DNA of 64,000 nucleotides from an uncultured Gemmatimonadota bacterium (GCA_964348165.1 CAYGCC010000074.1:5128-69127), one strand, 5' to 3'; shown: positions 1-64,000, counted from the stretch's first letter. Program-made: numbers and translations. The notes: generated by a model from the letters alone, not told the origin.

Positions 1-1137
<1,137 letters not shown>

Positions 1138-1141
<4 letters not shown>

Positions 1142-2676
1142 GACCGGCTTCCACTGTTGGCTTCGGCTGGACGGCCGTGGCGCTAGCGGCGCTCGCCGTG
1201 CCGGGCTGCGGCGACGTAGAGCGCGGAGCCCAGCGCGCGTCCTACCGCGAACCGGTGGCGCGGTTGGAGCCGGCGTCGATCCGCGAGGCGCCCACTTCCC
1301 AGACGGTCGCGCTGCGGCCCGAGTACCGCCTGCGCCTCGACCCTTCGGCTCACACCGTCGCGGTCCGGCTCGAGATCGATGTGCCGCGCGCGGACTCGGT
1401 TTATCTCCGCTTTCGGGTCGATTGGGGTGGTTACCCCGGCCTGGCGGAGCGGGTACGGCGCTTACAGGCGTTCGCGGCGAGCGGCGGCCTGAGCGTTGCG
1501 CCGGTGACTGGGGAAGCGGGTTCGGGGCACCACGTCATCGCGGTCGATCGCCCGGGGCGAGTCACGATCATCTACGAAGCGCGGCTCACGCCGCCGGCGG
1601 ATTCGCGCCTTTATCATCGCGCCTCTCAACTCGCGGAAGAGGGCGGCCATCTGCTGACCGGCGATCTGCTGCCGTTTGTCTCTCTTGGCAGCCCCGACGG
1701 CGGCTGGCGCCAGGGCGCCACCATCTGGTTCAGCGGGCTCCCATCGAATTGGCGAGTCAACAGCGTCGAGCGCCGTTCCGGGACGGGATACGATGTGGAG
1801 GACACGCAGGGCGCCGTCTTCGTCGTCGGGCCCTCGCGCACGCGGCGCGCTCACATGGGGCCACGCTCCGTAACCGTGGCCATTCAGGGACGTTGGCCCG
1901 TCCCCGATGAGCGCCTGTTCGACGCTGTCGAGCGCTTGGCCGGAAGCCTGCACCGCATCGCCGGCGCCGGCTGGCCGTCCGGTGACCATCTGATCGGGGT
2001 GGGACGCGCGCCGGTGGCCGTGCAGGGTCTCACCACCGGCGGCCAGGTCCTCGGGCCCGCCGGTTTGATATATCTGGGAGGCGACCCGCAGCCGGAGGCA
2101 GCGATGGCCGCCTGGCTGCGCACGGCGTCCCACGAGCTGATGCACTGGTATATCCCCACCGGCTTCCGCTTTGCCGACGCGTCGCCCTCCTGGTTCGCCG
2201 AGGGCTTCACCGACTACATGTCGCTGAAGGCGCTATTGGCCGGCGGCCTCATCGAGCCGCAGGCGTTTCTCGATGAGATCGGCCAGCGGCTGCAGCGCTA
2301 CCGGGCCAACCCGCTTTATGGGCAGCTTTCGCTGCCCGAGGCCCAGACCGACTTCTGGGAGGACGACGCTTACCGCTTCATCTATGACGGAGGCGCCAGC
2401 GCGGCCTTCCTCCTCGACCTAGGATTTCAGGATCGGGGTGGATCGCTGGAACGGGTGCTCCGCCAGCTGCAGCGGGTCGCGCCGCTCACGACGGATACGA
2501 TACAAACGGCCCTTGCCGGGATACCCGAGAACGAATGGATCGTGGAATGGTTGCGGAGGGGCGCCAATCCCGACTGGGACGCGCGCTTGTCCAAGTACCG
2601 ACTGAACTGGAGCGGTCGAAGGCTGGTGAGTCAGGATGATTGGGCGACGAACGCATTGGCATCGATTCGTCCCTAG
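1138..2676 (+). CDS. Gluzincin-type zinc metallopeptidase lipoprotein (HEXXH-18-E, M1/M61-like)
   Basis: The ATG at 1138 overlaps the kinase stop (ATGA). Lipobox-like signal ALAALAVPGCG. HELMH followed 19 residues later by FAEGFTDY gives the third zinc ligand Glu. Confidence 0.6.
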
Positions 2677-4894
2677 CGCCGCGCCCTGGGTCGGGTCGGG
2701 ACACGCTGTCCGGAGCCTGACCCCGCTGCTGGCGCTGCTCATCCTCACTGCGGTTGAAGCGTTGAGCCAGGACATCCTCGAGTTGGCTCGATCCCGCCAT
2801 CGGCAGGGCGATACCACGCTGTCCGATTATCGCTCGCGCCTCAACACCTTGGTGAGCTTCGGGTTCGTCACCGACCCGCTCGCCCCCGCGAAGCTGCTGG
2901 TCGCCAGCGAGCTGGCGTCAGAGCTGGCCTGGCAGCGCGAGGGCGGCATGCAGGTGCGGATGCTGGGCCAGCGCTATGTCACCTCTTTCGGGTCCGATTT
3001 CGAAGCCGGCCTCGACTTCGACGAGCCCTGGTTCGTGGCGACCGCGCCGGGTGACAGCCTCCGCCTGCTGGGCGGGATCGAGATCCCGGCCCGCGCCGCC
3101 GTCCACCCCTTCGCCGTGGGCGCCGAGCGCTATTACCGCTACGCCATCGGCGACACCGTCACGCTCCTGACACCCGGTCGGCAGGTCGACCTGGTTGAGA
3201 TCCGGGTGACGCCAACGCGTGGTGACCAGGCGCTGGTCGTCGGATCGTTTTGGGTGCATGATGCGAGCGGTGAAGTCGGCGCCCTGCAGATCCGCTTCGT
3301 CGGTAAGCCGCTTTGGGCCAGCGAGGACCACCCCGACGGCTCGGCCTGGGCCAACCGCATCCTGTCGGTCTCCGCTACGGTCCAACAGGGGCTGTGGGAG
3401 CAACGCCACTGGCTGCCGCACCGCCAGGAAGTGGAGCTGATGGTGCGTGTCCCCTTCATCGGGCGCTTCGCGGTGCCGGTCGTCTTCCGCAGCGAGTTCG
3501 GTCGTTACACGATCAACACGGGAGAGCCGATCGCCTGGCTCAGCCCGGATTCGCTCCGTCTGCCGTGGGCGGGAGGTGAAAGCCAAGGCGAGGAGGCGGC
3601 GGCTACGTTGCCCGTGCAGGCCGGCGGAAAGGCCGAGCCGGTCGAGAGCGCTGAGGAGCGGCGCGGCCGGCGGCGCCGGCGCAGCTTTCCCGAGCGCGAC
3701 CAGCTGCAGGTGAGGGCGGGCCATCGCCAGGGCGGCTGGGAGATCATTCGACCGCCTGACGACTCGCTGGCCGCTTACGCCGGCTGGGACCGGCCGCTCG
3801 ACGCGCCGGCCTCCGAGCTGACGCTTCCCACGACGGCCGAGCTGGAGCGACGCGCTCGGCAGCTCGCACCGCAGATCGTCGGTGGAAAGATGTTCGCGAT
3901 CCAGTACGATCGCCTGCCCGAGCTGATCCGTTACAACCGCGTCGAGTCGCTGGGGATTGGACTGGCCGCGCGTTGGGACATCCCACGGCGCGCCTTCTGG
4001 TCGCTGGGCGGCGGAGTCGGCTTCGGCTTCGCCGACCTCGAGCCGAAGGGACGGCTGGACCTGCGCTACGACGCGCCCGGCACCCGGGCCCAGCTGACCG
4101 GCTACAGCGAGCTGCACCTGGCCGGCTCGGCGCTGACCGACGACCGCCGCGCCTACGGCGACCCGCTACGCGCCTTCTTCCTGGGGCGCGACGACGCCGA
4201 CTACTATCGGGGGAGCGGCGTGGCGTTGAGCGTCGGGCGGCGCTGGGGTCGGGTGGCCGGCCGGCTGGGGCTGGCGTTCGAGGATCAGCAGTCGGTGGAG
4301 CGCAACACGCAGGTGGCGATACCCGACATCTGGGAGGATTCGGTCTTCCGCCTCAACCCAGCGGCGGACGAGGGGACGTTCTGGCGCGGGGAGATCGAGT
4401 CCACCATATACCTGGGTGATTGGTCGCGGCCGACCGACCGCGGCGAGCTGCGGCTGGGTGCGGAGTTGGGGAGCGGAGCCGAAACGTTCGATTACGTGCA
4501 GCCGCGGGCCCGATTCGAGGGCCGCTTCGACCCCGGCGGACGGGTGGCGATCGCCTTCAGCGCCAGCGCCGGCTGGACGGGCGGCCAGGTGCCGGCGCAG
4601 CGTGAGTGGCGGCTGGGCGGCCTGAACACGGTGCGCGGGTTCGAGCACGGGGCCCGGCGCGGCGATTCCTACTGGAGCGCGCGGTTCGAGGCGAGCCCGC
4701 GGCGCAAAGCGATCACGCCGGTGGTCTTTGCCGACGTCGGTTGGGCCGGATCCACCGACGATTGGCCCGGCGGCGACGCGATCTGGTCGGTGGGAGCGGG
4801 CGCCAGCTTGCTGTGGGGAATCCTCCGCGCCGATCTCGTCTTCCCCGAGCTGGACGAAGTGTGGTTCGAGCTTTACTTCGGGGGCGCGCTCTAG
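2636..4894 (+). CDS. Hypothetical secreted/outer-membrane protein with an Omp85-like C-terminal beta-barrel module (start uncertain)
   Basis: Signal-like LTPLLALLILTAVEALSQ. The C-terminal half carries YNRVESL, DDADYYRGSG and LGGLNTVRGFEHG motifs shared with the 6684..8372 paralog and reminiscent of the surface antigen D15 barrel. Confidence 0.5.
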   Translation: MIGRRTHWHRFVPSAAPWVGSGHAVRSLTPLLALLILTAVEALSQDILELARSRHRQGDTTLSDYRSRLNTLVSFGFVTDPLAPAKLLVASELASELAWQREGGMQVRMLGQRYVTSFGSDFEAGLDFDEPWFVATAPGDSLRLLGGIEIPARAAVHPFAVGAERYYRYAIGDTVTLLTPGRQVDLVEIRVTPTRGDQALVVGSFWVHDASGEVGALQIRFVGKPLWASEDHPDGSAWANRILSVSATVQQGLWEQRHWLPHRQEVELMVRVPFIGRFAVPVVFRSEFGRYTINTGEPIAWLSPDSLRLPWAGGESQGEEAAATLPVQAGGKAEPVESAEERRGRRRRRSFPERDQLQVRAGHRQGGWEIIRPPDDSLAAYAGWDRPLDAPASELTLPTTAELERRARQLAPQIVGGKMFAIQYDRLPELIRYNRVESLGIGLAARWDIPRRAFWSLGGGVGFGFADLEPKGRLDLRYDAPGTRAQLTGYSELHLAGSALTDDRRAYGDPLRAFFLGRDDADYYRGSGVALSVGRRWGRVAGRLGLAFEDQQSVERNTQVAIPDIWEDSVFRLNPAADEGTFWRGEIESTIYLGDWSRPTDRGELRLGAELGSGAETFDYVQPRARFEGRFDPGGRVAIAFSASAGWTGGQVPAQREWRLGGLNTVRGFEHGARRGDSYWSARFEASPRRKAITPVVFADVGWAGSTDDWPGGDAIWSVGAGASLLWGILRADLVFPELDEVWFELYFGGAL

Positions 4895-5151
4895 GATCGG
4901 TGGCGTCAGCCACCGTGTGACTCCGCTCGTCCAGAAGTCGCCGAATGGTTGCCGGTGGTCGTCGAGGAGTTAGGCAAGTTCTGATAGACTAGCGAGACGC
5001 TGCGGGGGGAGGTGCCGGGGGTCCTCCGAGCGTAACTCGAGAGCGGGCCCGCTGGAACGGTCCACCCGGGCCGATCCCGACCCGCGAACGGTGAAGCGGG
5101 AGGGCCCCCGGGACCTCCCCCCACCACCAGACACCGGCAGTTGGAAGAAAC

Positions 5152-6519
5152 GTGACACACATCCTCATAGTTGACGACGAAGGCAACATCCGGCGGATGA
5201 TCGCCAGCCTGCTCGGCGCCGAGGGCTACACCACCAGCGAGGCCGAGTCGGCTGAGGCGGGCATCAAGCGGATGTCCGCCGAGGAGCCTGACGCCGTGCT
5301 CCTCGACCTGGCGCTGCCCGGCATGAGCGGGCTCGAGGCGCTGGAGAAGATCGCCGAGGGCTGGCCTGAGGTGCCGGTCGTGATGATGAGCGGTCAGGCC
5401 ACGTTGGGCGACGCCGTTCAGGCGACGCGGCTAGGCGCGTTTCAGTTTCTCGAGAAGCCGCTCACACCCGAGGCCGTGTTGATCACGCTCAAGTCGGCGT
5501 TGGAGCTTCGACGTCAGCGCGACCTCAACCGCGCCCTCAAGCAGGAGCTCGAGCCCGGGCAGGAGCTGGTCGGTAAGAGCGCCGCGATCGAGGAGGTCCG
5601 CGCGCTGATTCGAAGGGTCGCGCCCACCGACTCGCGGGTCCTGGTTACCGGCGAGAGCGGGACGGGCAAAGAGCTGGTGGCGGGGGCCATCCACGCGCTG
5701 TCGAAGCGGGTCCGCGGACCGTTCGTGCGCATCAATTGCGCGGCGATTCCCCGTGAGCTGATCGAAAGCGAGATGTTCGGCCATGAGAAGGGTGCGTTCA
5801 CCGGAGCGACTCGCCAGCGGCGCGGCAAGTTCGAGCTGGCGGACGGTGGCACACTGTTCCTCGACGAGGTGGGCGACCTGAGCGCCGAGGCGCAGGCCAA
5901 GCTGCTGCGGTCCATCGAGGCGGGCGAGATCGAGCGCGTCGGGGGAGGCGAGCTGATCCCGGTGGACGTGCGTGCGGTCGCCGCCACCAACCACGACCTC
6001 GAGGCCGAGGTGGAGGCGGGCCGCTTCCGCGAGGACCTCTTCTTCCGCCTGCACGTAATGCCGATCCACATCGCGCCGCTTCGGGAGCGGGTGGAAGACA
6101 TCCCGCTGCTCGTCGCTCACTTCTACGAGCGCTATCGCCAACGACATGGTCTACGGCCGCCCACGCTGACCGACGACGCGCTGGCGGCGCTCGTCGCCTA
6201 CGATTGGCCGGGCAACGTCCGCGAGCTGGGCAACGCCGTCGAGCGCCTGATGATCCTCTATCCAGAGCGCCCGGTTGGCGCGGCAGAGATCGCCGGCGTC
6301 TTGCCCAGCGCACGGCGCGGCGAGCCGGTCCCGGTTGGCGACGGCGGCTCGCTGTCGGAGAAGCTGGAAGCCTATGAGCGCCGGCTGATTCAGGGCGCCC
6401 TCAGCGCCGCCGACGGCAACATCGCCGAGGCGGCGCGGCGACTGAGCACCGATCGGCCCAACCTTTACCGGCGGATGAAGCGTCTGGGGCTACGGCGCGA
6501 AGCGGCGGACGAGCGCTGA
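5152..6519 (+). CDS. Sigma54-dependent response regulator, NtrC/Fis family (REC + AAA+ sigma54 activation + HTH)
   Basis: N-terminal receiver with D54-like LLDLALPGMSG, Walker A GESGTGKE, GAFTGA motif, and a C-terminal Fis-type HTH NIAEAARRLSTDRPNLYRRMKRLG. Confidence 0.9.
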   Translation: MTHILIVDDEGNIRRMIASLLGAEGYTTSEAESAEAGIKRMSAEEPDAVLLDLALPGMSGLEALEKIAEGWPEVPVVMMSGQATLGDAVQATRLGAFQFLEKPLTPEAVLITLKSALELRRQRDLNRALKQELEPGQELVGKSAAIEEVRALIRRVAPTDSRVLVTGESGTGKELVAGAIHALSKRVRGPFVRINCAAIPRELIESEMFGHEKGAFTGATRQRRGKFELADGGTLFLDEVGDLSAEAQAKLLRSIEAGEIERVGGGELIPVDVRAVAATNHDLEAEVEAGRFREDLFFRLHVMPIHIAPLRERVEDIPLLVAHFYERYRQRHGLRPPTLTDDALAALVAYDWPGNVRELGNAVERLMILYPERPVGAAEIAGVLPSARRGEPVPVGDGGSLSEKLEAYERRLIQGALSAADGNIAEAARRLSTDRPNLYRRMKRLGLRREAADER

Positions 6520-6623
6520 CCGCCTGTGCGGCATCCGCACACCCAGCGTGGCCGATTGACACGATGGGCCAACACCGGCGGTCGAGAAGCCGCATGAAAC
6601 CGTCGCGCGCGGCCGCGCACCCA

Positions 6624-6639
6624 CGGCACCCGGTTTGCC
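6624..6639 (+). promoter_or_regulatory. Sigma54 (-24/-12) promoter candidate cGGCACccggtTTGCc
   Basis: GG and GC elements are 12 nt apart, matching TGGCAC-N5-TTGC. It lies about 45 bp upstream of the ATG at 6684, directly downstream of the sigma54 activator gene. A GGAGGA Shine-Dalgarno sits at 6672-6677. Confidence 0.5.
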
Positions 6640-6683
6640 TCCGAGCGGGCGGAGGACACAGTTTGCCTGTGGGAGGAGCAAGT

Positions 6684-8372
6684 ATGAGAGGCGCGCTACC
6701 TCTACTCGTCGCAGTCGCCCTTACCTTCAGCGCCACGCTCGATATCGCCGCGCAGGACACCGTCACCGTCGGTGTGCGCCAGCCGCTGGCCCAAGGCGCG
6801 GAGCTGCCGCGGCGCGTGGCCGACCAGCTGGTGGAGTTCTACAACCGCCCCACCACGCTCCGCTTCAGCGGCCGCACGCGAATCCCCGAGGGCCGCACCG
6901 TCGAGGGCGACGTGGCCATCCTGGGAGGGCCGGTCGAACTAGCCGGGGTGATCGCCGGTGATCTGGTGGTGCTGAACGGCGACATCACGCTCCGCGAAGG
7001 TGCCCATGTCCAGGGCGATCTCACCGTCGTGGGCGGCATCACCATCGGCGCCGAGGATGGGCGCGTCGACGGTTTCATGACGACCTACCCGGCCGTCTTC
7101 CGCTACCGCCGCACCGAAGAGGGGATTGCCTACGCCGGCTCGCAGCGGCCCGAGCCGATCCGGCCCCGGCGCCGGCGCCTGGACCTGCCACGCTGGACGC
7201 TGGGAGAGAGCGAGATCTACGTCTCCGCCCGACCGTACAACCGCGTCGAGGCGCTGCCGATTGCCATCGGCCCTCGCATCACCACGGGCGGCCGCAACCC
7301 CCTACGCATCGATGCCCTGCTGATCTATCGGACAGAGGCGGGCTTCGATCCCGATGAGAACGACGCCGGCTACCAGGTGCGGCTGCGCCAGTGGTTGGGC
7401 GGCCGCCGCGCCATCTGGATCGAAGGGGGCGTGCATTCGATCATCGACCCCGTCGAGGACTGGAAGCTCACGAACCTGGAGAACTCGCTGGCATTGTTGC
7501 TCTTCCGGCGCGATTACCGCGATTACTACGAGCGACAAGGCTTTTTTGGCGGTGTCGGCTGGCGGGCAACTCCCAGCTTGACCGGCTCGCTCGAATTCCG
7601 GATCGAGGATCACAACGCGGTGTCGGCCCGCAGCCCCTGGACCATCTTCTTCAACACCGACGACCGCTTCCGGGCGAACGCCGCGGCGGATGGCGGCGAC
7701 CTGGAGAGCCTGGTCCTTACCCTTGGGCTCGACACGCGCAACGATCGGGACGAGCCCTGGTCCGGCTGGTTCGGTAAGTTGCGCCTCGAGCAGGCCGTCG
7801 GCGGCCGGCTGTCGGAACGAGACCCGGACTTCACCCACTTCTTCCTCGACCTCAGGCGCTACAACCGCGTGAGCCGTACCTCCGTGCTGGCGCTGCGGGC
7901 GGTGACCGGGGGACGCGCCGGCGGCGGCTTCCTGCCGTCCCAGCGGCAGCATGTGCTCGGTGGCGCGGGGTCGCTTCCCGGCTACAACCAGCTTCAGTTC
8001 GACTGCGGCGCCCGCGCCCGCACATCGTTCGGCACGGTCCCCGACTACGGCTGCGAGCGCTTCGCCCTATTCCAGGCGGAGTACCGCAGTGGGCTCGACT
8101 TCCATTTCCACTGGGACTACGATCAGGGGCCGGAGGATTTCTACGGCGACGTCTTCAGCGCGGACTTCGATCCCACGATCGTCCTGTTCTATAATGCGGG
8201 CGCGGCCTGGGACACGCGCGACGGTTTTTTGGACCATCTGACGGATAGCGATAACTGGTTAGCGGATATCGGCGGCGGTATCGAGCTGGGCGGCCTCGGC
8301 TTTTACACTGCTTACCCTCTGACCGGATCCGGGGGATTCAACTTCATCGTGCGTCTTTCCGCCAGATTCTAA
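6684..8372 (+). CDS. Outer-membrane protein with N-terminal bactofilin-like beta-helix and Omp85-like C-terminal barrel
   Basis: Signal peptide MRGALPLLVAVALTFSATLDIAAQ. Repeats GDVAILGGPVELAGVIAGDLVVLNGDITLREGAHVQGDLTVVGGITIG. C-terminal barrel ending ...FNFIVRLSARF (terminal Phe), with YNRVEAL and DYRDYYERQG motifs shared with the 2636..4894 paralog. Confidence 0.6.
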   Translation: MRGALPLLVAVALTFSATLDIAAQDTVTVGVRQPLAQGAELPRRVADQLVEFYNRPTTLRFSGRTRIPEGRTVEGDVAILGGPVELAGVIAGDLVVLNGDITLREGAHVQGDLTVVGGITIGAEDGRVDGFMTTYPAVFRYRRTEEGIAYAGSQRPEPIRPRRRRLDLPRWTLGESEIYVSARPYNRVEALPIAIGPRITTGGRNPLRIDALLIYRTEAGFDPDENDAGYQVRLRQWLGGRRAIWIEGGVHSIIDPVEDWKLTNLENSLALLLFRRDYRDYYERQGFFGGVGWRATPSLTGSLEFRIEDHNAVSARSPWTIFFNTDDRFRANAAADGGDLESLVLTLGLDTRNDRDEPWSGWFGKLRLEQAVGGRLSERDPDFTHFFLDLRRYNRVSRTSVLALRAVTGGRAGGGFLPSQRQHVLGGAGSLPGYNQLQFDCGARARTSFGTVPDYGCERFALFQAEYRSGLDFHFHWDYDQGPEDFYGDVFSADFDPTIVLFYNAGAAWDTRDGFLDHLTDSDNWLADIGGGIELGGLGFYTAYPLTGSGGFNFIVRLSARF

Positions 8373-8389
8373 TCGCGGTTGGCCTGGCC

Positions 8390-8989
8390 GTGGCCTCGGC
8401 CGTCTCCCAACCCTCGGCGGCCCAACAGGCGCCTCAGCTTCTCCTATCGCCCGGCACGTCGGAGAACGGCTGGCGGGCGGCCCTCCGGCCCGTGGCTCTG
8501 CTGTCCGACTCGGCGCTCATTCGACCGCTCGTCTCCGGCCTCCCCCTCCGCTTTCACTTCCAGCTCGAGCTCTGGCATGACCGCTTTCTGTTCGACGGGC
8601 TCGTAGACCGGGCAAGCTGGACGCTGTTTCTCTACCAGGAGCCGCTGTCCGGCGACTACAGCCTCACCCGCTCCTGGGAACCGGAACGCGACGAGTGGTT
8701 TCCCACCCTGGGCGCGGCGGCGCGGGCGCTGGAGCGTTGGTACCTGGCGCCGATCCCCGGACCCGAGCCCAGCAGCGGCCGTTACTACTACGAGGCGCGG
8801 CTGGAGGTCGAGATCCTCTCGCTGGGCGACCTGGACGAGCTGGAGCACTGGCTGCGCGGCGAGGTCGGCGAGGATGAGGGCGATGTGGGGGGCGCGGTCG
8901 CCCGCGGGTTCAAGCGGCTGTTCATCCGCCTCATCGGCCTCTCGGCCCGCAAGTACGAGGCGCGCACCGAGCTGTTCCAACCTCGCTGA
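8390..8989 (+). CDS. Hypothetical protein (DUF-like, about 199 aa), probably co-transcribed with the upstream outer-membrane protein gene
   Basis: Open frame with high GC3, starting 18 nt after the upstream stop. No motif recognised. Confidence 0.45.
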   Translation: MASAVSQPSAAQQAPQLLLSPGTSENGWRAALRPVALLSDSALIRPLVSGLPLRFHFQLELWHDRFLFDGLVDRASWTLFLYQEPLSGDYSLTRSWEPERDEWFPTLGAAARALERWYLAPIPGPEPSSGRYYYEARLEVEILSLGDLDELEHWLRGEVGEDEGDVGGAVARGFKRLFIRLIGLSARKYEARTELFQPR

Positions 8990-9203
8990 CCCCGCCACCC
9001 GGCCACCCTCGACAGCGAGGGGGCCGCCGGATAAGTTATTCAGTTACAAGATTTTTTGAACCATCGGCTGCCCATCGAACGCCGGTGCGACAGAGCCAGA
9101 AAGGGGCTTCCGGGAGGGCCACACCGCCGCCCGTCGGCCCTTTTTGATTTTCTCGCGAATCGACAACCCGCGAGAATCAGAGCCTCGAGGAGGTGAATAA
9201 TAG

Positions 9204-9401
9204 ATGGTCAAAGTCATCGTCCACGAGAACGACGACCTCGAGCGCGCGCTCCGAAAGTTCAAGCGCAAGATGATCCGCTCGGGCCTCTTCCGTGACATGA
9301 AGAGAAAGCGGTACTACGAGAAGCCGAGCGAAGTAAAGCGGCGCAAGGCGCGGGCGAACGAACGTCGGCGCCGGCGTGCCCAGCGCGCGAGGCGCCCGTG
9401 A
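9204..9401 (+). CDS. rpsU: 30S ribosomal protein S21
   Basis: MVKVIVHENDDLERALRKFKRKMIRSGLFRDMKRKRYYEKPSEVKRRKARANERRRRR is typical bS21. A strong Shine-Dalgarno GGAGGTG lies 8 nt upstream. Confidence 0.9.
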   Translation: MVKVIVHENDDLERALRKFKRKMIRSGLFRDMKRKRYYEKPSEVKRRKARANERRRRRAQRARRP

Positions 9402-9408
9402 ACCCGAC

Positions 9409-9447
9409 GGGCCAGCCGCCGGCTGCCGGTGGGCTGGCCCTTCTCTT
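9409..9447 (+). terminator. Rho-independent terminator candidate after rpsU
   Basis: GGGCCAGCC-N14-GGCTGGCCC stem followed by TTCTCTT. Confidence 0.4.
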
Positions 9448-9565
9448 AATCTGCCATACGAATCGGTTGGCCCGCGACCGCAAGCACTGCTAGCTTCCTC
9501 CGACTCAGAACGGGCCCGATTCACAAACCGATCTCGCTTCAGCCTATAACCCGAGGTGTTCACAT

Positions 9566-12500
9566 ATGATCGCGATGCGTTACCGGCTTCTTAGCTGCTT
9601 AGCCGCTTGGTCCCTGCTCGTCACACCCAACCTAGAGGCGCAGGAGCCGGCCAAGAGCGAATGGGATGTGGAGGCGGACCACGGACCCTCGCGAACGCTC
9701 GAGTTCGAGACGGACGAGGGGACCTGGATGAACCTCGACGTGAGCCCGGACGGCCGCTGGGTCGTCTTCGACCTGCTGGGCGAGATCTACCGAGTTCCGA
9801 TTCGGGGTGGCGACGCCGAGCTGCTCTCCGGCGGCGTCTCTTACGAGCACCAGCCGCGCTATAGCCCCGACGGGCGGACCATCGCCTTCGTCAGCGATCG
9901 CAGCGGCATCGACAACATCTGGTTGATGGATGCCGACGGCTCGAATCGGCGACAGTTGACCAAAGAGAAAGACTCGCTTCCCACTGCCCCGGTCTGGGCG
10001 CCCGACGGTCAGTACGTGGTGGTGAAGCGGCACGTGCGGAGCACGCGCTCGCTGGGGGGTGGCGAGCTGTGGATGTATCACCTGCGGGGCGGCTCGGGGG
10101 TCAAGCTGGTCGAGAAGTTGAGCTTCACCTCCGAGCTAAACGAGCCGATGCTCTCCCCGGACGGCCGCTACGTCTATTACGTCTTCGCCGGTCCCTTCGA
10201 TTACAACCGCGACGTCCACGACGGGATCTTTCAGATCAATCGTTACGACCGGGAGAGCGGCGAGGTCGAGCCGGTAACCCGCGGGCCCGGCGGCGCGATC
10301 CGTCCCACGCCCTCACCCGACGGGCGCGCCGTCGCCTTCATCCGTCGCGTCGGGACAAACACCGTGCTCTTCATCCGCGATCTCGAGACCGGGGTCGACC
10401 GACCGCTCTTCAACGGACTGGAGAAGGACCAGATGGAGACCTGGACGGTGCACGGCGCCTACCCGGCCTTCGCCTGGACGCCCGACTCGCGGCGGATCGT
10501 GATCAACTTCGGCGGCAAGCTCTGGTCGCTGGACGCCGGCACGGGCCAGCCGGCGGCCGTCCCGTTCCGCGCGGCCGTCAGCCAGCGCATCACCGAGGCG
10601 CTGCATTTCGACTATCCGATCGCCGACGACTCCCTGCGCGCCCGCCTGATCCGCTGGCCGACGATCACCCCGGACGGCCGCCGGCTCGTCTTTCAGGCGG
10701 TGGGCCACATCTACCAGATGGGGCTGCCGAGCGGGAAGCCGCAGCGGGTCACCGACCTGGCGGCGCTGGAGTACGCGCCCGCCTTGTCGCCCGACGGCCG
10801 CTCGCTCACTTTCGTCACCTGGGACGACGACGAGGGCGGCCAAATCTGGCGCGTGCAGCTCCCGCGTCCCGGACAGCGGGCCCGGCCCCAGCAACTCACC
10901 GCCACGCCCAACCAGTACGCGAACCCGGTCTTCTCACCTGACGGCGGCCGCATCGCCTTCGTGCGCGGGAGCGGACGCGCCAATCGCGGCCAGGACCTCG
11001 GGGCCGAGCTGTACCTGGAGATCCACACGATGTCCGCCCAGGGCGGCGCGTCGCAGCTGGTCACCACCACGGCCAACCGGGGCGCGAACCGCCGCATGCC
11101 CCGGCCACGCTGGAGCGCCGACGGCACGCGGCTGCTCTATCAAGAAAGCGATGAGGACAAGACGTACCTGACCAGCGTCAAGCTGGATGGGACCGACAAG
11201 CGCCACCTGATGGAGAACGAGCGTGCGGAAGAGATCGTCCCGTCGCCGGACGGCAAGTGGGTCGCCTTCAAGGAGCTGCACAACGTGCACGTGGCGCCGC
11301 TACCGATGGCGGGCGCCGACCCGCTGAAGATCGAGGCCGGAGGCGCCGGCGTGCCGGTAAAGACGCTGACGCGATACGGCGGCGACTGGATCGACTGGTC
11401 GCGCGACAGCCGCAGCGTGAGCTATGTGCTCGGGCCGACGGTTTACCGTCATACGCTCGAAACGATCTTCGCCGAGGAAGAGGAGAGCGAGGAAGAAGAG
11501 GCGAGCGAATCGGAAGAAGAAACGAAGCCGAACCATGTCTTCGAGGGTGATCTCTTCGAGATCGCGCTCGCGGTTCCCAAGGCGCGTCCCAGCGGCGCAC
11601 TAGCGCTGACGGGCGCCCGCCTCATAACGATGCGCGGTGACGAGGTGATCGCCAACGGCACGATCGTCGTCGACGGGACCCGTATCGTGGCCGTGGGCGC
11701 GTCGAGCCAGGTGCAGGTGCCGCGCGGGGCCCGGGTCATCGATGTGGCCGGCAAGACGATCATCCCGGGACTGGTGGACGTGCACGCCCACATGGGTTAC
11801 TCCGCCCTCGACATCAATCCACAGCGCGAGTGGCGCTACTACGCCAACCTCGCCTACGGCGTCACCAGCACGCTCGACCCTTCGGCGAGCACGCAGGCGG
11901 TCTTCGCCCAGGCGGAGATGGTGGACGCCGGTCTGATGCTCGGGCCGCGCATCTACTCCACCGGGTTCATCCTCTACGGTGCCGAGAACGCCAACAAGGC
12001 GGTGATCAACAGCCTGGATGACGCCCGCTATCACATCCGCCGCCTCAAGGCGCAGGGCGCGACGGCGGTGAAGAGCTACAACCAGATGAGGCGCGACGTG
12101 CGCCAGTGGGTCATCGAGGCGGCACGCGAGGAAGGCATCCTGGTGGTGCCGGAAGGCGGCTCGATGTACCAGCAGAACATTAGCATGGTGCTGGACGGAC
12201 ATACCGGCATCGAGCACGCCATCCCGATCGCACCCCTCTACCGAGACGCGCTTCAGCTCGTCGGGCGCAGCCGCACCGGCTACACGCCCACGCTCGTCGT
12301 CGGGTATGGCGGCATCTGGGGTGAGAACTACTGGTATCAGCACTACGACGTATACGAGAACGAGCGGCTGTTACAGTTCACGCCGCGCGGCATCCTCGAC
12401 TCTCGCGCCCGCCGTCGAATGCTGATTCCCGAGGACGAATGGAACCACATCGAGCTGGCGAAGGCGGCGAAAGCGATCGTGGAAGCCGGCGGCCGCGTGC

Positions 12501-12820
12501 AGCTCGGCGCCCACGGCCAGCTGCAGGGGCTGGGCGCGCACTGGGAGCTCTGGATGTTCGAGCAGGGTGGGATGACGCCGCTGGAGGCGCTGCGGGCGGC
12601 GACGCTCTGGGGCGCCGAGTACGCCGGCCTCGGCCGTGACGTCGGCTCGCTGGAGCCCGGCAAGCTGGCCGACCTGGTGGTGCTCGACGCGAACCCGCTC
12701 GATGACCTGAAGAACAGCGAGCGGGTGCATAGGGTGATGAAAAACGGCTTTCTCTACGACGACTCGCTGAACGAGGTCTGGCCGCAACAGCGCCAGCGTC
12801 CGGCTTTTCGTTTTGAGTAA
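9566..12820 (+). CDS. TolB-like beta-propeller (PD40 repeats) fused to a metal-dependent amidohydrolase domain; secreted
   Basis: Signal peptide. At least 10 SPDGR/TPDGR-type PD40 repeats. Acidic linker EEEESEEEEASESEEETKP. C-terminal AGKTIIPGLVDVHAHMGY and VVLDANPLDD amidohydrolase signatures. Confidence 0.8.
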   Translation: MIAMRYRLLSCLAAWSLLVTPNLEAQEPAKSEWDVEADHGPSRTLEFETDEGTWMNLDVSPDGRWVVFDLLGEIYRVPIRGGDAELLSGGVSYEHQPRYSPDGRTIAFVSDRSGIDNIWLMDADGSNRRQLTKEKDSLPTAPVWAPDGQYVVVKRHVRSTRSLGGGELWMYHLRGGSGVKLVEKLSFTSELNEPMLSPDGRYVYYVFAGPFDYNRDVHDGIFQINRYDRESGEVEPVTRGPGGAIRPTPSPDGRAVAFIRRVGTNTVLFIRDLETGVDRPLFNGLEKDQMETWTVHGAYPAFAWTPDSRRIVINFGGKLWSLDAGTGQPAAVPFRAAVSQRITEALHFDYPIADDSLRARLIRWPTITPDGRRLVFQAVGHIYQMGLPSGKPQRVTDLAALEYAPALSPDGRSLTFVTWDDDEGGQIWRVQLPRPGQRARPQQLTATPNQYANPVFSPDGGRIAFVRGSGRANRGQDLGAELYLEIHTMSAQGGASQLVTTTANRGANRRMPRPRWSADGTRLLYQESDEDKTYLTSVKLDGTDKRHLMENERAEEIVPSPDGKWVAFKELHNVHVAPLPMAGADPLKIEAGGAGVPVKTLTRYGGDWIDWSRDSRSVSYVLGPTVYRHTLETIFAEEEESEEEEASESEEETKPNHVFEGDLFEIALAVPKARPSGALALTGARLITMRGDEVIANGTIVVDGTRIVAVGASSQVQVPRGARVIDVAGKTIIPGLVDVHAHMGYSALDINPQREWRYYANLAYGVTSTLDPSASTQAVFAQAEMVDAGLMLGPRIYSTGFILYGAENANKAVINSLDDARYHIRRLKAQGATAVKSYNQMRRDVRQWVIEAAREEGILVVPEGGSMYQQNISMVLDGHTGIEHAIPIAPLYRDALQLVGRSRTGYTPTLVVGYGGIWGENYWYQHYDVYENERLLQFTPRGILDSRARRRMLIPEDEWNHIELAKAAKAIVEAGGRVQLGAHGQLQGLGAHWELWMFEQGGMTPLEALRAATLWGAEYAGLGRDVGSLEPGKLADLVVLDANPLDDLKNSERVHRVMKNGFLYDDSLNEVWPQQRQRPAFRFE

Positions 12821-12846
12821 CAGCCGGGCGACGAAGAAGTCTGAGC

Positions 12847-13581
12847 GTGCAAGTCGCACACGCCTGGAACTCTGTCGACTCCGCTGCCGTTCAGTCCGGC
12901 GTGAGATCTGGAGTCTTCTGCTTTCCGTGGCTCATCCGCGCCGCCGTTGCCATCTTCGGCGGACCCGTCGCGGTTCAAGCACAATCGGCAGCGTCATCTT
13001 GGACGGCCGATTTCGACGACGGGTGGAAGGAGCGCTGGGTCGAGACGCGCCTCGACGCCCGGTTCAACCGCTTCAACGTCGTCGAAGACGAAGGTCGACG
13101 CGTCTTACAAGTCGAGAGCGATAATTCAGCCTCGGCACTTTGGCACCCGCTCGATCAGGAGCCATCAGCTGGAAGCCGCGTGGCCTGGCGCTGGCGCCTG
13201 GAGGCAACGCTCACGGGAAACCGCAGCGAGCGGGAAAAGCGTGGCGATGACTTTGCCGCCCGTTTCTTCGTCATCTTCGACGGCCAGCCGTTTTCCCGTA
13301 GCGCCCGGGCGATCTGCTACGTGTGGGCGGCGAGCGAGCCGGTGGGCAGCCGCTATCGAAACCCGTACTTCTCCAACGTGTTGACGATCGTGCTGCGTAG
13401 TGGCGACGAGCTTGCGGGCGAATGGGTGAGCGAAGAGCGCGACTTCATGGCCGACTATCGTGAAGCTTTCGGAGAGCTCCCAAGTAGCGTCACAGCCGTC
13501 GCCGTGATGGCCGACACCGACGACACGGGCAGGCGCGCCACCAGCTGGTTCGCCGACATCCGTCTGGTGAGTCGCGACTAG
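12847..13581 (+). CDS. Hypothetical secreted protein (DUF3047-like?)
   Basis: Hydrophobic N-terminus LIRAAVAIFGGPVAVQAQS. High-GC3 open frame. Confidence 0.45.
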   Translation: MQVAHAWNSVDSAAVQSGVRSGVFCFPWLIRAAVAIFGGPVAVQAQSAASSWTADFDDGWKERWVETRLDARFNRFNVVEDEGRRVLQVESDNSASALWHPLDQEPSAGSRVAWRWRLEATLTGNRSEREKRGDDFAARFFVIFDGQPFSRSARAICYVWAASEPVGSRYRNPYFSNVLTIVLRSGDELAGEWVSEERDFMADYREAFGELPSSVTAVAVMADTDDTGRRATSWFADIRLVSRD

Positions 13582-13613
13582 CCACGCCGCCGGGGCGCCG
13601 CGCTCGCCACGAC

Positions 13614-14546
13614 CTAGTACTTCAGTCCCGTATCGCAGAGCACGGTCACGACAGTGGGAGCTGAACCCAGCGCCCCGCCCTCGATCGACTTCACCGCCGC
13701 GCAGACGTTGGCGGCGGCCGAGTAGCCGACGTGCACACCCTCCTTCTCCGCCAGCAGCCGGCGGTAGCGTGTCGCTTCTTCGTCGGTCACAGCGACGAAG
13801 CCGTCTGCCAGCGCCGGGTCCCACAGCGGCGGGACGATGCCGTAGCCCGTGCCTTGCAGCAGATGGCACGGCTGCGTGACCGGCTGGCCGGCCAGCACCT
13901 GGGCGCCCGCCGGCTCCACCGCCAGGCAGCGCACCTCCGGTTCTTGCCGCTTCAGGTAGCGGCCCACGCCGACGAACGTGCCGCCGGTGCCCACGGTGGC
14001 GATGAAGGCGTCGAGCTTCGTGCCCAGCGCCGCCCAGATCTCCGGGCCCGTCGTCTCCTCGTGAGCCCGGACGCTGGAGGGGTTGTTGAACTGGTCGACG
14101 TAGAATGCCCCACGCTCGCCGGCAAGCTCGTTGGCGCGACTCGTTGCCGCATCGATGTCGGCGCCGGTCACGTGACCTGGTCTGCCTTCCACCTGCGGCA
14201 CCATCACAACTTCCGCACCCAGCGCCTCCAGCATACGAGCCCGGGTCGGGCTGTTGCCTTCCGACATCGTGGCGATGAAGGGGTGACCCAGCACGTTGCA
14301 GACCACGGCCAGGCCGGCTCCGAGGTTGCCGCTGGACATCTCGACCACGGGCTGGCCGGGGACTAGACGGCCCTCCGACCGGGCATCTTGTATGATGCGC
14401 CGCGCGGCCCGATCCTTTACGCTGCCGCCGGGGTGCACGAACTCGGCCTTGGCCAGAATCACGCCGGGCCCCGGAGCGATGCGGCTCAAGCGGAGAAGCG
14501 GGGTGTTGCCGATCAGATCCAGCGCGCTGGACGAGATGCCACTCAT
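13614..14546 (-). CDS. Cysteine synthase family PLP enzyme (CysK/CysM/CBS-like)
   Basis: LDLIGNTPLLRL, PLP-lysine motif GGSVKDRAA, and the glycine-rich loop GNLGAGLAV. Start moved to the internal Met (MSGISS...). Confidence 0.8.
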   Translation of the reverse strand: MSGISSSALDLIGNTPLLRLSRIAPGPGVILAKAEFVHPGGSVKDRAARRIIQDARSEGRLVPGQPVVEMSSGNLGAGLAVVCNVLGHPFIATMSEGNSPTRARMLEALGAEVVMVPQVEGRPGHVTGADIDAATSRANELAGERGAFYVDQFNNPSSVRAHEETTGPEIWAALGTKLDAFIATVGTGGTFVGVGRYLKRQEPEVRCLAVEPAGAQVLAGQPVTQPCHLLQGTGYGIVPPLWDPALADGFVAVTDEEATRYRRLLAEKEGVHVGYSAAANVCAAVKSIEGGALGSAPTVVTVLCDTGLKY

Positions 14547-14653
14547 GCTGCAGTTACTAGGCCGGCGCATCGGCCTTGGCAAGGAGCAGCGTTCAGCACC
14601 AGGCGGCCGCCGTGCTTGGGGTCACGCCCAACCGTAACACGGGAGATAACTTC

Positions 14654-15589
14654 ATGAGCACTCAGGGGACAGGTCGTGGCAGGCGGGCGCTACGCCAGAC
14701 GTTGAGCGGCGCCGCGCTCGTGTGGTTGACGGTCGCAGCCACGCCGCCGCTCGCCGCACAGGACTCGGCCTGGCCGCGGCGCGTGGTGCTCACCAACGAC
14801 GATGGCATTGAGGCTGAGGGGTTGGCAGCGCTCGTCGACGCCTTCGCACCAGTCGCCGAGGTGTTCGTCGTGGCGCCGCGCGACAATCGGAGTGGCAGTA
14901 CCAACTACGTTTCAGCCATCGCGGTGCGGCGGCTGACTGCCGAGCGCCGCCACCTCCGTGAGGGTGTGGTCGCCTACGCCGTAGACGGCTACCCGGCCGA
15001 CGCCGTCGTCTTCGCCCTCTCGGCGCTCCTCGCCGAACGACCGCCCGACCTGGTGATCTCCGGGGTGAACGACGGGCCCAACCTCAGCGACGACTGGAAC
15101 CTGTCGGGCACGGTGGGGGCGGCGCGGATGGCCGCGTTCCTCGGCGTCCCCGGCATCGCCGTCTCGGGCTTCAGCTCCGAGCACCCGGAGACGCTGGAGA
15201 TGATCGGCCGCTGGACCGTGGCGCTGGCGCGCACCCGGCTGGTGCGCGAGCTGGGGCCGGGCCAGTACCTGACGGTTAGCGTTCCGCGCGTCGCCGCGGC
15301 CGAGGTCGCAGGGGTCGAGATCGTACGGCGCGGCCCGCGGCCCTGGGCGTTCGAGTTCGAGCGCGCCGACGGCGGCGCCCCTGACGGCGCGGAGACCTGG
15401 ACCCTCCGCTTCGCGCGCCGGGAGGTCGACCCGCCCGCCGGGACGGACCTGCACGCCTACGCCGCCAACCGCATCGCCATCGTCCCGATGCGGGTCGACG
15501 AACATGACCAGCCTCGGCTGAGAGCCCTCGGCGCGGGCGCGCCCGAAATTCCGGCATGGCCACCGGGCACCGGAAACCCGCCCCGTTGA
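14654..15589 (+). CDS. surE: 5'/3'-nucleotidase SurE family, with N-terminal signal peptide
   Basis: VVLTNDDGIEAEGL (N-D-D-G motif) and VVAPRDNRSGSTN. N-terminal RRALRQTLSGAALVWLTVAATPPLAAQ. Shine-Dalgarno GGGAG upstream. Confidence 0.75.
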   Translation: MSTQGTGRGRRALRQTLSGAALVWLTVAATPPLAAQDSAWPRRVVLTNDDGIEAEGLAALVDAFAPVAEVFVVAPRDNRSGSTNYVSAIAVRRLTAERRHLREGVVAYAVDGYPADAVVFALSALLAERPPDLVISGVNDGPNLSDDWNLSGTVGAARMAAFLGVPGIAVSGFSSEHPETLEMIGRWTVALARTRLVRELGPGQYLTVSVPRVAAAEVAGVEIVRRGPRPWAFEFERADGGAPDGAETWTLRFARREVDPPAGTDLHAYAANRIAIVPMRVDEHDQPRLRALGAGAPEIPAWPPGTGNPPR

Positions 15590-15660
15590 CGGCTCCCCAC
15601 ACCGCCTCGAAACCGTGACGGGTGGCGCTACGTAGAAGAGGAAGACAAGGAGGTATCTAC

Positions 15661-15732
15661 ATGTTGAGACTGTTGAGGCCACTGCTGCGGGTGATCGTAA
15701 AGGTCCTCGAGTGGCTGGAGCGGAAGATCTGA
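15661..15732 (+). CDS. Micro-ORF of 23 aa (MLRLLRPLLRVIVKVLEWLERKI) with a consensus Shine-Dalgarno
   Basis: AAGGAGGT lies 6 nt before the ATG. It sits in an otherwise empty 280-bp intergenic region. Confidence 0.25.
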   Translation: MLRLLRPLLRVIVKVLEWLERKI

Positions 15733-15869
15733 GGCCGGCGTCAGCTGGGGCAGAGCGACGTCGAAAGGCCTCCCCAGCTCCCCATTCGGTACGAATCCTA
15801 ACACATTGTCCGGGTCCGCTCCGATTACGGGCCCGAAGTCTTTTTTCAAACAAAGAATGCCACACACGC

Positions 15870-17240
15870 TCACTCGAGGGCGAACCGCTCGAGCTTCATC
15901 ACCATCGTCTGTAAACCCTCCGCCAGCGCCGGGTGCACCATCTGCGCGTCCACCATCGCTCGCGCCGACGCGCCCGCCTGCATCAGCATCAGAAACGTGT
16001 GGATCAGCTCGCCCGCCTCGTAACCCACGATGGCGGCCCCGAGGATCCGCTCGCCGGCGGGATCGATCAGCACCTTCATCAGGCCGGCGCGCTCGTCCAT
16101 CTCGATCGCCCGGGCGATGTGGCCGAACGGCATCTTCGCCACCTCGTAATCGACGCCCCGCTCCTTCGCCTCGCGCTCCGACAGGCCGACGCGCGCCACC
16201 TGGGGATCGGTGAACACGGTGCTCGGCACGATCCGGCCCTCGCGGCCGCCCTGGCGCCGGCCCATGAGTATGTCGTAGAGGATGCGATGATCGTCCCACG
16301 AGTTGTGGGTGAACTGGGGGCCACCGTTGCAGTCGCCCACCGCGTAGACGCCGTCGGTGCTGGTGCGATAGCCGTCGTCGACCCTCACGAAGCCACGCTC
16401 GTCCAGCTCGACGCCGGCGGCCTCGGCGCCCAGGTCGTCCGTGTTCGGCACCCGGCCCACGGCGACGAGCAGGTGTGAGCCGGTGGTCTCCTGGCCACCG
16501 CCGCAGCGCACGCGTATGCCCTTCCCCGTTTTCTCGACTTCGACCACCTCGGCGTCCAGCACCACCTCGATCTCTTCCGCCCGAAACGCCTCTTCGATCG
16601 CTTCGGAGACGTCCTCGTCCTCGCGGTCCAGCAAGTGGGAGCCCCGCTGCATGATCGTCACCTCGGACCCGAAGCGCCGGAACATCTGGCCGAACTCGCA
16701 AGCGATGTATCCACCACCCACCGTGACCAGGTGCTTGGGCGGCGTGCGCAGCTCCATGATGCTGGCGTTGTCGAGGAACTCGACCCCGTCCAGACCTGAG
16801 ATAGACGGCACCCGCGAGCGCGCGCCCACGTTGATGATGACTGTCTCGGCCCGGTGGCGCTCACCGTTTACCTCGATCTCGCGCTCGCCGACGAACCGTG
16901 CTCGGCCCTCGATCAACGTCAGGTTCGCGCCGGCCCGTTCCAGCCGCCGGCGCACGCCGCTCCGCCACTGCTGTACGATCTCGTCCTTGCGATCGACGAC
17001 GGCGCCGAGGTCGACGCGCACCTTGCCGACCTCGATTCCCAGACGGCCCGCCGTCCGCGCCACATGCGCGGCCCGGGCGCTGGCCACCATCGTCTTGGTC
17101 GGCGTGCAGCCGACGTTCACGCACGAGCCGCCCAGGTCGCCCGCCTCGGCGATGATCACTTTCTTGCCGGCCTCGGCGAGGCGGGCGGCGAGCGGGACGC
17201 CGGCCTGGCCGCTGCCGATGACGATGACGTCGACTTTCAA
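15870..17240 (-). CDS. Class I pyridine nucleotide-disulfide oxidoreductase (dihydrolipoyl dehydrogenase / mercuric reductase-like flavoprotein)
   Basis: FAD motif VIVIGSGQAG, redox-active CxxxxC in GGSCVNVGCTPTK, a second Rossmann GGGYIACEFG, and a C-terminal dimerisation domain. Confidence 0.8.
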   Translation of the reverse strand: MKVDVIVIGSGQAGVPLAARLAEAGKKVIIAEAGDLGGSCVNVGCTPTKTMVASARAAHVARTAGRLGIEVGKVRVDLGAVVDRKDEIVQQWRSGVRRRLERAGANLTLIEGRARFVGEREIEVNGERHRAETVIINVGARSRVPSISGLDGVEFLDNASIMELRTPPKHLVTVGGGYIACEFGQMFRRFGSEVTIMQRGSHLLDREDEDVSEAIEEAFRAEEIEVVLDAEVVEVEKTGKGIRVRCGGGQETTGSHLLVAVGRVPNTDDLGAEAAGVELDERGFVRVDDGYRTSTDGVYAVGDCNGGPQFTHNSWDDHRILYDILMGRRQGGREGRIVPSTVFTDPQVARVGLSEREAKERGVDYEVAKMPFGHIARAIEMDERAGLMKVLIDPAGERILGAAIVGYEAGELIHTFLMLMQAGASARAMVDAQMVHPALAEGLQTMVMKLERFALE

Positions 17241-17321
17241 TTCATCCTCCGTTGGCGTTTCGAGTCAGGCGTCGGTCGGATAGAGCTCGTCCTGCAAACT
17301 CAGGCTGAGAAGAGAACAATA

Positions 17322-18326
17322 TTAGTCCGCTGGCGGATCCAGGAGGGCCCGGACCTGGGCCTCGCTGGTCGGCCAGGCCGGGACATCGAAGAGCCGCTGC
17401 GTTTCCACCAGATCGACGCGCTCGCCGGGTTGCAGACGGGTGAGCGGCCCGTGGATCTCCATCTCGAAATAGGGGAAGCGGTGCGAGTTGTAGACCTCTG
17501 ACAGGCAGCCGTGACCGTAAGGGCGTCCTAAAAAGACGGGCGCGCTCTTCGAGTAGCCGACCAGCCCGGCGGGCGTTTCGCTGATGCCGAGCATCCACCC
17601 TTCGCTCGCGTCGACGCCGAACTTGAACTCGACCTCCTCCGTGCAGTCGATGACGGCGAGCCTGCCCAGCTCGCTCACGACACGCCGGCGAACGCTCACC
17701 GACTCGCCTTCCACCTCGAACGTCTTCACTCCGTCGGTGTAGCTCGCGGTGTCGTTACGGGGCAGATAGACGCGGCCCGGTCGAAGCAGCATGGCGACGT
17801 CCCAGGGCGCCCACTCGACTTCGTCCGAGGAGGCGTTGAGCAGGCTGTGGGCTACCGTCCACCCCGGGCGCTCGGCCTGAACCTCGACGGTGCGGCTGAC
17901 CTGAACGCCGCTCTCGCGGCAGCGTCGACTGGCCATGCGAATGCGAACGGACCGCGCGCTCGCGTCCTCGACGACGAGATCATAGGGGCCGCTGTCGAGA
18001 TCGAGGAACGGCACCGCTTCGGTCCAGCGATCCTGCGGTGCCAGCCACGTCTTGTCGCCGCCCCAAAGGCGGAAGCCGCGCTGGCGCTTGGTCGCCGCCA
18101 GGTCGTTGATGTGCTCGAGATCGTCCACCCGGCCTTCCAGCGCCGGATCGGTGAAGAACAGCTCATGCCCGTGCCAGCGCAGACCCATGATGCGGCCGCC
18201 GACCTGTGGCACCAGCACCAGTTCCAGCGGCCCTTTGCTGAGGTGCCAGCTGTCCCAGCCCTTGTAGCGCCCCCGGCGGAGGCTCACCGGCAGCACTTCA
18301 GTCACCGGCGCCCAGCGCCCGGTCAA
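17322..18326 (-). CDS. Hypothetical protein (DUF4380-like?), probably co-transcribed with the GH15 gene; TTG start and/or short overlap
   Basis: Open frame directly downstream of, and overlapping, the GH15 gene on the same strand. No known catalytic motif recognised. Confidence 0.45.
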
Positions 18327-20133
18327 GGTTGAAGGCGGCGCTGATCAGGCTCAGGTGGGTGAACGCCTGCGGGAAATTGCCCAGCGCCTCGCCACTGGGG
18401 CCCGTCTCCTCGGCGAAGAGACCCAGGTGGTTGGCGTAGCCGAGCATCTGCTCGAACATGAGCCGCGCCGTCTCCAGGCGCTGGCGATCGCGCCGGCCCG
18501 CGCGTGTTAGCGCCTCGACCAGCCAGAAGGTGCAGATGTTGAACGTGCCCTCCTCGCCGCTCAGCCCGTCCGCCGTCTCGCCCACGTTGTAACGGTAGAC
18601 CAGGCTGTTCGACACCAGCCCGCCAGCGCTGGGCGACTTCAGCGTGGCGTCCAGCGTCTTGAGCATCCGGTCGTCGGTGGGCGAGAGGAAGAAGACCAGC
18701 GGCATGATCAGGTTGGCGGCGTCGAGAGCGTCGCTGCCGTAGTGCTGGACGAAGGCGCCCCGCTTTTCGTTCCAACCTTTGGCCATGATCTCGCGGTAGA
18801 TCTCGTCGCGCGCCTTCAGCCAGCGCAGCCGGTCGGCGGGGAACGAGCGCTTGTCGGCCAGTCGGATCGCCCGATCGAGGGCGACCCAGCACATCAGCTT
18901 CGAGTAGACGAAGTGCTGTTTGCCGCCGCGCACCTCCCACACACCCTCATCTTTCAACTTCCAGTTGTTCACCACCCAGTCGGTGAGCGAGGTGATGTGG
19001 TTCCACAGCTCATAGTCGATGGGGCTGCCGTACTTATTATATAGATACACCGAGTCCATCAGCTCGCCGTAGATGTCCAGCTGCAGCTGGTTGTAGGCGC
19101 CGTTGCCGATGCGGACCGGTCGCGAGCCGCGATACCCCTCCAGGTGATCGAGCGTCTCTTCCTTCAGCTCGTGACGCCCATCGATGCCGTACATGATCTG
19201 CAGCGAGCCGTCGGGCTCCAGCTCGTGCGCCCGCGCCTCCAGCCAATCCATGAACCGCGCCGCTTCTTCGGTGAAGCCGAGCCGGATGAACCCGTACAGG
19301 GTGAAGGCGGCGTCGCGGATCCAGGTGTATCGATAGTCCCAGTTCCGCTCGCCGCCGATCCCCTCCGGCAGGCTGCAGGTCGGCGCGGCGACGATGGCGC
19401 CGGTCGGCTCGTAAGTCAGCAGCTTCAGCGCCAGTGCCGAGCGCTCGACCATCTCGCGCCAGCGGCCCGTGTACTCGCAGCCGGACAGCCAGTGGCGCCA
19501 GTGGTCCACCGTGCGCTGGAAGATCTCCGCCGCCTGCGCTTCCGAAATGGAAACCCCGCCCGCAGCGGCTCGGTCCAGCTCGCCGAGCGCGAAGATGGCG
19601 CTCTGGCCCTCCTCCAGCCGGAAGTCCGCCGCCACGCCGTCGCCGTCCAGCGACAGCGGCACGCCGCTCGTCAGCCCCAGGCTGAGGCCGTCCGAGTGGA
19701 ACGCCGCACCCTCTTTCGTCATCTCCGTCCCATGGGGGTCGCGGGCGTAGTTGAAGGCGGGCCGGCACTCCAACCGAAAAGGCATCGTCCCGCGCACCGC
19801 AGTCACCCGACGAAGCAGCCAACGGCCGGCGCCCACGCCGGTCTGCCTCCCCACCGGCATGAAGTCGCGGACCTCGCCGACGCCGTCCGGAGCGAGAAAG
19901 CGGGTGACCAGCACGTTGGTGCCGGGCCAATAGAGCTGTTTTCGCGTCGTTACCGGGCACCTGGGGCCGACCAAGAAGCGGCCGCCCTTCTCGTCGTCGA
20001 GGATCGCGGCGAAGACGCTGGGCGAGTCGAAGTCGGGATAGCAGAACCAGTCGATCGAGCCGTTCTTGCCGACCAACGCCACGGTGTGCATGTCCCCGAT
20101 GATGCCGTAGTCCTCGATCGGTAGATAAGTCAT
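18298..20133 (-). CDS. Glycoside hydrolase family 15 protein (glucoamylase/trehalase-like)
   Basis: N-terminus [46 protein letters not shown] is characteristic of GH15. Confidence 0.85.
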
Positions 20134-20232
20134 TCGTCGTCTCCCGTTGTCGACCCTGACAGGACTGGCTGTATCAAACCTTGAAGGTCGTGGCGAATGC
20201 TGGCCGAGGGTGCCGGACTCACGACGCCGGCG

Positions 20233-20985
20233 TCACCACAGTCGAACGATGTCATCCCCGGCGAATAGAGGCCCGACCTCGAGGCCGAGCGCCGCCTCTG
20301 CGTACAGCTCCGGTGGCACGCTGATGTCGGCCAGGTACAGCTCGCCGACCTGCGCCCCCACCCCGGCCGTGCGCAGTCCCTGCTTGGGCAGCGCCAGCGT
20401 CATCGTCGCCGTGGCCCGGATGGCGGGATCGAAGACCGTCCCGGTGGTCGTGTCCACGCCGGATGGCGCATCGAGCGCGAGTACCGGCGCGGCCTGCTCT
20501 TTGGCCCAGCGGATCACCTCGGCCGCGCTGCCGTGCGGCGCGCCCTTGAGGCTGTACCCGATGACACCGTCCACAACCAAGTCGACTTCTCTCAGGTCCG
20601 CCAGGGCATTGACCTGGCCCACCGGCACCTTCATTCGACGCAGGATCTCGAGCTGATGACCCGGCACGGGGGTGAACCGAGAATCGTCCGCGGTCACAAA
20701 GACCTGCAACTTCGCGCCCCAGTTGTGCAGCCGGCGCGCACACACCAGGGCGCCACCCCCGTTGCCGCCGGTCCCCGCCAGCACGACCACGTGTCGGCCG
20801 CGCGGGTCGCCGTCGAAAAACCGGGACCGTGCCAGGTGGGCGAGGTTACGGCCGGCGTTCTCCATCATCTGGATCAGCTCGATCCGATAGTCCTCGATCA
20901 TCGCCCGGTCGACCTCCACCATCTGCTCGGTGGTGAGGTACGGGATCTCGATGGCGTCGGCCCGGTTCTTCCTCGTAGGGTTCAT
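20233..20985 (-). CDS. NAD(P)H-hydrate epimerase (YjeF N-terminal domain)
   Basis: VVVLAGTGGNGGGALVCARRL matches the YjeF_N glycine-rich motif. Confidence 0.75.
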   Translation of the reverse strand: MNPTRKNRADAIEIPYLTTEQMVEVDRAMIEDYRIELIQMMENAGRNLAHLARSRFFDGDPRGRHVVVLAGTGGNGGGALVCARRLHNWGAKLQVFVTADDSRFTPVPGHQLEILRRMKVPVGQVNALADLREVDLVVDGVIGYSLKGAPHGSAAEVIRWAKEQAAPVLALDAPSGVDTTTGTVFDPAIRATATMTLALPKQGLRTAGVGAQVGELYLADISVPPELYAEAALGLEVGPLFAGDDIVRLW

Positions 20986-21029
20986 CGTTCGTGTAATGTT
21001 CGAGCCGAACCTCTATGTTCCCACCGCGT

Positions 21030-21746
21030 TCAGCCGCGCCCGTAGACCGGGATGGCCGCCCCTGTGATTGCCCGGGCGCCGTCCGAAGCGAGGAAGGCGA
21101 TCACGTCGGCGATCGCCTCGGGCGCGACCCAGCGGCTGAAGTCGGCCTTCGGCATCGCGCTCCGGTTCTGGGGCGTGTCGATGGTGCCGGGCAGCACGCT
21201 GTTGACCGTGATGTTCGAGTCCTTGACCTCGGCGGCGAGGCTCTCGGTTAGCCGCATCACGGCGGCCTTGCTGGCGCTGTAGGCAGCGACCCGCGCGTCG
21301 CCCGACAGCGCGTTGCGGCTGGCCACGTTGATGATCCGGCCGCCCTTCCGCTCCAGCATCGCCGGGATCACGGCCCGGCAGGCGAGGAGCGTCGTGCGCA
21401 GGTTCACCTTCATGAGAAAGTCCCAGGTTTCGGGATCCTCCTCGTGCACGGGCTTGCCGCCCTTGAAGGTGCCCACCGTGTTCACCAGCACATCGATGTG
21501 ACCGAAGCGCTCCGCCACATCTCCGACCAGCTTTTCCACGGCGGCCGGATCCGTCATGTCGACGCCGGAGGCGAGCAGACGATCGCCGGACTTGGCGGCG
21601 TCGGCGAACATGCCGCTCAGCCGGTCGGCCGAACGATCGACCAGCACCGTCCGCGCGCCGGCCCGCTGGAACGCCCGCGCCGTCGCCTCGCCGAGGTTGC
21701 CGGCGGCTCCGGTGATGATCGCCACACGATCCTTCAGATCAGTCAT
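21030..21746 (-). CDS. SDR-family oxidoreductase
   Basis: MTDLKDRVAIITGAAGNLGEA (TGxxxGxG), downstream NAG and YxxxK context. The ORF-track N-terminal extension was rejected. Confidence 0.8.
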   Translation of the reverse strand: MTDLKDRVAIITGAAGNLGEATARAFQRAGARTVLVDRSADRLSGMFADAAKSGDRLLASGVDMTDPAAVEKLVGDVAERFGHIDVLVNTVGTFKGGKPVHEEDPETWDFLMKVNLRTTLLACRAVIPAMLERKGGRIINVASRNALSGDARVAAYSASKAAVMRLTESLAAEVKDSNITVNSVLPGTIDTPQNRSAMPKADFSRWVAPEAIADVIAFLASDGARAITGAAIPVYGRG

Positions 21747-21887
21747 AGAGTCCGTCTCCCGAGAGTCGATGCCGAGTTGAACGACAGAAGCTAGGCCCCG
21801 GTCCTTGCTCGCACCACCGCCAGGGGCCCAGCTTAGGACCTCACCACGAAAGGTGAAACGACGAGCGATCTTCTTGACAGGCCCTCG

Positions 21888-22661
21888 ATGAGTAGCAACG
21901 CCGACAATGTCGTCGAGTTCCGCAAAGCCAGCCTGAGGCTGCCGGACGGCCAGGCGATCGTCGCCGACCTCGACTTCGGCGTGCGCAGCGGCGAGATACT
22001 GGTGCTGCTGGGACGGAGCGGCTCGGGAAAGACCACCACGCTCAAGCTGGTTAACGGGCTGCTGCTGCCCAGCGAGGGCGCGGTCACCGTCGAGGGCCGA
22101 TCGACCCGCGATTGGGAGCGGACCCGCCTGCGCCGCCGTATCGGCTACGTGATCCAAGAGGTGGGTCTGTTCCCCCACTACAATGTGGAGCGCAACATCG
22201 CCCTCGTCCCCACCCTGGAGGGTTGGGACGCGGAGCGCGCGAGCGTCCGCACCCGCGAGCTGCTCGAGCTGGTCGGATTGGAGCCGGCGCGTTTTTCCTC
22301 CCGATATCCGTCCGAGTTGTCGGGCGGTCAGCGGCAGCGGGTCGGGGTGGCTCGCGCGCTGGCCGCCGATCCGCCGCTGCTGCTGCTCGATGAGCCGTTC
22401 GGCGCCCTCGACCCGCTGACGCGGCTGGAGTTGCAGCGTGAGCTACGGGAGCTGCAGGCACGTTTGGGCAAGACGATGGTGTTCGTCACCCACGACGTGC
22501 GGGAGGGGCTTTACCTGGCCTCACGGATCGCGCTCTTCCAGGACGGCCGCCTGGCGTTCATCGGTCGCCCCGGAGAGTTCCTCGAATCGGATCACAGCGA
22601 AGCACGCGCCTTCGTGCAAGCGCTCGAAGAGTCGAATGCGGTTCATCGCCGGACAGAGTGA
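21888..22661 (+). CDS. Osmoprotectant (glycine betaine/choline-type) ABC transporter ATP-binding protein
   Basis: Walker A GRSGSGKTT, signature LSGGQRQRV, Walker B LLLLDEP. Confidence 0.85.
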   Translation: MSSNADNVVEFRKASLRLPDGQAIVADLDFGVRSGEILVLLGRSGSGKTTTLKLVNGLLLPSEGAVTVEGRSTRDWERTRLRRRIGYVIQEVGLFPHYNVERNIALVPTLEGWDAERASVRTRELLELVGLEPARFSSRYPSELSGGQRQRVGVARALAADPPLLLLDEPFGALDPLTRLELQRELRELQARLGKTMVFVTHDVREGLYLASRIALFQDGRLAFIGRPGEFLESDHSEARAFVQALEESNAVHRRTE

Positions 22662-22760
22662 GCGCCGTCCAAGACCGCTGCCGCTGGCGTCGGCGCAGAT
22701 ATGCCACGAGGCTGCCACCCGTTCGACCGGGCGGCACCTAAGCTCTCGAAGGATTCGCGC

Positions 22761-23423
22761 ATGGACCTGATCGAGTTTCTCAGCCGGAATCGCGCCGAGT
22801 TCATCACTCTAACGTTCGAGCACCTGTTCCTGGTCGGCGTCTCCACTGGCGTGGCGCTCATGGTCGGTGTGCCCCTGGGGATACTCCTGACGCGCAGCCC
22901 GCGCTTCAGAACGCCGGTGCTGGGACTGGCCAACATATTCCAAACCATCCCCAGCCTGGCGTTGTTCGGCTTCTTGATCCCGATCCCCTTCATCGGCGGT
23001 GTGGGCGCCCGTACGGCGATCGTCGCGCTGATCCTCTACGCGCTGCTCCCGATCATTCGCAACACCTACGCGGGGATCCAGGGCATCGACCCGGCGGTGC
23101 GCGAAGCGGGTCGCGGGATGGGGATGACCGATCGGCAGCTGCTGTTCATGGTCGAGATCCCCCTCGCCTTCGGCGTTATCCTGGCCGGGATCCGGGTGGC
23201 GACGGTGATCGGCGTCGGTGTCGCCACCATCGCCGCCGCCATCGGCGCCGGCGGCTTGGGCGTCTTCATCTTCCGCGGCGTCGCCATGGTCAACAACACG
23301 CTCATCCTCGCCGGGGCGGTGCCGGCGGCGCTGATGGCGTTGGCCGCCGACTTCCTGCTGGGACGGCTGGAGCGCCGCTACGCGCCGGGGCACGCGCGGC
23401 TGGCCGAGGTACGTGCGGCGTGA
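22761..23423 (+). CDS. Osmoprotectant ABC transporter permease
   Basis: Multi-TM protein with an OpuAB/ProW-like EAA region (VREAGRGMGMTDRQLLFMVEIPLA). Confidence 0.8.
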   Translation: MDLIEFLSRNRAEFITLTFEHLFLVGVSTGVALMVGVPLGILLTRSPRFRTPVLGLANIFQTIPSLALFGFLIPIPFIGGVGARTAIVALILYALLPIIRNTYAGIQGIDPAVREAGRGMGMTDRQLLFMVEIPLAFGVILAGIRVATVIGVGVATIAAAIGAGGLGVFIFRGVAMVNNTLILAGAVPAALMALAADFLLGRLERRYAPGHARLAEVRAA

Positions 23424-24328
23424 GGGTCACGGCGCTTCTCGCGGCGCTCGTCGCGACCGGCTGCGGCCTGCTGGGCGGCGACCGAATCGTCGTCGCCTCG
23501 AAGAACTTCACCGAACAGACGATCTTGGCCGAGCTGGTCGCCCAACAGATCGAGCGGCGCACCGACTTGAAGGTCGACCGCCGCTTCTTCCTCGGCGGGA
23601 CGTTCGTCTGCCACCGCGCGATCGTCGCCGGCGAAGTCGATCTCTACGTGGAGTACACGGGCACGGCGCTCACCGCGATCCTGGAACGGTCGCCCCGACA
23701 GAGCGCCGCCGCCGTCTACGACACGGTGCGCGCCGTCTACGCGCGGCGCTTCGACCTGGAGTGGGGCCGTCCCCTCGGGTTCGACAACACCTTCGCCATC
23801 CTCGTTCGCGGCGCCCACGCGCGAGAGCTCGGCCTGGCGACCATCTCTGACGCGGCGGTCCACACGCCAGGCTGGCGGGCCGGCTTCGGCTACGAGTTCA
23901 TGGAGCGCGAGGACGGCTTTCCCGGGCTGGCGAAGACTTACGGGCTCAAGTTTACCGAGACGCCGCGCACCATGGACCTCGGACTCACCTATCGCGCCCT
24001 GGCCAACCGCCAGGTCGATCTCATCGCCGGCAACTCCACCGACGGCCTGATCGAGGCCCTCGACCTCTTCCAGCTCGAGGACGACAAGCATTACTTCCCA
24101 CCTTACGAAGCGGCGCCGGTCGTGCGCCATCAGCTGCTCGAGCTGCACCCGGAGGTCGGACGGGCGCTGGACGCGTTAGCCGGCCGCATCTCCGACGCCG
24201 AGATGCGGCGGCTCAACTACCGGGTGGATGTGGAGCATCAGGACGTCGCCCTCGTAGTGCGGGAATGGCTTGAGGCGAACCTGCCAACGGCGGAGGCCGG
24301 CGACGAGGTGGAGGCCGTGTCGCGGTGA
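23420..24328 (+). CDS. Osmoprotectant-binding lipoprotein (OpuAC-type substrate-binding protein)
   Basis: Lipobox LVATGCG. ATGA overlap with the permease gene. Substrate-binding-protein fold inferred from context and length. Confidence 0.75.
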   Translation: MRVTALLAALVATGCGLLGGDRIVVASKNFTEQTILAELVAQQIERRTDLKVDRRFFLGGTFVCHRAIVAGEVDLYVEYTGTALTAILERSPRQSAAAVYDTVRAVYARRFDLEWGRPLGFDNTFAILVRGAHARELGLATISDAAVHTPGWRAGFGYEFMEREDGFPGLAKTYGLKFTETPRTMDLGLTYRALANRQVDLIAGNSTDGLIEALDLFQLEDDKHYFPPYEAAPVVRHQLLELHPEVGRALDALAGRISDAEMRRLNYRVDVEHQDVALVVREWLEANLPTAEAGDEVEAVSR

Positions 24329-24823
24329 GCGCCCACTCACATCCTCCGCTCTCGCGTGCGGCGGACCAGGCCAAATCGGCGGGCCGGCCCGAGGCTTGGC
24401 ACGAGGAACTTGCGATGGCCCCCGACACGTCTTAGATGTTTTGGCGCTCGGTGCCCCAGTAATCGACAAACTCGTGCGATAGCCCATGATCCTCGTCGTC
24501 GTCTTTCTCGCTCTCGTGCTGATCCGCATGGTCGTGATGGAGCTTTTCTTGTTGCTCATCCTCAGTGTGGGACCGAGCTGCCCGGCCTGTGGCTGCGAAG
24601 CCATCCTCGTCCGTTCTCCCCGCCCGCTGCGGCGTATCCGCTGGTTGGAGCGCCGCTGGTGTATTAGCTGCGAATGGCAGGATCTGCTTCGCTGTGGCCC
24701 GCGCACGCGGGTCGAGGCCGCCGTGGCGGCGACCGAGCAACCGCGGCCGGCTTGAGGCGGCAAGTTCCGCCGCAGGGTCCGCACCTCGCTGGCGGGCCTT
24801 TGGCGGCCTCGCTCTATTAAGGC

Positions 24824-25297
24824 GTGAACCCTCTTCACCCCGAGGTTGTCCTGGTTTGGCGGGTGTCCGGCCTGCTCACCGCCCTTTTCCTCACGGCGAT
24901 CGTGGCGGCGCTGGAGGGCCTGTTTCTCACGCCCAAGGGCCTGGCGCTGATCGCGCCCCGGGTCATCGTGGGCTTGACCGCGCTCATCGTCATTCCCCTG
25001 GCGCTGATCTGGCCACGCCTGCGCTATCGCTATTGGCGCTGGCAGGTCGAGGCCGACCGCGTTCTGATCGAGAGGGGCGTGCTCTGGCGTTCGCGCTCGC
25101 TCATCCCGCGGGTTCGCATTCAACACGTAGACACCCGCAGCTCGCCCCTGCAGCGCTGGCTGGGGCTCAGCTCGCTGATCATCTACACGGCTGGCACCCG
25201 CGGGGCGGATGTTGAGATCCCCGGACTCGCCGCTGACGACGCCGAGGCGCTTCGCGAGCAGTTAGCGCGCCTGGAAGAGCTGGATGAACGTGGCTGA
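24824..25297 (+). CDS. YdbS-like bacterial PH-domain (bPH_2) membrane protein
   Basis: Two TM helices, then RVRIQHVDTRSSPLQRWLGLSSLIIYTAG, typical of bPH_2. Confidence 0.75.
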   Translation: MNPLHPEVVLVWRVSGLLTALFLTAIVAALEGLFLTPKGLALIAPRVIVGLTALIVIPLALIWPRLRYRYWRWQVEADRVLIERGVLWRSRSLIPRVRIQHVDTRSSPLQRWLGLSSLIIYTAGTRGADVEIPGLAADDAEALREQLARLEELDERG

Positions 25298-25395
25298 ACC
25301 GTCCGAACTCGGCGCACCCCAGGTTGGGGAAGAGTGGCGGCGGCTTCACCCGCTCACTCCGGCCCTGCGGTCGGTCCAGCTCACTGTGCCCGCCA
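25155..25395. repeat. Left copy of the roughly 240-bp imperfect direct repeat (ydbS 3' end + ydbT 5' start)
   Basis: Aligns by eye with 31222..31462 at roughly 9 of 10 positions, e.g. GGGGCTCAGCTCGCTGATCATCTACACGGCTGGCACCCGCGGGGCGGA. Confidence 0.7.
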
Positions 25396-25400
25396 CCCGG
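25284..25400 (+). pseudogene. 5' remnant of a ydbT-like gene (MNVAEPSELGAPQVGEEWRRLHPLTPALRSVQL...), disrupted by the cbb insertion
   Basis: Matches the N-terminus of the intact YdbT-like protein at 31350 (…TWQRLHPLTPALRSIQL), then diverges into Arg/Pro-rich sequence. Confidence 0.55.
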
Positions 25401-26017
25401 TGGCGCTCGGCCGGCTGGCGTACCGGGCCGATCCCGGCACGGTCACCTATCAGTCCGATAAGACGAGCGGGCCCATGGCGGGCACCGAGGACCGTGGACG
25501 CGCTCGAGTTCCTGGCACGGGTGAAGAGCCATATCCCCAACAAGGGCCAGGCCCGGTCCCGCCCGCGCAGTCGGGGGCTCTTGGGGTGGGCGCGGTTCGG
25601 CTCCTCACCGAGGGGGGCCCGGATTCCCCGGCTGCCGATCGCTGATCGGGCCCCCCGGATCCCCCGCTCCACGTCCCACAAGCACGCCCAACTCTGGCCT
25701 CGCTGGACGCGCTTGCGGCCCAACGCTACTTTGGGAGGCGCGATTGAATTCCAATGCCGATGCCGATGTGACTGCAGTTGACCCAGCCCCGGCGCCAGTT
25801 GGTGCTGCAATGCTTAGCGGACCGGGACGGCAAGAGAGGCCGGCGGACGGGCGGCCGCGGCACCGAATAGCCTTTCATCGCCGCGAACGATTATGCAGCC
25901 CGCCGGATGGCGTCACCCCACCCATTCGGGCGGGGACCACCCACCCGTACCGCCTGCCCCGTTTGGCGGTTGTGAGGTCGCCGCGAAACCGCCACTATGT
26001 TCTTGTGAATCTGTTCT

Positions 26018-26033
26018 TGTGAATCTGTTCACA
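26018..26033. promoter_or_regulatory. Perfect CRP/FNR-type palindrome TGTGAATCTGTTCACA
   Basis: TGTGA-N6-TCACA. A half-site copy lies 14 bp upstream, forming a tandem TTCTTGTGAATCTG x2. About 500 bp upstream of cbbP. Confidence 0.3.
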
Positions 26034-26538
26034 TGCCCGCTCTTGATCGAAGCCAACGCCCGCGCCGTAGGCCGAAAACGCGGCTCTGTGGGGGGCCGGG
26101 TGGGTTCCGATCGCGGAGCCGGAGGTGTTGATGCACGGCGCGCGCACTCTATCCACCGGTACGCGGTCAGCGAGGATACGCTGCGCACCGTCTTCTACGA
26201 GCCCGGGTGCCGGGGTGTCGCCCTGGGGGGCATGGTGCTCAAGCCGAATCTGGTGACCTCCGGGCTCGCGGACGCCGAGCGCTGGTATCCGGCCGGTGGC
26301 GGAGGAGAGGGTTTGCTGCCTCGCCACCGCGGTGCCGGCGGCGGTAGCGGAGATCGCCTTTCAAGGGCGGGCGCTCAAGCCCTGGAGAGGCGATGCGGCA
26401 ATGTACTCGAGTCCCCAAAAGCCCTCCTGCATTGGGCGAGACTCAACGTCACGGCTGGGCGAGGTCGTTATTCGGCCGAAATGGAACAGGCGGTGGCTTG
26501 ATGGCCGGCCCGGACGCGGATGCCGCGAGGAGCAGCTG

Positions 26539-27450
26539 ATGTCGAGGAAGCATCCCATCATCGCGGTAACCGGCTCATCCGGAGCCGGCACGACGACCGT
26601 CAAGGCGGCTTTTGAGCACATCTTCTTTCGGGAGAAGATCAAAGCAGTGATTATCGAGGGTGACAGCTACCACCGTTACGACCGGTACGAGATGCGGGAG
26701 GCCATCGCGGTGGCCGCCGCGGAGGGGAAGAGCCTGAGCCATTTCGGGCCGGAAGCAAACCACCTCGACAAGCTGGACGCTCTCTTCGAACAGTACGGCA
26801 GAACCGGCACGGGCGAGCACAGGCATTACCTCCACAACGAAGAGGAGGCCAAGCCCTACGGTCAAAAACCCGGCACGTTCACTCCGTGGGAGCCGATCCC
26901 TGACGGGACGGATCTTCTGATCTACGAAGGCCTCCATGGTGCAGTCATTACCGAGACGGTGAATGTCGCGAGACACGCCGACCTGTTGATCGGCGTGGTC
27001 CCGATCGTCAACCTCGAATGGATACAAAAGATTCACCGAGACACCGAAACGCGCGGCTACCGACCCGAGGACGTGACCGAAACCATCCTGCGCCGGATGC
27101 CGGACTATGTACACTATATCGTTCCCCAGTTCTCGGTCACGGACATCAACTTCCAACGTGTGCCAACGGTGGACACGTCGAACCCGTTCATCGCCCGCGA
27201 TATCCCAACTCTGGACGAGAGCTTCGTCGTCATCCGGTTCCGGGATCCGACAAAGTTCGATGTCGATTTCCCTTACCTCCTGGCGATGCTGCACGACTCT
27301 TTCATGTCGCGGCGCAACTCGATCGTGGTGCCTGGGGGCAAATGGGGGGTGGCGATGGAGATTATCCTCGCCCCCATCATCAAGCGGTTGGTCGAAGGCA
27401 GCGGCGGAGTTCGCGGTGACCGCGCGGAAGCGCTCTCCGCTTCCCGGTGA
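26539..27450 (+). CDS. cbbP: Phosphoribulokinase
   Basis: MSRKHPIIAVTGSSGAGTTTV P-loop and EGDSYHRYDR. Bacterial PRK size (about 300 aa). Confidence 0.9.
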   Translation: MSRKHPIIAVTGSSGAGTTTVKAAFEHIFFREKIKAVIIEGDSYHRYDRYEMREAIAVAAAEGKSLSHFGPEANHLDKLDALFEQYGRTGTGEHRHYLHNEEEAKPYGQKPGTFTPWEPIPDGTDLLIYEGLHGAVITETVNVARHADLLIGVVPIVNLEWIQKIHRDTETRGYRPEDVTETILRRMPDYVHYIVPQFSVTDINFQRVPTVDTSNPFIARDIPTLDESFVVIRFRDPTKFDVDFPYLLAMLHDSFMSRRNSIVVPGGKWGVAMEIILAPIIKRLVEGSGGVRGDRAEALSASR

Positions 27451-27577
27451 GTCGGCGGACGGATTCGATGCCCGCCGCGCTTTGCAGGATCTGCCCTGAG
27501 GCGTCACCGCCAAAAGGGTCGGGTAACCACGTCCTACTTATCGCCACAGTCGGATCTTTTATGGAAGGGAGCTTTGA

Positions 27578-29041
<1,464 letters not shown>

Positions 29042-29056
29042 GGAGGGTCCGTTTCC

Positions 29057-29500
29057 ATGAGCACCGGACTTCGAATCACCCAGGGAACCTTCTCCTACCT
29101 GCCCGATCTCAGCGACGAGGAGATATACGCCCAGATTCAATACGGGATCGACCAGCGGTGGGCAGTGGCGATCGAGTACACCGACGACCCGCATCCCCGC
29201 AACGTGTACTGGGACATGTGGGGGATGCCGATGTTCGACCTGAAAGACGCCTCGGGTGCAGTGATGGAGGTCAACCGCTGCCGGGATACCTTCTCGAACC
29301 ACTACATCCGGGTGACCCTGTACAATCCCAAGCTGACCAAGCAGACCACAGGGCTGCAGTTCCTCGTGAACCGCCCCGAGCACGAGCCAGGCTTCCGGCT
29401 CGACCGCCGGGAGGCGCACGACCGGGTCGTCCACTACACCTTGCACTCTTACGCGGCCGAGCGCCCCCATGGGGACCGCTACCGTGAGGACGGCCGCTAA
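29057..29500 (+). CDS. cbbS: RuBisCO small subunit (red-type)
   Basis: [23 protein letters not shown] ... WGMPMFDL ... YIRVTLY, with a C-terminal extension typical of red-type small subunits. Confidence 0.9.
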
Positions 29501-29512
29501 AAGGTATTATCC

Positions 29513-30646
29513 ATGAGCAGCCAAAAGACTCCCGCCGACAAGGGGCCTCGACGGCCCGGTACGGAGGTTCCCGTCGCACCGCCGATGGGCCTGGGGATGG
29601 AATCCAAACCCAAAGGGATCCTGGAGGTGGAGGCCGAAGGCGAATTCGCCAAGCTGGCCGACCCGCTCAACGAGATTCCCGACGATCTCGAGATCCGCGT
29701 CGACGATGTCCTACGAGACAGCCGCGTGGCGGAGGTCCTTGAGTCCTTCGACCGGGAGTTGGTGGCGCTGAAACAGGTCAAGCGGCGTATCCGCGAGATC
29801 GCGGCGCTCCTTCTGATCGAGCGGCTGCGCCGCTCGATCAACCTCGAGGCGGAGCCGCCCACGCTCCACATGTGTTTCACCGGCAACCCCGGCACCGGAA
29901 AGACCACCGTCGGGATGATGATGGGCAAGATCCTCTTCAAGCTCGGTTACGTCAGGAAGGGCCACCTCGTGGCGGCGGGCCGGGAGGACTTGGTCGGACA
30001 GTACGTGGGCCACACCGCGCCCAAGACCCGCGAGGTCGTCAAGCGGGCCATGGGTGGGGTGTTGTTCATCGACGAGGCCTACAACCTGTACCGGCTCGAC
30101 AACGAGCGCGACTATGGGCAAGAGGCGGTAGAGCTCTTGCTTCAGCTGATGGAGAACGAGCGCGACAACCTGGTGGTGATCATGGCCGGGTACAAGGACA
30201 AGATGGAGCGCTTCTTCAGCGACGTCCCTGGCATCAGGTCGCGCATCGCCCATCATATCGACTTCCCCGACTACTCGTTGGAGGAACTGATTCAGATCGG
30301 CGCGCTGATGCAGAAGAAGCAACGCTATCGGTTCTCTCCCGCAGCCGAGAAGGCCTTTGAGAAGTTGCTCAAGCAAGGCATCTCCCATCCCGGTTTCGCC
30401 AACGGACGCAGTGTGCGAAACGCCCTCGACCACGCACGCCTGCGCCAGGCGATCCGGCTGTTCAATACCGCCGAGCGTGGCGGGAAGCTGACCAAAGCCG
30501 ATCTGGTGACCATCGAGGAGGCGGACGTGCTCGAGATCCGGGCGTTCGCGGAGGGCATTCCAGCGGCGGATCGAGGCTCGAGCGACCTAGCCCGCGCCGA
30601 CGAGCGGCGCCCGGATTTCAAAGGCTCGGGGACGCCAGGTGACTGA
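29513..30646 (+). CDS. cbbX: CbbX, AAA+ red-type RuBisCO activase
   Basis: Walker A GNPGTGKTT, Walker B VLFIDEAYNL, and sensor region MAGYKDKM. N- and C-terminal extensions beyond the canonical length of about 310 aa. Confidence 0.9.
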   Translation: MSSQKTPADKGPRRPGTEVPVAPPMGLGMESKPKGILEVEAEGEFAKLADPLNEIPDDLEIRVDDVLRDSRVAEVLESFDRELVALKQVKRRIREIAALLLIERLRRSINLEAEPPTLHMCFTGNPGTGKTTVGMMMGKILFKLGYVRKGHLVAAGREDLVGQYVGHTAPKTREVVKRAMGGVLFIDEAYNLYRLDNERDYGQEAVELLLQLMENERDNLVVIMAGYKDKMERFFSDVPGIRSRIAHHIDFPDYSLEELIQIGALMQKKQRYRFSPAAEKAFEKLLKQGISHPGFANGRSVRNALDHARLRQAIRLFNTAERGGKLTKADLVTIEEADVLEIRAFAEGIPAADRGSSDLARADERRPDFKGSGTPGD

Positions 30647-30872
30647 ACAGCCGGAAATCGTCATCGCGCGTGTGGTCCTGGGGCGCAAGGACCCCACCAC
30701 CCTCGTCGGGTTTCAATGGACCGGGGTCGACATCGCCGGGCTCTACGACCCCGATCAGGCGCTGATGCTGGGGGCGGTCTGGGAGGGCGACGAGCTGGTC
30801 ACCTACAACCTGGCGGCGCTGGAACACAACGTTCGAACCCAGAACGACAGGCTGCTGGAGGATCCCGATTAG
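30639..30872 (+). CDS. Small hypothetical protein (77 aa) translationally coupled to cbbX
   Basis: A GTG start overlaps the cbbX TGA (GTGACTGA). Confidence 0.4.
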   Translation: MTEQPEIVIARVVLGRKDPTTLVGFQWTGVDIAGLYDPDQALMLGAVWEGDELVTYNLAALEHNVRTQNDRLLEDPD

Positions 30873-30881
30873 CCGACGCTT

Positions 30882-31163
30882 TCATCCACCCGATTCGGGT
30901 GCGGCCACTTCGGCCCCAGGAAGCTGATCGATTAACCCTTCAGCCCCGTAGGTCTGATAATTCCGCCGGATCTCGTAGAACTGCTGTCGACTGTAGCCCA
31001 TGATCCGGCACTCCTTGCTCACGTTCCCCAGCTCCTGCGCCAGCTGTAGCAGACTGAGCTTCCGTCGTGCTATCTCTCCCTTCTGGACGGTGGTCATCTC
31101 CTCCTCCGGGTCTTGAGTGGATTCGGCAACTCTCAAGGAACCCCGGCGAAGGCAGTTGGCCAC
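30882..31163 (-). mobile_element. IS-family transposase N-terminal (HTH) remnant
   Basis: …IARRKLSLLQLAQELGNVSKECRIMGYSRQQFYEIRRNYQTYGAEGLIDQ resembles the N-terminal HTH of IS481-like transposases. The ORF stops after 93 aa. Confidence 0.5.
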
Positions 31164-31221
31164 CGTCTTCTGTTTAGCCTATTGTGTCAGGTGAATACCG
31201 TCACACTTCACACCTTAGTCC

Positions 31222-31462
31222 GCGGTTGGGGCTTAGCTCGCTGATCATCTACACGGCGGGCACCCGCGGGGCGGACGTGGAGATTCCCGGGCTCGCCGCC
31301 GACGACGCCGAGGCGCTTCGCGAACAGTTAGCGCGCCTGGAAGAGCTGGATGAACGCGACTGACGATCACGAGCTACCCGCGAGCGGTGTGGAAGGCCCG
31401 GAGACGTGGCAGCGCCTGCACCCGCTGACGCCGGCCCTGCGATCGATCCAGCTGGTCTACGC
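31222..31462. repeat. Right copy of the roughly 240-bp imperfect direct repeat (ydbS 3' remnant + ydbT start)
   Basis: Encodes …LGLSSLIIYTAGTRGADVEIPGLAADDAEALREQLARLEELDERD*, matching the YdbS C-terminus at 25160..25297. Confidence 0.7.
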
Positions 31463-32924
31463 CCTGGCCATCGCGGCGGTCGCCTCGTCGGTGGGAGTGG
31501 GTTCGACCGTTCTGATCCTGATCGTGGCGGCGGCCGTCATCGCCGCCTGGATCACACTCGCCTATCTCCGCTTCCGCTATTGCGTCACCGAGGACAGTCT
31601 GATCATCCAGCACGGCGTGCTTGTGCGAAGGCGGCGCGTAATCCCCCGCTCGCGGATTCAAAACGTGGACCTGCGGGCCGGGTTGCTGAACCAGCTGCTC
31701 GGCGTCGTGGTGGCCAGGATCGAGACCGCGGGTGGCGAGGCCAGCGAGGCGACGCTTAGCGTCGTGGCGCGGAGCGAGGCGACACGGCTGCGCCGAACCC
31801 TGGTGGCCAGCGCCCTGGGAAGCGCGCCCGGCCTTACACCGGACGCCGGGGCGGTCGAACCATCGGCGATCTTGGAAGGCGCCACCGCGCTCCCAGCTGA
31901 CCGGATCGTTCGCCGATCATCGCTGCTCGACCTCGTGCTTGCCGGCGCCACATCCAACCGGGCCGGCGTGCTATTCGCCGCACTGCTGGGCGGCGATTAC
32001 CTGTTCGAGTTCATGCCCACCGATTGGCTCCTGCGGCGTTTCGTCGCGCCGGAGCTCGTGCAGCCGGACGCCGCGGTTAGGGCGCTGATCCAAACGGCCG
32101 AGCGGGACGTTCAGGCGTTTCTCACGGGGTTGGTGGTCGTGTCGATCTTCTTCGCGCTAGCCGGCTGGGGCCTGTCGATCGCCCTGAGCGTGGTCCGTTA
32201 TTACGACTTCACGCTGGTCGCGGGAGGAGGCGATCTGCAGGTCAGCTATGGACTGTTCACCCGTCGCGAGAAGGGATTCCGACGCAACCGCGTTCAGAAC
32301 GTGCAGATCGAGGAGCCGATCCTGCGGCGATGGCTCGGGCTCGCCACGATGCGCGTTCAGACCGCCGGCTACGGTCCGGGGATGAAGGCCGATGAACGGG
32401 TAGAGACGCTCACCCCCATCGCGCGACGTGGCGAGATCCCCCTCTATCTCAGCGAAGTGCTCCCGGGCCTCGTATGGGAGAGCAGCGAGTGGCGACCGTC
32501 TCACCCACGGGCACGACGCCGGTTGTTCATCCGCCGGGCGCTGGTCGTCCTGCTGGCAAGCGGCGCACTGACACTCCTCACACCATACGGACTCGCCTTG
32601 CTGGCCGCGCTGCTGCCGGCCTGGTTGCTCGCCGCGGCCCACTACCGCCACCTGGGCCACGCCCGCGCCGGCGACTACGTGCTGGTTCGCGAGGGACTCT
32701 GGAACCGCCGCACTTACATCGTGCCGGTGCGCAAGATTCAGGCGCTCCATTTGCGGCAGTCCCCGCTTCAACGGCGTCTGGGACTGGGGACGCTGGTCAT
32801 GGACACAGCCGGTAGCCCGCACGAATGGCACCCGCCCCGCTCCATCGATTTGGGAACCGATTACGGGCGTGAGCTGATGCATGGCCTGGCGACCAGCGTC
32901 AGCGTCACAGGCCTCAACTTCTGA
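31350..32924 (+). CDS. YdbT-like membrane protein with three bPH_2 domains
   Basis: Repeated …RIQNVDLRAGLLNQLLGVV…, …RVQNVQIEEPILRRWLGLAT…, and …IQALHLRQSPLQRRLGLGT… modules, each preceded by TM pairs. Confidence 0.75.
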   Translation: MNATDDHELPASGVEGPETWQRLHPLTPALRSIQLVYALAIAAVASSVGVGSTVLILIVAAAVIAAWITLAYLRFRYCVTEDSLIIQHGVLVRRRRVIPRSRIQNVDLRAGLLNQLLGVVVARIETAGGEASEATLSVVARSEATRLRRTLVASALGSAPGLTPDAGAVEPSAILEGATALPADRIVRRSSLLDLVLAGATSNRAGVLFAALLGGDYLFEFMPTDWLLRRFVAPELVQPDAAVRALIQTAERDVQAFLTGLVVVSIFFALAGWGLSIALSVVRYYDFTLVAGGGDLQVSYGLFTRREKGFRRNRVQNVQIEEPILRRWLGLATMRVQTAGYGPGMKADERVETLTPIARRGEIPLYLSEVLPGLVWESSEWRPSHPRARRRLFIRRALVVLLASGALTLLTPYGLALLAALLPAWLLAAAHYRHLGHARAGDYVLVREGLWNRRTYIVPVRKIQALHLRQSPLQRRLGLGTLVMDTAGSPHEWHPPRSIDLGTDYGRELMHGLATSVSVTGLNF

Positions 32925-33214
32925 CGGCCGGCGATCGAGAGGTGCCGGAATGGCCCGCGAGAATGGGGCGATCACGGCAAGTCGCTCTGGTTCGCCGAGA
33001 TACGGCCGCCGGGCCCGTCGCCCTTGGGGTTGCGCCACACGCCCCGGATGGTATGCTTTAACGACTTTGAGGGCCCCCACCCTCCTGATCCCCCGCCTCT
33101 GCTCCAGCTCAGGAAGCGATGGCGCCCCCATTTGAAGCAGGAGCCGCCGCGGACGCAAAACGTTCGCGTCCCGGGCCGACCCGACGACACCGAGGCTGGT
33201 CTCCGCCCATCACC

Positions 33215-35512
33215 ATGGCTGACGCCCGAGAAACGCACCGAACTGGGTTCGACTTCGCGACCGCCATCCTGGAGGCATGCGCCGCGCTGATCGTGGTGCT
33301 CGATCGTGACGGCCGCATCGTCCGCTTCAACCGGGCCTGCGAACGGCTCACCGGATTTTCCAGTCGCGAAGTGGAGGGCAAGCCGGTTTGGGAAGTCTTA
33401 CTTCTTCCCGAGGAGGTCGGAGGAGTCAAGAGAGTGTTCGCCGAGCTGCGCGACGGCCGCTTTCCCAACAAGCACGAGAATTGCTGGCTGACCAAGAACG
33501 GCGATCGCCGTCTGATCTCTTGGACCAACACCGCTGTCGTGGCCAGCGATGGCTCGGTCGACTACGTGATCGGAACCGGCATCGACGTCACAGATCACAG
33601 GCGGACCGAGGAGGAGCTGGCAAAGTTCCGGCTCGGCATCGAGCGCAGCGGCGAGATCATTTTTTTGACCGATCGGGAGGGACATATCCTGTACGTGAAC
33701 CCTGCCTTCGAGCGCATCTATGGCTTCAGCAAAGAGGAGGTGCTGGGACGAACGCCGCGCATCCTGAAGTCGGGTCTACACGATCGGGAGGTCTACAAGC
33801 AGATCTGGGAGATGCTGCTGGCCAAAGAGACCGTATCCAGCGAGATCGTCAACAAGACGAAAGACGGGCGGCTGCTCACGATGTCCAGCTCCGCCAATCC
33901 GGTTCTGGACGAAGAGGGCAACATCGTCGGGTTTCTAGCGATCCAGCGCGACATCACCGAGAGGAAGATGACAGATCGCGCGCTGAGGGAGAGCGAGGAG
34001 CGCCTGCGCACGCTGATGGAAAAAGTGCCGGACGGCGTCGGCGTGCTGGCCACCGACGGGCGTATCCTTTACGCCAACCCGGCCATGGGCGCGTTGCTCG
34101 GATACACTACCGACCAGATGTTAGGCCGGCGAGTGACAGACTTTCAGCATCCCGAGGACCGGGGCCGCGCGGCCGATCGCATCAAGTCACTCCTCCGGGG
34201 TGGCCCCGAGAGCCCGGCGCAGTATCGCCTGATCCATAGGGACGGCAGCGTCGTGACCTCGGAGATCACCTCACGGGTGATCGAGTTCGAGGGCGAGCCC
34301 GCTCTGCTCAGCACGGTCCGCGACCTCACCGAGCGCATGGAGCTGGAGGAGCAGTTACGCCAGGCCCAGAAGATGGAGGCAGTGGGTCAGCTGGCAGGCG
34401 GAATGGCTCATGACTTCAACAATCTCCTGACCGTGGTGCAGGTCAACACCGAGCTCCTCGCCGATAGGCTGCCCGAGGCCGACGGTCAGGTGACCGATGA
34501 CATTGAAGAACTGAAAGCGGCCGTCGCCCGCGGTAAGAAGCTGATCGAGAAGCTCCTCGCCTTCAGTCGGCGCGAGGAGCTCAAGATCGAGCCACTCGAC
34601 CTGCGGAAGCTGATCACCGACTTCGAGCCGACCCTGCGCCGCTTACTGCCCGAGAACATCGATATCCAGATCGACCCGCCCGACGGGCTCGATAAGGTCC
34701 TCGCCAGCGCCGGGTCAGTCGAACAGATCGTGATGAACCTGGCCACCAACGCACGCAACGCCATGCCCGAGGGCGGCCAGCTCCGCCTGGCGCTTTGGCC
34801 GACTTACCTGGAGGCCGCGGACTGGTTCGCCACCGGACGGACCGTTCCCGGCGCATTCGTTTGTCTGGCCGTAAGCGACACCGGCATCGGCATGGACGAG
34901 CTGACGCAGGCACGCTTGTTCGAGCCCTTCTTCACGACCCGGCGCAGCTCCGGCGGCACGGGTCTGGGCATGGCGGTCGTGTACGGGCTGGCCAAGCAGC
35001 TTGGCGGCCACGTACACGTCTACAGCGAGCTGGGCCAAGGCACGACGATCAAGGTTTACCTGCCCGTGGCCGCGCCCGACTTCGGCGAGGCGCCGCCCGT
35101 CGGCGAGACGGCGATAGAGGTACGAGGCGGAAGTGAGACGATCCTCGTGGCGGAAGACGAGCCAGCGCTGAGGCGAGCGGCCCGGCGGATCCTCGAGCGC
35201 CTGGGTTACCAGGTCCTGCTGGCCGCGGACGGCGATGAGGCGTTGAGAGTATTCGAGGCGAACCAAGATCGAATCGATTTGATCGTCACTGACGTGGTCA
35301 TGCCGAAGCGCGGCGGCCGCGCTCTATATCAAGCGCTGCGTGAACGCGGCGCTCAAGTCCCTTTCCTTTTTGCCAGCGGCTACACGGCGGGCGATGTGGA
35401 GGAGAGCGCTCAGCTCGATCCCGGGCTTCCCTTCCTGGCCAAGCCGTGGACGTTGAGCGAACTGGCCCAGAAGATCCGACAGGTTCTCGACGCCAAAGGA
35501 GTCGAGAGCTAG
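33215..35512 (+). CDS. Hybrid sensor histidine kinase (multiple PAS domains - HisKA - HATPase_c - REC)
   Basis: At least three PAS-like modules. H-box GGMAHDFNNLL. G-boxes DTGIGMD and GTGLGMAVV. C-terminal receiver with DLIVTDVVMPKRGG. Confidence 0.85.
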   Translation: MADARETHRTGFDFATAILEACAALIVVLDRDGRIVRFNRACERLTGFSSREVEGKPVWEVLLLPEEVGGVKRVFAELRDGRFPNKHENCWLTKNGDRRLISWTNTAVVASDGSVDYVIGTGIDVTDHRRTEEELAKFRLGIERSGEIIFLTDREGHILYVNPAFERIYGFSKEEVLGRTPRILKSGLHDREVYKQIWEMLLAKETVSSEIVNKTKDGRLLTMSSSANPVLDEEGNIVGFLAIQRDITERKMTDRALRESEERLRTLMEKVPDGVGVLATDGRILYANPAMGALLGYTTDQMLGRRVTDFQHPEDRGRAADRIKSLLRGGPESPAQYRLIHRDGSVVTSEITSRVIEFEGEPALLSTVRDLTERMELEEQLRQAQKMEAVGQLAGGMAHDFNNLLTVVQVNTELLADRLPEADGQVTDDIEELKAAVARGKKLIEKLLAFSRREELKIEPLDLRKLITDFEPTLRRLLPENIDIQIDPPDGLDKVLASAGSVEQIVMNLATNARNAMPEGGQLRLALWPTYLEAADWFATGRTVPGAFVCLAVSDTGIGMDELTQARLFEPFFTTRRSSGGTGLGMAVVYGLAKQLGGHVHVYSELGQGTTIKVYLPVAAPDFGEAPPVGETAIEVRGGSETILVAEDEPALRRAARRILERLGYQVLLAADGDEALRVFEANQDRIDLIVTDVVMPKRGGRALYQALRERGAQVPFLFASGYTAGDVEESAQLDPGLPFLAKPWTLSELAQKIRQVLDAKGVES

Positions 35513-35520
35513 CCGACTGG

Positions 35521-36192
35521 CTACCTCTGAAGTATTTTGGGATGGCGTATCGTCTTCCCTTCCACCTGGTAGACGACGTCTTCCCCGATGTTGCAAGCTA
35601 GATCCGCCACCCGCTCGATGTTGCGGCCGATGAGAATGAAGGAGAGTGCCTGGCCAATCTCTGAGGGCGACTCCATCATCATCGTAATCGCCGATCGCAG
35701 GTGGGACTCGTGTAGCTGGTCGACGCGATCGTCCCGTTGGGGCACGCTGCGCGCTTTCGCCGCATCGTGCTGCACGAAGGCGTCGAGCACGTCGCGCAAC
35801 ATGCCGCGCGCGATCGAAGCGGCCTCGGACAACTCGATCGGCAAAGACCAGTCGCTGTGCTGTTCGATCAGGCGCTGCGCGGTCTCGGCGATATTGACGG
35901 CGTGATCGCCGATTCGCTCCAGGTCGTTGTTGATCTTGAGGATCGCCACCAGGCGGCGCAGATCACCCGCCATCGGCTGCTGGAGTGCCAAGAGCTCGAC
36001 GCATTCCTCCTCGATCTCGACTTCCGTCGCGTCGATCTCACGATCGCCCAGGATGACCGCCTCGGCCTTGCCGTTGTCACGCTCGTGGACGGCCTCCAGC
36101 GCCGTATCGATCAGCCCCTCGATCAGGCGCGACATGGCGACGAGTCGGCCCGTCAGGTCATCCAACTTCTTCTCGAAGTGCGTGCGCGCCAT
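35521..36192 (-). CDS. phoU: Phosphate signalling complex protein PhoU
   Basis: Two PhoU repeats, with …NNDLERIGDHAVNIAE… and …GRNIERVADLACNIGE…. Confidence 0.85.
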   Translation of the reverse strand: MARTHFEKKLDDLTGRLVAMSRLIEGLIDTALEAVHERDNGKAEAVILGDREIDATEVEIEEECVELLALQQPMAGDLRRLVAILKINNDLERIGDHAVNIAETAQRLIEQHSDWSLPIELSEAASIARGMLRDVLDAFVQHDAAKARSVPQRDDRVDQLHESHLRSAITMMMESPSEIGQALSFILIGRNIERVADLACNIGEDVVYQVEGKTIRHPKILQR

Positions 36193-36203
36193 CTCCTGAT
36201 CCC

Positions 36204-37103
36204 CTAGCCGAACCGGCCCGTGATGTACGCCTCGGTTCGCTCATCATCCGGGCTGGTGAACAGCCGGTCGGTCTCCCCGTACTCGATCAGGCGACCCAGG
36301 TTCATGAACGCGGTATAGTCGGCCACCCGCGCCGCCTGCTGCATATTGTGAGTGACGATCACGATCGTGTAGTGCTGCGCCAGTTCCCGCATCAGCTCTT
36401 CGATCCGGCCCGTGGCGATGGGGTCCAAAGCGCTCGCCGGTTCGTCCATCAGGATCACGTCCGGCTCTACCGCTAACGCCCGGGCGATGCAGACGCGCTG
36501 CTGCTGGCCGCCCGAGAGGCCGAGCGCGCTATCCCGTATCCGGTCCTTGATCTCATCCCAGAGCGCCGCCTTGCGCAACGCCAGCTCAACGCGCTCCGCT
36601 ATATCGCCGGTGTAGCGATTCACCCTGAGACCGAAGGCTACATTCTCGAAGATCGACTTCGGGAAAGGATTCGGCTTTTGGAAAACCATGCCGATGCGGC
36701 GACGCACCTCGACCGGGTCGACATCGGGACTGTAGAGGTCTTCGCCGTTGAACAGCACGGTGCCCTCGCACCAGGATATCGGGATCACGTCGTTCATTCG
36801 GTTGAAGGCACGCAGCAATGTGCTCTTGCCGCTGCCCGAAGGACCGATCAGAGCCGTGATGCGATTCCGCGGAATCGTCAGCGAGATATTGTGAATCGTC
36901 TTGGCCGAGCCGTAGTAGATGCTCAGGTCTTCAGTGGCCAGCACCGGGTCGGCGTGCACCATGATGTGGCGTGGATCGCCGTCCAGCTTGTCCAGATACC
37001 CGAGCTTGTTATTCGACTCCGCCGTCGTCATCCCCGCTCGCTCCGCTTCCTGCGCAGGTTGGGGCATTCGCATCTTGACCTCGGCCACGCGGTCGGGACT
37101 CAT
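36204..37103 (-). CDS. pstB: Phosphate ABC transporter ATP-binding protein PstB (alternative start at 37031)
   Basis: Walker [10 protein letters not shown], signature LSGGQQQRV, Walker B ILMDEP. The start forms an ATGA overlap with the pstA stop. Confidence 0.88.
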
Positions 37104-37993
37104 AGTTTCTTCTGCAATCGGTTTCGGAGCACAATGGCCAACGCGTTCATCGTTAGCAAGGCGATCAGCAAAACGATGATCGCGGCGGCGGCCAGCTCGT
37201 GGAAGCCTGCTTGGGGCCGGGAGGCCCAGTTGAAGATCTGAATCGGCAAGACCGTAAAAGGATCCAGCGGTGTCTCCGGCGTGAACGCCACGAAGGTCAG
37301 CGCGCCGATCATGATCAGCGGCGCCGTTTCGCCGATGGCTCGCGAGAGCGCCAGGATCATCCCGGTGAGAATTCCGGGCAGCGCGATGGGCAGGACCAAA
37401 TAGCGGAGTGTCTGCCACTGGGTCGCCCCAATCCCCAGGCCCGCGTCGCGGACCGAAGAGGGAACGGCCCGGATCGCTTCCTGGGCCGCGATGATCACGA
37501 TCGGCAGGATAAGCAGCGCCAGCGTCGCCGCCCCGGCCAGAACGCTGCGACCCAGGGCGATCCCACGCACGAAGACCGCCAGCCCCAGCACGCCATAGAC
37601 GATCGACGGCACGCCAGCCAGGTTGGCGATGTTGGTCTCGATCACCCGCGTCACCCAGTTGCGCGGGGCGTACTCCTCCAGGTAGATCGCCGCACCCACC
37701 CCCAGCGGGAACGACAGCAACCCCGTGAAACTGACCGTCCATATCGTTCCGTACAGTGCCGACTTGATCCCGGCCCGTTCGGGAAAACGCGACGGGTAGC
37801 TGTTCAAGAATTCCATGGATAGACGCCCGGCGCCCTGTCGCAGGATCTCGATCAACAGCGCCGCCAGCAGCACCACGGCAATCGCCGTGGCGGCAAAGCA
37901 AAACCAGAGAAAGATCGTCCCCCGGAGCCGACGGCGATCCAGACCCACGTCGAACTCGACGGCGCCCGCCGCAACCGCGCCCATCGACTTCAC
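37100..37993 (-). CDS. pstA: Phosphate ABC transporter permease PstA
   Basis: 6-TM permease with an EAA-like loop ([23 protein letters not shown]). Confidence 0.85.
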
Positions 37994-38985
37994 TCGTACA
38001 CCTCGCGGAACCGCCGCAAGATGACACGGCTCAAGATGTTCATCGCCAGCGTGATGCAGAAGAGGAGAAGGCCCACGGCGAAGATCGTCTTGTACTCGAT
38101 CGACCCGACGGGCGTATCGCCCAGGCTCACCTGGACGATGTACGCCGTCATCGTCTGGATGCTCTCCAGCGGATTCGCGGTTAGCTTCGGCGTTGCGCCC
38201 GCCGCCAGCGTCACCGCCATCGTCTCGCCGATCGCCCGCGAGATGGCGAGGATGAACGAGGCGATGATCCCCGAAAGCGCCGCCGGCACCACCACCCGGG
38301 TCACCGTCTCGAACTTCGTGGCGCCCAGCCCGTACGAGGCTTCACGCAGCGAGCGCGGCACCGCGTAGATGGCGTCCTCCGACAGCGACGCCACCATCGG
38401 CACGATCATGATCCCCACCACGATCGCCGCGCTCGCGGCGTTGAAGACACCCGTCTCCGGGAAGATCGTGCGGATGAGCGGTGTGATGAACGTGAGGGCG
38501 AAGTACCCGTAGACGACCGTCGGGATGCCCGCCAGAACCTCCAGCACCGGCTTCAAAGTCTTGCGGACCCGGCTCGGCGCGTACTCGGCCAGGTAGATCG
38601 CGCTCGCCAGTCCTACGGGCAACGCGATCAGCGAGGCGCCAAACGCTACCATCACCGACCCCGCCACCAGCGGCAAGACGCCGAAATTCCGCGGCACGAA
38701 CAGGGGGGTCCACTTCGTACCGGTCAGGAAAGCCCAGGGCGACACCTCACGGAAGAACCCGATCGACTCCCAGACCAGGACGACCACGATCCCGGCCGTG
38801 GTCGCCACCGAGACCAGGCCGCAGGCCAGCAGCACGCCACGGATCAGCCGCTCGCGCCAGCGTCGCCCGCGGGAGAGCACAAGCGTTGGGCCGCCTACAC
38901 CTCGTGGTCCGGCGATCTCAGCGGCTGTCGTTACCGCGTCGAGCAAGCTCGTGTTCTCCGACCAGTTGAATCCGTCCCGACGCAA
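37990..38985 (-). CDS. pstC: Phosphate ABC transporter permease PstC
   Basis: 6-TM permease with EAA-like [24 protein letters not shown] 4-nt overlap with pstA. Confidence 0.85.
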
Positions 38986-39046
38986 CTCACAGGGCTCGAG
39001 GGCGACAAGCTGTTGTCATGTAAACACTTGAACCGTAGATCATCAG

Positions 39047-39065
39047 AAAAAGCCGGGGCCCGGCT
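39047..39065 (-). terminator. Hairpin + U-tract on the minus strand between the pst promoter region and the pstC start
   Basis: Reverse complement reads AGCCGGGGCCCGGCT followed by TTTTTCT. There is no minus-strand gene upstream that it could terminate. Confidence 0.3.
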
Positions 39066-39255
39066 CCGCCCCTGATCGTTGAAACTAGCTCCTGAATACC
39101 AAGGCCGAGTAAACGTTCTGTAACAATCAGGTATCAGCTACGGCGCGAAGCGGGCTGAGTCCCGCTGGCGCGCAGGTCGTAGCGCCCGTACCATGCCGAA
39201 GCGCCGGCCGCGCACCTTCGCGGGCCGGGTCGATCCTCCAGTTGCGAGGGGTGTC

Positions 39256-40155
39256 ATGCGATCAAAAGTTGGCCTCTGGCTCGTTCTGCTTCTCGTACTC
39301 TGCAACCCTCGACTTTACGGGCAACAGAAGATGAAGATCTACATCTCAGCGGACATGGAGGGAGTGGTCGGCGTCGTGACGGGAGAACAGCTTGGCCCGT
39401 CGGGGTTCGAATACGAGCGATTCCGCCAGCTCATGACCGCCGAGGTCAATGCGGCGATCGAAGGCGCGCGCGCCGCCGGCGCGACCGAGATCCTGATCAG
39501 CGACTCGCACGGCAACGGCCAGAACCTCTTGCTGGAAAAACTGCCCACGGACGTCACGCTGGTACGCGCCTGGCCGCGACCTTTGATGATGATGGAGGGA
39601 ATCGACGAAACCTTCGACGCCGCGATCTTCATTGGGTATCACTCGAGCACGACCAACCCCGAGGGCGTGCGCGCCCATACGATGTCGAGCGCGCGCCTCG
39701 CCGACGTGCGCCTCAACGGTACCTCGGTGCCCGAGGCCGGCATCAACGCCGCCATCGCCGGTCACTTCGGCGTTCCCGTGGTCATGATCTCTGGCGATGA
39801 CGCCATCGTGGAAGAGGCGCGCGCGCTGCTTGGCGATATCGAGGGCGCCGTGGTGAAGTGGGCCTACGGCTTTCACTCGGCGCGTACCCTGATGCCGGAC
39901 GCCGCGTACGACCTCATCCGCGAGAAGGTACGGCGCGGAATCGAGCGCGCTTCCAGCCTCAAGCCGTACCGCCTCGATACGCCCATCCGGCTGGATATCC
40001 GTTTCAAGAATTACCGTCCCGCCGAAGTCCTCAGCTACCTTTCGATCGTCGAGCGAACGGACTCGCACAGCATCCGCTTCGTCGGCGAAGACATGATCGA
40101 GGTCTCGAAGTTTCTCGAGTTCATGCTAACCTACGATGGCTCGCTGTCGCCCTGA
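39256..40155 (+). CDS. Peptidase M55 (D-aminopeptidase DppA family), probably with signal peptide
   Basis: MKIYISADMEGVVGV is the characteristic M55 N-terminus. The upstream in-frame MRSKVGLWLVLLLVLC looks like a signal peptide. Confidence 0.75.
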   Translation: MRSKVGLWLVLLLVLCNPRLYGQQKMKIYISADMEGVVGVVTGEQLGPSGFEYERFRQLMTAEVNAAIEGARAAGATEILISDSHGNGQNLLLEKLPTDVTLVRAWPRPLMMMEGIDETFDAAIFIGYHSSTTNPEGVRAHTMSSARLADVRLNGTSVPEAGINAAIAGHFGVPVVMISGDDAIVEEARALLGDIEGAVVKWAYGFHSARTLMPDAAYDLIREKVRRGIERASSLKPYRLDTPIRLDIRFKNYRPAEVLSYLSIVERTDSHSIRFVGEDMIEVSKFLEFMLTYDGSLSP

Positions 40156-40239
40156 GACCATCCCAAACCGCGTCCCGGCGTCGTGCCCGGGCATCACCCA
40201 GGCCGGCCCGGCGACTGAGGTCCTCGGAGAACGCCGCTC

Positions 40240-40647
40240 GTGAAGCTCAAGCGGCTGCTTCATGAGGTCCACCGCCGCTCGGTCTGGCAGGTCCTGGCCA
40301 TCTACCTGGTCTGCGCCTGGGTCGCTTTCGAGGTCAGCCGCGCCATCTCGGACCGGCACGACTTGCCTTCCTGGTTGACCCTCTTGTTTATCGGGCTGCT
40401 GGCGATCGGGTTGCTCTTCGTGATGACGACGGTCTACCTGCAGAAGGGCTTTCCCCGCAAGATGGGCCAGAGCGCCGGCGCCGCTTCCATGTCGCCGGGC
40501 AACGAGGTTTCAGCCGCTGGCGGCGCCGATTCGTGGATCGTCCGCCGTGTCTTCACCTGGCGAAACGCGATCCTTGCCGGAGTTGCCGCGCTCACGCTTT
40601 GGGCCCTTATCGCCGCCGCCTGGCTCTACCTCGCCACACACGGGTGA
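40240..40647 (+). CDS. Small hypothetical membrane protein
   Basis: Three predicted TM helices. High-GC3 frame. Confidence 0.4.
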   Translation: MKLKRLLHEVHRRSVWQVLAIYLVCAWVAFEVSRAISDRHDLPSWLTLLFIGLLAIGLLFVMTTVYLQKGFPRKMGQSAGAASMSPGNEVSAAGGADSWIVRRVFTWRNAILAGVAALTLWALIAAAWLYLATHG

Positions 40648-40800
40648 AACCAAGGCCGATGCCGTCGCCCGAACAGAACCGCGGCTCGGGGTGCCGATGA
40701 CGCTAAAGACTTCACGACGCTGCTTGTTTCGGTCGCCACAACGCGTCAATTTCCCGTTCGAACCCCTCCGCCACGCTCAGGCCGCGAACCCGGACCGTCG

Positions 40801-43149
40801 ATGCTTGCTTCCCCGCCCATGACTTTACAGATCCCGGCCCTCCTTCTGGCGCTCCAGGCGCCTCAGGCCGCGCCCAGTCCCGTCACAATCGAGGAGTACG
40901 TCCAGCTCGCCCAGCTCGGCCAGGTCCAGGTCGCCCCCGACGGTCGCTCCGTCACCTTTATTGCCAACGTGCCCGACGCGGGTGCCGACCTCTATCGCGG
41001 AACCCTCCATATCTGGGAACCTGACCAGGGGGCGCGGCCGGCGGCCGAGGGCTTCGCTGACGTGCGCGACCCGCGCTGGTCGCCCGATGGCGCCTGGCTG
41101 GCCTTCGTGTCCGCCGGACCGAACGCTGTGTCCGGCGACGGCGTCGTTCCGCGGCTCTGGCTGCTTTCGCGCACGAGTAACGAGCCGCGCGCCACTGCCG
41201 AGCTACCCGCCGCGGTCATCGACTACGGCTGGGCTCCCGGCGGCCTGATCTACACGCTGATCGGGAACGCCTCCGGCGGCGCCCGCGAGGTGTGGCGCAT
41301 CGAGGCGGCCCAGGGCGAAAGCGAGCGGGTTTGGGGCGGCGACGCCGGCATTCGTGAGCTGGCTGTCAGCCCGGACGGCGAAGCGATCGTATTCAGCAGC
41401 AACGCCACCGGACTCGACACGGACTATCTCAACTACGACCTGCGTATCCTCGACGTCGGCAGCGGCCGCACTCGAACCCTCACCAGCCGCGCTGGCTCGG
41501 AGCTCGCGCCGCTTTGGTCGCCGGATGGCGGCATGATCCTGTTCCTCGCCCCGCAAGATCCGACACTCGCACACTCACAGACCGAGTTGTTCAGCGTTCC
41601 CGCTACGGGCGGAACGCCGCAGGCGCTCACCGAGTCTTTCGACCTGACCGTCATCGACTTCCGCTGGCCGGCGGGCGGTGACGTCCTCTTCAGCGCCGCG
41701 GTTGGGGCCCACACGCATCTGTTCGCGATGCGGGCGAGCGGTGCCGTCGAGCAATTGAGTGGAGGCGCGTACAACATCGGCGCGTTCGACGCCACGAGCG
41801 GCGGGTCAGCGATCTACGCGATCCGCGAATCGGCGGAAGAAGCCGATGAGCTTTGGCGAATCGAAGTGACGGAGGTGAAGCGGCTCACCACGGTCAACGA
41901 GCGAGCGCGCCGCTGGCGATTGGCTCGGCAGGAGCTGCTGCGCTGGACGGCGCCCGACGGCCTGAGCAACGAGGGGCTGCTCGTCTATCCCGCCGGCTAC
42001 GTCGAGGGTCGCCGCTACCCGCTCTTGCTGAACCCGAGCGGTGGACCGTGGGGTCGCGCACGGGATGTGCTGAACCAGGCGGGCTCCTATCAGCTCTTCG
42101 CCGCCCAGGGCTACGCCGTGCTCGCGGCTAACGTGCGCGGTGGCAGCGGATACGGCGAGAGCTATGCGACGGCCAGTCGCACGGCCCTGGCGGGCGGCGA
42201 CCTGGTCGATCTACTGGCGGGGTTGGATCGAGTCATCGAGATGGGCGTCGCCGACTCGACCCGCATCGCCATCTATGGCGGCGCGGACAGCGAGTACGCC
42301 GCCCACTTGACCAGCTGGGCCGTGACCCAAACCTCGCGCTTTCAAGCCGCCGTGGTGCTATCGGGCATGGGCATCGAGCCGGCGTCCACCGCCGAGGGTA
42401 CGATCGAACGGCATGCCCGAATCGGGGCTCAGTACGTCGAGGCGTTGAAAGAGGAGCGCCCCCTGGTCGACGCGAGTCGCGCGGTTCTCACACCGCTCCT
42501 GATCATCGAAGGCGCGTCGCCGACGCTCGTCTCGCACCCGCGTCTCCTTTACAGCGCCCTCAGAGACCAGAGGCTCCCGGTCGCCCTGGTCGAGCTGCCG
42601 GGGCAGGCCGGCGCTGGATCCGGACCTCAGACACGCCGCGACCTCTTCTTCCGACAGCTTCGCTGGTTCGACCAGTACCTGAAGTTCGGCGGCGCCAACC
42701 TCGTCGATTTCTATATGCTGGATGAACCCGTGCCGGGGCCAGGCGGCTGGCAGCTGCGTGTGACCCGCGCGCAGCCGCGGGGCCCGTACATGGCCGTCGA
42801 GCCGGCCGAGGGACGCTACCTCGAGGTGGTCATCGAGTTCGAGCCCAGCGAAGCGGCGGTGCATGAGGGCAGGTTGGAATCGCTCGTACTGAACCTGGCG
42901 GAGGATCTGAGCCTGCTCGCCCCCGATAACACCTCTCGCTCGTTCGCCGGCACCGTCACCGAGATCTTCGGTCGCGAGACGCTGATCCTGGGCAGCCCCA
43001 GTCCGATCACCGTATCGCCACCGGAAGCGGGGGCGGCCCCGAAGCTCACGTTTCACCTGGCGTTCGAGATTCCAGCGGGGTCGGGTGAGTACCGCCTGCT
43101 GCACGAGGGTTTCGGGCCGGTAAGGATTTGGATTCCGAGAGAGCCGTAG
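40801..43149 (+). CDS. S9 (prolyl oligopeptidase)-family protein with N-terminal beta-propeller. The catalytic triad is apparently degenerate, and there is an extra C-terminal domain.
   Basis: PD40-like repeats (SPDGAWLAFVS, SPDGEAIVFSS, SPDGGMILFLA). The nucleophile-elbow position reads RIAIYGGADSEY instead of GGSYGG. Confidence 0.65.
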   Translation: MLASPPMTLQIPALLLALQAPQAAPSPVTIEEYVQLAQLGQVQVAPDGRSVTFIANVPDAGADLYRGTLHIWEPDQGARPAAEGFADVRDPRWSPDGAWLAFVSAGPNAVSGDGVVPRLWLLSRTSNEPRATAELPAAVIDYGWAPGGLIYTLIGNASGGAREVWRIEAAQGESERVWGGDAGIRELAVSPDGEAIVFSSNATGLDTDYLNYDLRILDVGSGRTRTLTSRAGSELAPLWSPDGGMILFLAPQDPTLAHSQTELFSVPATGGTPQALTESFDLTVIDFRWPAGGDVLFSAAVGAHTHLFAMRASGAVEQLSGGAYNIGAFDATSGGSAIYAIRESAEEADELWRIEVTEVKRLTTVNERARRWRLARQELLRWTAPDGLSNEGLLVYPAGYVEGRRYPLLLNPSGGPWGRARDVLNQAGSYQLFAAQGYAVLAANVRGGSGYGESYATASRTALAGGDLVDLLAGLDRVIEMGVADSTRIAIYGGADSEYAAHLTSWAVTQTSRFQAAVVLSGMGIEPASTAEGTIERHARIGAQYVEALKEERPLVDASRAVLTPLLIIEGASPTLVSHPRLLYSALRDQRLPVALVELPGQAGAGSGPQTRRDLFFRQLRWFDQYLKFGGANLVDFYMLDEPVPGPGGWQLRVTRAQPRGPYMAVEPAEGRYLEVVIEFEPSEAAVHEGRLESLVLNLAEDLSLLAPDNTSRSFAGTVTEIFGRETLILGSPSPITVSPPEAGAAPKLTFHLAFEIPAGSGEYRLLHEGFGPVRIWIPREP

Positions 43150-43162
43150 GTTCGCTTGAGTC

Positions 43163-44785
43163 TTGGTAATTTCAAACTCGCGTGTACAAAGACACGAGCC
43201 CTTCGAAAGCACCGGGCCACCGCGTAACGGAGGTAAGAGCTTGAACTCACGCCGCGTCACACTGCTCATCTTCGGTGTCGTGCTGGTCGCGGCCGTCGCT
43301 CTAGCCGGACGCTTCCCCCAGCAAGGCGGCCACTACGGCTTTTGGTCGGTGCTGCCCCCAGCCGTCGCCATCATCCTCGCCTTTGCGACACGCGAGGTCG
43401 TGAGCTCGCTGTTCATCGGTGTCGCGCTCGGTGGCGTGATCAGCGGCAAGATCAACATCGTACAGCACTTCCTCATCCCATCGATCGGCAGTCCCGAGTA
43501 CGGGCTGATCTTGCTCGTCTACCTGTGGGCTCTGGGCGGTCTCATCGGTCTGTGGACGCGGACCGGAGGCGCTCGCGCCTTTGCTGAGTGGGCGGGGCGT
43601 TTGATGGTGGTCGGTCCGCGCTCGGCGAAGTTCTTCGCCTGGCTGATGGGGATCATCTTTCACCAGGGCGGGACCATCAGCACCGTGCTCACGGGAACGA
43701 CGGTGCGCCCGGTGTCCGACCGGCATCGGGTCTCTCACGAGGAGCTGTCGTACATCGTCGACTCGACGGCGTCGCCCGCCGCCACCCTCATCCCTTTCAA
43801 CGTCTGGCCGATCTACGTCGCCGGACTCGTCGCCGGCACCGTACCGGTTCTGGCGACGCAGGCCGACGGCATCCAGTTCTTCTTCCGTGCGCTACCGTTC
43901 AACTTTTACGCGATGTTTGCGATCCTCTTTACCCTCCTGTTCTCGATCGAGCGTATGCCTTTCATCCCCGGAAAGCTCTGGGGCGATGTCCCGCTCGTCG
44001 TCGGCCGCAAGATGTCCGACGCCATGCGCCGAGCACGGGAGAACGGCGCCCTCGACCGACCCGGCGCCGAGCCGCTCACTTCCGAAGAGCTGACGGTGGT
44101 CAAGGTCGTGGAGGGCTACCCGACCGGGAAGCTCGACTTCTTCGGGCCGATCGGAGTATTGCTAGGCGTTGCAGTGATTCCGTACAGCTACGCTTTCTTC
44201 ATACAAGGTTCTGAAAGCCCGCCCCTCTACATCGCCGAAGCGTTCATCCTCGCCGTACTGGCCGGCGTGGCTATCGCGCTGGTCAAGGGGATGGATCTGC
44301 GAACGGCGATCAGCGCCATCATCGATGGGTGCAAGGGGGTGACGATCGGCGCCATCATCCTGGCGCTGGCCGTCACGCTCAAAGAGGTGGCCAGTGCCGT
44401 GGGCACCGCGGCCTACATCATCGAGGTCACCGCCGGTATACTCAGCCCGGTAATCGTACCCGCGCTCTTTCTCGCCCTCTGCATGGTCATCGCCTTCTCC
44501 ACTGGCACATCGTGGGGCACCTATGCGGTGGTCTTCCCCGTCGCTATGCCGCTCGCCTGGGCGATCAACCCCGACCCCACCTACCTCAAGCTCTGTTTCG
44601 GCGCGGTGCTCGGCGGCAGCGTCTTCGGCGACCAGTGCTCGCCGATCTCGGACACGACGATCCTTTCGTCGCTCGCCACCGGCTCGGACCTGATGGACCA
44701 TGTTTATACGCAGATCCCTCTCGCGCTCACCGCCGCTGGGCTGGGCGGGGTGCTCTATACGATCCTCGCCGCGTTCATTGTCTAG
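43163..44785 (+). CDS. Na+/H+ antiporter NhaC family (start uncertain)
   Basis: SVLPPAVAIILAFATREVVSSLFIGV and 10-12 TM helices, typical of NhaC. Confidence 0.7.
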   Translation: MVISNSRVQRHEPFESTGPPRNGGKSLNSRRVTLLIFGVVLVAAVALAGRFPQQGGHYGFWSVLPPAVAIILAFATREVVSSLFIGVALGGVISGKINIVQHFLIPSIGSPEYGLILLVYLWALGGLIGLWTRTGGARAFAEWAGRLMVVGPRSAKFFAWLMGIIFHQGGTISTVLTGTTVRPVSDRHRVSHEELSYIVDSTASPAATLIPFNVWPIYVAGLVAGTVPVLATQADGIQFFFRALPFNFYAMFAILFTLLFSIERMPFIPGKLWGDVPLVVGRKMSDAMRRARENGALDRPGAEPLTSEELTVVKVVEGYPTGKLDFFGPIGVLLGVAVIPYSYAFFIQGSESPPLYIAEAFILAVLAGVAIALVKGMDLRTAISAIIDGCKGVTIGAIILALAVTLKEVASAVGTAAYIIEVTAGILSPVIVPALFLALCMVIAFSTGTSWGTYAVVFPVAMPLAWAINPDPTYLKLCFGAVLGGSVFGDQCSPISDTTILSSLATGSDLMDHVYTQIPLALTAAGLGGVLYTILAAFIV

Positions 44786-44821
44786 CCCCCCTGCCGGAGT
44801 CGCGCTCATCGTCTAGCCGCC

Positions 44822-45925
44822 GTGTTGTACTCGAGCTTCTCGCGCCTCTTCGACAACCGACGGCTTCGCCGCGCCCTTCCTGGGTATGTGGCCACAGCTC
44901 TGATCATCGTCGTCACGCTCCTCTGGACGTTCTGGAGCGTCGGCGAGCTGTATTACGAGGGGTGGTGGGGAGCGTGGTACATTCGGCTGGCCTACCTGAT
45001 CCCGGCCGGGGTCTGCCTGCTCCTCACCCTGATCGCGTTGACCTGGCCTCGCGTCGGTGGCTGGCTGATCATCATCATCGGCGGCGCCTTCACCGCCTGG
45101 TGGTTGGGTCCACGCCTTCGTTCGGGCCTCGATATCGGCCAACTGCTGGTACTCTTTCCCCTGAGTGGGATGCTCGTGGTGATCGGCGTGCTCTTCCTCT
45201 TCGAGGGGCGGCACCGGCGGTTGTCACGCAGGGAAGGCTGGACCCGGACCGGCGGCTGGCTGCGCCGCAACGCTCGCTTCGTAGCAGCCGTCGGGTTGCC
45301 GCTCCTCATTTTCCTCGGTTGGTCCGTGTACTGGCTACCCGTCCTGTTGTCACGACACGACGACGGCGAGCGTGGTACTCGGCTGATCGCCGGAAATCGC
45401 GTGACTCTGGTCTGGGCTCCCGAGGGCCCGGGCTGGAACTGGAAACAGCCGTGGGGCGGCTATCCATCCTGGGATCGGATCGCGCTTTACGGCGTGCCGC
45501 CGATCGGGCTTGAGGACAAGCCCGGCTATGAGGAAGGCCATGCCGACGCCGCCGAGATGGCGGCGACCGGGCTATGCCGTTATCTGAGCGCCGACGGTCT
45601 GACGCTGCTGAGCGAGGCTCAGAACATCTGGCGCCTGCCCACGACCGACGAGCTCATCGGTTCGCTGATGCGGCACAACGAGAACGCGAACTGCGTACGC
45701 GCCACATCGATCCTTGCAGCGCCCCGCGGCCGCGCCTCGTGCGACCGCACACCGGACAAGGAGACGCCCCTCTGGGCCCCGGACCGGGAACCGATCTACT
45801 ACTGGTCAGCCGACGAGTTCGATGCCGACCGCGCCTACTTCGTGAGTTACAGCGGCGCCTTCAACGTTCAGCCGAAGTCATGGGGCAACCCGCGACACAG
45901 CCATCGCTGCGTCCGCGCGCCTTGA
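44822..45925 (+). CDS. Membrane protein with C-terminal DUF1566 (Lcl C-terminal)-like domain
   Basis: At least 5 TM helices N-terminally, then …AQNIWRLPTTDELIGSLM… resembling the DUF1566 WRLPT..EL motif. Confidence 0.5.
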   Translation: MLYSSFSRLFDNRRLRRALPGYVATALIIVVTLLWTFWSVGELYYEGWWGAWYIRLAYLIPAGVCLLLTLIALTWPRVGGWLIIIIGGAFTAWWLGPRLRSGLDIGQLLVLFPLSGMLVVIGVLFLFEGRHRRLSRREGWTRTGGWLRRNARFVAAVGLPLLIFLGWSVYWLPVLLSRHDDGERGTRLIAGNRVTLVWAPEGPGWNWKQPWGGYPSWDRIALYGVPPIGLEDKPGYEEGHADAAEMAATGLCRYLSADGLTLLSEAQNIWRLPTTDELIGSLMRHNENANCVRATSILAAPRGRASCDRTPDKETPLWAPDREPIYYWSADEFDADRAYFVSYSGAFNVQPKSWGNPRHSHRCVRAP

Positions 45926-45995
45926 ACTAGCGAGCTTGCCGTGGTCCAGCCCTGTCCAATTGCCGGGCATCGACGGGCCGTCTTATTCTTTCTTC

Positions 45996-47066
45996 ATGGC
46001 CCACGTCAGCCTGCGTGATCTCACCAAAGAGTTCGAAGAGACCGTCGCCGTCGCCGAGCTGAGTCTCGAGATCGCGGACGGCGAGTTCATGGTGCTGGTG
46101 GGGCCGTCGGGCTCGGGGAAGACGACGGCCTTGCGATTGATCGCCGGGCTCGAGCACCCCACGCGCGGATCGATCTACATCGACGACCGCAACGTCACCG
46201 ATGTCCCCGCGCGTGACCGCGATATCTCGATGGTCTTCCAGAGCTACGCCCTCTACCCACACATGACCGTGTACCAGAACATGGCCTTCGGCCTCGAGGT
46301 GCGTGGAGTCGGCAAGGAGCAGATCCGCGAGCGGGTCGAGGCGGCAGCGGATATCCTCGGCATACGCGAACTGCTGCACCGCAGACCCGGTCAGCTTTCC
46401 GGAGGTCAGCGGCAACGCACCGCCTTAGGCCGCTCTATCGTGCGCCAGCCCAGCGCGTTTCTATTCGATGAACCGCTCTCTAACCTCGACGCCAGCCTGC
46501 GCGTCGGCATGCGTGCGGAGCTTTCCCAGCTTCACCGCCGCCTGAACGCCACGATCATCTACGTGACGCACGATCAGGTCGAGGCGATGACCATGGGACA
46601 GCGCATCGCGGTCATGAACGAGGGCCGCCTCCAGCAGTGCGCCACGCCGCTGGAGGTTTATCGCCGACCCGCCAACCTTTTCATCGCGGGCTTCATCGGA
46701 TCGCCCGCGATGAACTTTTTTCCGGGCACCCTGGGAAGCGTCCAGGGCGGCTGGGAGTTTCGGGGGGCCAGCTTCAGACTAGAACTGCCGCCGAGCGGCG
46801 AATTCTCCAGCGGTCCAGCGACTTTGGGTGTTCGGCCGGAAGACTTGCAGCTCGGCAGCGACGGTGTCCTGCGTGCGACCGTACGCGTGGTCGAGCCCAT
46901 CGGCAGTGAAGTCTTCGTGCACTTGACCACGGCCGACGGGGAGCTGGCCGTCGCCCGAGCGCCGGCTGATGTGCAGGTGGCGGTGGAGGAGCGCGTCGGC
47001 CTCGAGATCCCACCGAAGAAGGTGCATCTATTCAGTGGCGCCTCCGGCGTGCGGATCGGGCCCTGA
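45996..47066 (+). CDS. Carbohydrate ABC transporter ATP-binding protein (MalK/UgpC/MsmX-like)
   Basis: Walker A GPSGSGKTT, LSGGQRQRTALGR, Walker B FLFDEPLSNLD, plus a C-terminal TOBE-like domain. Confidence 0.85.
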   Translation: MAHVSLRDLTKEFEETVAVAELSLEIADGEFMVLVGPSGSGKTTALRLIAGLEHPTRGSIYIDDRNVTDVPARDRDISMVFQSYALYPHMTVYQNMAFGLEVRGVGKEQIRERVEAAADILGIRELLHRRPGQLSGGQRQRTALGRSIVRQPSAFLFDEPLSNLDASLRVGMRAELSQLHRRLNATIIYVTHDQVEAMTMGQRIAVMNEGRLQQCATPLEVYRRPANLFIAGFIGSPAMNFFPGTLGSVQGGWEFRGASFRLELPPSGEFSSGPATLGVRPEDLQLGSDGVLRATVRVVEPIGSEVFVHLTTADGELAVARAPADVQVAVEERVGLEIPPKKVHLFSGASGVRIGP

Positions 47067-48361
47067 TGCGAACACGCCCCTTACACCGTTTGATCGCCGC
47101 ACTCGTGCTGCTCGCAGCCACGGCCTGCCGAGGCGGCGAGCGCACGGTCATTCGGGTCATGGCATGGGCAGGGCCCGAGGAACGCCAGATCGAGCAGCGC
47201 ATTCTCGACCAGTTTCAACAGCGCCACCCAGAGATCCACATCGAGTACGAGTCGATCTCCGCCAACTACCGTGAGCGGCTGCTGACCTCCATCGTGGCCG
47301 GTACGCCCCCCGACGTGGCGTTGCTTGACAACGGCTCCTTCGGCGCCGCGCCCTTCATCGCTCGAGATCTGCTAGTCAACGTCGCGCCCTATCTCGAGCG
47401 CATCGGCGTCGACACCTCAGCTTACTATCCTCAAGTACTCGAGATCTTCAAACGGGGCGGCGGCCTATACGCGTTCCCGAAGGACTTCAACCCCATCGTC
47501 GTCTATTGCAACGTCGAGCTGTTCGAGGCCGCCGACGTGGCGCTCCCCGAGCCCGACTGGACCTGGGACGATTTCTTGACCATCGCCCAGAGCCTGACCC
47601 TCGACAGCGACGGCGACGGCCGGCCCGAAACCTTCGGAACGTTGCTACGCCGGGTCTTTTACCTCTGGCAACCTTGGGTCTGGGCGGCCGGCGGCGACGT
47701 GTTGAGCCCTGACGGTCGCCGCGCCAGCGGCTATCTGGACAGCCCCGAAACCGAGCGCGCCATCAAGTTTCTCACTGACCTGGTCAAGGTGCACCGTGTG
47801 GTCCCAGCCGTAGACGTGCAGCGGCAGGAGCAGGGGATGGAGCGCAACCTCTTCCTGACAGGTCGCATCGGGATGGTGACCAGCGGTCACTGGTGGCTCC
47901 CCAGCATTCGCCGCTACATCGCCGAGGGAAAGGTCAGGGTGGCGGTGCGTCCCCTTCCGCGCTACGCCGATCGCGAGCCGGTCACCGTGCTTTACGCCGC
48001 CGGTTGGGCGGTGCCCCACAACACCCGGCACAAACGGCTCGCGGTCGAGCTCGCGGCGCACCTGTCGTCGCCCGAAGCGCAAAGTCAGCGCGCGAGCTAC
48101 GGGCTCGCCATTCCGTCGCTTCGCGCCATCCACGAAGAAGCGGCGGCCGCCGACGAGCTGGGCCTGGAGGAGGATTTCCTGGCCGCCGCGCGCTACGGGC
48201 GCATGTCGTGGGGATCGAGCGTGGAAAAGTGGGCGCACGTCGAGGTCTTCCTCCCCGACATCTTCGATCGTGTCATCTTCGCCAAGGAACCGATCCACGA
48301 GGTCACGACCGACGTGGCGCGACGGATCGATGAAATACTCGCCGCGCCCGCCAACGATTGA
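47066..48361 (+). CDS. Carbohydrate ABC transporter substrate-binding lipoprotein (SBP family 1)
   Basis: Lipobox LLAATACRGG. Size and position between the ATPase and permeases. Confidence 0.75.
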   Translation: MRTRPLHRLIAALVLLAATACRGGERTVIRVMAWAGPEERQIEQRILDQFQQRHPEIHIEYESISANYRERLLTSIVAGTPPDVALLDNGSFGAAPFIARDLLVNVAPYLERIGVDTSAYYPQVLEIFKRGGGLYAFPKDFNPIVVYCNVELFEAADVALPEPDWTWDDFLTIAQSLTLDSDGDGRPETFGTLLRRVFYLWQPWVWAAGGDVLSPDGRRASGYLDSPETERAIKFLTDLVKVHRVVPAVDVQRQEQGMERNLFLTGRIGMVTSGHWWLPSIRRYIAEGKVRVAVRPLPRYADREPVTVLYAAGWAVPHNTRHKRLAVELAAHLSSPEAQSQRASYGLAIPSLRAIHEEAAAADELGLEEDFLAAARYGRMSWGSSVEKWAHVEVFLPDIFDRVIFAKEPIHEVTTDVARRIDEILAAPAND

Positions 48362-48413
48362 ACCTACGTTTCAAGACTGTGAACCGCGCGCCGACGATGA
48401 GTGACGGAAACGA

Positions 48414-50615
48414 ATGAGCCGCTTGCGACCAGCCTACTACTTGCTGGTCCTGATGCCAGCTCTGGTTCTCGCTGTCGTCGGGATCGCCGTCGCCCATCGC
48501 AGCCGCGCTGACCTGCAGCCGGAGTTGGACCGGCACGCCGCTGCCCGCGCTGCCGAGTACATCCGCTGGGAGCGCGCGCGTCTCCGTCGACGCCTCGCGG
48601 AATCGGCGGCCTCACTCGCCGACGCGGCCTCCGACCTGTCGATCGAGCGGTACACCTTTTATGAGCGCAACACCGCGCTCGACCGCGAGGTGTTCGTCGG
48701 CTCCTTCCCGGTCGACTCGCCGATCGTACCGCTCACCCCGGAGACTGAGCGCAGCGAAGCGTTACTGGCGACCGCGCGACAAGGCGCCACTGTGGCGGAG
48801 CTGGTCAGCCTGGAAGGGCGGGTGCGCTGGCTCGCTTACCTTTTCGACGGCGAGCGCACGACGGTCGTGTTGCTCGCCTTGGAGCCCGCTCTCACGGAAC
48901 GCTTTCGAGCCGCCAGCGGTTACGAGCTGGCGCTTTACTATGAAGATACGCGTGTCCCGCCCGCCTGGATCGACTGGCCGGAAAATCTCCCGCCTTCCCT
49001 GCGTGACTCGCTGGCAAGCTTCGATCGGCCGATCAGCGCGCGGCTGCAAGGAGAGCGCGCGGCCGCCGCACCCATCAAAGACTTCGACGACTGGGATGTC
49101 ATCGGCACGGCGCTGGTACGTCCAGGCGCGAACGCCCCGGCCACGCCTGGGTTTCCCCTGCTTCCGGCGCTGGCCCTGGTTTTGGCGGCCCTGGCGACGG
49201 CCGGCATCCTCTGGCGCGCCGGGTCCGAGGCGACCCGACCCGCAGGCGCACGCTCGCTTCGCCGGGGGCTGACCCGCGCTCTGGTTCCGGCGGCGCTGGC
49301 GGCGGCCTGGCTCGTCGCCGTGGACAACGGGGCTTCAAGCCGGGCAACCGACGCGGCGCTCGAGATGAGCGCCCGCCTGGTGCGGGGGGCTCTGGGCCCA
49401 ACGGCGGGGCTGTTACCCTCAGCCGCCACTCTCTCGGCCAACGCGCTCTCGCGCCTGAGCGGGTTCGATGTGGTCGTGATGCGCGGCGACTCCATCGCCG
49501 CCGCCACTCGGGAGACGCCGACTGCAGCGCTTATCGGACTGGGATCGCCGGCGGGCCGCTTGCGCTTGGGCGACGATCGCCGCGCCTACCGCCGGCTGGA
49601 CCTTTCCGATGAGTGGCGCCTCTTCTTGCTGGCACCACCGCTCGAGGACTCTCGTAAAGCCGTCCTCTTCTGGCTCGCGGGCCTCTATGGCCTACTCGCC
49701 GTCGGCGCCCTGATCTTCGCAAGCCACGCCAGCGCCGCCGGCAGCGCTCTGGAGCTGCGGGAAGCGGTGACCGGATGGACCTTCATCGGGCCCTCACTCG
49801 CGTTACTACTGGTCTTCTCGGCGGCGCCGCTGCTCTTCGCGTTTTACTTGAGCGTTCATGGTTGGAATCTGGTGGAGCCGGTCAAGCCCTTCGTCGGGCT
49901 CCGCCATTACGTCCAGCTGGCCGGAGATGGAACCTTCTGGAACGCGGCAAAGAACACCCTGCTTTACTCGCTCTACGTGCCGGCGACGATGATGCTGTCG
50001 CTGGCCGTCGCCCTTTTGCTCAACCGCTCGTTCCGGGGCGTGGCGCTGCTGCGTGCCGTGTTCTTCATGCCGTACATCACGAGCTTCGTAGCGATCTCCA
50101 TCGTCTGGCAGTGGATGTACGACCCCGAGTTCGGATTTATCAACTGGGCGCTGGGGCTGGTGGGGCTGGGACCGTACCCCTGGCTCAGCAACCCGGCCAC
50201 TGCCTTGCCCGCGCTAATGATCATGGCCGTCTGGATCCACATCGGCTTCCAGATGGTCATCTTCCTGGCGGGCCTTCAGGCGATACCGAACGAGCTGTAC
50301 GAAGCGGCGATGATCGACGGCGCCGGCCGCTGGCGTCGTTTCTGGCGCATCACCCTACCGTTGCTCAAGCCGACGACGTTCTTCGTGCTGGTTACCTCGA
50401 TCATCGGCTCCTTTCAGGTCTTCACCTTCGTCTATGTCATGACTGAGGGCGGGCCGCTCCGAGCCACCGACGTCATCGTCTATCACATCTATCAGAACGC
50501 CTGGCAGTTCTTGCGTATGGGCTACGCCTCGGCGATGAGCTGGGTGCTGTTCGCGGCCATCTTCGCGATCACGCTGCTCCAGTTCAGGCTGCTGGGCCGC
50601 AGGGTGACCCCTTAG
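48414..50615 (+). CDS. Carbohydrate ABC permease (MalF/UgpA-type) fused to a roughly 445-aa N-terminal membrane/periplasmic extension
   Basis: C-terminal 290 aa carry LREAVTGWTFIGPSLALLLVF and EAA motif EAAMIDGAGRWRRFWRITLPLLKPT. One uninterrupted frame with 3 extra TM segments upstream. Confidence 0.6.
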   Translation: MSRLRPAYYLLVLMPALVLAVVGIAVAHRSRADLQPELDRHAAARAAEYIRWERARLRRRLAESAASLADAASDLSIERYTFYERNTALDREVFVGSFPVDSPIVPLTPETERSEALLATARQGATVAELVSLEGRVRWLAYLFDGERTTVVLLALEPALTERFRAASGYELALYYEDTRVPPAWIDWPENLPPSLRDSLASFDRPISARLQGERAAAAPIKDFDDWDVIGTALVRPGANAPATPGFPLLPALALVLAALATAGILWRAGSEATRPAGARSLRRGLTRALVPAALAAAWLVAVDNGASSRATDAALEMSARLVRGALGPTAGLLPSAATLSANALSRLSGFDVVVMRGDSIAAATRETPTAALIGLGSPAGRLRLGDDRRAYRRLDLSDEWRLFLLAPPLEDSRKAVLFWLAGLYGLLAVGALIFASHASAAGSALELREAVTGWTFIGPSLALLLVFSAAPLLFAFYLSVHGWNLVEPVKPFVGLRHYVQLAGDGTFWNAAKNTLLYSLYVPATMMLSLAVALLLNRSFRGVALLRAVFFMPYITSFVAISIVWQWMYDPEFGFINWALGLVGLGPYPWLSNPATALPALMIMAVWIHIGFQMVIFLAGLQAIPNELYEAAMIDGAGRWRRFWRITLPLLKPTTFFVLVTSIIGSFQVFTFVYVMTEGGPLRATDVIVYHIYQNAWQFLRMGYASAMSWVLFAAIFAITLLQFRLLGRRVTP

Positions 50616-51541
50616 TGATGATGGATACTTCACGCGGAGACGCCCCTCACATCCGCGGACCGAGCGGCCGAGCCCGCGGCGGCGCTCAGCCCGACTCCAC
50701 GCTTGTGAGCATCCAGGCGATGGAGGCTAAGATCGGGCGGGGGCTCGTCCACGGATTCGCCATCCTTCTGGGGCTGACGATGCTCGTGCCCTTCCTCTGG
50801 ATGGTCTCCACCTCGCTAATGACCGAGTTCGAGGTCTATGGGTATCCTCCGCGCCTGCTGCCGGCGGATCCGGTGTGGAGTAACTATCCGAACGCGCTGA
50901 CCGCGGCGCCGTTCGCGCGCTTCTTCCTAAACTCGGCGATCATGTCGACCTTCATCGTGGCCGGGCATCTCGTTACCGCTTCGACCGCCGGCTATGCCTT
51001 CGCGCGTCTTCGCTTCCCCGGCCGCGAGCGAGTGTTCATTCTCTTCCTGGCCAACCTGATGGTACCGGTGATCGTGCTGCTTATCCCGCGCTTCTTGCTG
51101 GTGCAGGCGGCGGGTTGGGTGGACACCTACGCCGGGCTCATCGTCACCGAACTCGTGGGCGTGTGGGGGATCTTTTTGATGCGCCAGTATTTTCTTTCCA
51201 TCCCCCGAGAGCTGGAGGACGCCGCTCGTGTTGATGGGGCGAGCGAGTGGCAGGTCTTTTATCGGGTGGCGCTACCGCTGGCGAAGCCGGCGCTGGCCAC
51301 CGTGGCGCTGTTCTCCTTCGTCGAGACCTGGAAGAGCTTTCTCTGGCCGCTCATCGTCACCCGCTCGATGGGTATGCGCCCGGTCGAGGTGGGGATCGCC
51401 GCCTTCCACGGCATTTACTTCACCAACTGGCCATTCCAGATGGCGGCGGCCGTCACGGCCGTGGTCCCGATCCTCGTCCTCTTCTTGTTCACACAGCGCT
51501 ACTTCGTACGCGGGATCCAGCTGGCTGGGCTCAAGTACTAA
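50615..51541 (+). CDS. Carbohydrate ABC permease (MalG/UgpE-type); true start may be the ATG near 50722
   Basis: EAA region LEDAARVDGASEWQVFYRVALPLAKPAL. 6 TM helices. Confidence 0.75.
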   Translation: MMMDTSRGDAPHIRGPSGRARGGAQPDSTLVSIQAMEAKIGRGLVHGFAILLGLTMLVPFLWMVSTSLMTEFEVYGYPPRLLPADPVWSNYPNALTAAPFARFFLNSAIMSTFIVAGHLVTASTAGYAFARLRFPGRERVFILFLANLMVPVIVLLIPRFLLVQAAGWVDTYAGLIVTELVGVWGIFLMRQYFLSIPRELEDAARVDGASEWQVFYRVALPLAKPALATVALFSFVETWKSFLWPLIVTRSMGMRPVEVGIAAFHGIYFTNWPFQMAAAVTAVVPILVLFLFTQRYFVRGIQLAGLKY

Positions 51542-51570
51542 TCCGACCTTCCCGCTTGAGCGATTTGATG

Positions 51571-52578
51571 TCAGCCGCCGCTTTGCGCGAGACACCACTC
51601 CACCAACTCCGCGTCGTCGACGATTGTCCAGCTGTGAGGTGAAGACCCCTCGTCATAACCTTCCCGCGCCCCGTGCGTCGTCACCAGCTCGACCCTGTCG
51701 CTGCCCTGCAGCTCGAGCTCGGTGACCAGCGCCGCCAGGTCGATCGAGTTCATGTCGTAGTAGCTCTTACGCCGTTTCTCGATCCACCAGTTCACATCCG
51801 GTTCGTGGTACGCCCGCAACGCGACATCGCGAAGAAAGATGGCGTTCCCACCGTTGGGCGCGGAGTGAGTGTAAGGGGAGTACTCCACATAGCGCTCGAA
51901 CTGCTCGTGCGGCGTACCGCCGAGGTGGCTCTCGAGCAGGTAGGTGACCCAGCGCCCCTCGTCAGCGGCGGCCGGGTGGAAGGCGTTGCGGGCGGCCCGA
52001 CGTTCGGTCTCCCACAGGCGGACCATGTCCAACGGCGCATCGACCAGCGCCACCGCTGTCGGCGCCGCCCAGTACGCATCCTCATGCTGGCGCAAAAAGA
52101 TGGCCAGCTTGAGCGCCCGCGTACCTCCGAGCGAGAGCCCGGCGAAACAGAGCGGTGTGTCACGCAGTCCGTGCGACTCGAGCACGCTCTGCAGCCGTTC
52201 CGCCACATCCCGCAGCGTGCCCGGATCGAAAAAGAAGTCCAGCGGGTTTCCGGTCGTCAGGTGCAGCACGCCGACGCCCTGGCTCAGGGCCGTGTGGTCG
52301 AAGCTGCCGGGAGTCGGTGCCCCCCAGCCGTCGAAGCGCCGGGGGTCGAGAAAAACGAAGACGGCGAGCGGTGGGCCGTTGCCGTCGGGGAGCACGAGCG
52401 TGTGGCCCTTTTCCGTCAGCGGCACGGCCCGCTGAGGCTCGGGCCCGATGGGGAGATGACCGTCGAGCGGTTGGTAGCGCTCATGCACGACCTGCCCAAA
52501 GCCCGCCCCACTCGTGAGCATCAAGATCGCCACGCTCAGTATGGGCGCCCGTCGCTCGAACGCCTTCCAATTGCTCAT
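51571..52578 (-). CDS. Secreted alpha/beta-hydrolase (esterase-like)
   Basis: Signal peptide ILSVAILMLTSGAGFGQ. GxSxG nucleophile elbow AGLSLGG. The start was chosen at MSNWKAF, forming an ATGA overlap with the upstream ORF. Confidence 0.6.
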   Translation of the reverse strand: MSNWKAFERRAPILSVAILMLTSGAGFGQVVHERYQPLDGHLPIGPEPQRAVPLTEKGHTLVLPDGNGPPLAVFVFLDPRRFDGWGAPTPGSFDHTALSQGVGVLHLTTGNPLDFFFDPGTLRDVAERLQSVLESHGLRDTPLCFAGLSLGGTRALKLAIFLRQHEDAYWAAPTAVALVDAPLDMVRLWETERRAARNAFHPAAADEGRWVTYLLESHLGGTPHEQFERYVEYSPYTHSAPNGGNAIFLRDVALRAYHEPDVNWWIEKRRKSYYDMNSIDLAALVTELELQGSDRVELVTTHGAREGYDEGSSPHSWTIVDDAELVEWCLAQSGG

Positions 52579-53039
52579 CCGGGCCGCGGGCTGGCGGCGC
52601 CCAAACCTTCTCGACCGGCGCGAAAGTCGTCCTCGTAGTGCCAGCGAACGTGGCTGATTTGACTCGAGCCGGCCAACTCCGCGTGTATCGTTTCGGCGGC
52701 GGCGGTCTTGATCCCCCGCCGGCGGCCGCCGAGCAAAGAAGCGACGAGTCCGACCTTCCGCTCCAGCCAGCCGATCCAGAAACCTGCTTCGTCGCCATCT
52801 CCGGTCCGATAGCCCAGGACAAAATCGTGGTCTACCCCATCGATATGAAAGGAGAAGTACCAGCCGAAATCTTCTTGCCGCGGGGCGTCGTCTGTAGAGA
52901 TGCCCCGTCGTCGCAGCCCGCCCATCAGCCACTCCGCCACGTCATCGCCGAAGCAGGACGGATTGATAAAGTACTCCCGCGGCTGAGAAGTGTTGAAGGC
53001 GGCGCTCTTGAACGTGACGTACGTGCGTAGCTTTGACAT
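52575..53039 (-). CDS. Hypothetical cytoplasmic protein (154 aa), co-transcribed with the hydrolase
   Basis: High-GC3 frame, 4-nt overlap with the downstream gene. Confidence 0.4.
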   Translation of the reverse strand: MSKLRTYVTFKSAAFNTSQPREYFINPSCFGDDVAEWLMGGLRRRGISTDDAPRQEDFGWYFSFHIDGVDHDFVLGYRTGDGDEAGFWIGWLERKVGLVASLLGGRRRGIKTAAAETIHAELAGSSQISHVRWHYEDDFRAGREGLGAASPRPG

Positions 53040-53050
53040 CGGTCAGCCAC

Positions 53051-53785
53051 TCAACCGGCGGGAGCACGTCGCGTCAGCCGCGCGACGTAGGCACCGAACT
53101 CATCCCGGTGAAGGACCTCGCACCTCCAACCCGCGGCCTCGGCGCGCTGGGTCATCGTCTGGGCGTCCACGTAGAGCTCGCGGAAGGGAGGCGCCTCCTC
53201 CCCCCGGTATTCCAGCTTGATCCAGGCCTCACCCCAATAGCCCTCGCTTTCGTAGTCGACGACCTCGGCGGCATCCCCGGGGTCGCCAACGACGTTCGCC
53301 GGCCCCGAGTCGAGCAGTATCTGACCGCCGGGGTTCAGCAGGCGCGGAACATCGCGCATGAAGCGATCGAGACCCCGCAGCGTTTCGAGTATCCCGATCC
53401 CATTCATCATCATCAGAATCGTATCGAAGCGGACGCCTTCAAACTCGCGGACGTCGACGAGCCGGACATCGCGCACACCACGCGCCTTCATGATCTCAAT
53501 CGCCTCCGGGAGCACGTCGATCGCGCAGACCTCCAAACCCCGTGCTTGCAGATAGAGGCTGTGCACCCCGGTGCCCGCACCGACATCGAGCACACGGCCA
53601 TGACAGCGCGCCAGCGCCACACGCTCGAACGGGAAATAGTCCTCGGGCCCCCTGAAGAATACGCTCACCGGAATCTCTTCGTGTTCGCCCAGGCTGCTGT
53701 GCAGCGTCAGCTTCGCATCGGTTAGGCCGCCATAATAATCCCGTAGCGCCGCGCCGTGTGGCGCGCGCGGGTCGGAGTAGTTCAT
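53051..53785 (-). CDS. Class I SAM-dependent methyltransferase
   Basis: Motif I RVLDVGAGTGVHSLYL. Acidic motif II CAIDVLPEA. Confidence 0.75.
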   Translation of the reverse strand: MNYSDPRAPHGAALRDYYGGLTDAKLTLHSSLGEHEEIPVSVFFRGPEDYFPFERVALARCHGRVLDVGAGTGVHSLYLQARGLEVCAIDVLPEAIEIMKARGVRDVRLVDVREFEGVRFDTILMMMNGIGILETLRGLDRFMRDVPRLLNPGGQILLDSGPANVVGDPGDAAEVVDYESEGYWGEAWIKLEYRGEEAPPFRELYVDAQTMTQRAEAAGWRCEVLHRDEFGAYVARLTRRAPAG

Positions 53786-53870
53786 CTTACTCGCAGGATC
53801 GAGGTAGCGTGGCCGGCATCAAACCTGGCCGGGCTCTGCTGCAAGTCGATCGATCCGGCCATGAATGCCG

Positions 53871-54713
53871 TCATGTCCTCGTTCCGCCTCTCGCTGGCAG
53901 TTCCGCCAGGCCGAGGCGTGCTCGCACCTCGCGATTCCTCCGGATCCGCCGCCGGACCTGTCGGTTCCGCTCCTCCACCTCTGCATCGCGATATGGCCGA
54001 GCGTGCTCCAGGTGCAGGAGGGGCGCCCGGAAACGAATGCTCTTGCCACGCACCCCCAGGTTCTCGAGCCGCTCTCCCAGCGCCCGGTCCTCGCCCCCAT
54101 ACCCGAGGTCCATGTCGAACCCGTTTACCTCGACGAGATGTCGCCGCCACGTCGAGGCGTTCATCCCATTCCATGTGGGTGCGGTCGGCGTGAGGCAGTC
54201 GAGCAAGTAGGCGAGGCGCTGCGACCGAAGGAGGCGAAGCCGACGACGCCCAGGCCTCCAGCCATTCCGCAGGAGCCAGCGCCGGTCCATGACTCGTCCG
54301 CTGCTGACGTCGTCCACCGTAATTATGTCAGTGAGCCCTGCGGGCAACCGCAGCGCCCCTCCCGAGAGAAACCGGCCCGGCTGGGCAAGCCGGGCATGTG
54401 CTGCGACGAAGTCGTCTCCCGGTACGCAATCCCCATCGGAAAAGATCAAGTAATCGGCGTCTGTGGCGAGTATGGCACGGTTCAGGATTTCCGTTTTACG
54501 GAAGCCGATGTCGTCGTGCCAAACGTGCGTCAATTCGAAACCGGTTTCCGCCTTTACGCGGTCAATCACGGCTAGGGTTTGCGGCCCGGAGCCATCGTCG
54601 GCCACGATCAACTCGAAGTCCCGGCGTGACTGGCGCGCATATCCCCAGAGCACTCTTTCCAAGTGCTCCGGCTGATTGTAGGTGCTCAGGATCACCGCGA
54701 TGCGACGGTTCAT
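53871..54713 (-). CDS. Glycosyltransferase family 2
   Basis: MNRRIAVILSTYNQPEHLERVL…ELIVADDGS, with DxD context FSDGD. Confidence 0.8.
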   Translation of the reverse strand: MNRRIAVILSTYNQPEHLERVLWGYARQSRRDFELIVADDGSGPQTLAVIDRVKAETGFELTHVWHDDIGFRKTEILNRAILATDADYLIFSDGDCVPGDDFVAAHARLAQPGRFLSGGALRLPAGLTDIITVDDVSSGRVMDRRWLLRNGWRPGRRRLRLLRSQRLAYLLDCLTPTAPTWNGMNASTWRRHLVEVNGFDMDLGYGGEDRALGERLENLGVRGKSIRFRAPLLHLEHARPYRDAEVEERNRQVRRRIRRNREVRARLGLAELPARGGTRT

Positions 54714-55002
54714 CTCTTTGCGGAGTTTGAGTTGAAATCGTCCACCGCACCCTCAAACCACCGTCGTGTGTCGATTCCTGTGCTGAGGAACAAGTAAGGC
54801 CGGCCTCAGATTTTCCGCAACAGTTGATCGCGGTGCACGCCCTCGGACGCAGGGATGGGCTCGAGGGGTCCGCTTACTGAAAGATTGTGCCACCGGCGCT
54901 CAGAGCTGGGCGCCGCCTGGGCCCTTCTGAACCGCGAGACAGGCGGCTATCATTCTTCCTGGTTACCGCAGAAGCACAATACTGGCATCGGTTGAAGGGA
55001 GC

Positions 55003-56175
55003 GTGCCTGTCATGCCGGAAACGCTAACCGTACTGGAGGCGACCGGGAAGCTCGGCGTGGGTGAAGTCGAAACCCATGTGAGCCGACTGGCGATGGGTCT
55101 CATCCGGCGCGGTCACCGTGTCATCCTGCTGAACGAGAAGGGCGGCGGTTTCGGTGAGGAGGCCCGGAAGGCGGGCGCCGAGCTGCTGAGCGTCCCCTTC
55201 GATGAGACGGGCCGCCGCCAGGTTACCGACCGGGTCAAGCCGGGCAGCGTCGATCTCGTCCACACGCACAACTACGGCGCCGCCCGCTTCGCCGCGCCCC
55301 TCGCCCGGGCACTGGGCGTGCCGCACCTGCTGACGGTGCATGGGCTGCGGCCCTGGTACAAGCGCGCCCTGTTCCGCGATTGGGGCGATACCGTCCTGAC
55401 GGTCAGCGAGGCCGGCCGTGACGGCGTAGTAGGACCGTTCGGCCCCCCGGCCGACCGGGTACGCGTCAGCTTCCTCGGCGTCGACACCGACCGCTTTCGT
55501 CCCGGCCTCGACGGCGCCCGAATCCGCGCTGAGTGGCAGCTACCGGAGGACGCACGGTTGGTAGTCAACGTGAGCCGCTTCAGCCATCGCAAGGCGCGGC
55601 CGGCGCGAGCGCTGCTCGAGGCACTGCCGCTGTTGCTTGAGGATGTCCCCGCGGCTCACCTCGTCTTCGTCGGAGATGGGCCGCAGCTGGACCGTCTCCT
55701 CAAGACCGTGGAGCGCGTGAACGACTCCCTGGGACGGCGCGTCGCCACAGTCGTGGGGCACGGCGCTGATATACCCGAGGTGATGAACGCCGCCGACGTC
55801 GTGATCGCCGCCGCCAGCACGGCGATCGAGGCGCTCTCCTGCGGCACGCCGACCATCGCCTTCGGCTCCACCGGCTACTTCGGCATCGTCACGCCCGACA
55901 ATCTGGAGGGCGCGCGCGCCGTCTGCTTCGCCGATCACGGCCACCTGCCGGCGCGAGTCAGTGCCTTGCGTCTCGCCGACGACTTGATCTGGTTGCTGAA
56001 GGATCGCGCGGCAGCGCGCCGCGACGCCGAGGCGATCCGTGCGGCGCTCGCCGAGCGTTACAGCGTCGATCGAATGGCCGAGCAGATTGAGCACGTCTAC
56101 CGCCAAATCGTCGGCGGCGATACAGCCGGCCACGAGAGCACACCGCGCGCCGTGTCCATGGCGCGGCAAGTGTAA
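55003..56175 (+). CDS. Glycosyltransferase family 4 (GT-B)
   Basis: GT-B fold, with C-terminal E…E motif region AASTAIEALSCGTPTIAF. Confidence 0.7.
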   Translation: MPVMPETLTVLEATGKLGVGEVETHVSRLAMGLIRRGHRVILLNEKGGGFGEEARKAGAELLSVPFDETGRRQVTDRVKPGSVDLVHTHNYGAARFAAPLARALGVPHLLTVHGLRPWYKRALFRDWGDTVLTVSEAGRDGVVGPFGPPADRVRVSFLGVDTDRFRPGLDGARIRAEWQLPEDARLVVNVSRFSHRKARPARALLEALPLLLEDVPAAHLVFVGDGPQLDRLLKTVERVNDSLGRRVATVVGHGADIPEVMNAADVVIAAASTAIEALSCGTPTIAFGSTGYFGIVTPDNLEGARAVCFADHGHLPARVSALRLADDLIWLLKDRAAARRDAEAIRAALAERYSVDRMAEQIEHVYRQIVGGDTAGHESTPRAVSMARQV

Positions 56176-56185
56176 TCGATCCTGT

Positions 56186-57289
56186 ATGCGAATCATCATC
56201 CTCGATTCAGCACGCGGTTGGGAAAGCGGCGTCGCCTCAGGTGTCGACGTCGCTCTCGGCCTGGGAGAGGTCGGGCACGACGTCACCGTGGTCTGCCACC
56301 CCCGGGGAGCCATCCACGAGCAACTTGACGGCGATGGACGTGTGACTCTCCGGTCGATCGGGATCCGCTCCCAGCTCAATCTCTACCGCGTCCTTCAGCT
56401 CGCGGCCCTCAACCGGCGCACCACGCCCGATCTCGTGCTCGCCACACGGCCGCGGGACCTGAAGCTCAGCTTCGCGGCGCGCCGGCTGCTGGGCCGATTT
56501 CCCATCGTGCACCGTCACGCAGCGGCGAGCCAGCCGGAGGACGACGGGCCGTACCGCCGCACGTGGGTGCGTGGGCTGCAGGCGCTGGTGGTGAACTCCG
56601 ACACAGGCCGCCGCCGCCTGCTGGAGCGTGTGCCCAGGCTTCAGACCGTAGCCACTCACGTCATCCACAACGGCAAGGACATCTCTCGTTTCCGGCCCAG
56701 GTCCGGGCAGAGAGCGCGGGTACGGACGGAGCTGGGCATCCCCGAGGATGCTTTCATCGTGAGCTTGCACGGAACGCTCGAGCCTACGGTGAAAGGCGAG
56801 CTGCTGATCAGGGCGGTAGCTGCGTTACCTGTCGAGCTGAGAGTGCACGCGCTCATCGTGGGGAGTGGTCCCGCTCGGGCTGAGTTGCGGCGCCTGTCGG
56901 CGGAGTTGCGCGCGCCGGTCATCTTCACTGACACGCGCCAGGAGATCGCCGCAGTGCTGAGCGCCGCGGACGCGGCGGCCGTGCTCTCTACAGAGGCGGG
57001 ATTCTCGGATCGGGCGATCGAGGCGATGGCGTGCGGCCTGCCGATGCTGATCAGCGACACCTCGAGCCACACGGAGCAGGTCGAGGATGGGGTGGAGGGT
57101 GTGCTAATCCCGCCCGATCGCTGGCAGGAGGTTTCCGAAGCCATCCGCTGGTTGGTCAACGATGCGGACGGTCGCGGGCGAATGGGGAAAGCCGCGCGCG
57201 AACGGGCCGTGAGCGAGTTCAGTCGCGATCGGATGGTCAAGCGCTACGACAGCGTGCTGCGAGAGACGGTGGAGACGTACCTCGCCTGA
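56186..57289 (+). CDS. Glycosyltransferase family 4
   Basis: MRIIILD…GVASGVDVALGLGEVGHDVTVVCHP, and C-terminal EAGFSDRAIEAMACGLPMLISD. Confidence 0.75.
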   Translation: MRIIILDSARGWESGVASGVDVALGLGEVGHDVTVVCHPRGAIHEQLDGDGRVTLRSIGIRSQLNLYRVLQLAALNRRTTPDLVLATRPRDLKLSFAARRLLGRFPIVHRHAAASQPEDDGPYRRTWVRGLQALVVNSDTGRRRLLERVPRLQTVATHVIHNGKDISRFRPRSGQRARVRTELGIPEDAFIVSLHGTLEPTVKGELLIRAVAALPVELRVHALIVGSGPARAELRRLSAELRAPVIFTDTRQEIAAVLSAADAAAVLSTEAGFSDRAIEAMACGLPMLISDTSSHTEQVEDGVEGVLIPPDRWQEVSEAIRWLVNDADGRGRMGKAARERAVSEFSRDRMVKRYDSVLRETVETYLA

Positions 57290-57317
57290 ACTCGTAACTC
57301 CAGACGGCCGGGACAAC

Positions 57318-57975
57318 ATGGCCCTGCGGTCTGGACGCTTGCTCCAGCGACGGCTGGCCCACACAAAGCCCTGGACACCGGTCGGCCGCCTCACGGTTCG
57401 TCGCCAGCGACTACCTCCTCGCCAAGCAGGGCCTGTTCCCCATCTGGACTACACCTATTTCCATGTCCTTCACCCGATCGCCCCCTACTCGCTGCTTTTC
57501 CTTGTGACCGAACACCTGCTCCTGTCCGCCCGGCTTTTCTCCGTCGTCTGCAGCCTGATCATGCTGGCCCTGATCGGCGGGTACGCAGCCAAGCTGTTCA
57601 CTGACGCCGATCGCGCATGGAGAGTCGGCGTCGGCCTGGGGTGCGTCGTCCTCCTAGTGGGCAATCCACTGTTCAGTTACACCTACGGTCGCGCCTGGAA
57701 TCACGATGCGTCCCCCATGCTCGCCGTCGCCGGGTTCTCTCTCCCCGGCGCCCTGGCGCCGACCCCTTCGTTCACTCAGTACTTCTACGCACCGCGCCAT
57801 CGCGCCGGCCGACCTGGACGAGTTCCTGCGCGGTCAGCCGCCGGCGGCTATCCTGCTGGGTGTGGAACCGGAAGATCTCGAGCAGCCGTTGCTCGATTAC
57901 GCCCGGATGCACGATTATCGAGCTGTGCCGCTCAACACGGCCATCACATTATGGGTGCCGCCGGCCGGCCGGTAA
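57318..57975 (+). pseudogene. Possible frameshifted remnant of a membrane protein gene (two frames joinable near 57790)
   Basis: Frame 1 gives a TM-rich segment …LLFLVTEHLLLSARLFSVVCSLIMLALIGGYAAKLF…. Frame 2 continues …IAPADLDEFLRGQPPAAILLGVEPEDLEQPLLDYARMHDYRAVPLNTAITLWVPPAGR*. Confidence 0.3.
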
Positions 57976-58054
57976 GATTCACCGCTGGCGAGTCCGCGGA
58001 CTGCGAGAGGTCGCGCGGCGGTTCGAGCCGAGACGGCGCGCCCGTCGAGCGAGA

Positions 58055-59200
58055 GTGCATGTGCGGCTGGTCTATCTGAACTCAGCCCGAGATTGGGGTG
58101 GAGCCGAGAACTGGTCGCTCGAGCTCTGCACCGGCCTGGCCGACCGCGGCCACCAGGTGACCTTCGTCTGCCACCCGGGAAGCGAGTTGCGCCGGCGGCT
58201 GGACGAAGACCGTAGACTGAACATCGTGCCGATACGGATCCGCGGCGAGCTCGACCCTCTGCGCGTCATCCGGTTGGCGCGTCTGTTTCGAGGCGAAAAC
58301 CCGCATATTCTCATCGCTTACCGAACGAAGGATGTGAAGCTCGGCGCGGCGGCCGCCTGGCTGGCCGGCGGGATCCCGCTCGTGCAGGCGCACAAGGCGC
58401 CACATCAACTGCGCAGCACGGCCGTTTACCGGCTGTTCTGGCTGCGCGGCGTGCGCGCGCTGGCGGTACCCTCGCAGGCGATGCGCGCGCTGCTACTGGA
58501 GAAGACTCCGTGGCTGGCGGGCAAGCCGATCCGCGTCATCCCGAACGGCGTCGACACCACCCGCTACCAGCCGAGACCCGAGTTGCGCGAAGATATCCGG
58601 CAGGAGCTCGGCGTCCCACGAGACGTCTTCCTGGTCAGCTATCACGGCCGGGTGGAGAAGCGGAAGAACGTCGACTTGCTGATTCGGGGAGTCGCGCGGG
58701 CTAGGGCGAGCACACCCGTCCACGCCTGCATCATCGGTGACGGGCCGATGATCGACGAGGTGCGCGCGTTGGCGGCGAAGCTGGAGGCACCCGCCACCTT
58801 CACCGGTTTCCGCACTGACGTTGCCCGGCTACTCAGCGCCGCTGACGCCGCCGTCCACCTTTCCACCGCCGAGGGCATGCCGAACTCGGTGCTCGAGGCG
58901 ATGGCGAGCGGTCTCCCGGTGATCGCCAGTGCCGCGACCAGTCACGCCGTGCAGATCGACGATGGCGTGCACGGATTTCTCGTGCCACCGGGGCAGGCCG
59001 AGCCGATCGCCGAGGCGATCCTGAAGTTGGCGCGCGCTCCGGAACTGCGGATGCGTATGGGGCGGGCCGCTCGCAAGCGGGCAGCCGAAGAGTTCAGCCG
59101 TGATACGATGATCGAACGCTACGAGGCCTTCTTCGCGGAGTTCGCCCGGGGGGCGAAAGCACCGGAGCCCGCCTCGCCGCGATCACCGGCGCGCCGGTGA
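58055..59200 (+). CDS. Glycosyltransferase family 4 (GTG start; ORF-track N-terminal extension rejected)
   Basis: VRLVYLNSARDWGGAENWSLELCTGLADRGHQVTFVCHP, and C-terminal EGMPNSVLEAMASGLPVIAS. Confidence 0.75.
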   Translation: MHVRLVYLNSARDWGGAENWSLELCTGLADRGHQVTFVCHPGSELRRRLDEDRRLNIVPIRIRGELDPLRVIRLARLFRGENPHILIAYRTKDVKLGAAAAWLAGGIPLVQAHKAPHQLRSTAVYRLFWLRGVRALAVPSQAMRALLLEKTPWLAGKPIRVIPNGVDTTRYQPRPELREDIRQELGVPRDVFLVSYHGRVEKRKNVDLLIRGVARARASTPVHACIIGDGPMIDEVRALAAKLEAPATFTGFRTDVARLLSAADAAVHLSTAEGMPNSVLEAMASGLPVIASAATSHAVQIDDGVHGFLVPPGQAEPIAEAILKLARAPELRMRMGRAARKRAAEEFSRDTMIERYEAFFAEFARGAKAPEPASPRSPARR

Positions 59201-59220
59201 CACGTACTTCAAAGCCGCGA

Positions 59221-59335
59221 GCTCGAACTTCTCCCGCACCATTCTCGACCGAGATCCGAGCCATCTCATCGAGCCGGTATTCCATGCTGATGGGATAGTC
59301 TTCGCCGGGGTAACGGGCCTAGCCGTCCACCACCA
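59221..59335. repeat. Roughly 115-bp duplicated fragment of the GT9 gene 3' end (second copy 63362..63476)
   Basis: …CCGGTATTCCATGCTGATGGGATAGTCTTCGCCGGGG… aligns with …CCGGTATTCCATGCTGATCGGATAGTCCTCGCCGGGT… at 63414. The minus strand encodes …MEYRLDEMARISVE…, matching GT9 …MEYRRDGMSRITVE…. Confidence 0.6.
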
Positions 59336-59447
59336 GGTCCTCGTAGCGGCGGAGGTCGGCCTCGGGCTGGCCGATAAGGGGCACGACGTCGTCCTCGTCT
59401 GCCACCCCGACAGCGCGATTCGCGAACAGCTCGAGGGTGACGAACGG

Positions 59448-60410
59448 TTGACCCTAAGACCGATCGGAATACGCGCAGAATTGAACCCCTACCGCGTGCT
59501 GCAGCTGGCCAACCTGAATCGGCGGGCGCGACACGACCTCGTGCCCGCCGACAAGCGAAAGGACCTGAAGCTGAGCGTGGCGGCGCGCCGGCTGGCTGGT
59601 GGCTTCCCCATCGTGCACCGCCATGGCGCCCCCAGCGTCCTCCGAGACGGTCCGATCTACCGCCGCGTCTGGGGTCGAGCCATCCAGGCGATGATCGTCA
59701 ACTCCCACACGATGCGTGAACGCCTGCTCGCAGAGTTACCCTGGTTGCAGCGGCTGAGAATCGAGGTCATCCACAACGGCAAAGACACTCGCCGCTATCG
59801 ACCTCTCCCCAGCTCGCGAACGCGCATGCGCACTGAGCTCGGCATCCCGGAAGATGCCTTCGTCGTCAGCTTCCACGGGATGATCCAGCCGCGCAAGAAC
59901 GTAAAGACGCTGGTCCGGGCCGTGGCGTCACTGCCAGCCGGCCTCCGCGTGCACGCTCTGATCACCGGCGGCGGCCCTACCCTACCACAGGTTCGCCGTC
60001 TGGCAACCGAGCTCCGCGCCCCGGTCATCTTCGCCGGCGTCCGTCACGATATACCCGAGGTGTTGAGCGCTGCCGACGCCGCCGCTCACCTGTCCGAGGC
60101 CGAAGGCTTCTCTAATTCGGTTACCGAGTCGATGGCGTGTGGGCTTCCCCTGATCCTCAGCGACGCCACGAGTCATCGGGAGCAGGTGGATGACGGCATC
60201 CAGGGTCTGCTGGTCCCAGCGGGAGAGGTCAGCGCCGTCGCCGATGCGATCCGTTGGTTGGCGACGGATCCGGAGGGCCGGTCGCGCCTGGGCGCCGCGG
60301 CGCGGCAGCGCGCGGTCAAGGAGTTCAGCCGCGAGCTTATGGTCGAACGGTATGAGAAGGTTCTCGGGGAAACGGTCGCGGCGTACCGCTCCGCCGATCG
60401 CGAGGACTAG
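59448..60410 (+). CDS. Glycosyltransferase family 4 paralog of 56186..57289, N-terminally truncated and possibly a pseudogene
   Basis: Alignable over its full length with the 56186 gene product. Homology continues about 55 codons upstream of the first in-frame start (TTG) with no ATG/GTG/TTG available. Confidence 0.55.
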   Translation: MTLRPIGIRAELNPYRVLQLANLNRRARHDLVPADKRKDLKLSVAARRLAGGFPIVHRHGAPSVLRDGPIYRRVWGRAIQAMIVNSHTMRERLLAELPWLQRLRIEVIHNGKDTRRYRPLPSSRTRMRTELGIPEDAFVVSFHGMIQPRKNVKTLVRAVASLPAGLRVHALITGGGPTLPQVRRLATELRAPVIFAGVRHDIPEVLSAADAAAHLSEAEGFSNSVTESMACGLPLILSDATSHREQVDDGIQGLLVPAGEVSAVADAIRWLATDPEGRSRLGAAARQRAVKEFSRELMVERYEKVLGETVAAYRSADRED

Positions 60411-61579
60411 CGATCGATTAGCAGCGCCTGGGCAAACCGCGTATAGACCTCCTCGGCGCTCCGTCGCCAGGTGAAGGTGGCGGCGAACTCTCGTGCGCGC
60501 CTGCCCATCTCGGCCCGCACTCCGTCCTCCCCGGCCAGGCTGATCAGCGCCTCAGCCACCTGCTCCGCCGTCGGATAATAGGGCAAGACGATTCCCGTGT
60601 CTCCGTGGCGCACCGCCTCCGCCACACCTCCAGTATCGCAGGCGATCGATGGCACGCCGCGGGTCGCGGCCTCCAGATAAACCAGGCCCAGACCTTCCAA
60701 GCGGCTGGGCGTTTCCTGGCTCAACTGGATGAACAGGTCGGCGGCGTCGCACGCCTCTACCAGCTCGTCGTCGCCGAGGGCCCCGAGCATGAGGAGCCGC
60801 ACCGATCCAGACTCCGCCTTGGCCCTCAGGTCCCGTGCGTAGTCCTCGGGACCGCCGCCGACAACCACGTAGACTAGCCGCCGGCGCAGCGAAGCGGGCA
60901 GCAGCGACAGGCCCTCTATGACCCGCTGATGACCTTTATCGGGGACGCGTCGGGCCACGGTGAGCACGACCGTCTCGTCAGGTGAAACCTCCCACCGCGC
61001 CCGCACCTGCGCCCGGTCCGTGCTCGGGGTCTCGAACCAGCGTGGCCCCACTCCCGGGTAGGACACGAAAACCGTGTCCTCTCGCACCTTGAAGGTGTTG
61101 ATCAAGATCTCGCGCACGCTGCGGCTGATTGCCGAGGTGCAGGCGACGCGCCGAAACGCCCGGAACATCCAGAGTCGCGGGCTCAAGTCATTGTGGTAAC
61201 GCAACAGCTCGGTCCCGTATACGGTGAAGAAGTACGTTCTCACCAAGCGCATCCTGGAGAGCGCCGTCAGAGCCATCTGGGCGGGCGGGTCGACGGCGTG
61301 GACGATGTCGGGCTTGCGCAGCCGGATCTCGCGACGGCAGCGCGCCGTGAACTTCGCGAGCTTATCTAGACTCAGTACGCTGCACGTTGCGCCGGGAAAA
61401 CGAGAGACCTCGTACGGCTGCGCCGCATCCCATTCAGCGGTGTTCCCGTGATAAGCCGGAGCCAGAACGCGCGCCTCGTGACCGATCGCCGCTGCTCCGC
61501 TCGCCAGGCCGTGGGCTACCGTGGCGATTCCCCCGTGAAAGGGCGGGAATTCATGGGTGAGGATGAGGATCCGATGCAT
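60407..61579 (-). CDS. Glycosyltransferase family 4
   Basis: MHRILILTHEFPPFHGGIATVAHGLA…, and C-terminal EGLGLVYLEAATRGVPSIACD. Confidence 0.8.
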   Translation of the reverse strand: MHRILILTHEFPPFHGGIATVAHGLASGAAAIGHEARVLAPAYHGNTAEWDAAQPYEVSRFPGATCSVLSLDKLAKFTARCRREIRLRKPDIVHAVDPPAQMALTALSRMRLVRTYFFTVYGTELLRYHNDLSPRLWMFRAFRRVACTSAISRSVREILINTFKVREDTVFVSYPGVGPRWFETPSTDRAQVRARWEVSPDETVVLTVARRVPDKGHQRVIEGLSLLPASLRRRLVYVVVGGGPEDYARDLRAKAESGSVRLLMLGALGDDELVEACDAADLFIQLSQETPSRLEGLGLVYLEAATRGVPSIACDTGGVAEAVRHGDTGIVLPYYPTAEQVAEALISLAGEDGVRAEMGRRAREFAATFTWRRSAEEVYTRFAQALLIDR

Positions 61580-61915
61580 CGCTCAGCAGCCTGATGTCGG
61601 GCGCGCAGTTAGCCGTGCCGGAAGAGGCAATGTACGAGGCTCCCAGATTCCCCGTAAGCCTTGAGCCTCGGTCGCCGATAGATGATTAAGTGCCGCCGGG
61701 CGAAGCCGCCTCGCCGCCCCATCCGCTGAACGGTCGACAGCTACCAACCCACCGGCTATGGTAGGGGACGCGCACATAGCTCGTCCGACGAGCCACCACG
61801 GCGGGCCAGGAAGAGGCGCCGCGGGCGGCGGCCTGGTTTCAGACGTAGCTGTCAATACGCGACGACTTGTCGCTCGCGAATAAGCTTCACCCGCTGTCGA
61901 GAAGGGCGATCAGAC

Positions 61916-62506
61916 ATGCTTTTTCTAAGTGTTCTGAGAAAGATTCGCACGTCCCTGTTGCGGCCGGGCATCCTCGGGGGCCCTGGCAAAGTTTCCCGAG
62001 CGAGAAGACACAGCAACAGATGGCTTCGGCAGCATTGCCGCACGATCGAAGGTGACGTGTTGTCGATCGGCAGCGGGACGGACGCGGATGGAGAGGGCAA
62101 CCACTACAGCGATTATTTTGTCAAAGCATCTTCTTATACGACATCCGACTTCTCTCACGATTTCGGCTGTGACCTCACACTCGATGTTCGCTCGATGCCG
62201 CAGATAAAGGACGAATCGTATGATTGCATATTCTGCAGCGGCGTCCTGGAACATGTAGACGACGTAACGGATGGGCTCAACGAGATCACTCGAATTCTCA
62301 AAGTTGGCGGGACGTTATTGCTGGGCCTACCGTTTCGGCAGGCGATTCATATGGCTCCGAACGACTACTGGAGATTCACTGAATACGGGATCAGGCATAT
62401 GCTGAGAATTTCATATGAGATTCAACATGTGGAGCCAATCGACACCCGGGCGAAAAACTTCCCAGCCACGTACTGGGTACGAGCCAGGAAGACGCGGAAG
62501 AGCTAA
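61916..62506 (+). CDS. Class I SAM-dependent methyltransferase with markedly lower GC than its neighbours
   Basis: VLSIGSGTDADG (motif I) and FCSGVLEHVDD. The sequence is visibly AT-richer than the flanking sequence. Confidence 0.7.
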   Translation: MLFLSVLRKIRTSLLRPGILGGPGKVSRARRHSNRWLRQHCRTIEGDVLSIGSGTDADGEGNHYSDYFVKASSYTTSDFSHDFGCDLTLDVRSMPQIKDESYDCIFCSGVLEHVDDVTDGLNEITRILKVGGTLLLGLPFRQAIHMAPNDYWRFTEYGIRHMLRISYEIQHVEPIDTRAKNFPATYWVRARKTRKS

Positions 62507-62604
62507 ACAATCCATCGAATAGACGTGACCGTCGTACCAGCCACGCGGGCGGTTAAGCCACTCTGAGACTCCGTGCAGGAGGGTCACACAGCCAGGTTGA
62601 GCGT

Positions 62605-63270
62605 CTAGCCGGAGCGCAAGGTGACTCGAGCCATTCGCACCTTCAGAGTGCCCCAGTCTTTCTCGAAGTGATCCTCTGGCTCCAAAATCTCCACGTCATA
62701 CTGCTGGCGGTTCAATGAGTTGATCAGATGCTGGCAGCCAACAGCTTGGACTTGCGGTTCCGTGTTGGTGTAGTAGTCGTCGAAGAGCACCACGGTGTCG
62801 GCGGTCATCACCTTTCTGATCTGCTCCCAATCGGCTGCGATCGTTTCGATCGAATGGCCCCCGTCGATGAAGACAAAATCAACGGTGGTGCCCGTGCCCG
62901 TGATCTCCTGCACGAACGCCGGCAGCGTCTCGGACGTGTAGCCGATGAACAGTCGAACCTGGGCACCTGTCTCCTCCAACCTTCGTGTCACCTCGGCGGC
63001 TGGCGGGGGCTTCTTCGAAAACTCCCAGTCCAAATCGTGATCCGTCAATCGCTCAAACAGGTCGAACCCGAAATACGCGACCTGCTCGATGGGATGGAAG
63101 ATGCCCGCGGTTTCGATCATCTGTCGCGCATGAACGCCATCGTAGGTGCCGATCTCGAGCAGTGTGCGGCAGCGTCGTCGGTACACGGTCTCGAGCAAGT
63201 GGCGGTATCGGCTCTTCGCCATCCGGATCAGGCGGCGCCGATACACAAGTCGTCTCAGGAATCTGGGCAT
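62605..63270 (-). CDS. Class I SAM-dependent methyltransferase (TylF/CmcI-like, Methyltransf_24-type)
   Basis: LLEIGTYDG and FVFIDGGHSIE motifs. Confidence 0.65.
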   Translation of the reverse strand: MPRFLRRLVYRRRLIRMAKSRYRHLLETVYRRRCRTLLEIGTYDGVHARQMIETAGIFHPIEQVAYFGFDLFERLTDHDLDWEFSKKPPPAAEVTRRLEETGAQVRLFIGYTSETLPAFVQEITGTGTTVDFVFIDGGHSIETIAADWEQIRKVMTADTVVLFDDYYTNTEPQVQAVGCQHLINSLNRQQYDVEILEPEDHFEKDWGTLKVRMARVTLRSG

Positions 63271-63324
63271 GCTCGGGTTGGACGTGACTAAGTCAAACCT
63301 AGAACCGGGAGTCGGCCGAGTCGT

Positions 63325-64000
63325 TCAGACAGACGTGCGCTTGATGTAGTTGCTGAGCGCCAGCTCGAGCTTTTCCGCCACCATCTCCACCGTGATCCGA
63401 CTCATCCCATCGCGCCGGTATTCCATGCTGATCGGATAGTCCTCGCCGGGTTGGCGCGCGTAGCCGTCGACCACCAGCTCTTGATACATCCGGTAGGGTC
63501 CCGAACGCTTCGGGTTCGTGTAGCCGTATAGCCCCACCACCGGCGTCCCCAGCGCCCGGGCGATGTGCAGCGGGCCGGTGTCGGGGCTGACCAGCAGAGC
63601 CGCGCCATCCACGAGATAGATGAGCTTTCGCAGATCGTCACCCAGCTCGTTCAGCGGACGCGCCCGGCTTCGGCGCACGACTTCGGCAGCCGCCGCCCGT
63701 TCCCGCGGCGCTGGGCCGCCGATGAGCACAGTCTGGAAACCGTAGTCGCCCTCGATGATCTCGAGCAAGCGGCCGTAGCGTTCAGGTGGCCAATCCTTGT
63801 CGGGCTTGCTGCTACCCACGACGACGGCACACACCGGCCGATCGATCGCGTCAAAGAAGCGTCGCTGTTGCTCACGTTCCTCGGCCGTGATCACGATCCC
63901 CCACTCGAGAGGTTCCGGCTCGATGCCCAGGTATTCGAGGAACTCGAAATACTGATCTTGCACGTGCTGATTGGCACGAGACGGGATGCGGTGCGTCGTA
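63325..64000 (-). CDS. Glycosyltransferase family 9 (LPS heptosyltransferase-like), 5'-partial; the gene continues beyond the window end
   Basis: C-terminal GT9 region VVVGSSKPDKDWPPERY…GPAPRE…LVSPDTGPLHIARALGTPVVGLYG. The frame is open to position 64000. Confidence 0.75.
   Translation of the reverse strand, partial: TTHRIPSRANQHVQDQYFEFLEYLGIEPEPLEWGIVITAEEREQQRRFFDAIDRPVCAVVVGSSKPDKDWPPERYGRLLEIIEGDYGFQTVLIGGPAPRERAAAAEVVRRSRARPLNELGDDLRKLIYLVDGAALLVSPDTGPLHIARALGTPVVGLYGYTNPKRSGPYRMYQELVVDGYARQPGEDYPISMEYRRDGMSRITVEMVAEKLELALSNYIKRTSV

Follow-up and report, generated by a model that had tools for sequence, protein, structure and literature searches.

Mosaic gene clusters for O antigen, capsule and LPS core, for example the pneumococcal cps loci, carry remnant genes at recombination junctions, and the group D2 rfb cluster of Salmonella was formed from the D1 and E1 clusters. 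The locus described here resembles them in that conserved flanks enclose a variable island of glycosyltransferase genes and in containing gene remnants; it differs in its host, an uncultured Gemmatimonadota bacterium, and in a joint that contains neither an insertion sequence nor a long repeat. A second likeness is to homology-facilitated illegitimate recombination (HFIR), as defined in PMC3240628, and to the orphaned 3' remnants left after cassette displacement, discussed in PMC5361080, in T6SS effector/immunity arrays and Rhs loci. As in these systems, the new segment is joined at one end without homology apart from a few nt of microhomology, its other side would fall within a homologous gene (here GT9a), and the displaced resident gene persists as a 3' stump.

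Two glycosyltransferase families meet at the joint. GT4 enzymes are retaining glycosyltransferases of the GT-B fold (PF13439 plus PF00534) and have the EX7E motif as their signature; the GT9 heptosyltransferase family (PF01075) includes the WaaC/WaaF-like enzymes of the LPS core. In the window, by which we mean the whole 64,000-nt stretch of DNA that was analyzed, a GT4 gene body that we call C' abuts T, the 3' end of a GT9 gene on the opposite strand (Table 1). The initial annotation had seen here a rearrangement inside a glycan biosynthesis locus that left a start-less, 5'-truncated GT4 gene beside a GT9 3' remnant, and this part of it holds. As a genome scar, the truncated GT4/GT9-tail fusion is of an ordinary type. 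We consider it likely that a single non-homologous joint unites two versions of the island here, that C' and T flank it on either side, and that C' is an orphaned relic.

Table 1. Features of the glycosyltransferase island, in window coordinates.
Feature	Coordinates	Strand	Description	Basis
Z	55003..56175	+	Intact GT4; opens the plus-strand gene run	PF13439/PF00534
A	56186..57289	+	Intact GT4, 367 aa; the paralog used in the initial annotation	Directly 3' of Z
PMT_2-like membrane glycosyltransferase remnant	57423..57960	+		tblastn with L020 PMT2 (524 aa) and the L018 partial gene
B	58055..59200	+	Intact GT4, 379-381 aa; stop TGA 59198-59200	Pfam
Palindrome	59183..59200		Perfect 18-nt palindrome TCACCGGCGCGCCGGTGA	Read from sequence
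T	59183..59351	-	169 nt; final 56 codons (stop counted) of a gene in the GT9 heptosyltransferase family	Alignments
Joint	59346..59352		Non-homologous	Nucleotide-level three-way comparison (L021/L019 GT9a, six C orthologs); blastn end points
C'	59352..60410	+	GT4 body; begins at codon 19-21 and runs through the stop	
ORF annotated in public assemblies	59448..60410	+	TTG start, 320/321 aa	
D	60407..61579	-	Intact GT4, PimB-like, convergent with C'	Pfam
Class I SAM methyltransferase	61916..62506	+	196 aa	Pfam
Methyltransf_24 gene	62605..63270	-	221 aa; downstream of the resident GT9	Pfam
GT9a* (resident)	63325..64000	-	Runs past the window end	PF01075, E 1.7e-32

T is matched in tblastn by residues 295-347 of the GT9a protein from the related locus L019, and its homology is to the 55 C-terminal residues of GT9a. 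Whereas the resident GT9a* is an intact member of the family, T has an in-frame TAG in place of a Tyr codon (TAC to TAG) and a 1-nt insertion, and a stretch of this length with a nonsense codon and a frameshift is a remnant, not a gene. A GT9 3' fragment of about 115 bp had been reported at 59221..59335; the match is real and well above what chance would give (106 nt at 82% identity; 124 nt at 83% by blastn, E of about 1e-30), but that interval is too short. The second copy of this "repeat" is the 3' end of GT9a* (63359-63492). The core of T is 86.6% identical to GT9a of locus L021, 83.6% to that of L019 and 79.9% to GT9a*, and its differences from L021 favor third codon positions (3/5/15). 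Over the last 11 codons, identity is 85 to 87% to L021/L019 GT9a versus 43% to GT9a*, whose own ending is unrelated. The palindrome holds the stop codons of both B (plus strand) and T (minus strand), so that the two overlap tail to tail; the same 18-nt overlap joins B and GT9a in L021 (B ends at 11146 and GT9a starts at 11129), and L019, where GT9a likewise overlaps B tail to tail, has a near-identical sequence. A 63-aa minus-strand ORF at 59094..59285 was considered as a gene and rejected, since it starts at an internal Met of the GT9 remnant and then leaves the remnant's frame.

C' retains much of a GT4 enzyme. The annotated ORF matches PF00534 (Glycos_transf_1) with an E-value of 2.8e-31 over profile positions 2-172 of 172, keeps EX7E as EGFSNSVTE, and covers most of Glyco_transf_4 (PF13439), where the match begins only at profile position 7. 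A full-length C ortholog matches BshA (2jjm), PimB' (3okc), MshA (3c48) and Alr3699 (4xso) with E-values of 1e-15 to 1e-21. What distinguishes C' from these enzymes is its 5' end. The reading frame is open from 59112 (stop at 59109-59111), and we confirmed that it contains no ATG, GTG or TTG up to 59447, that is, before the TTG at 59448; these codons are likewise absent in frame upstream of the TTG in L001 and L002. As proposed earlier, GT4 homology continues upstream of this TTG, though for 32 to 34 codons (to 59346/59352) rather than about 55. TTG 59448 corresponds to residue 53 of the full-length orthologs, and hence 18 to 20 codons are missing altogether. In the AF2 model of the C ortholog P0003 (pLDDT 93), strand β1 comprises residues 2-7, the following loop residues 8-15 and helix α1 residues 16-28. 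Mapped onto this model, the GT-B N-domain of C' is without the predicted strand β1 and the Gly-rich loop, and its helix α1 has lost its start (first turn); any product made from TTG 59448 would begin at strand β3. R2, S8 and R10, which are conserved at 90% or more in 44 homologs, all lie within the segment missing from C'.

At the joint, homology to antisense GT9 stops at 59351 and unambiguous homology to C begins at 59352. The GCGGCG at 59346-59351 is attributable to either parent, which limits the microhomology to at most 6 nt, and beyond it the parents share no homology at this point. To the left, positions 9947-11296 of L021 are colinear with 57997-59351 of the window at 85.7% nucleotide identity, from B into GT9a up to 59351; beyond that, L021 GT9a aligns again at 63359-63999. 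The gene order in L021 is Z, A, MT, B, GT9a, GT9b and epimerase. To the right, C' is 82 to 86% identical at the amino acid level to full-length orthologs of 367 to 372 aa (P0002-P0004, L030 and L031; loci L018, L019 and L030), all of which align to the window from 59346 on. C lies after Z in L018, L019 and L030 and after B in L022; by synteny, the slot directly after Z is thus filled by C in the former three and by A in our window. The flanks of the island are conserved, with ABC permeases on one side and GT9a-GT9b-epimerase on the other, the latter block in all relatives, and the gene content between them is different in each relative examined. The hierarchy of identities of C' and T indicates that the "repeats" are homologous genes from two versions of the locus, not a fresh duplicate made within it.

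In the likely scenario, a left version, Z-A-(PMT2 remnant)-B lying tail to tail with GT9a as in L021, was cut within GT9a with 55 codons left before the stop, and a right version, which continued C-D-methyltransferase-methyltransferase-GT9a*, was cut at codon 19-21 of C. Such an event would have retained one intact GT9a, the right-hand copy, and would have brought D and two methyltransferases into a locus that already had A, the positional alternative of C; T and C' would be its by-products. The mechanism may have been a one-sided-homology insertion of the HFIR type, a type marked by short microhomology, here GCGGCG, where one end is joined without homology, or a deletion between two adjacent copies of the locus, which would give the same product. 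This second route, and the lack of a donor-like locus, set our case apart from HFIR as described: a version with an intact C followed by D was found neither by an exact-pattern scan of metagenomes for the C'/D stop overlap nor among homologs of D (at most 68%) nor in a metagenome scan with a C ortholog, and this counts against the proposed union. The latter scan added L030-L033 to the contigs already at hand, all at about 85%. GTDB representative genomes scanned with C' contained only relatives of 42% or less, which indicates that the source lineage is absent from this set. Within the portion of GT9a* inside the window, no switch point that would mark a right-hand homologous crossover was visible relative to L021/L019 (80 to 85% aa), identity being flat.

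Given the lack of a promoter-proximal start and the loss of three N-domain elements predicted from the model (β1, Gly-rich loop, first turn of α1), C' is most probably a relic that was orphaned recently and no longer functions. The main alternative, which we regard as rather unlikely, is that C' still works as an N-terminally shortened GT4, with translation beginning at TTG 59448 or at a non-canonical codon such as CTG 59367, and retains a function, for instance in binding the donor or as a partner subunit. Its 353 codons contain no internal stop or frameshift, the dN/dS against orthologs (0.11 to 0.17) is the same as between intact orthologs, and EX7E and the complete C-terminal domain are intact. 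T is six times shorter than C', yet has both disabling lesions, for which the chance would be about 0.02 if lesions fell uniformly; together with the intact frame, this could mean that C' is still under some constraint. There is a GAGG 9 nt upstream of TTG 59448 and a GGAGG (59351-59355) 11 nt upstream of CTG 59367, and C' sits 3' of co-oriented genes, so that it is probably transcribed. However, a product from the TTG would start at residue 53 without β1, α1, β2 and α2 of the N-domain sheet, and β1 and the Gly-rich loop would be missing from any product. The two SD-like strings are the conserved codons for LEG and (V/A)EV, which are also present in orthologs, and SD sequences are absent from most genes in the window. 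Were the truncation recent on the scale of the dS of 0.5 to 0.8, a low dN/dS would be expected. Two strain variants also argue against function: in L025 one nucleotide is deleted at 59354, a frameshift in the interval from the joint to the TTG, and an Arg replaces an otherwise conserved Ile (both changes lie near a terminus of a short Logan contig and could be errors), and L002 has a 3-nt insertion at 60071 that adds an Ala to the conserved SAADAAA motif. It is quite improbable that truncated C' is made, is maintained by purifying selection and serves as a donor-binding or scaffolding partner of its paralog A or B; if this were true, C' would be a natural functional "half-disabled" GT4. A fusion of B and C' by frameshifting was rejected: it needs a +1 shift and a 49-aa linker antisense to a GT9 gene, and nothing supports it. 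When the alignment was inspected by eye, branch-specific replacements at otherwise invariant positions numbered 8 in the window, 5 in L019 and 2 in L018, which is not distinctive enough to indicate relaxed selection.

The initial annotation attributed the arrangement to a recent duplication of A and of the 3' end of GT9a*, with subsequent rearrangement of the copies. Its product of 59448..60410 does align with A, over 345 residues at 59% identity, and the topology fits a tandem duplication, with a full GT4 paralog to the left and a full GT9 gene to the right of the joint between GT9 tail and 5'-truncated GT4. We nevertheless consider this origin very unlikely. C' is only 59% identical to A versus 82 to 85% to its counterparts in other populations, and A is 79% identical to L021_A, 57 to 60% identical to every C ortholog, and branches outside the entire C clade, including its relative in L020 (69%). 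Sequence comparison thus identifies A and C' as old paralogs, each with its own orthologs. T is likewise closer to GT9a of L021 and L019 than to the resident copy, both in its core (86.6% to L021 versus 79.9%) and in its last 11 codons. An ancient duplication would require that both copies were retained in some lineages and lost in others. Neither repeat, then, is a recent copy of its neighbor in the window, and the union of two island versions would account for both.

It is scarcely credible that the joint is an artifact of co-assembling two strains with different locus versions: several versions do share metagenomes (L019, L021 and L030 all come from GCA_012974985.1), but GCA_012974945.1, GCA_012974965.1 and the Logan assembly of SRR14116346 reproduce the joint to the base, which gives four assemblies counting the window, the further three coming from different samples and assemblers and including one 99.1% strain variant and one with a SNP at 59213, while the 6 nt or fewer shared by the parents are too little for a k-mer graph chimera and the lesions of T are absent from every intact GT9a. 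Because the joint recurs in this way it is not an assembly error, which answers the earlier call to check the assembly at 59200..59450, and no sequencing correction restores a start in the three further assemblies.

For annotation, the consequence is that a glycosyltransferase of 320/321 aa called intact in public assemblies is encoded by a gene truncated at its 5' end, the codon taken as its start being one for an internal Leu. For method, the locus illustrates that a "repeat" in a glycan locus can consist of orthologous pieces of two locus versions and need not reflect duplication. It also provides a base-resolved example of how non-homologous joining reshuffles variable glycosyltransferase islands in uncultured Gemmatimonadota. 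The scar opens no new biological question, and its value lies mostly in annotation and method.

Z is 79% identical at the amino acid level to L021_Z and 70% to Z of L018/L019, and B is 85% identical to L021_B. The stop codons of C' and D overlap within CTAG (sequence 60380-60439), and the nearest relatives of D outside its own population are at most 68% identical. The stretch with the class I SAM methyltransferase gene has a low G+C content (52 to 58%), and the Methyltransf_24 gene is 73.6% identical at the nucleotide level to a copy in L020, which adjoins D there. GT9a* has at least 300 open codons in L002, which extends 228 nt further, and is 85% identical to GT9a of L019 and 80% to that of L021. 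A scan of 58900-60600 for promoters and terminators found nothing. The PMT2 remnant consists of an N-terminal part (aa ~56-158) and a C-terminal part (aa ~417-514) in different frames, about 260 codons having been deleted between them, and this second degraded gene in the same locus shows the island to be in flux. tblastn with L020 PMT2 and the L018 partial gene gave no other match in the 64-kb window, and the 253-aa ORF of the remnant had no match in Pfam. In L025/L026 the remnant shows a 1-nt indel polymorphism at 57435.

In-frame translation, the window repeat search, blastn and tblastn bear out the picture in the initial annotation of a start-less GT4 gene next to a 3' fragment of a GT9 gene. 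The gene, C', is a GT4 by homology, but a functional member needs a start codon and a complete N-domain, and C' has neither. Public assemblies annotate its ORF as 320/321 aa, from TTG 59448, which corresponds to Leu53. The GT4 homology extends upstream of this TTG to about 59346-59352 and the reading frame stays open as far back as the stop at 59109-59111, with no in-frame ATG, GTG, or TTG between that stop and the TTG. The upstream homology, first put at about 55 codons, comprises 32 to 34, and another 18 to 20 codons are missing altogether.

Features of the glycosyltransferase island in the window
Feature	Coordinates	Strand	Remark
GT2 gene	53871-54713	-	between methyltransferase and Z
Z	55003..56175	+	GT4, glycosyltransferase run
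A	56186..57289	+	GT4, glycosyltransferase run
PMT_2-like gene, degraded	57290-58060		homology 57423-57960
B	58055/58061..59200	+	GT4, glycosyltransferase run
T	59183..59351	-	GT9 3' remnant
C'	59352..60410	+	GT4 body
C', called ORF	59448..60410	+	TTG start, ORF listing
Methyltransferase gene	61916..62506	+	
Methyltransferase gene	62605..63270	-	
GT9a*	63325..64000	-	resident GT9

In an AlphaFold2 model of the ortholog P0003 (44 homologs, pLDDT 93.2), β1 lies at residues 2-7, a Gly-rich loop at 8-15, α1 at 16-28, β2 at 32-37, α2 at 42-47, and β3 at 54-57. Because C' begins at residue 19-21 of full-length orthologs, it lacks β1, the GWGGG loop, and the initial turn of α1, and the annotated ORF, with its TTG at Leu53, would begin only at β3. 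R2, S8, and R10 each show at least 90% conservation across the family. In GT-B enzymes the first β-strand/Gly-loop element helps to bind substrate. At its other end, the stop codon of C' overlaps that of D, the GT4 gene facing it, in CTAG at 60407-60410.

The initial annotation correctly saw a rearrangement and a GT4 that is truncated or a pseudogene, but a recent duplication of A and of the 3' end of GT9a* does not fit the data. C' shares 59% identity with A across 345 residues and 51% with B, and it has full-length orthologs (367 to 372 aa) of 82 to 86% identity in a protein-collection search (P0002-P0004) and in L030 and L031; it is thus nearer to genes of other populations than to its neighbors. 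P0006, from a Gemmatimonadota MAG, is a 69% relative. A has its own ortholog (79%) in L021, a 72-kb contig with 81 to 86% nucleotide identity to the window, and is 57 to 60% identical to every C ortholog. These identities make A, B, and C long-diverged paralogs rather than recent copies.

T, the tail of a minus-strand GT9 gene directly upstream of C', is 169 nt long rather than about 115, extends to the stop codon of the gene, and has a TAC-to-TAG nonsense mutation and a 1-nt insertion. The repeat search matched the T region to 63375-63480 (106 nt at 82%), blastn matched T to the resident GT9 over 124 nt (83%, E about 1e-30), and in tblastn the relatives' GT9a proteins matched T over residues 295 to 347 of 349. 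T was not copied from the resident gene (63325): over a 134-nt core, T is 86.6% identical to GT9a of L021, 83.6% to that of L019, and 79.9% to GT9a*, and over the last 11 codons the values are 85%, 87%, and 43%. A perfect 18-nt palindrome, TCACCGGCGCGCCGGTGA (59183-59200), is common to T, L021 and, nearly identical, L019; it carries the TGA of B on one strand and that of GT9a on the other and encodes ARR-stop on both, so that B and the remnant overlap tail to tail, as B and GT9a do in L021 (18 nt). Together, the identity pattern and the palindrome mark T as the remnant of a GT9a natively tail to tail with B. Where T differs from L021, the changes number 3, 5, and 15 at the first, second, and third codon positions, so T was constrained coding sequence until recently.

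The comparison of L021 with the window by blastn is decisive: L021 9947-11296 matches window 57997-59351 at 85.7%, covering B plus 168 nt of GT9a and ending exactly at 59351, and L021 11163-11803 realigns at 63359-63999 (79.8%). The C orthologs all align from 59346 on. The window reads ...CCAGGTCCTCGTA GCGGCG GAGGTCGGCCTCGG... at the joint, L021 GT9a (antisense) ...CCAGATCTTCGTA CCGGCG ATACGGCC..., and the C orthologs ...(T/A)C(C/G) GC(C/G)(G/A)C(C/G) GA(G/A)(G/T)T(C/G)GG.... Either parent could have supplied the hexamer at 59346-59351, with no further sequence in common, and the joint is non-homologous and of the microhomology type.

We hypothesize, as the simplest history, that a genome with the L021-like version (B facing GT9a and GT9b) acquired, or already had adjacent, a second version in which C faced D, followed by the methyltransferase gene MT and by MT24 (another methyltransferase gene) and GT9a* in reverse orientation. 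A non-homologous joint would then have linked GT9a codon ~299/300 (L021 numbering) to C codon 19-21, the other side being resolved inside or beyond homologous GT9a. The pattern is that of homology-facilitated illegitimate recombination, which is homologous at one end and illegitimate at the other (PMC3240628). The same mechanism has been proposed to explain the orphaned 3' remnants that cassette displacement leaves in T6SS and Rhs loci (PMC5361080). A deletion between two copies of the locus in tandem may have occurred instead, as it would yield the same product. Later recombination between the direct repeats T and T* could delete C'-D-MT-MT24 and restore an L021-like arrangement.

Is C' still a working gene? 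It has no internal stops or frameshifts, and its dN/dS against orthologs (0.11 to 0.17; Nei-Gojobori) resembles that among intact orthologs (0.11 to 0.14), with 16 non-synonymous and 50 synonymous changes on its own branch. Hence, either C' was truncated recently on the scale of dS (about 0.5 to 0.8), or it is still constrained. Constraint would account for both scar lesions falling in T (169 nt) while C' (1059 nt) has none (chance about 2%), but the strain variant L025 lacks 1 nt at 59354 and has an I-to-R change at 59470, and in L002 the conserved SAADAAA motif is longer by one Ala codon. We consider C' probably a relic, and continued expression unlikely.

A graph-assembly chimera is implausible because the two parents have no more than 6 nt in common at the joint, which moreover recurs: the assembly check found 59150-59500 identical in L001 (GCA_012974945.1) and L002 (GCA_012974965.1) except for one SNP at 59213, and the joint is also in L025 (Logan assembly of SRR14116346; 99.1% identical across 3.4 kb). 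Strain differences concentrate at 58468-59006, the 3' half of B (24/29 L025-versus-window differences and 10/20 for L001, many non-synonymous), whereas A, T, and C' are nearly invariant; the 3' half of B looks like a between-strain recombination tract.

Gene stumps at recombination joints are well known from mosaic surface-glycan loci; new here is the instance in an uncultured Gemmatimonadota population. Differing gene orders indicate that the island, from the ABC-transporter permeases to the GT9a-GT9b-epimerase block, varies in every relative, and that the position following Z is occupied by either A or C. L021 has Z, A, a methyltransferase, and B facing GT9a, GT9b, and the epimerase. In L019, Z, C, and a methyltransferase face GT9a and GT9b; in L030, Z and C face GT9a; and in L018, Z and C precede a PMT2-like gene. 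L022 has a PMT2-like gene, B, C, and a histidine kinase facing GT9a, and L020 a PMT2-like gene facing MT24 and D, then C and a histidine kinase facing GT9a.

Other scars were seen. The methyltransferase-GT9a spacer of L019 holds about 100 nt of the 3' end of B (L019 5757-5849, window 59087-59183), so B was lost there by deletion. The PMT_2-like membrane glycosyltransferase gene is a second degraded gene of the locus, with about 260 codons deleted internally and the two surviving parts out of frame with each other; in public assemblies it is annotated as a hypothetical protein of 253 or 89 aa, and L025 and L026 have a 1-nt insertion at 57435. Its position is held by the methyltransferase in L021, and the intact gene follows C in L018. 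G+C is 52 to 59% at 61800-63200, spanning both tabulated methyltransferase genes, versus 65 to 70% in the surroundings, a hint that this part of the right-hand segment came from elsewhere. The GT2 glycosyltransferase gene is a further presence/absence difference: neither L021 nor L019 has it, and L018 carries it in the opposite orientation.
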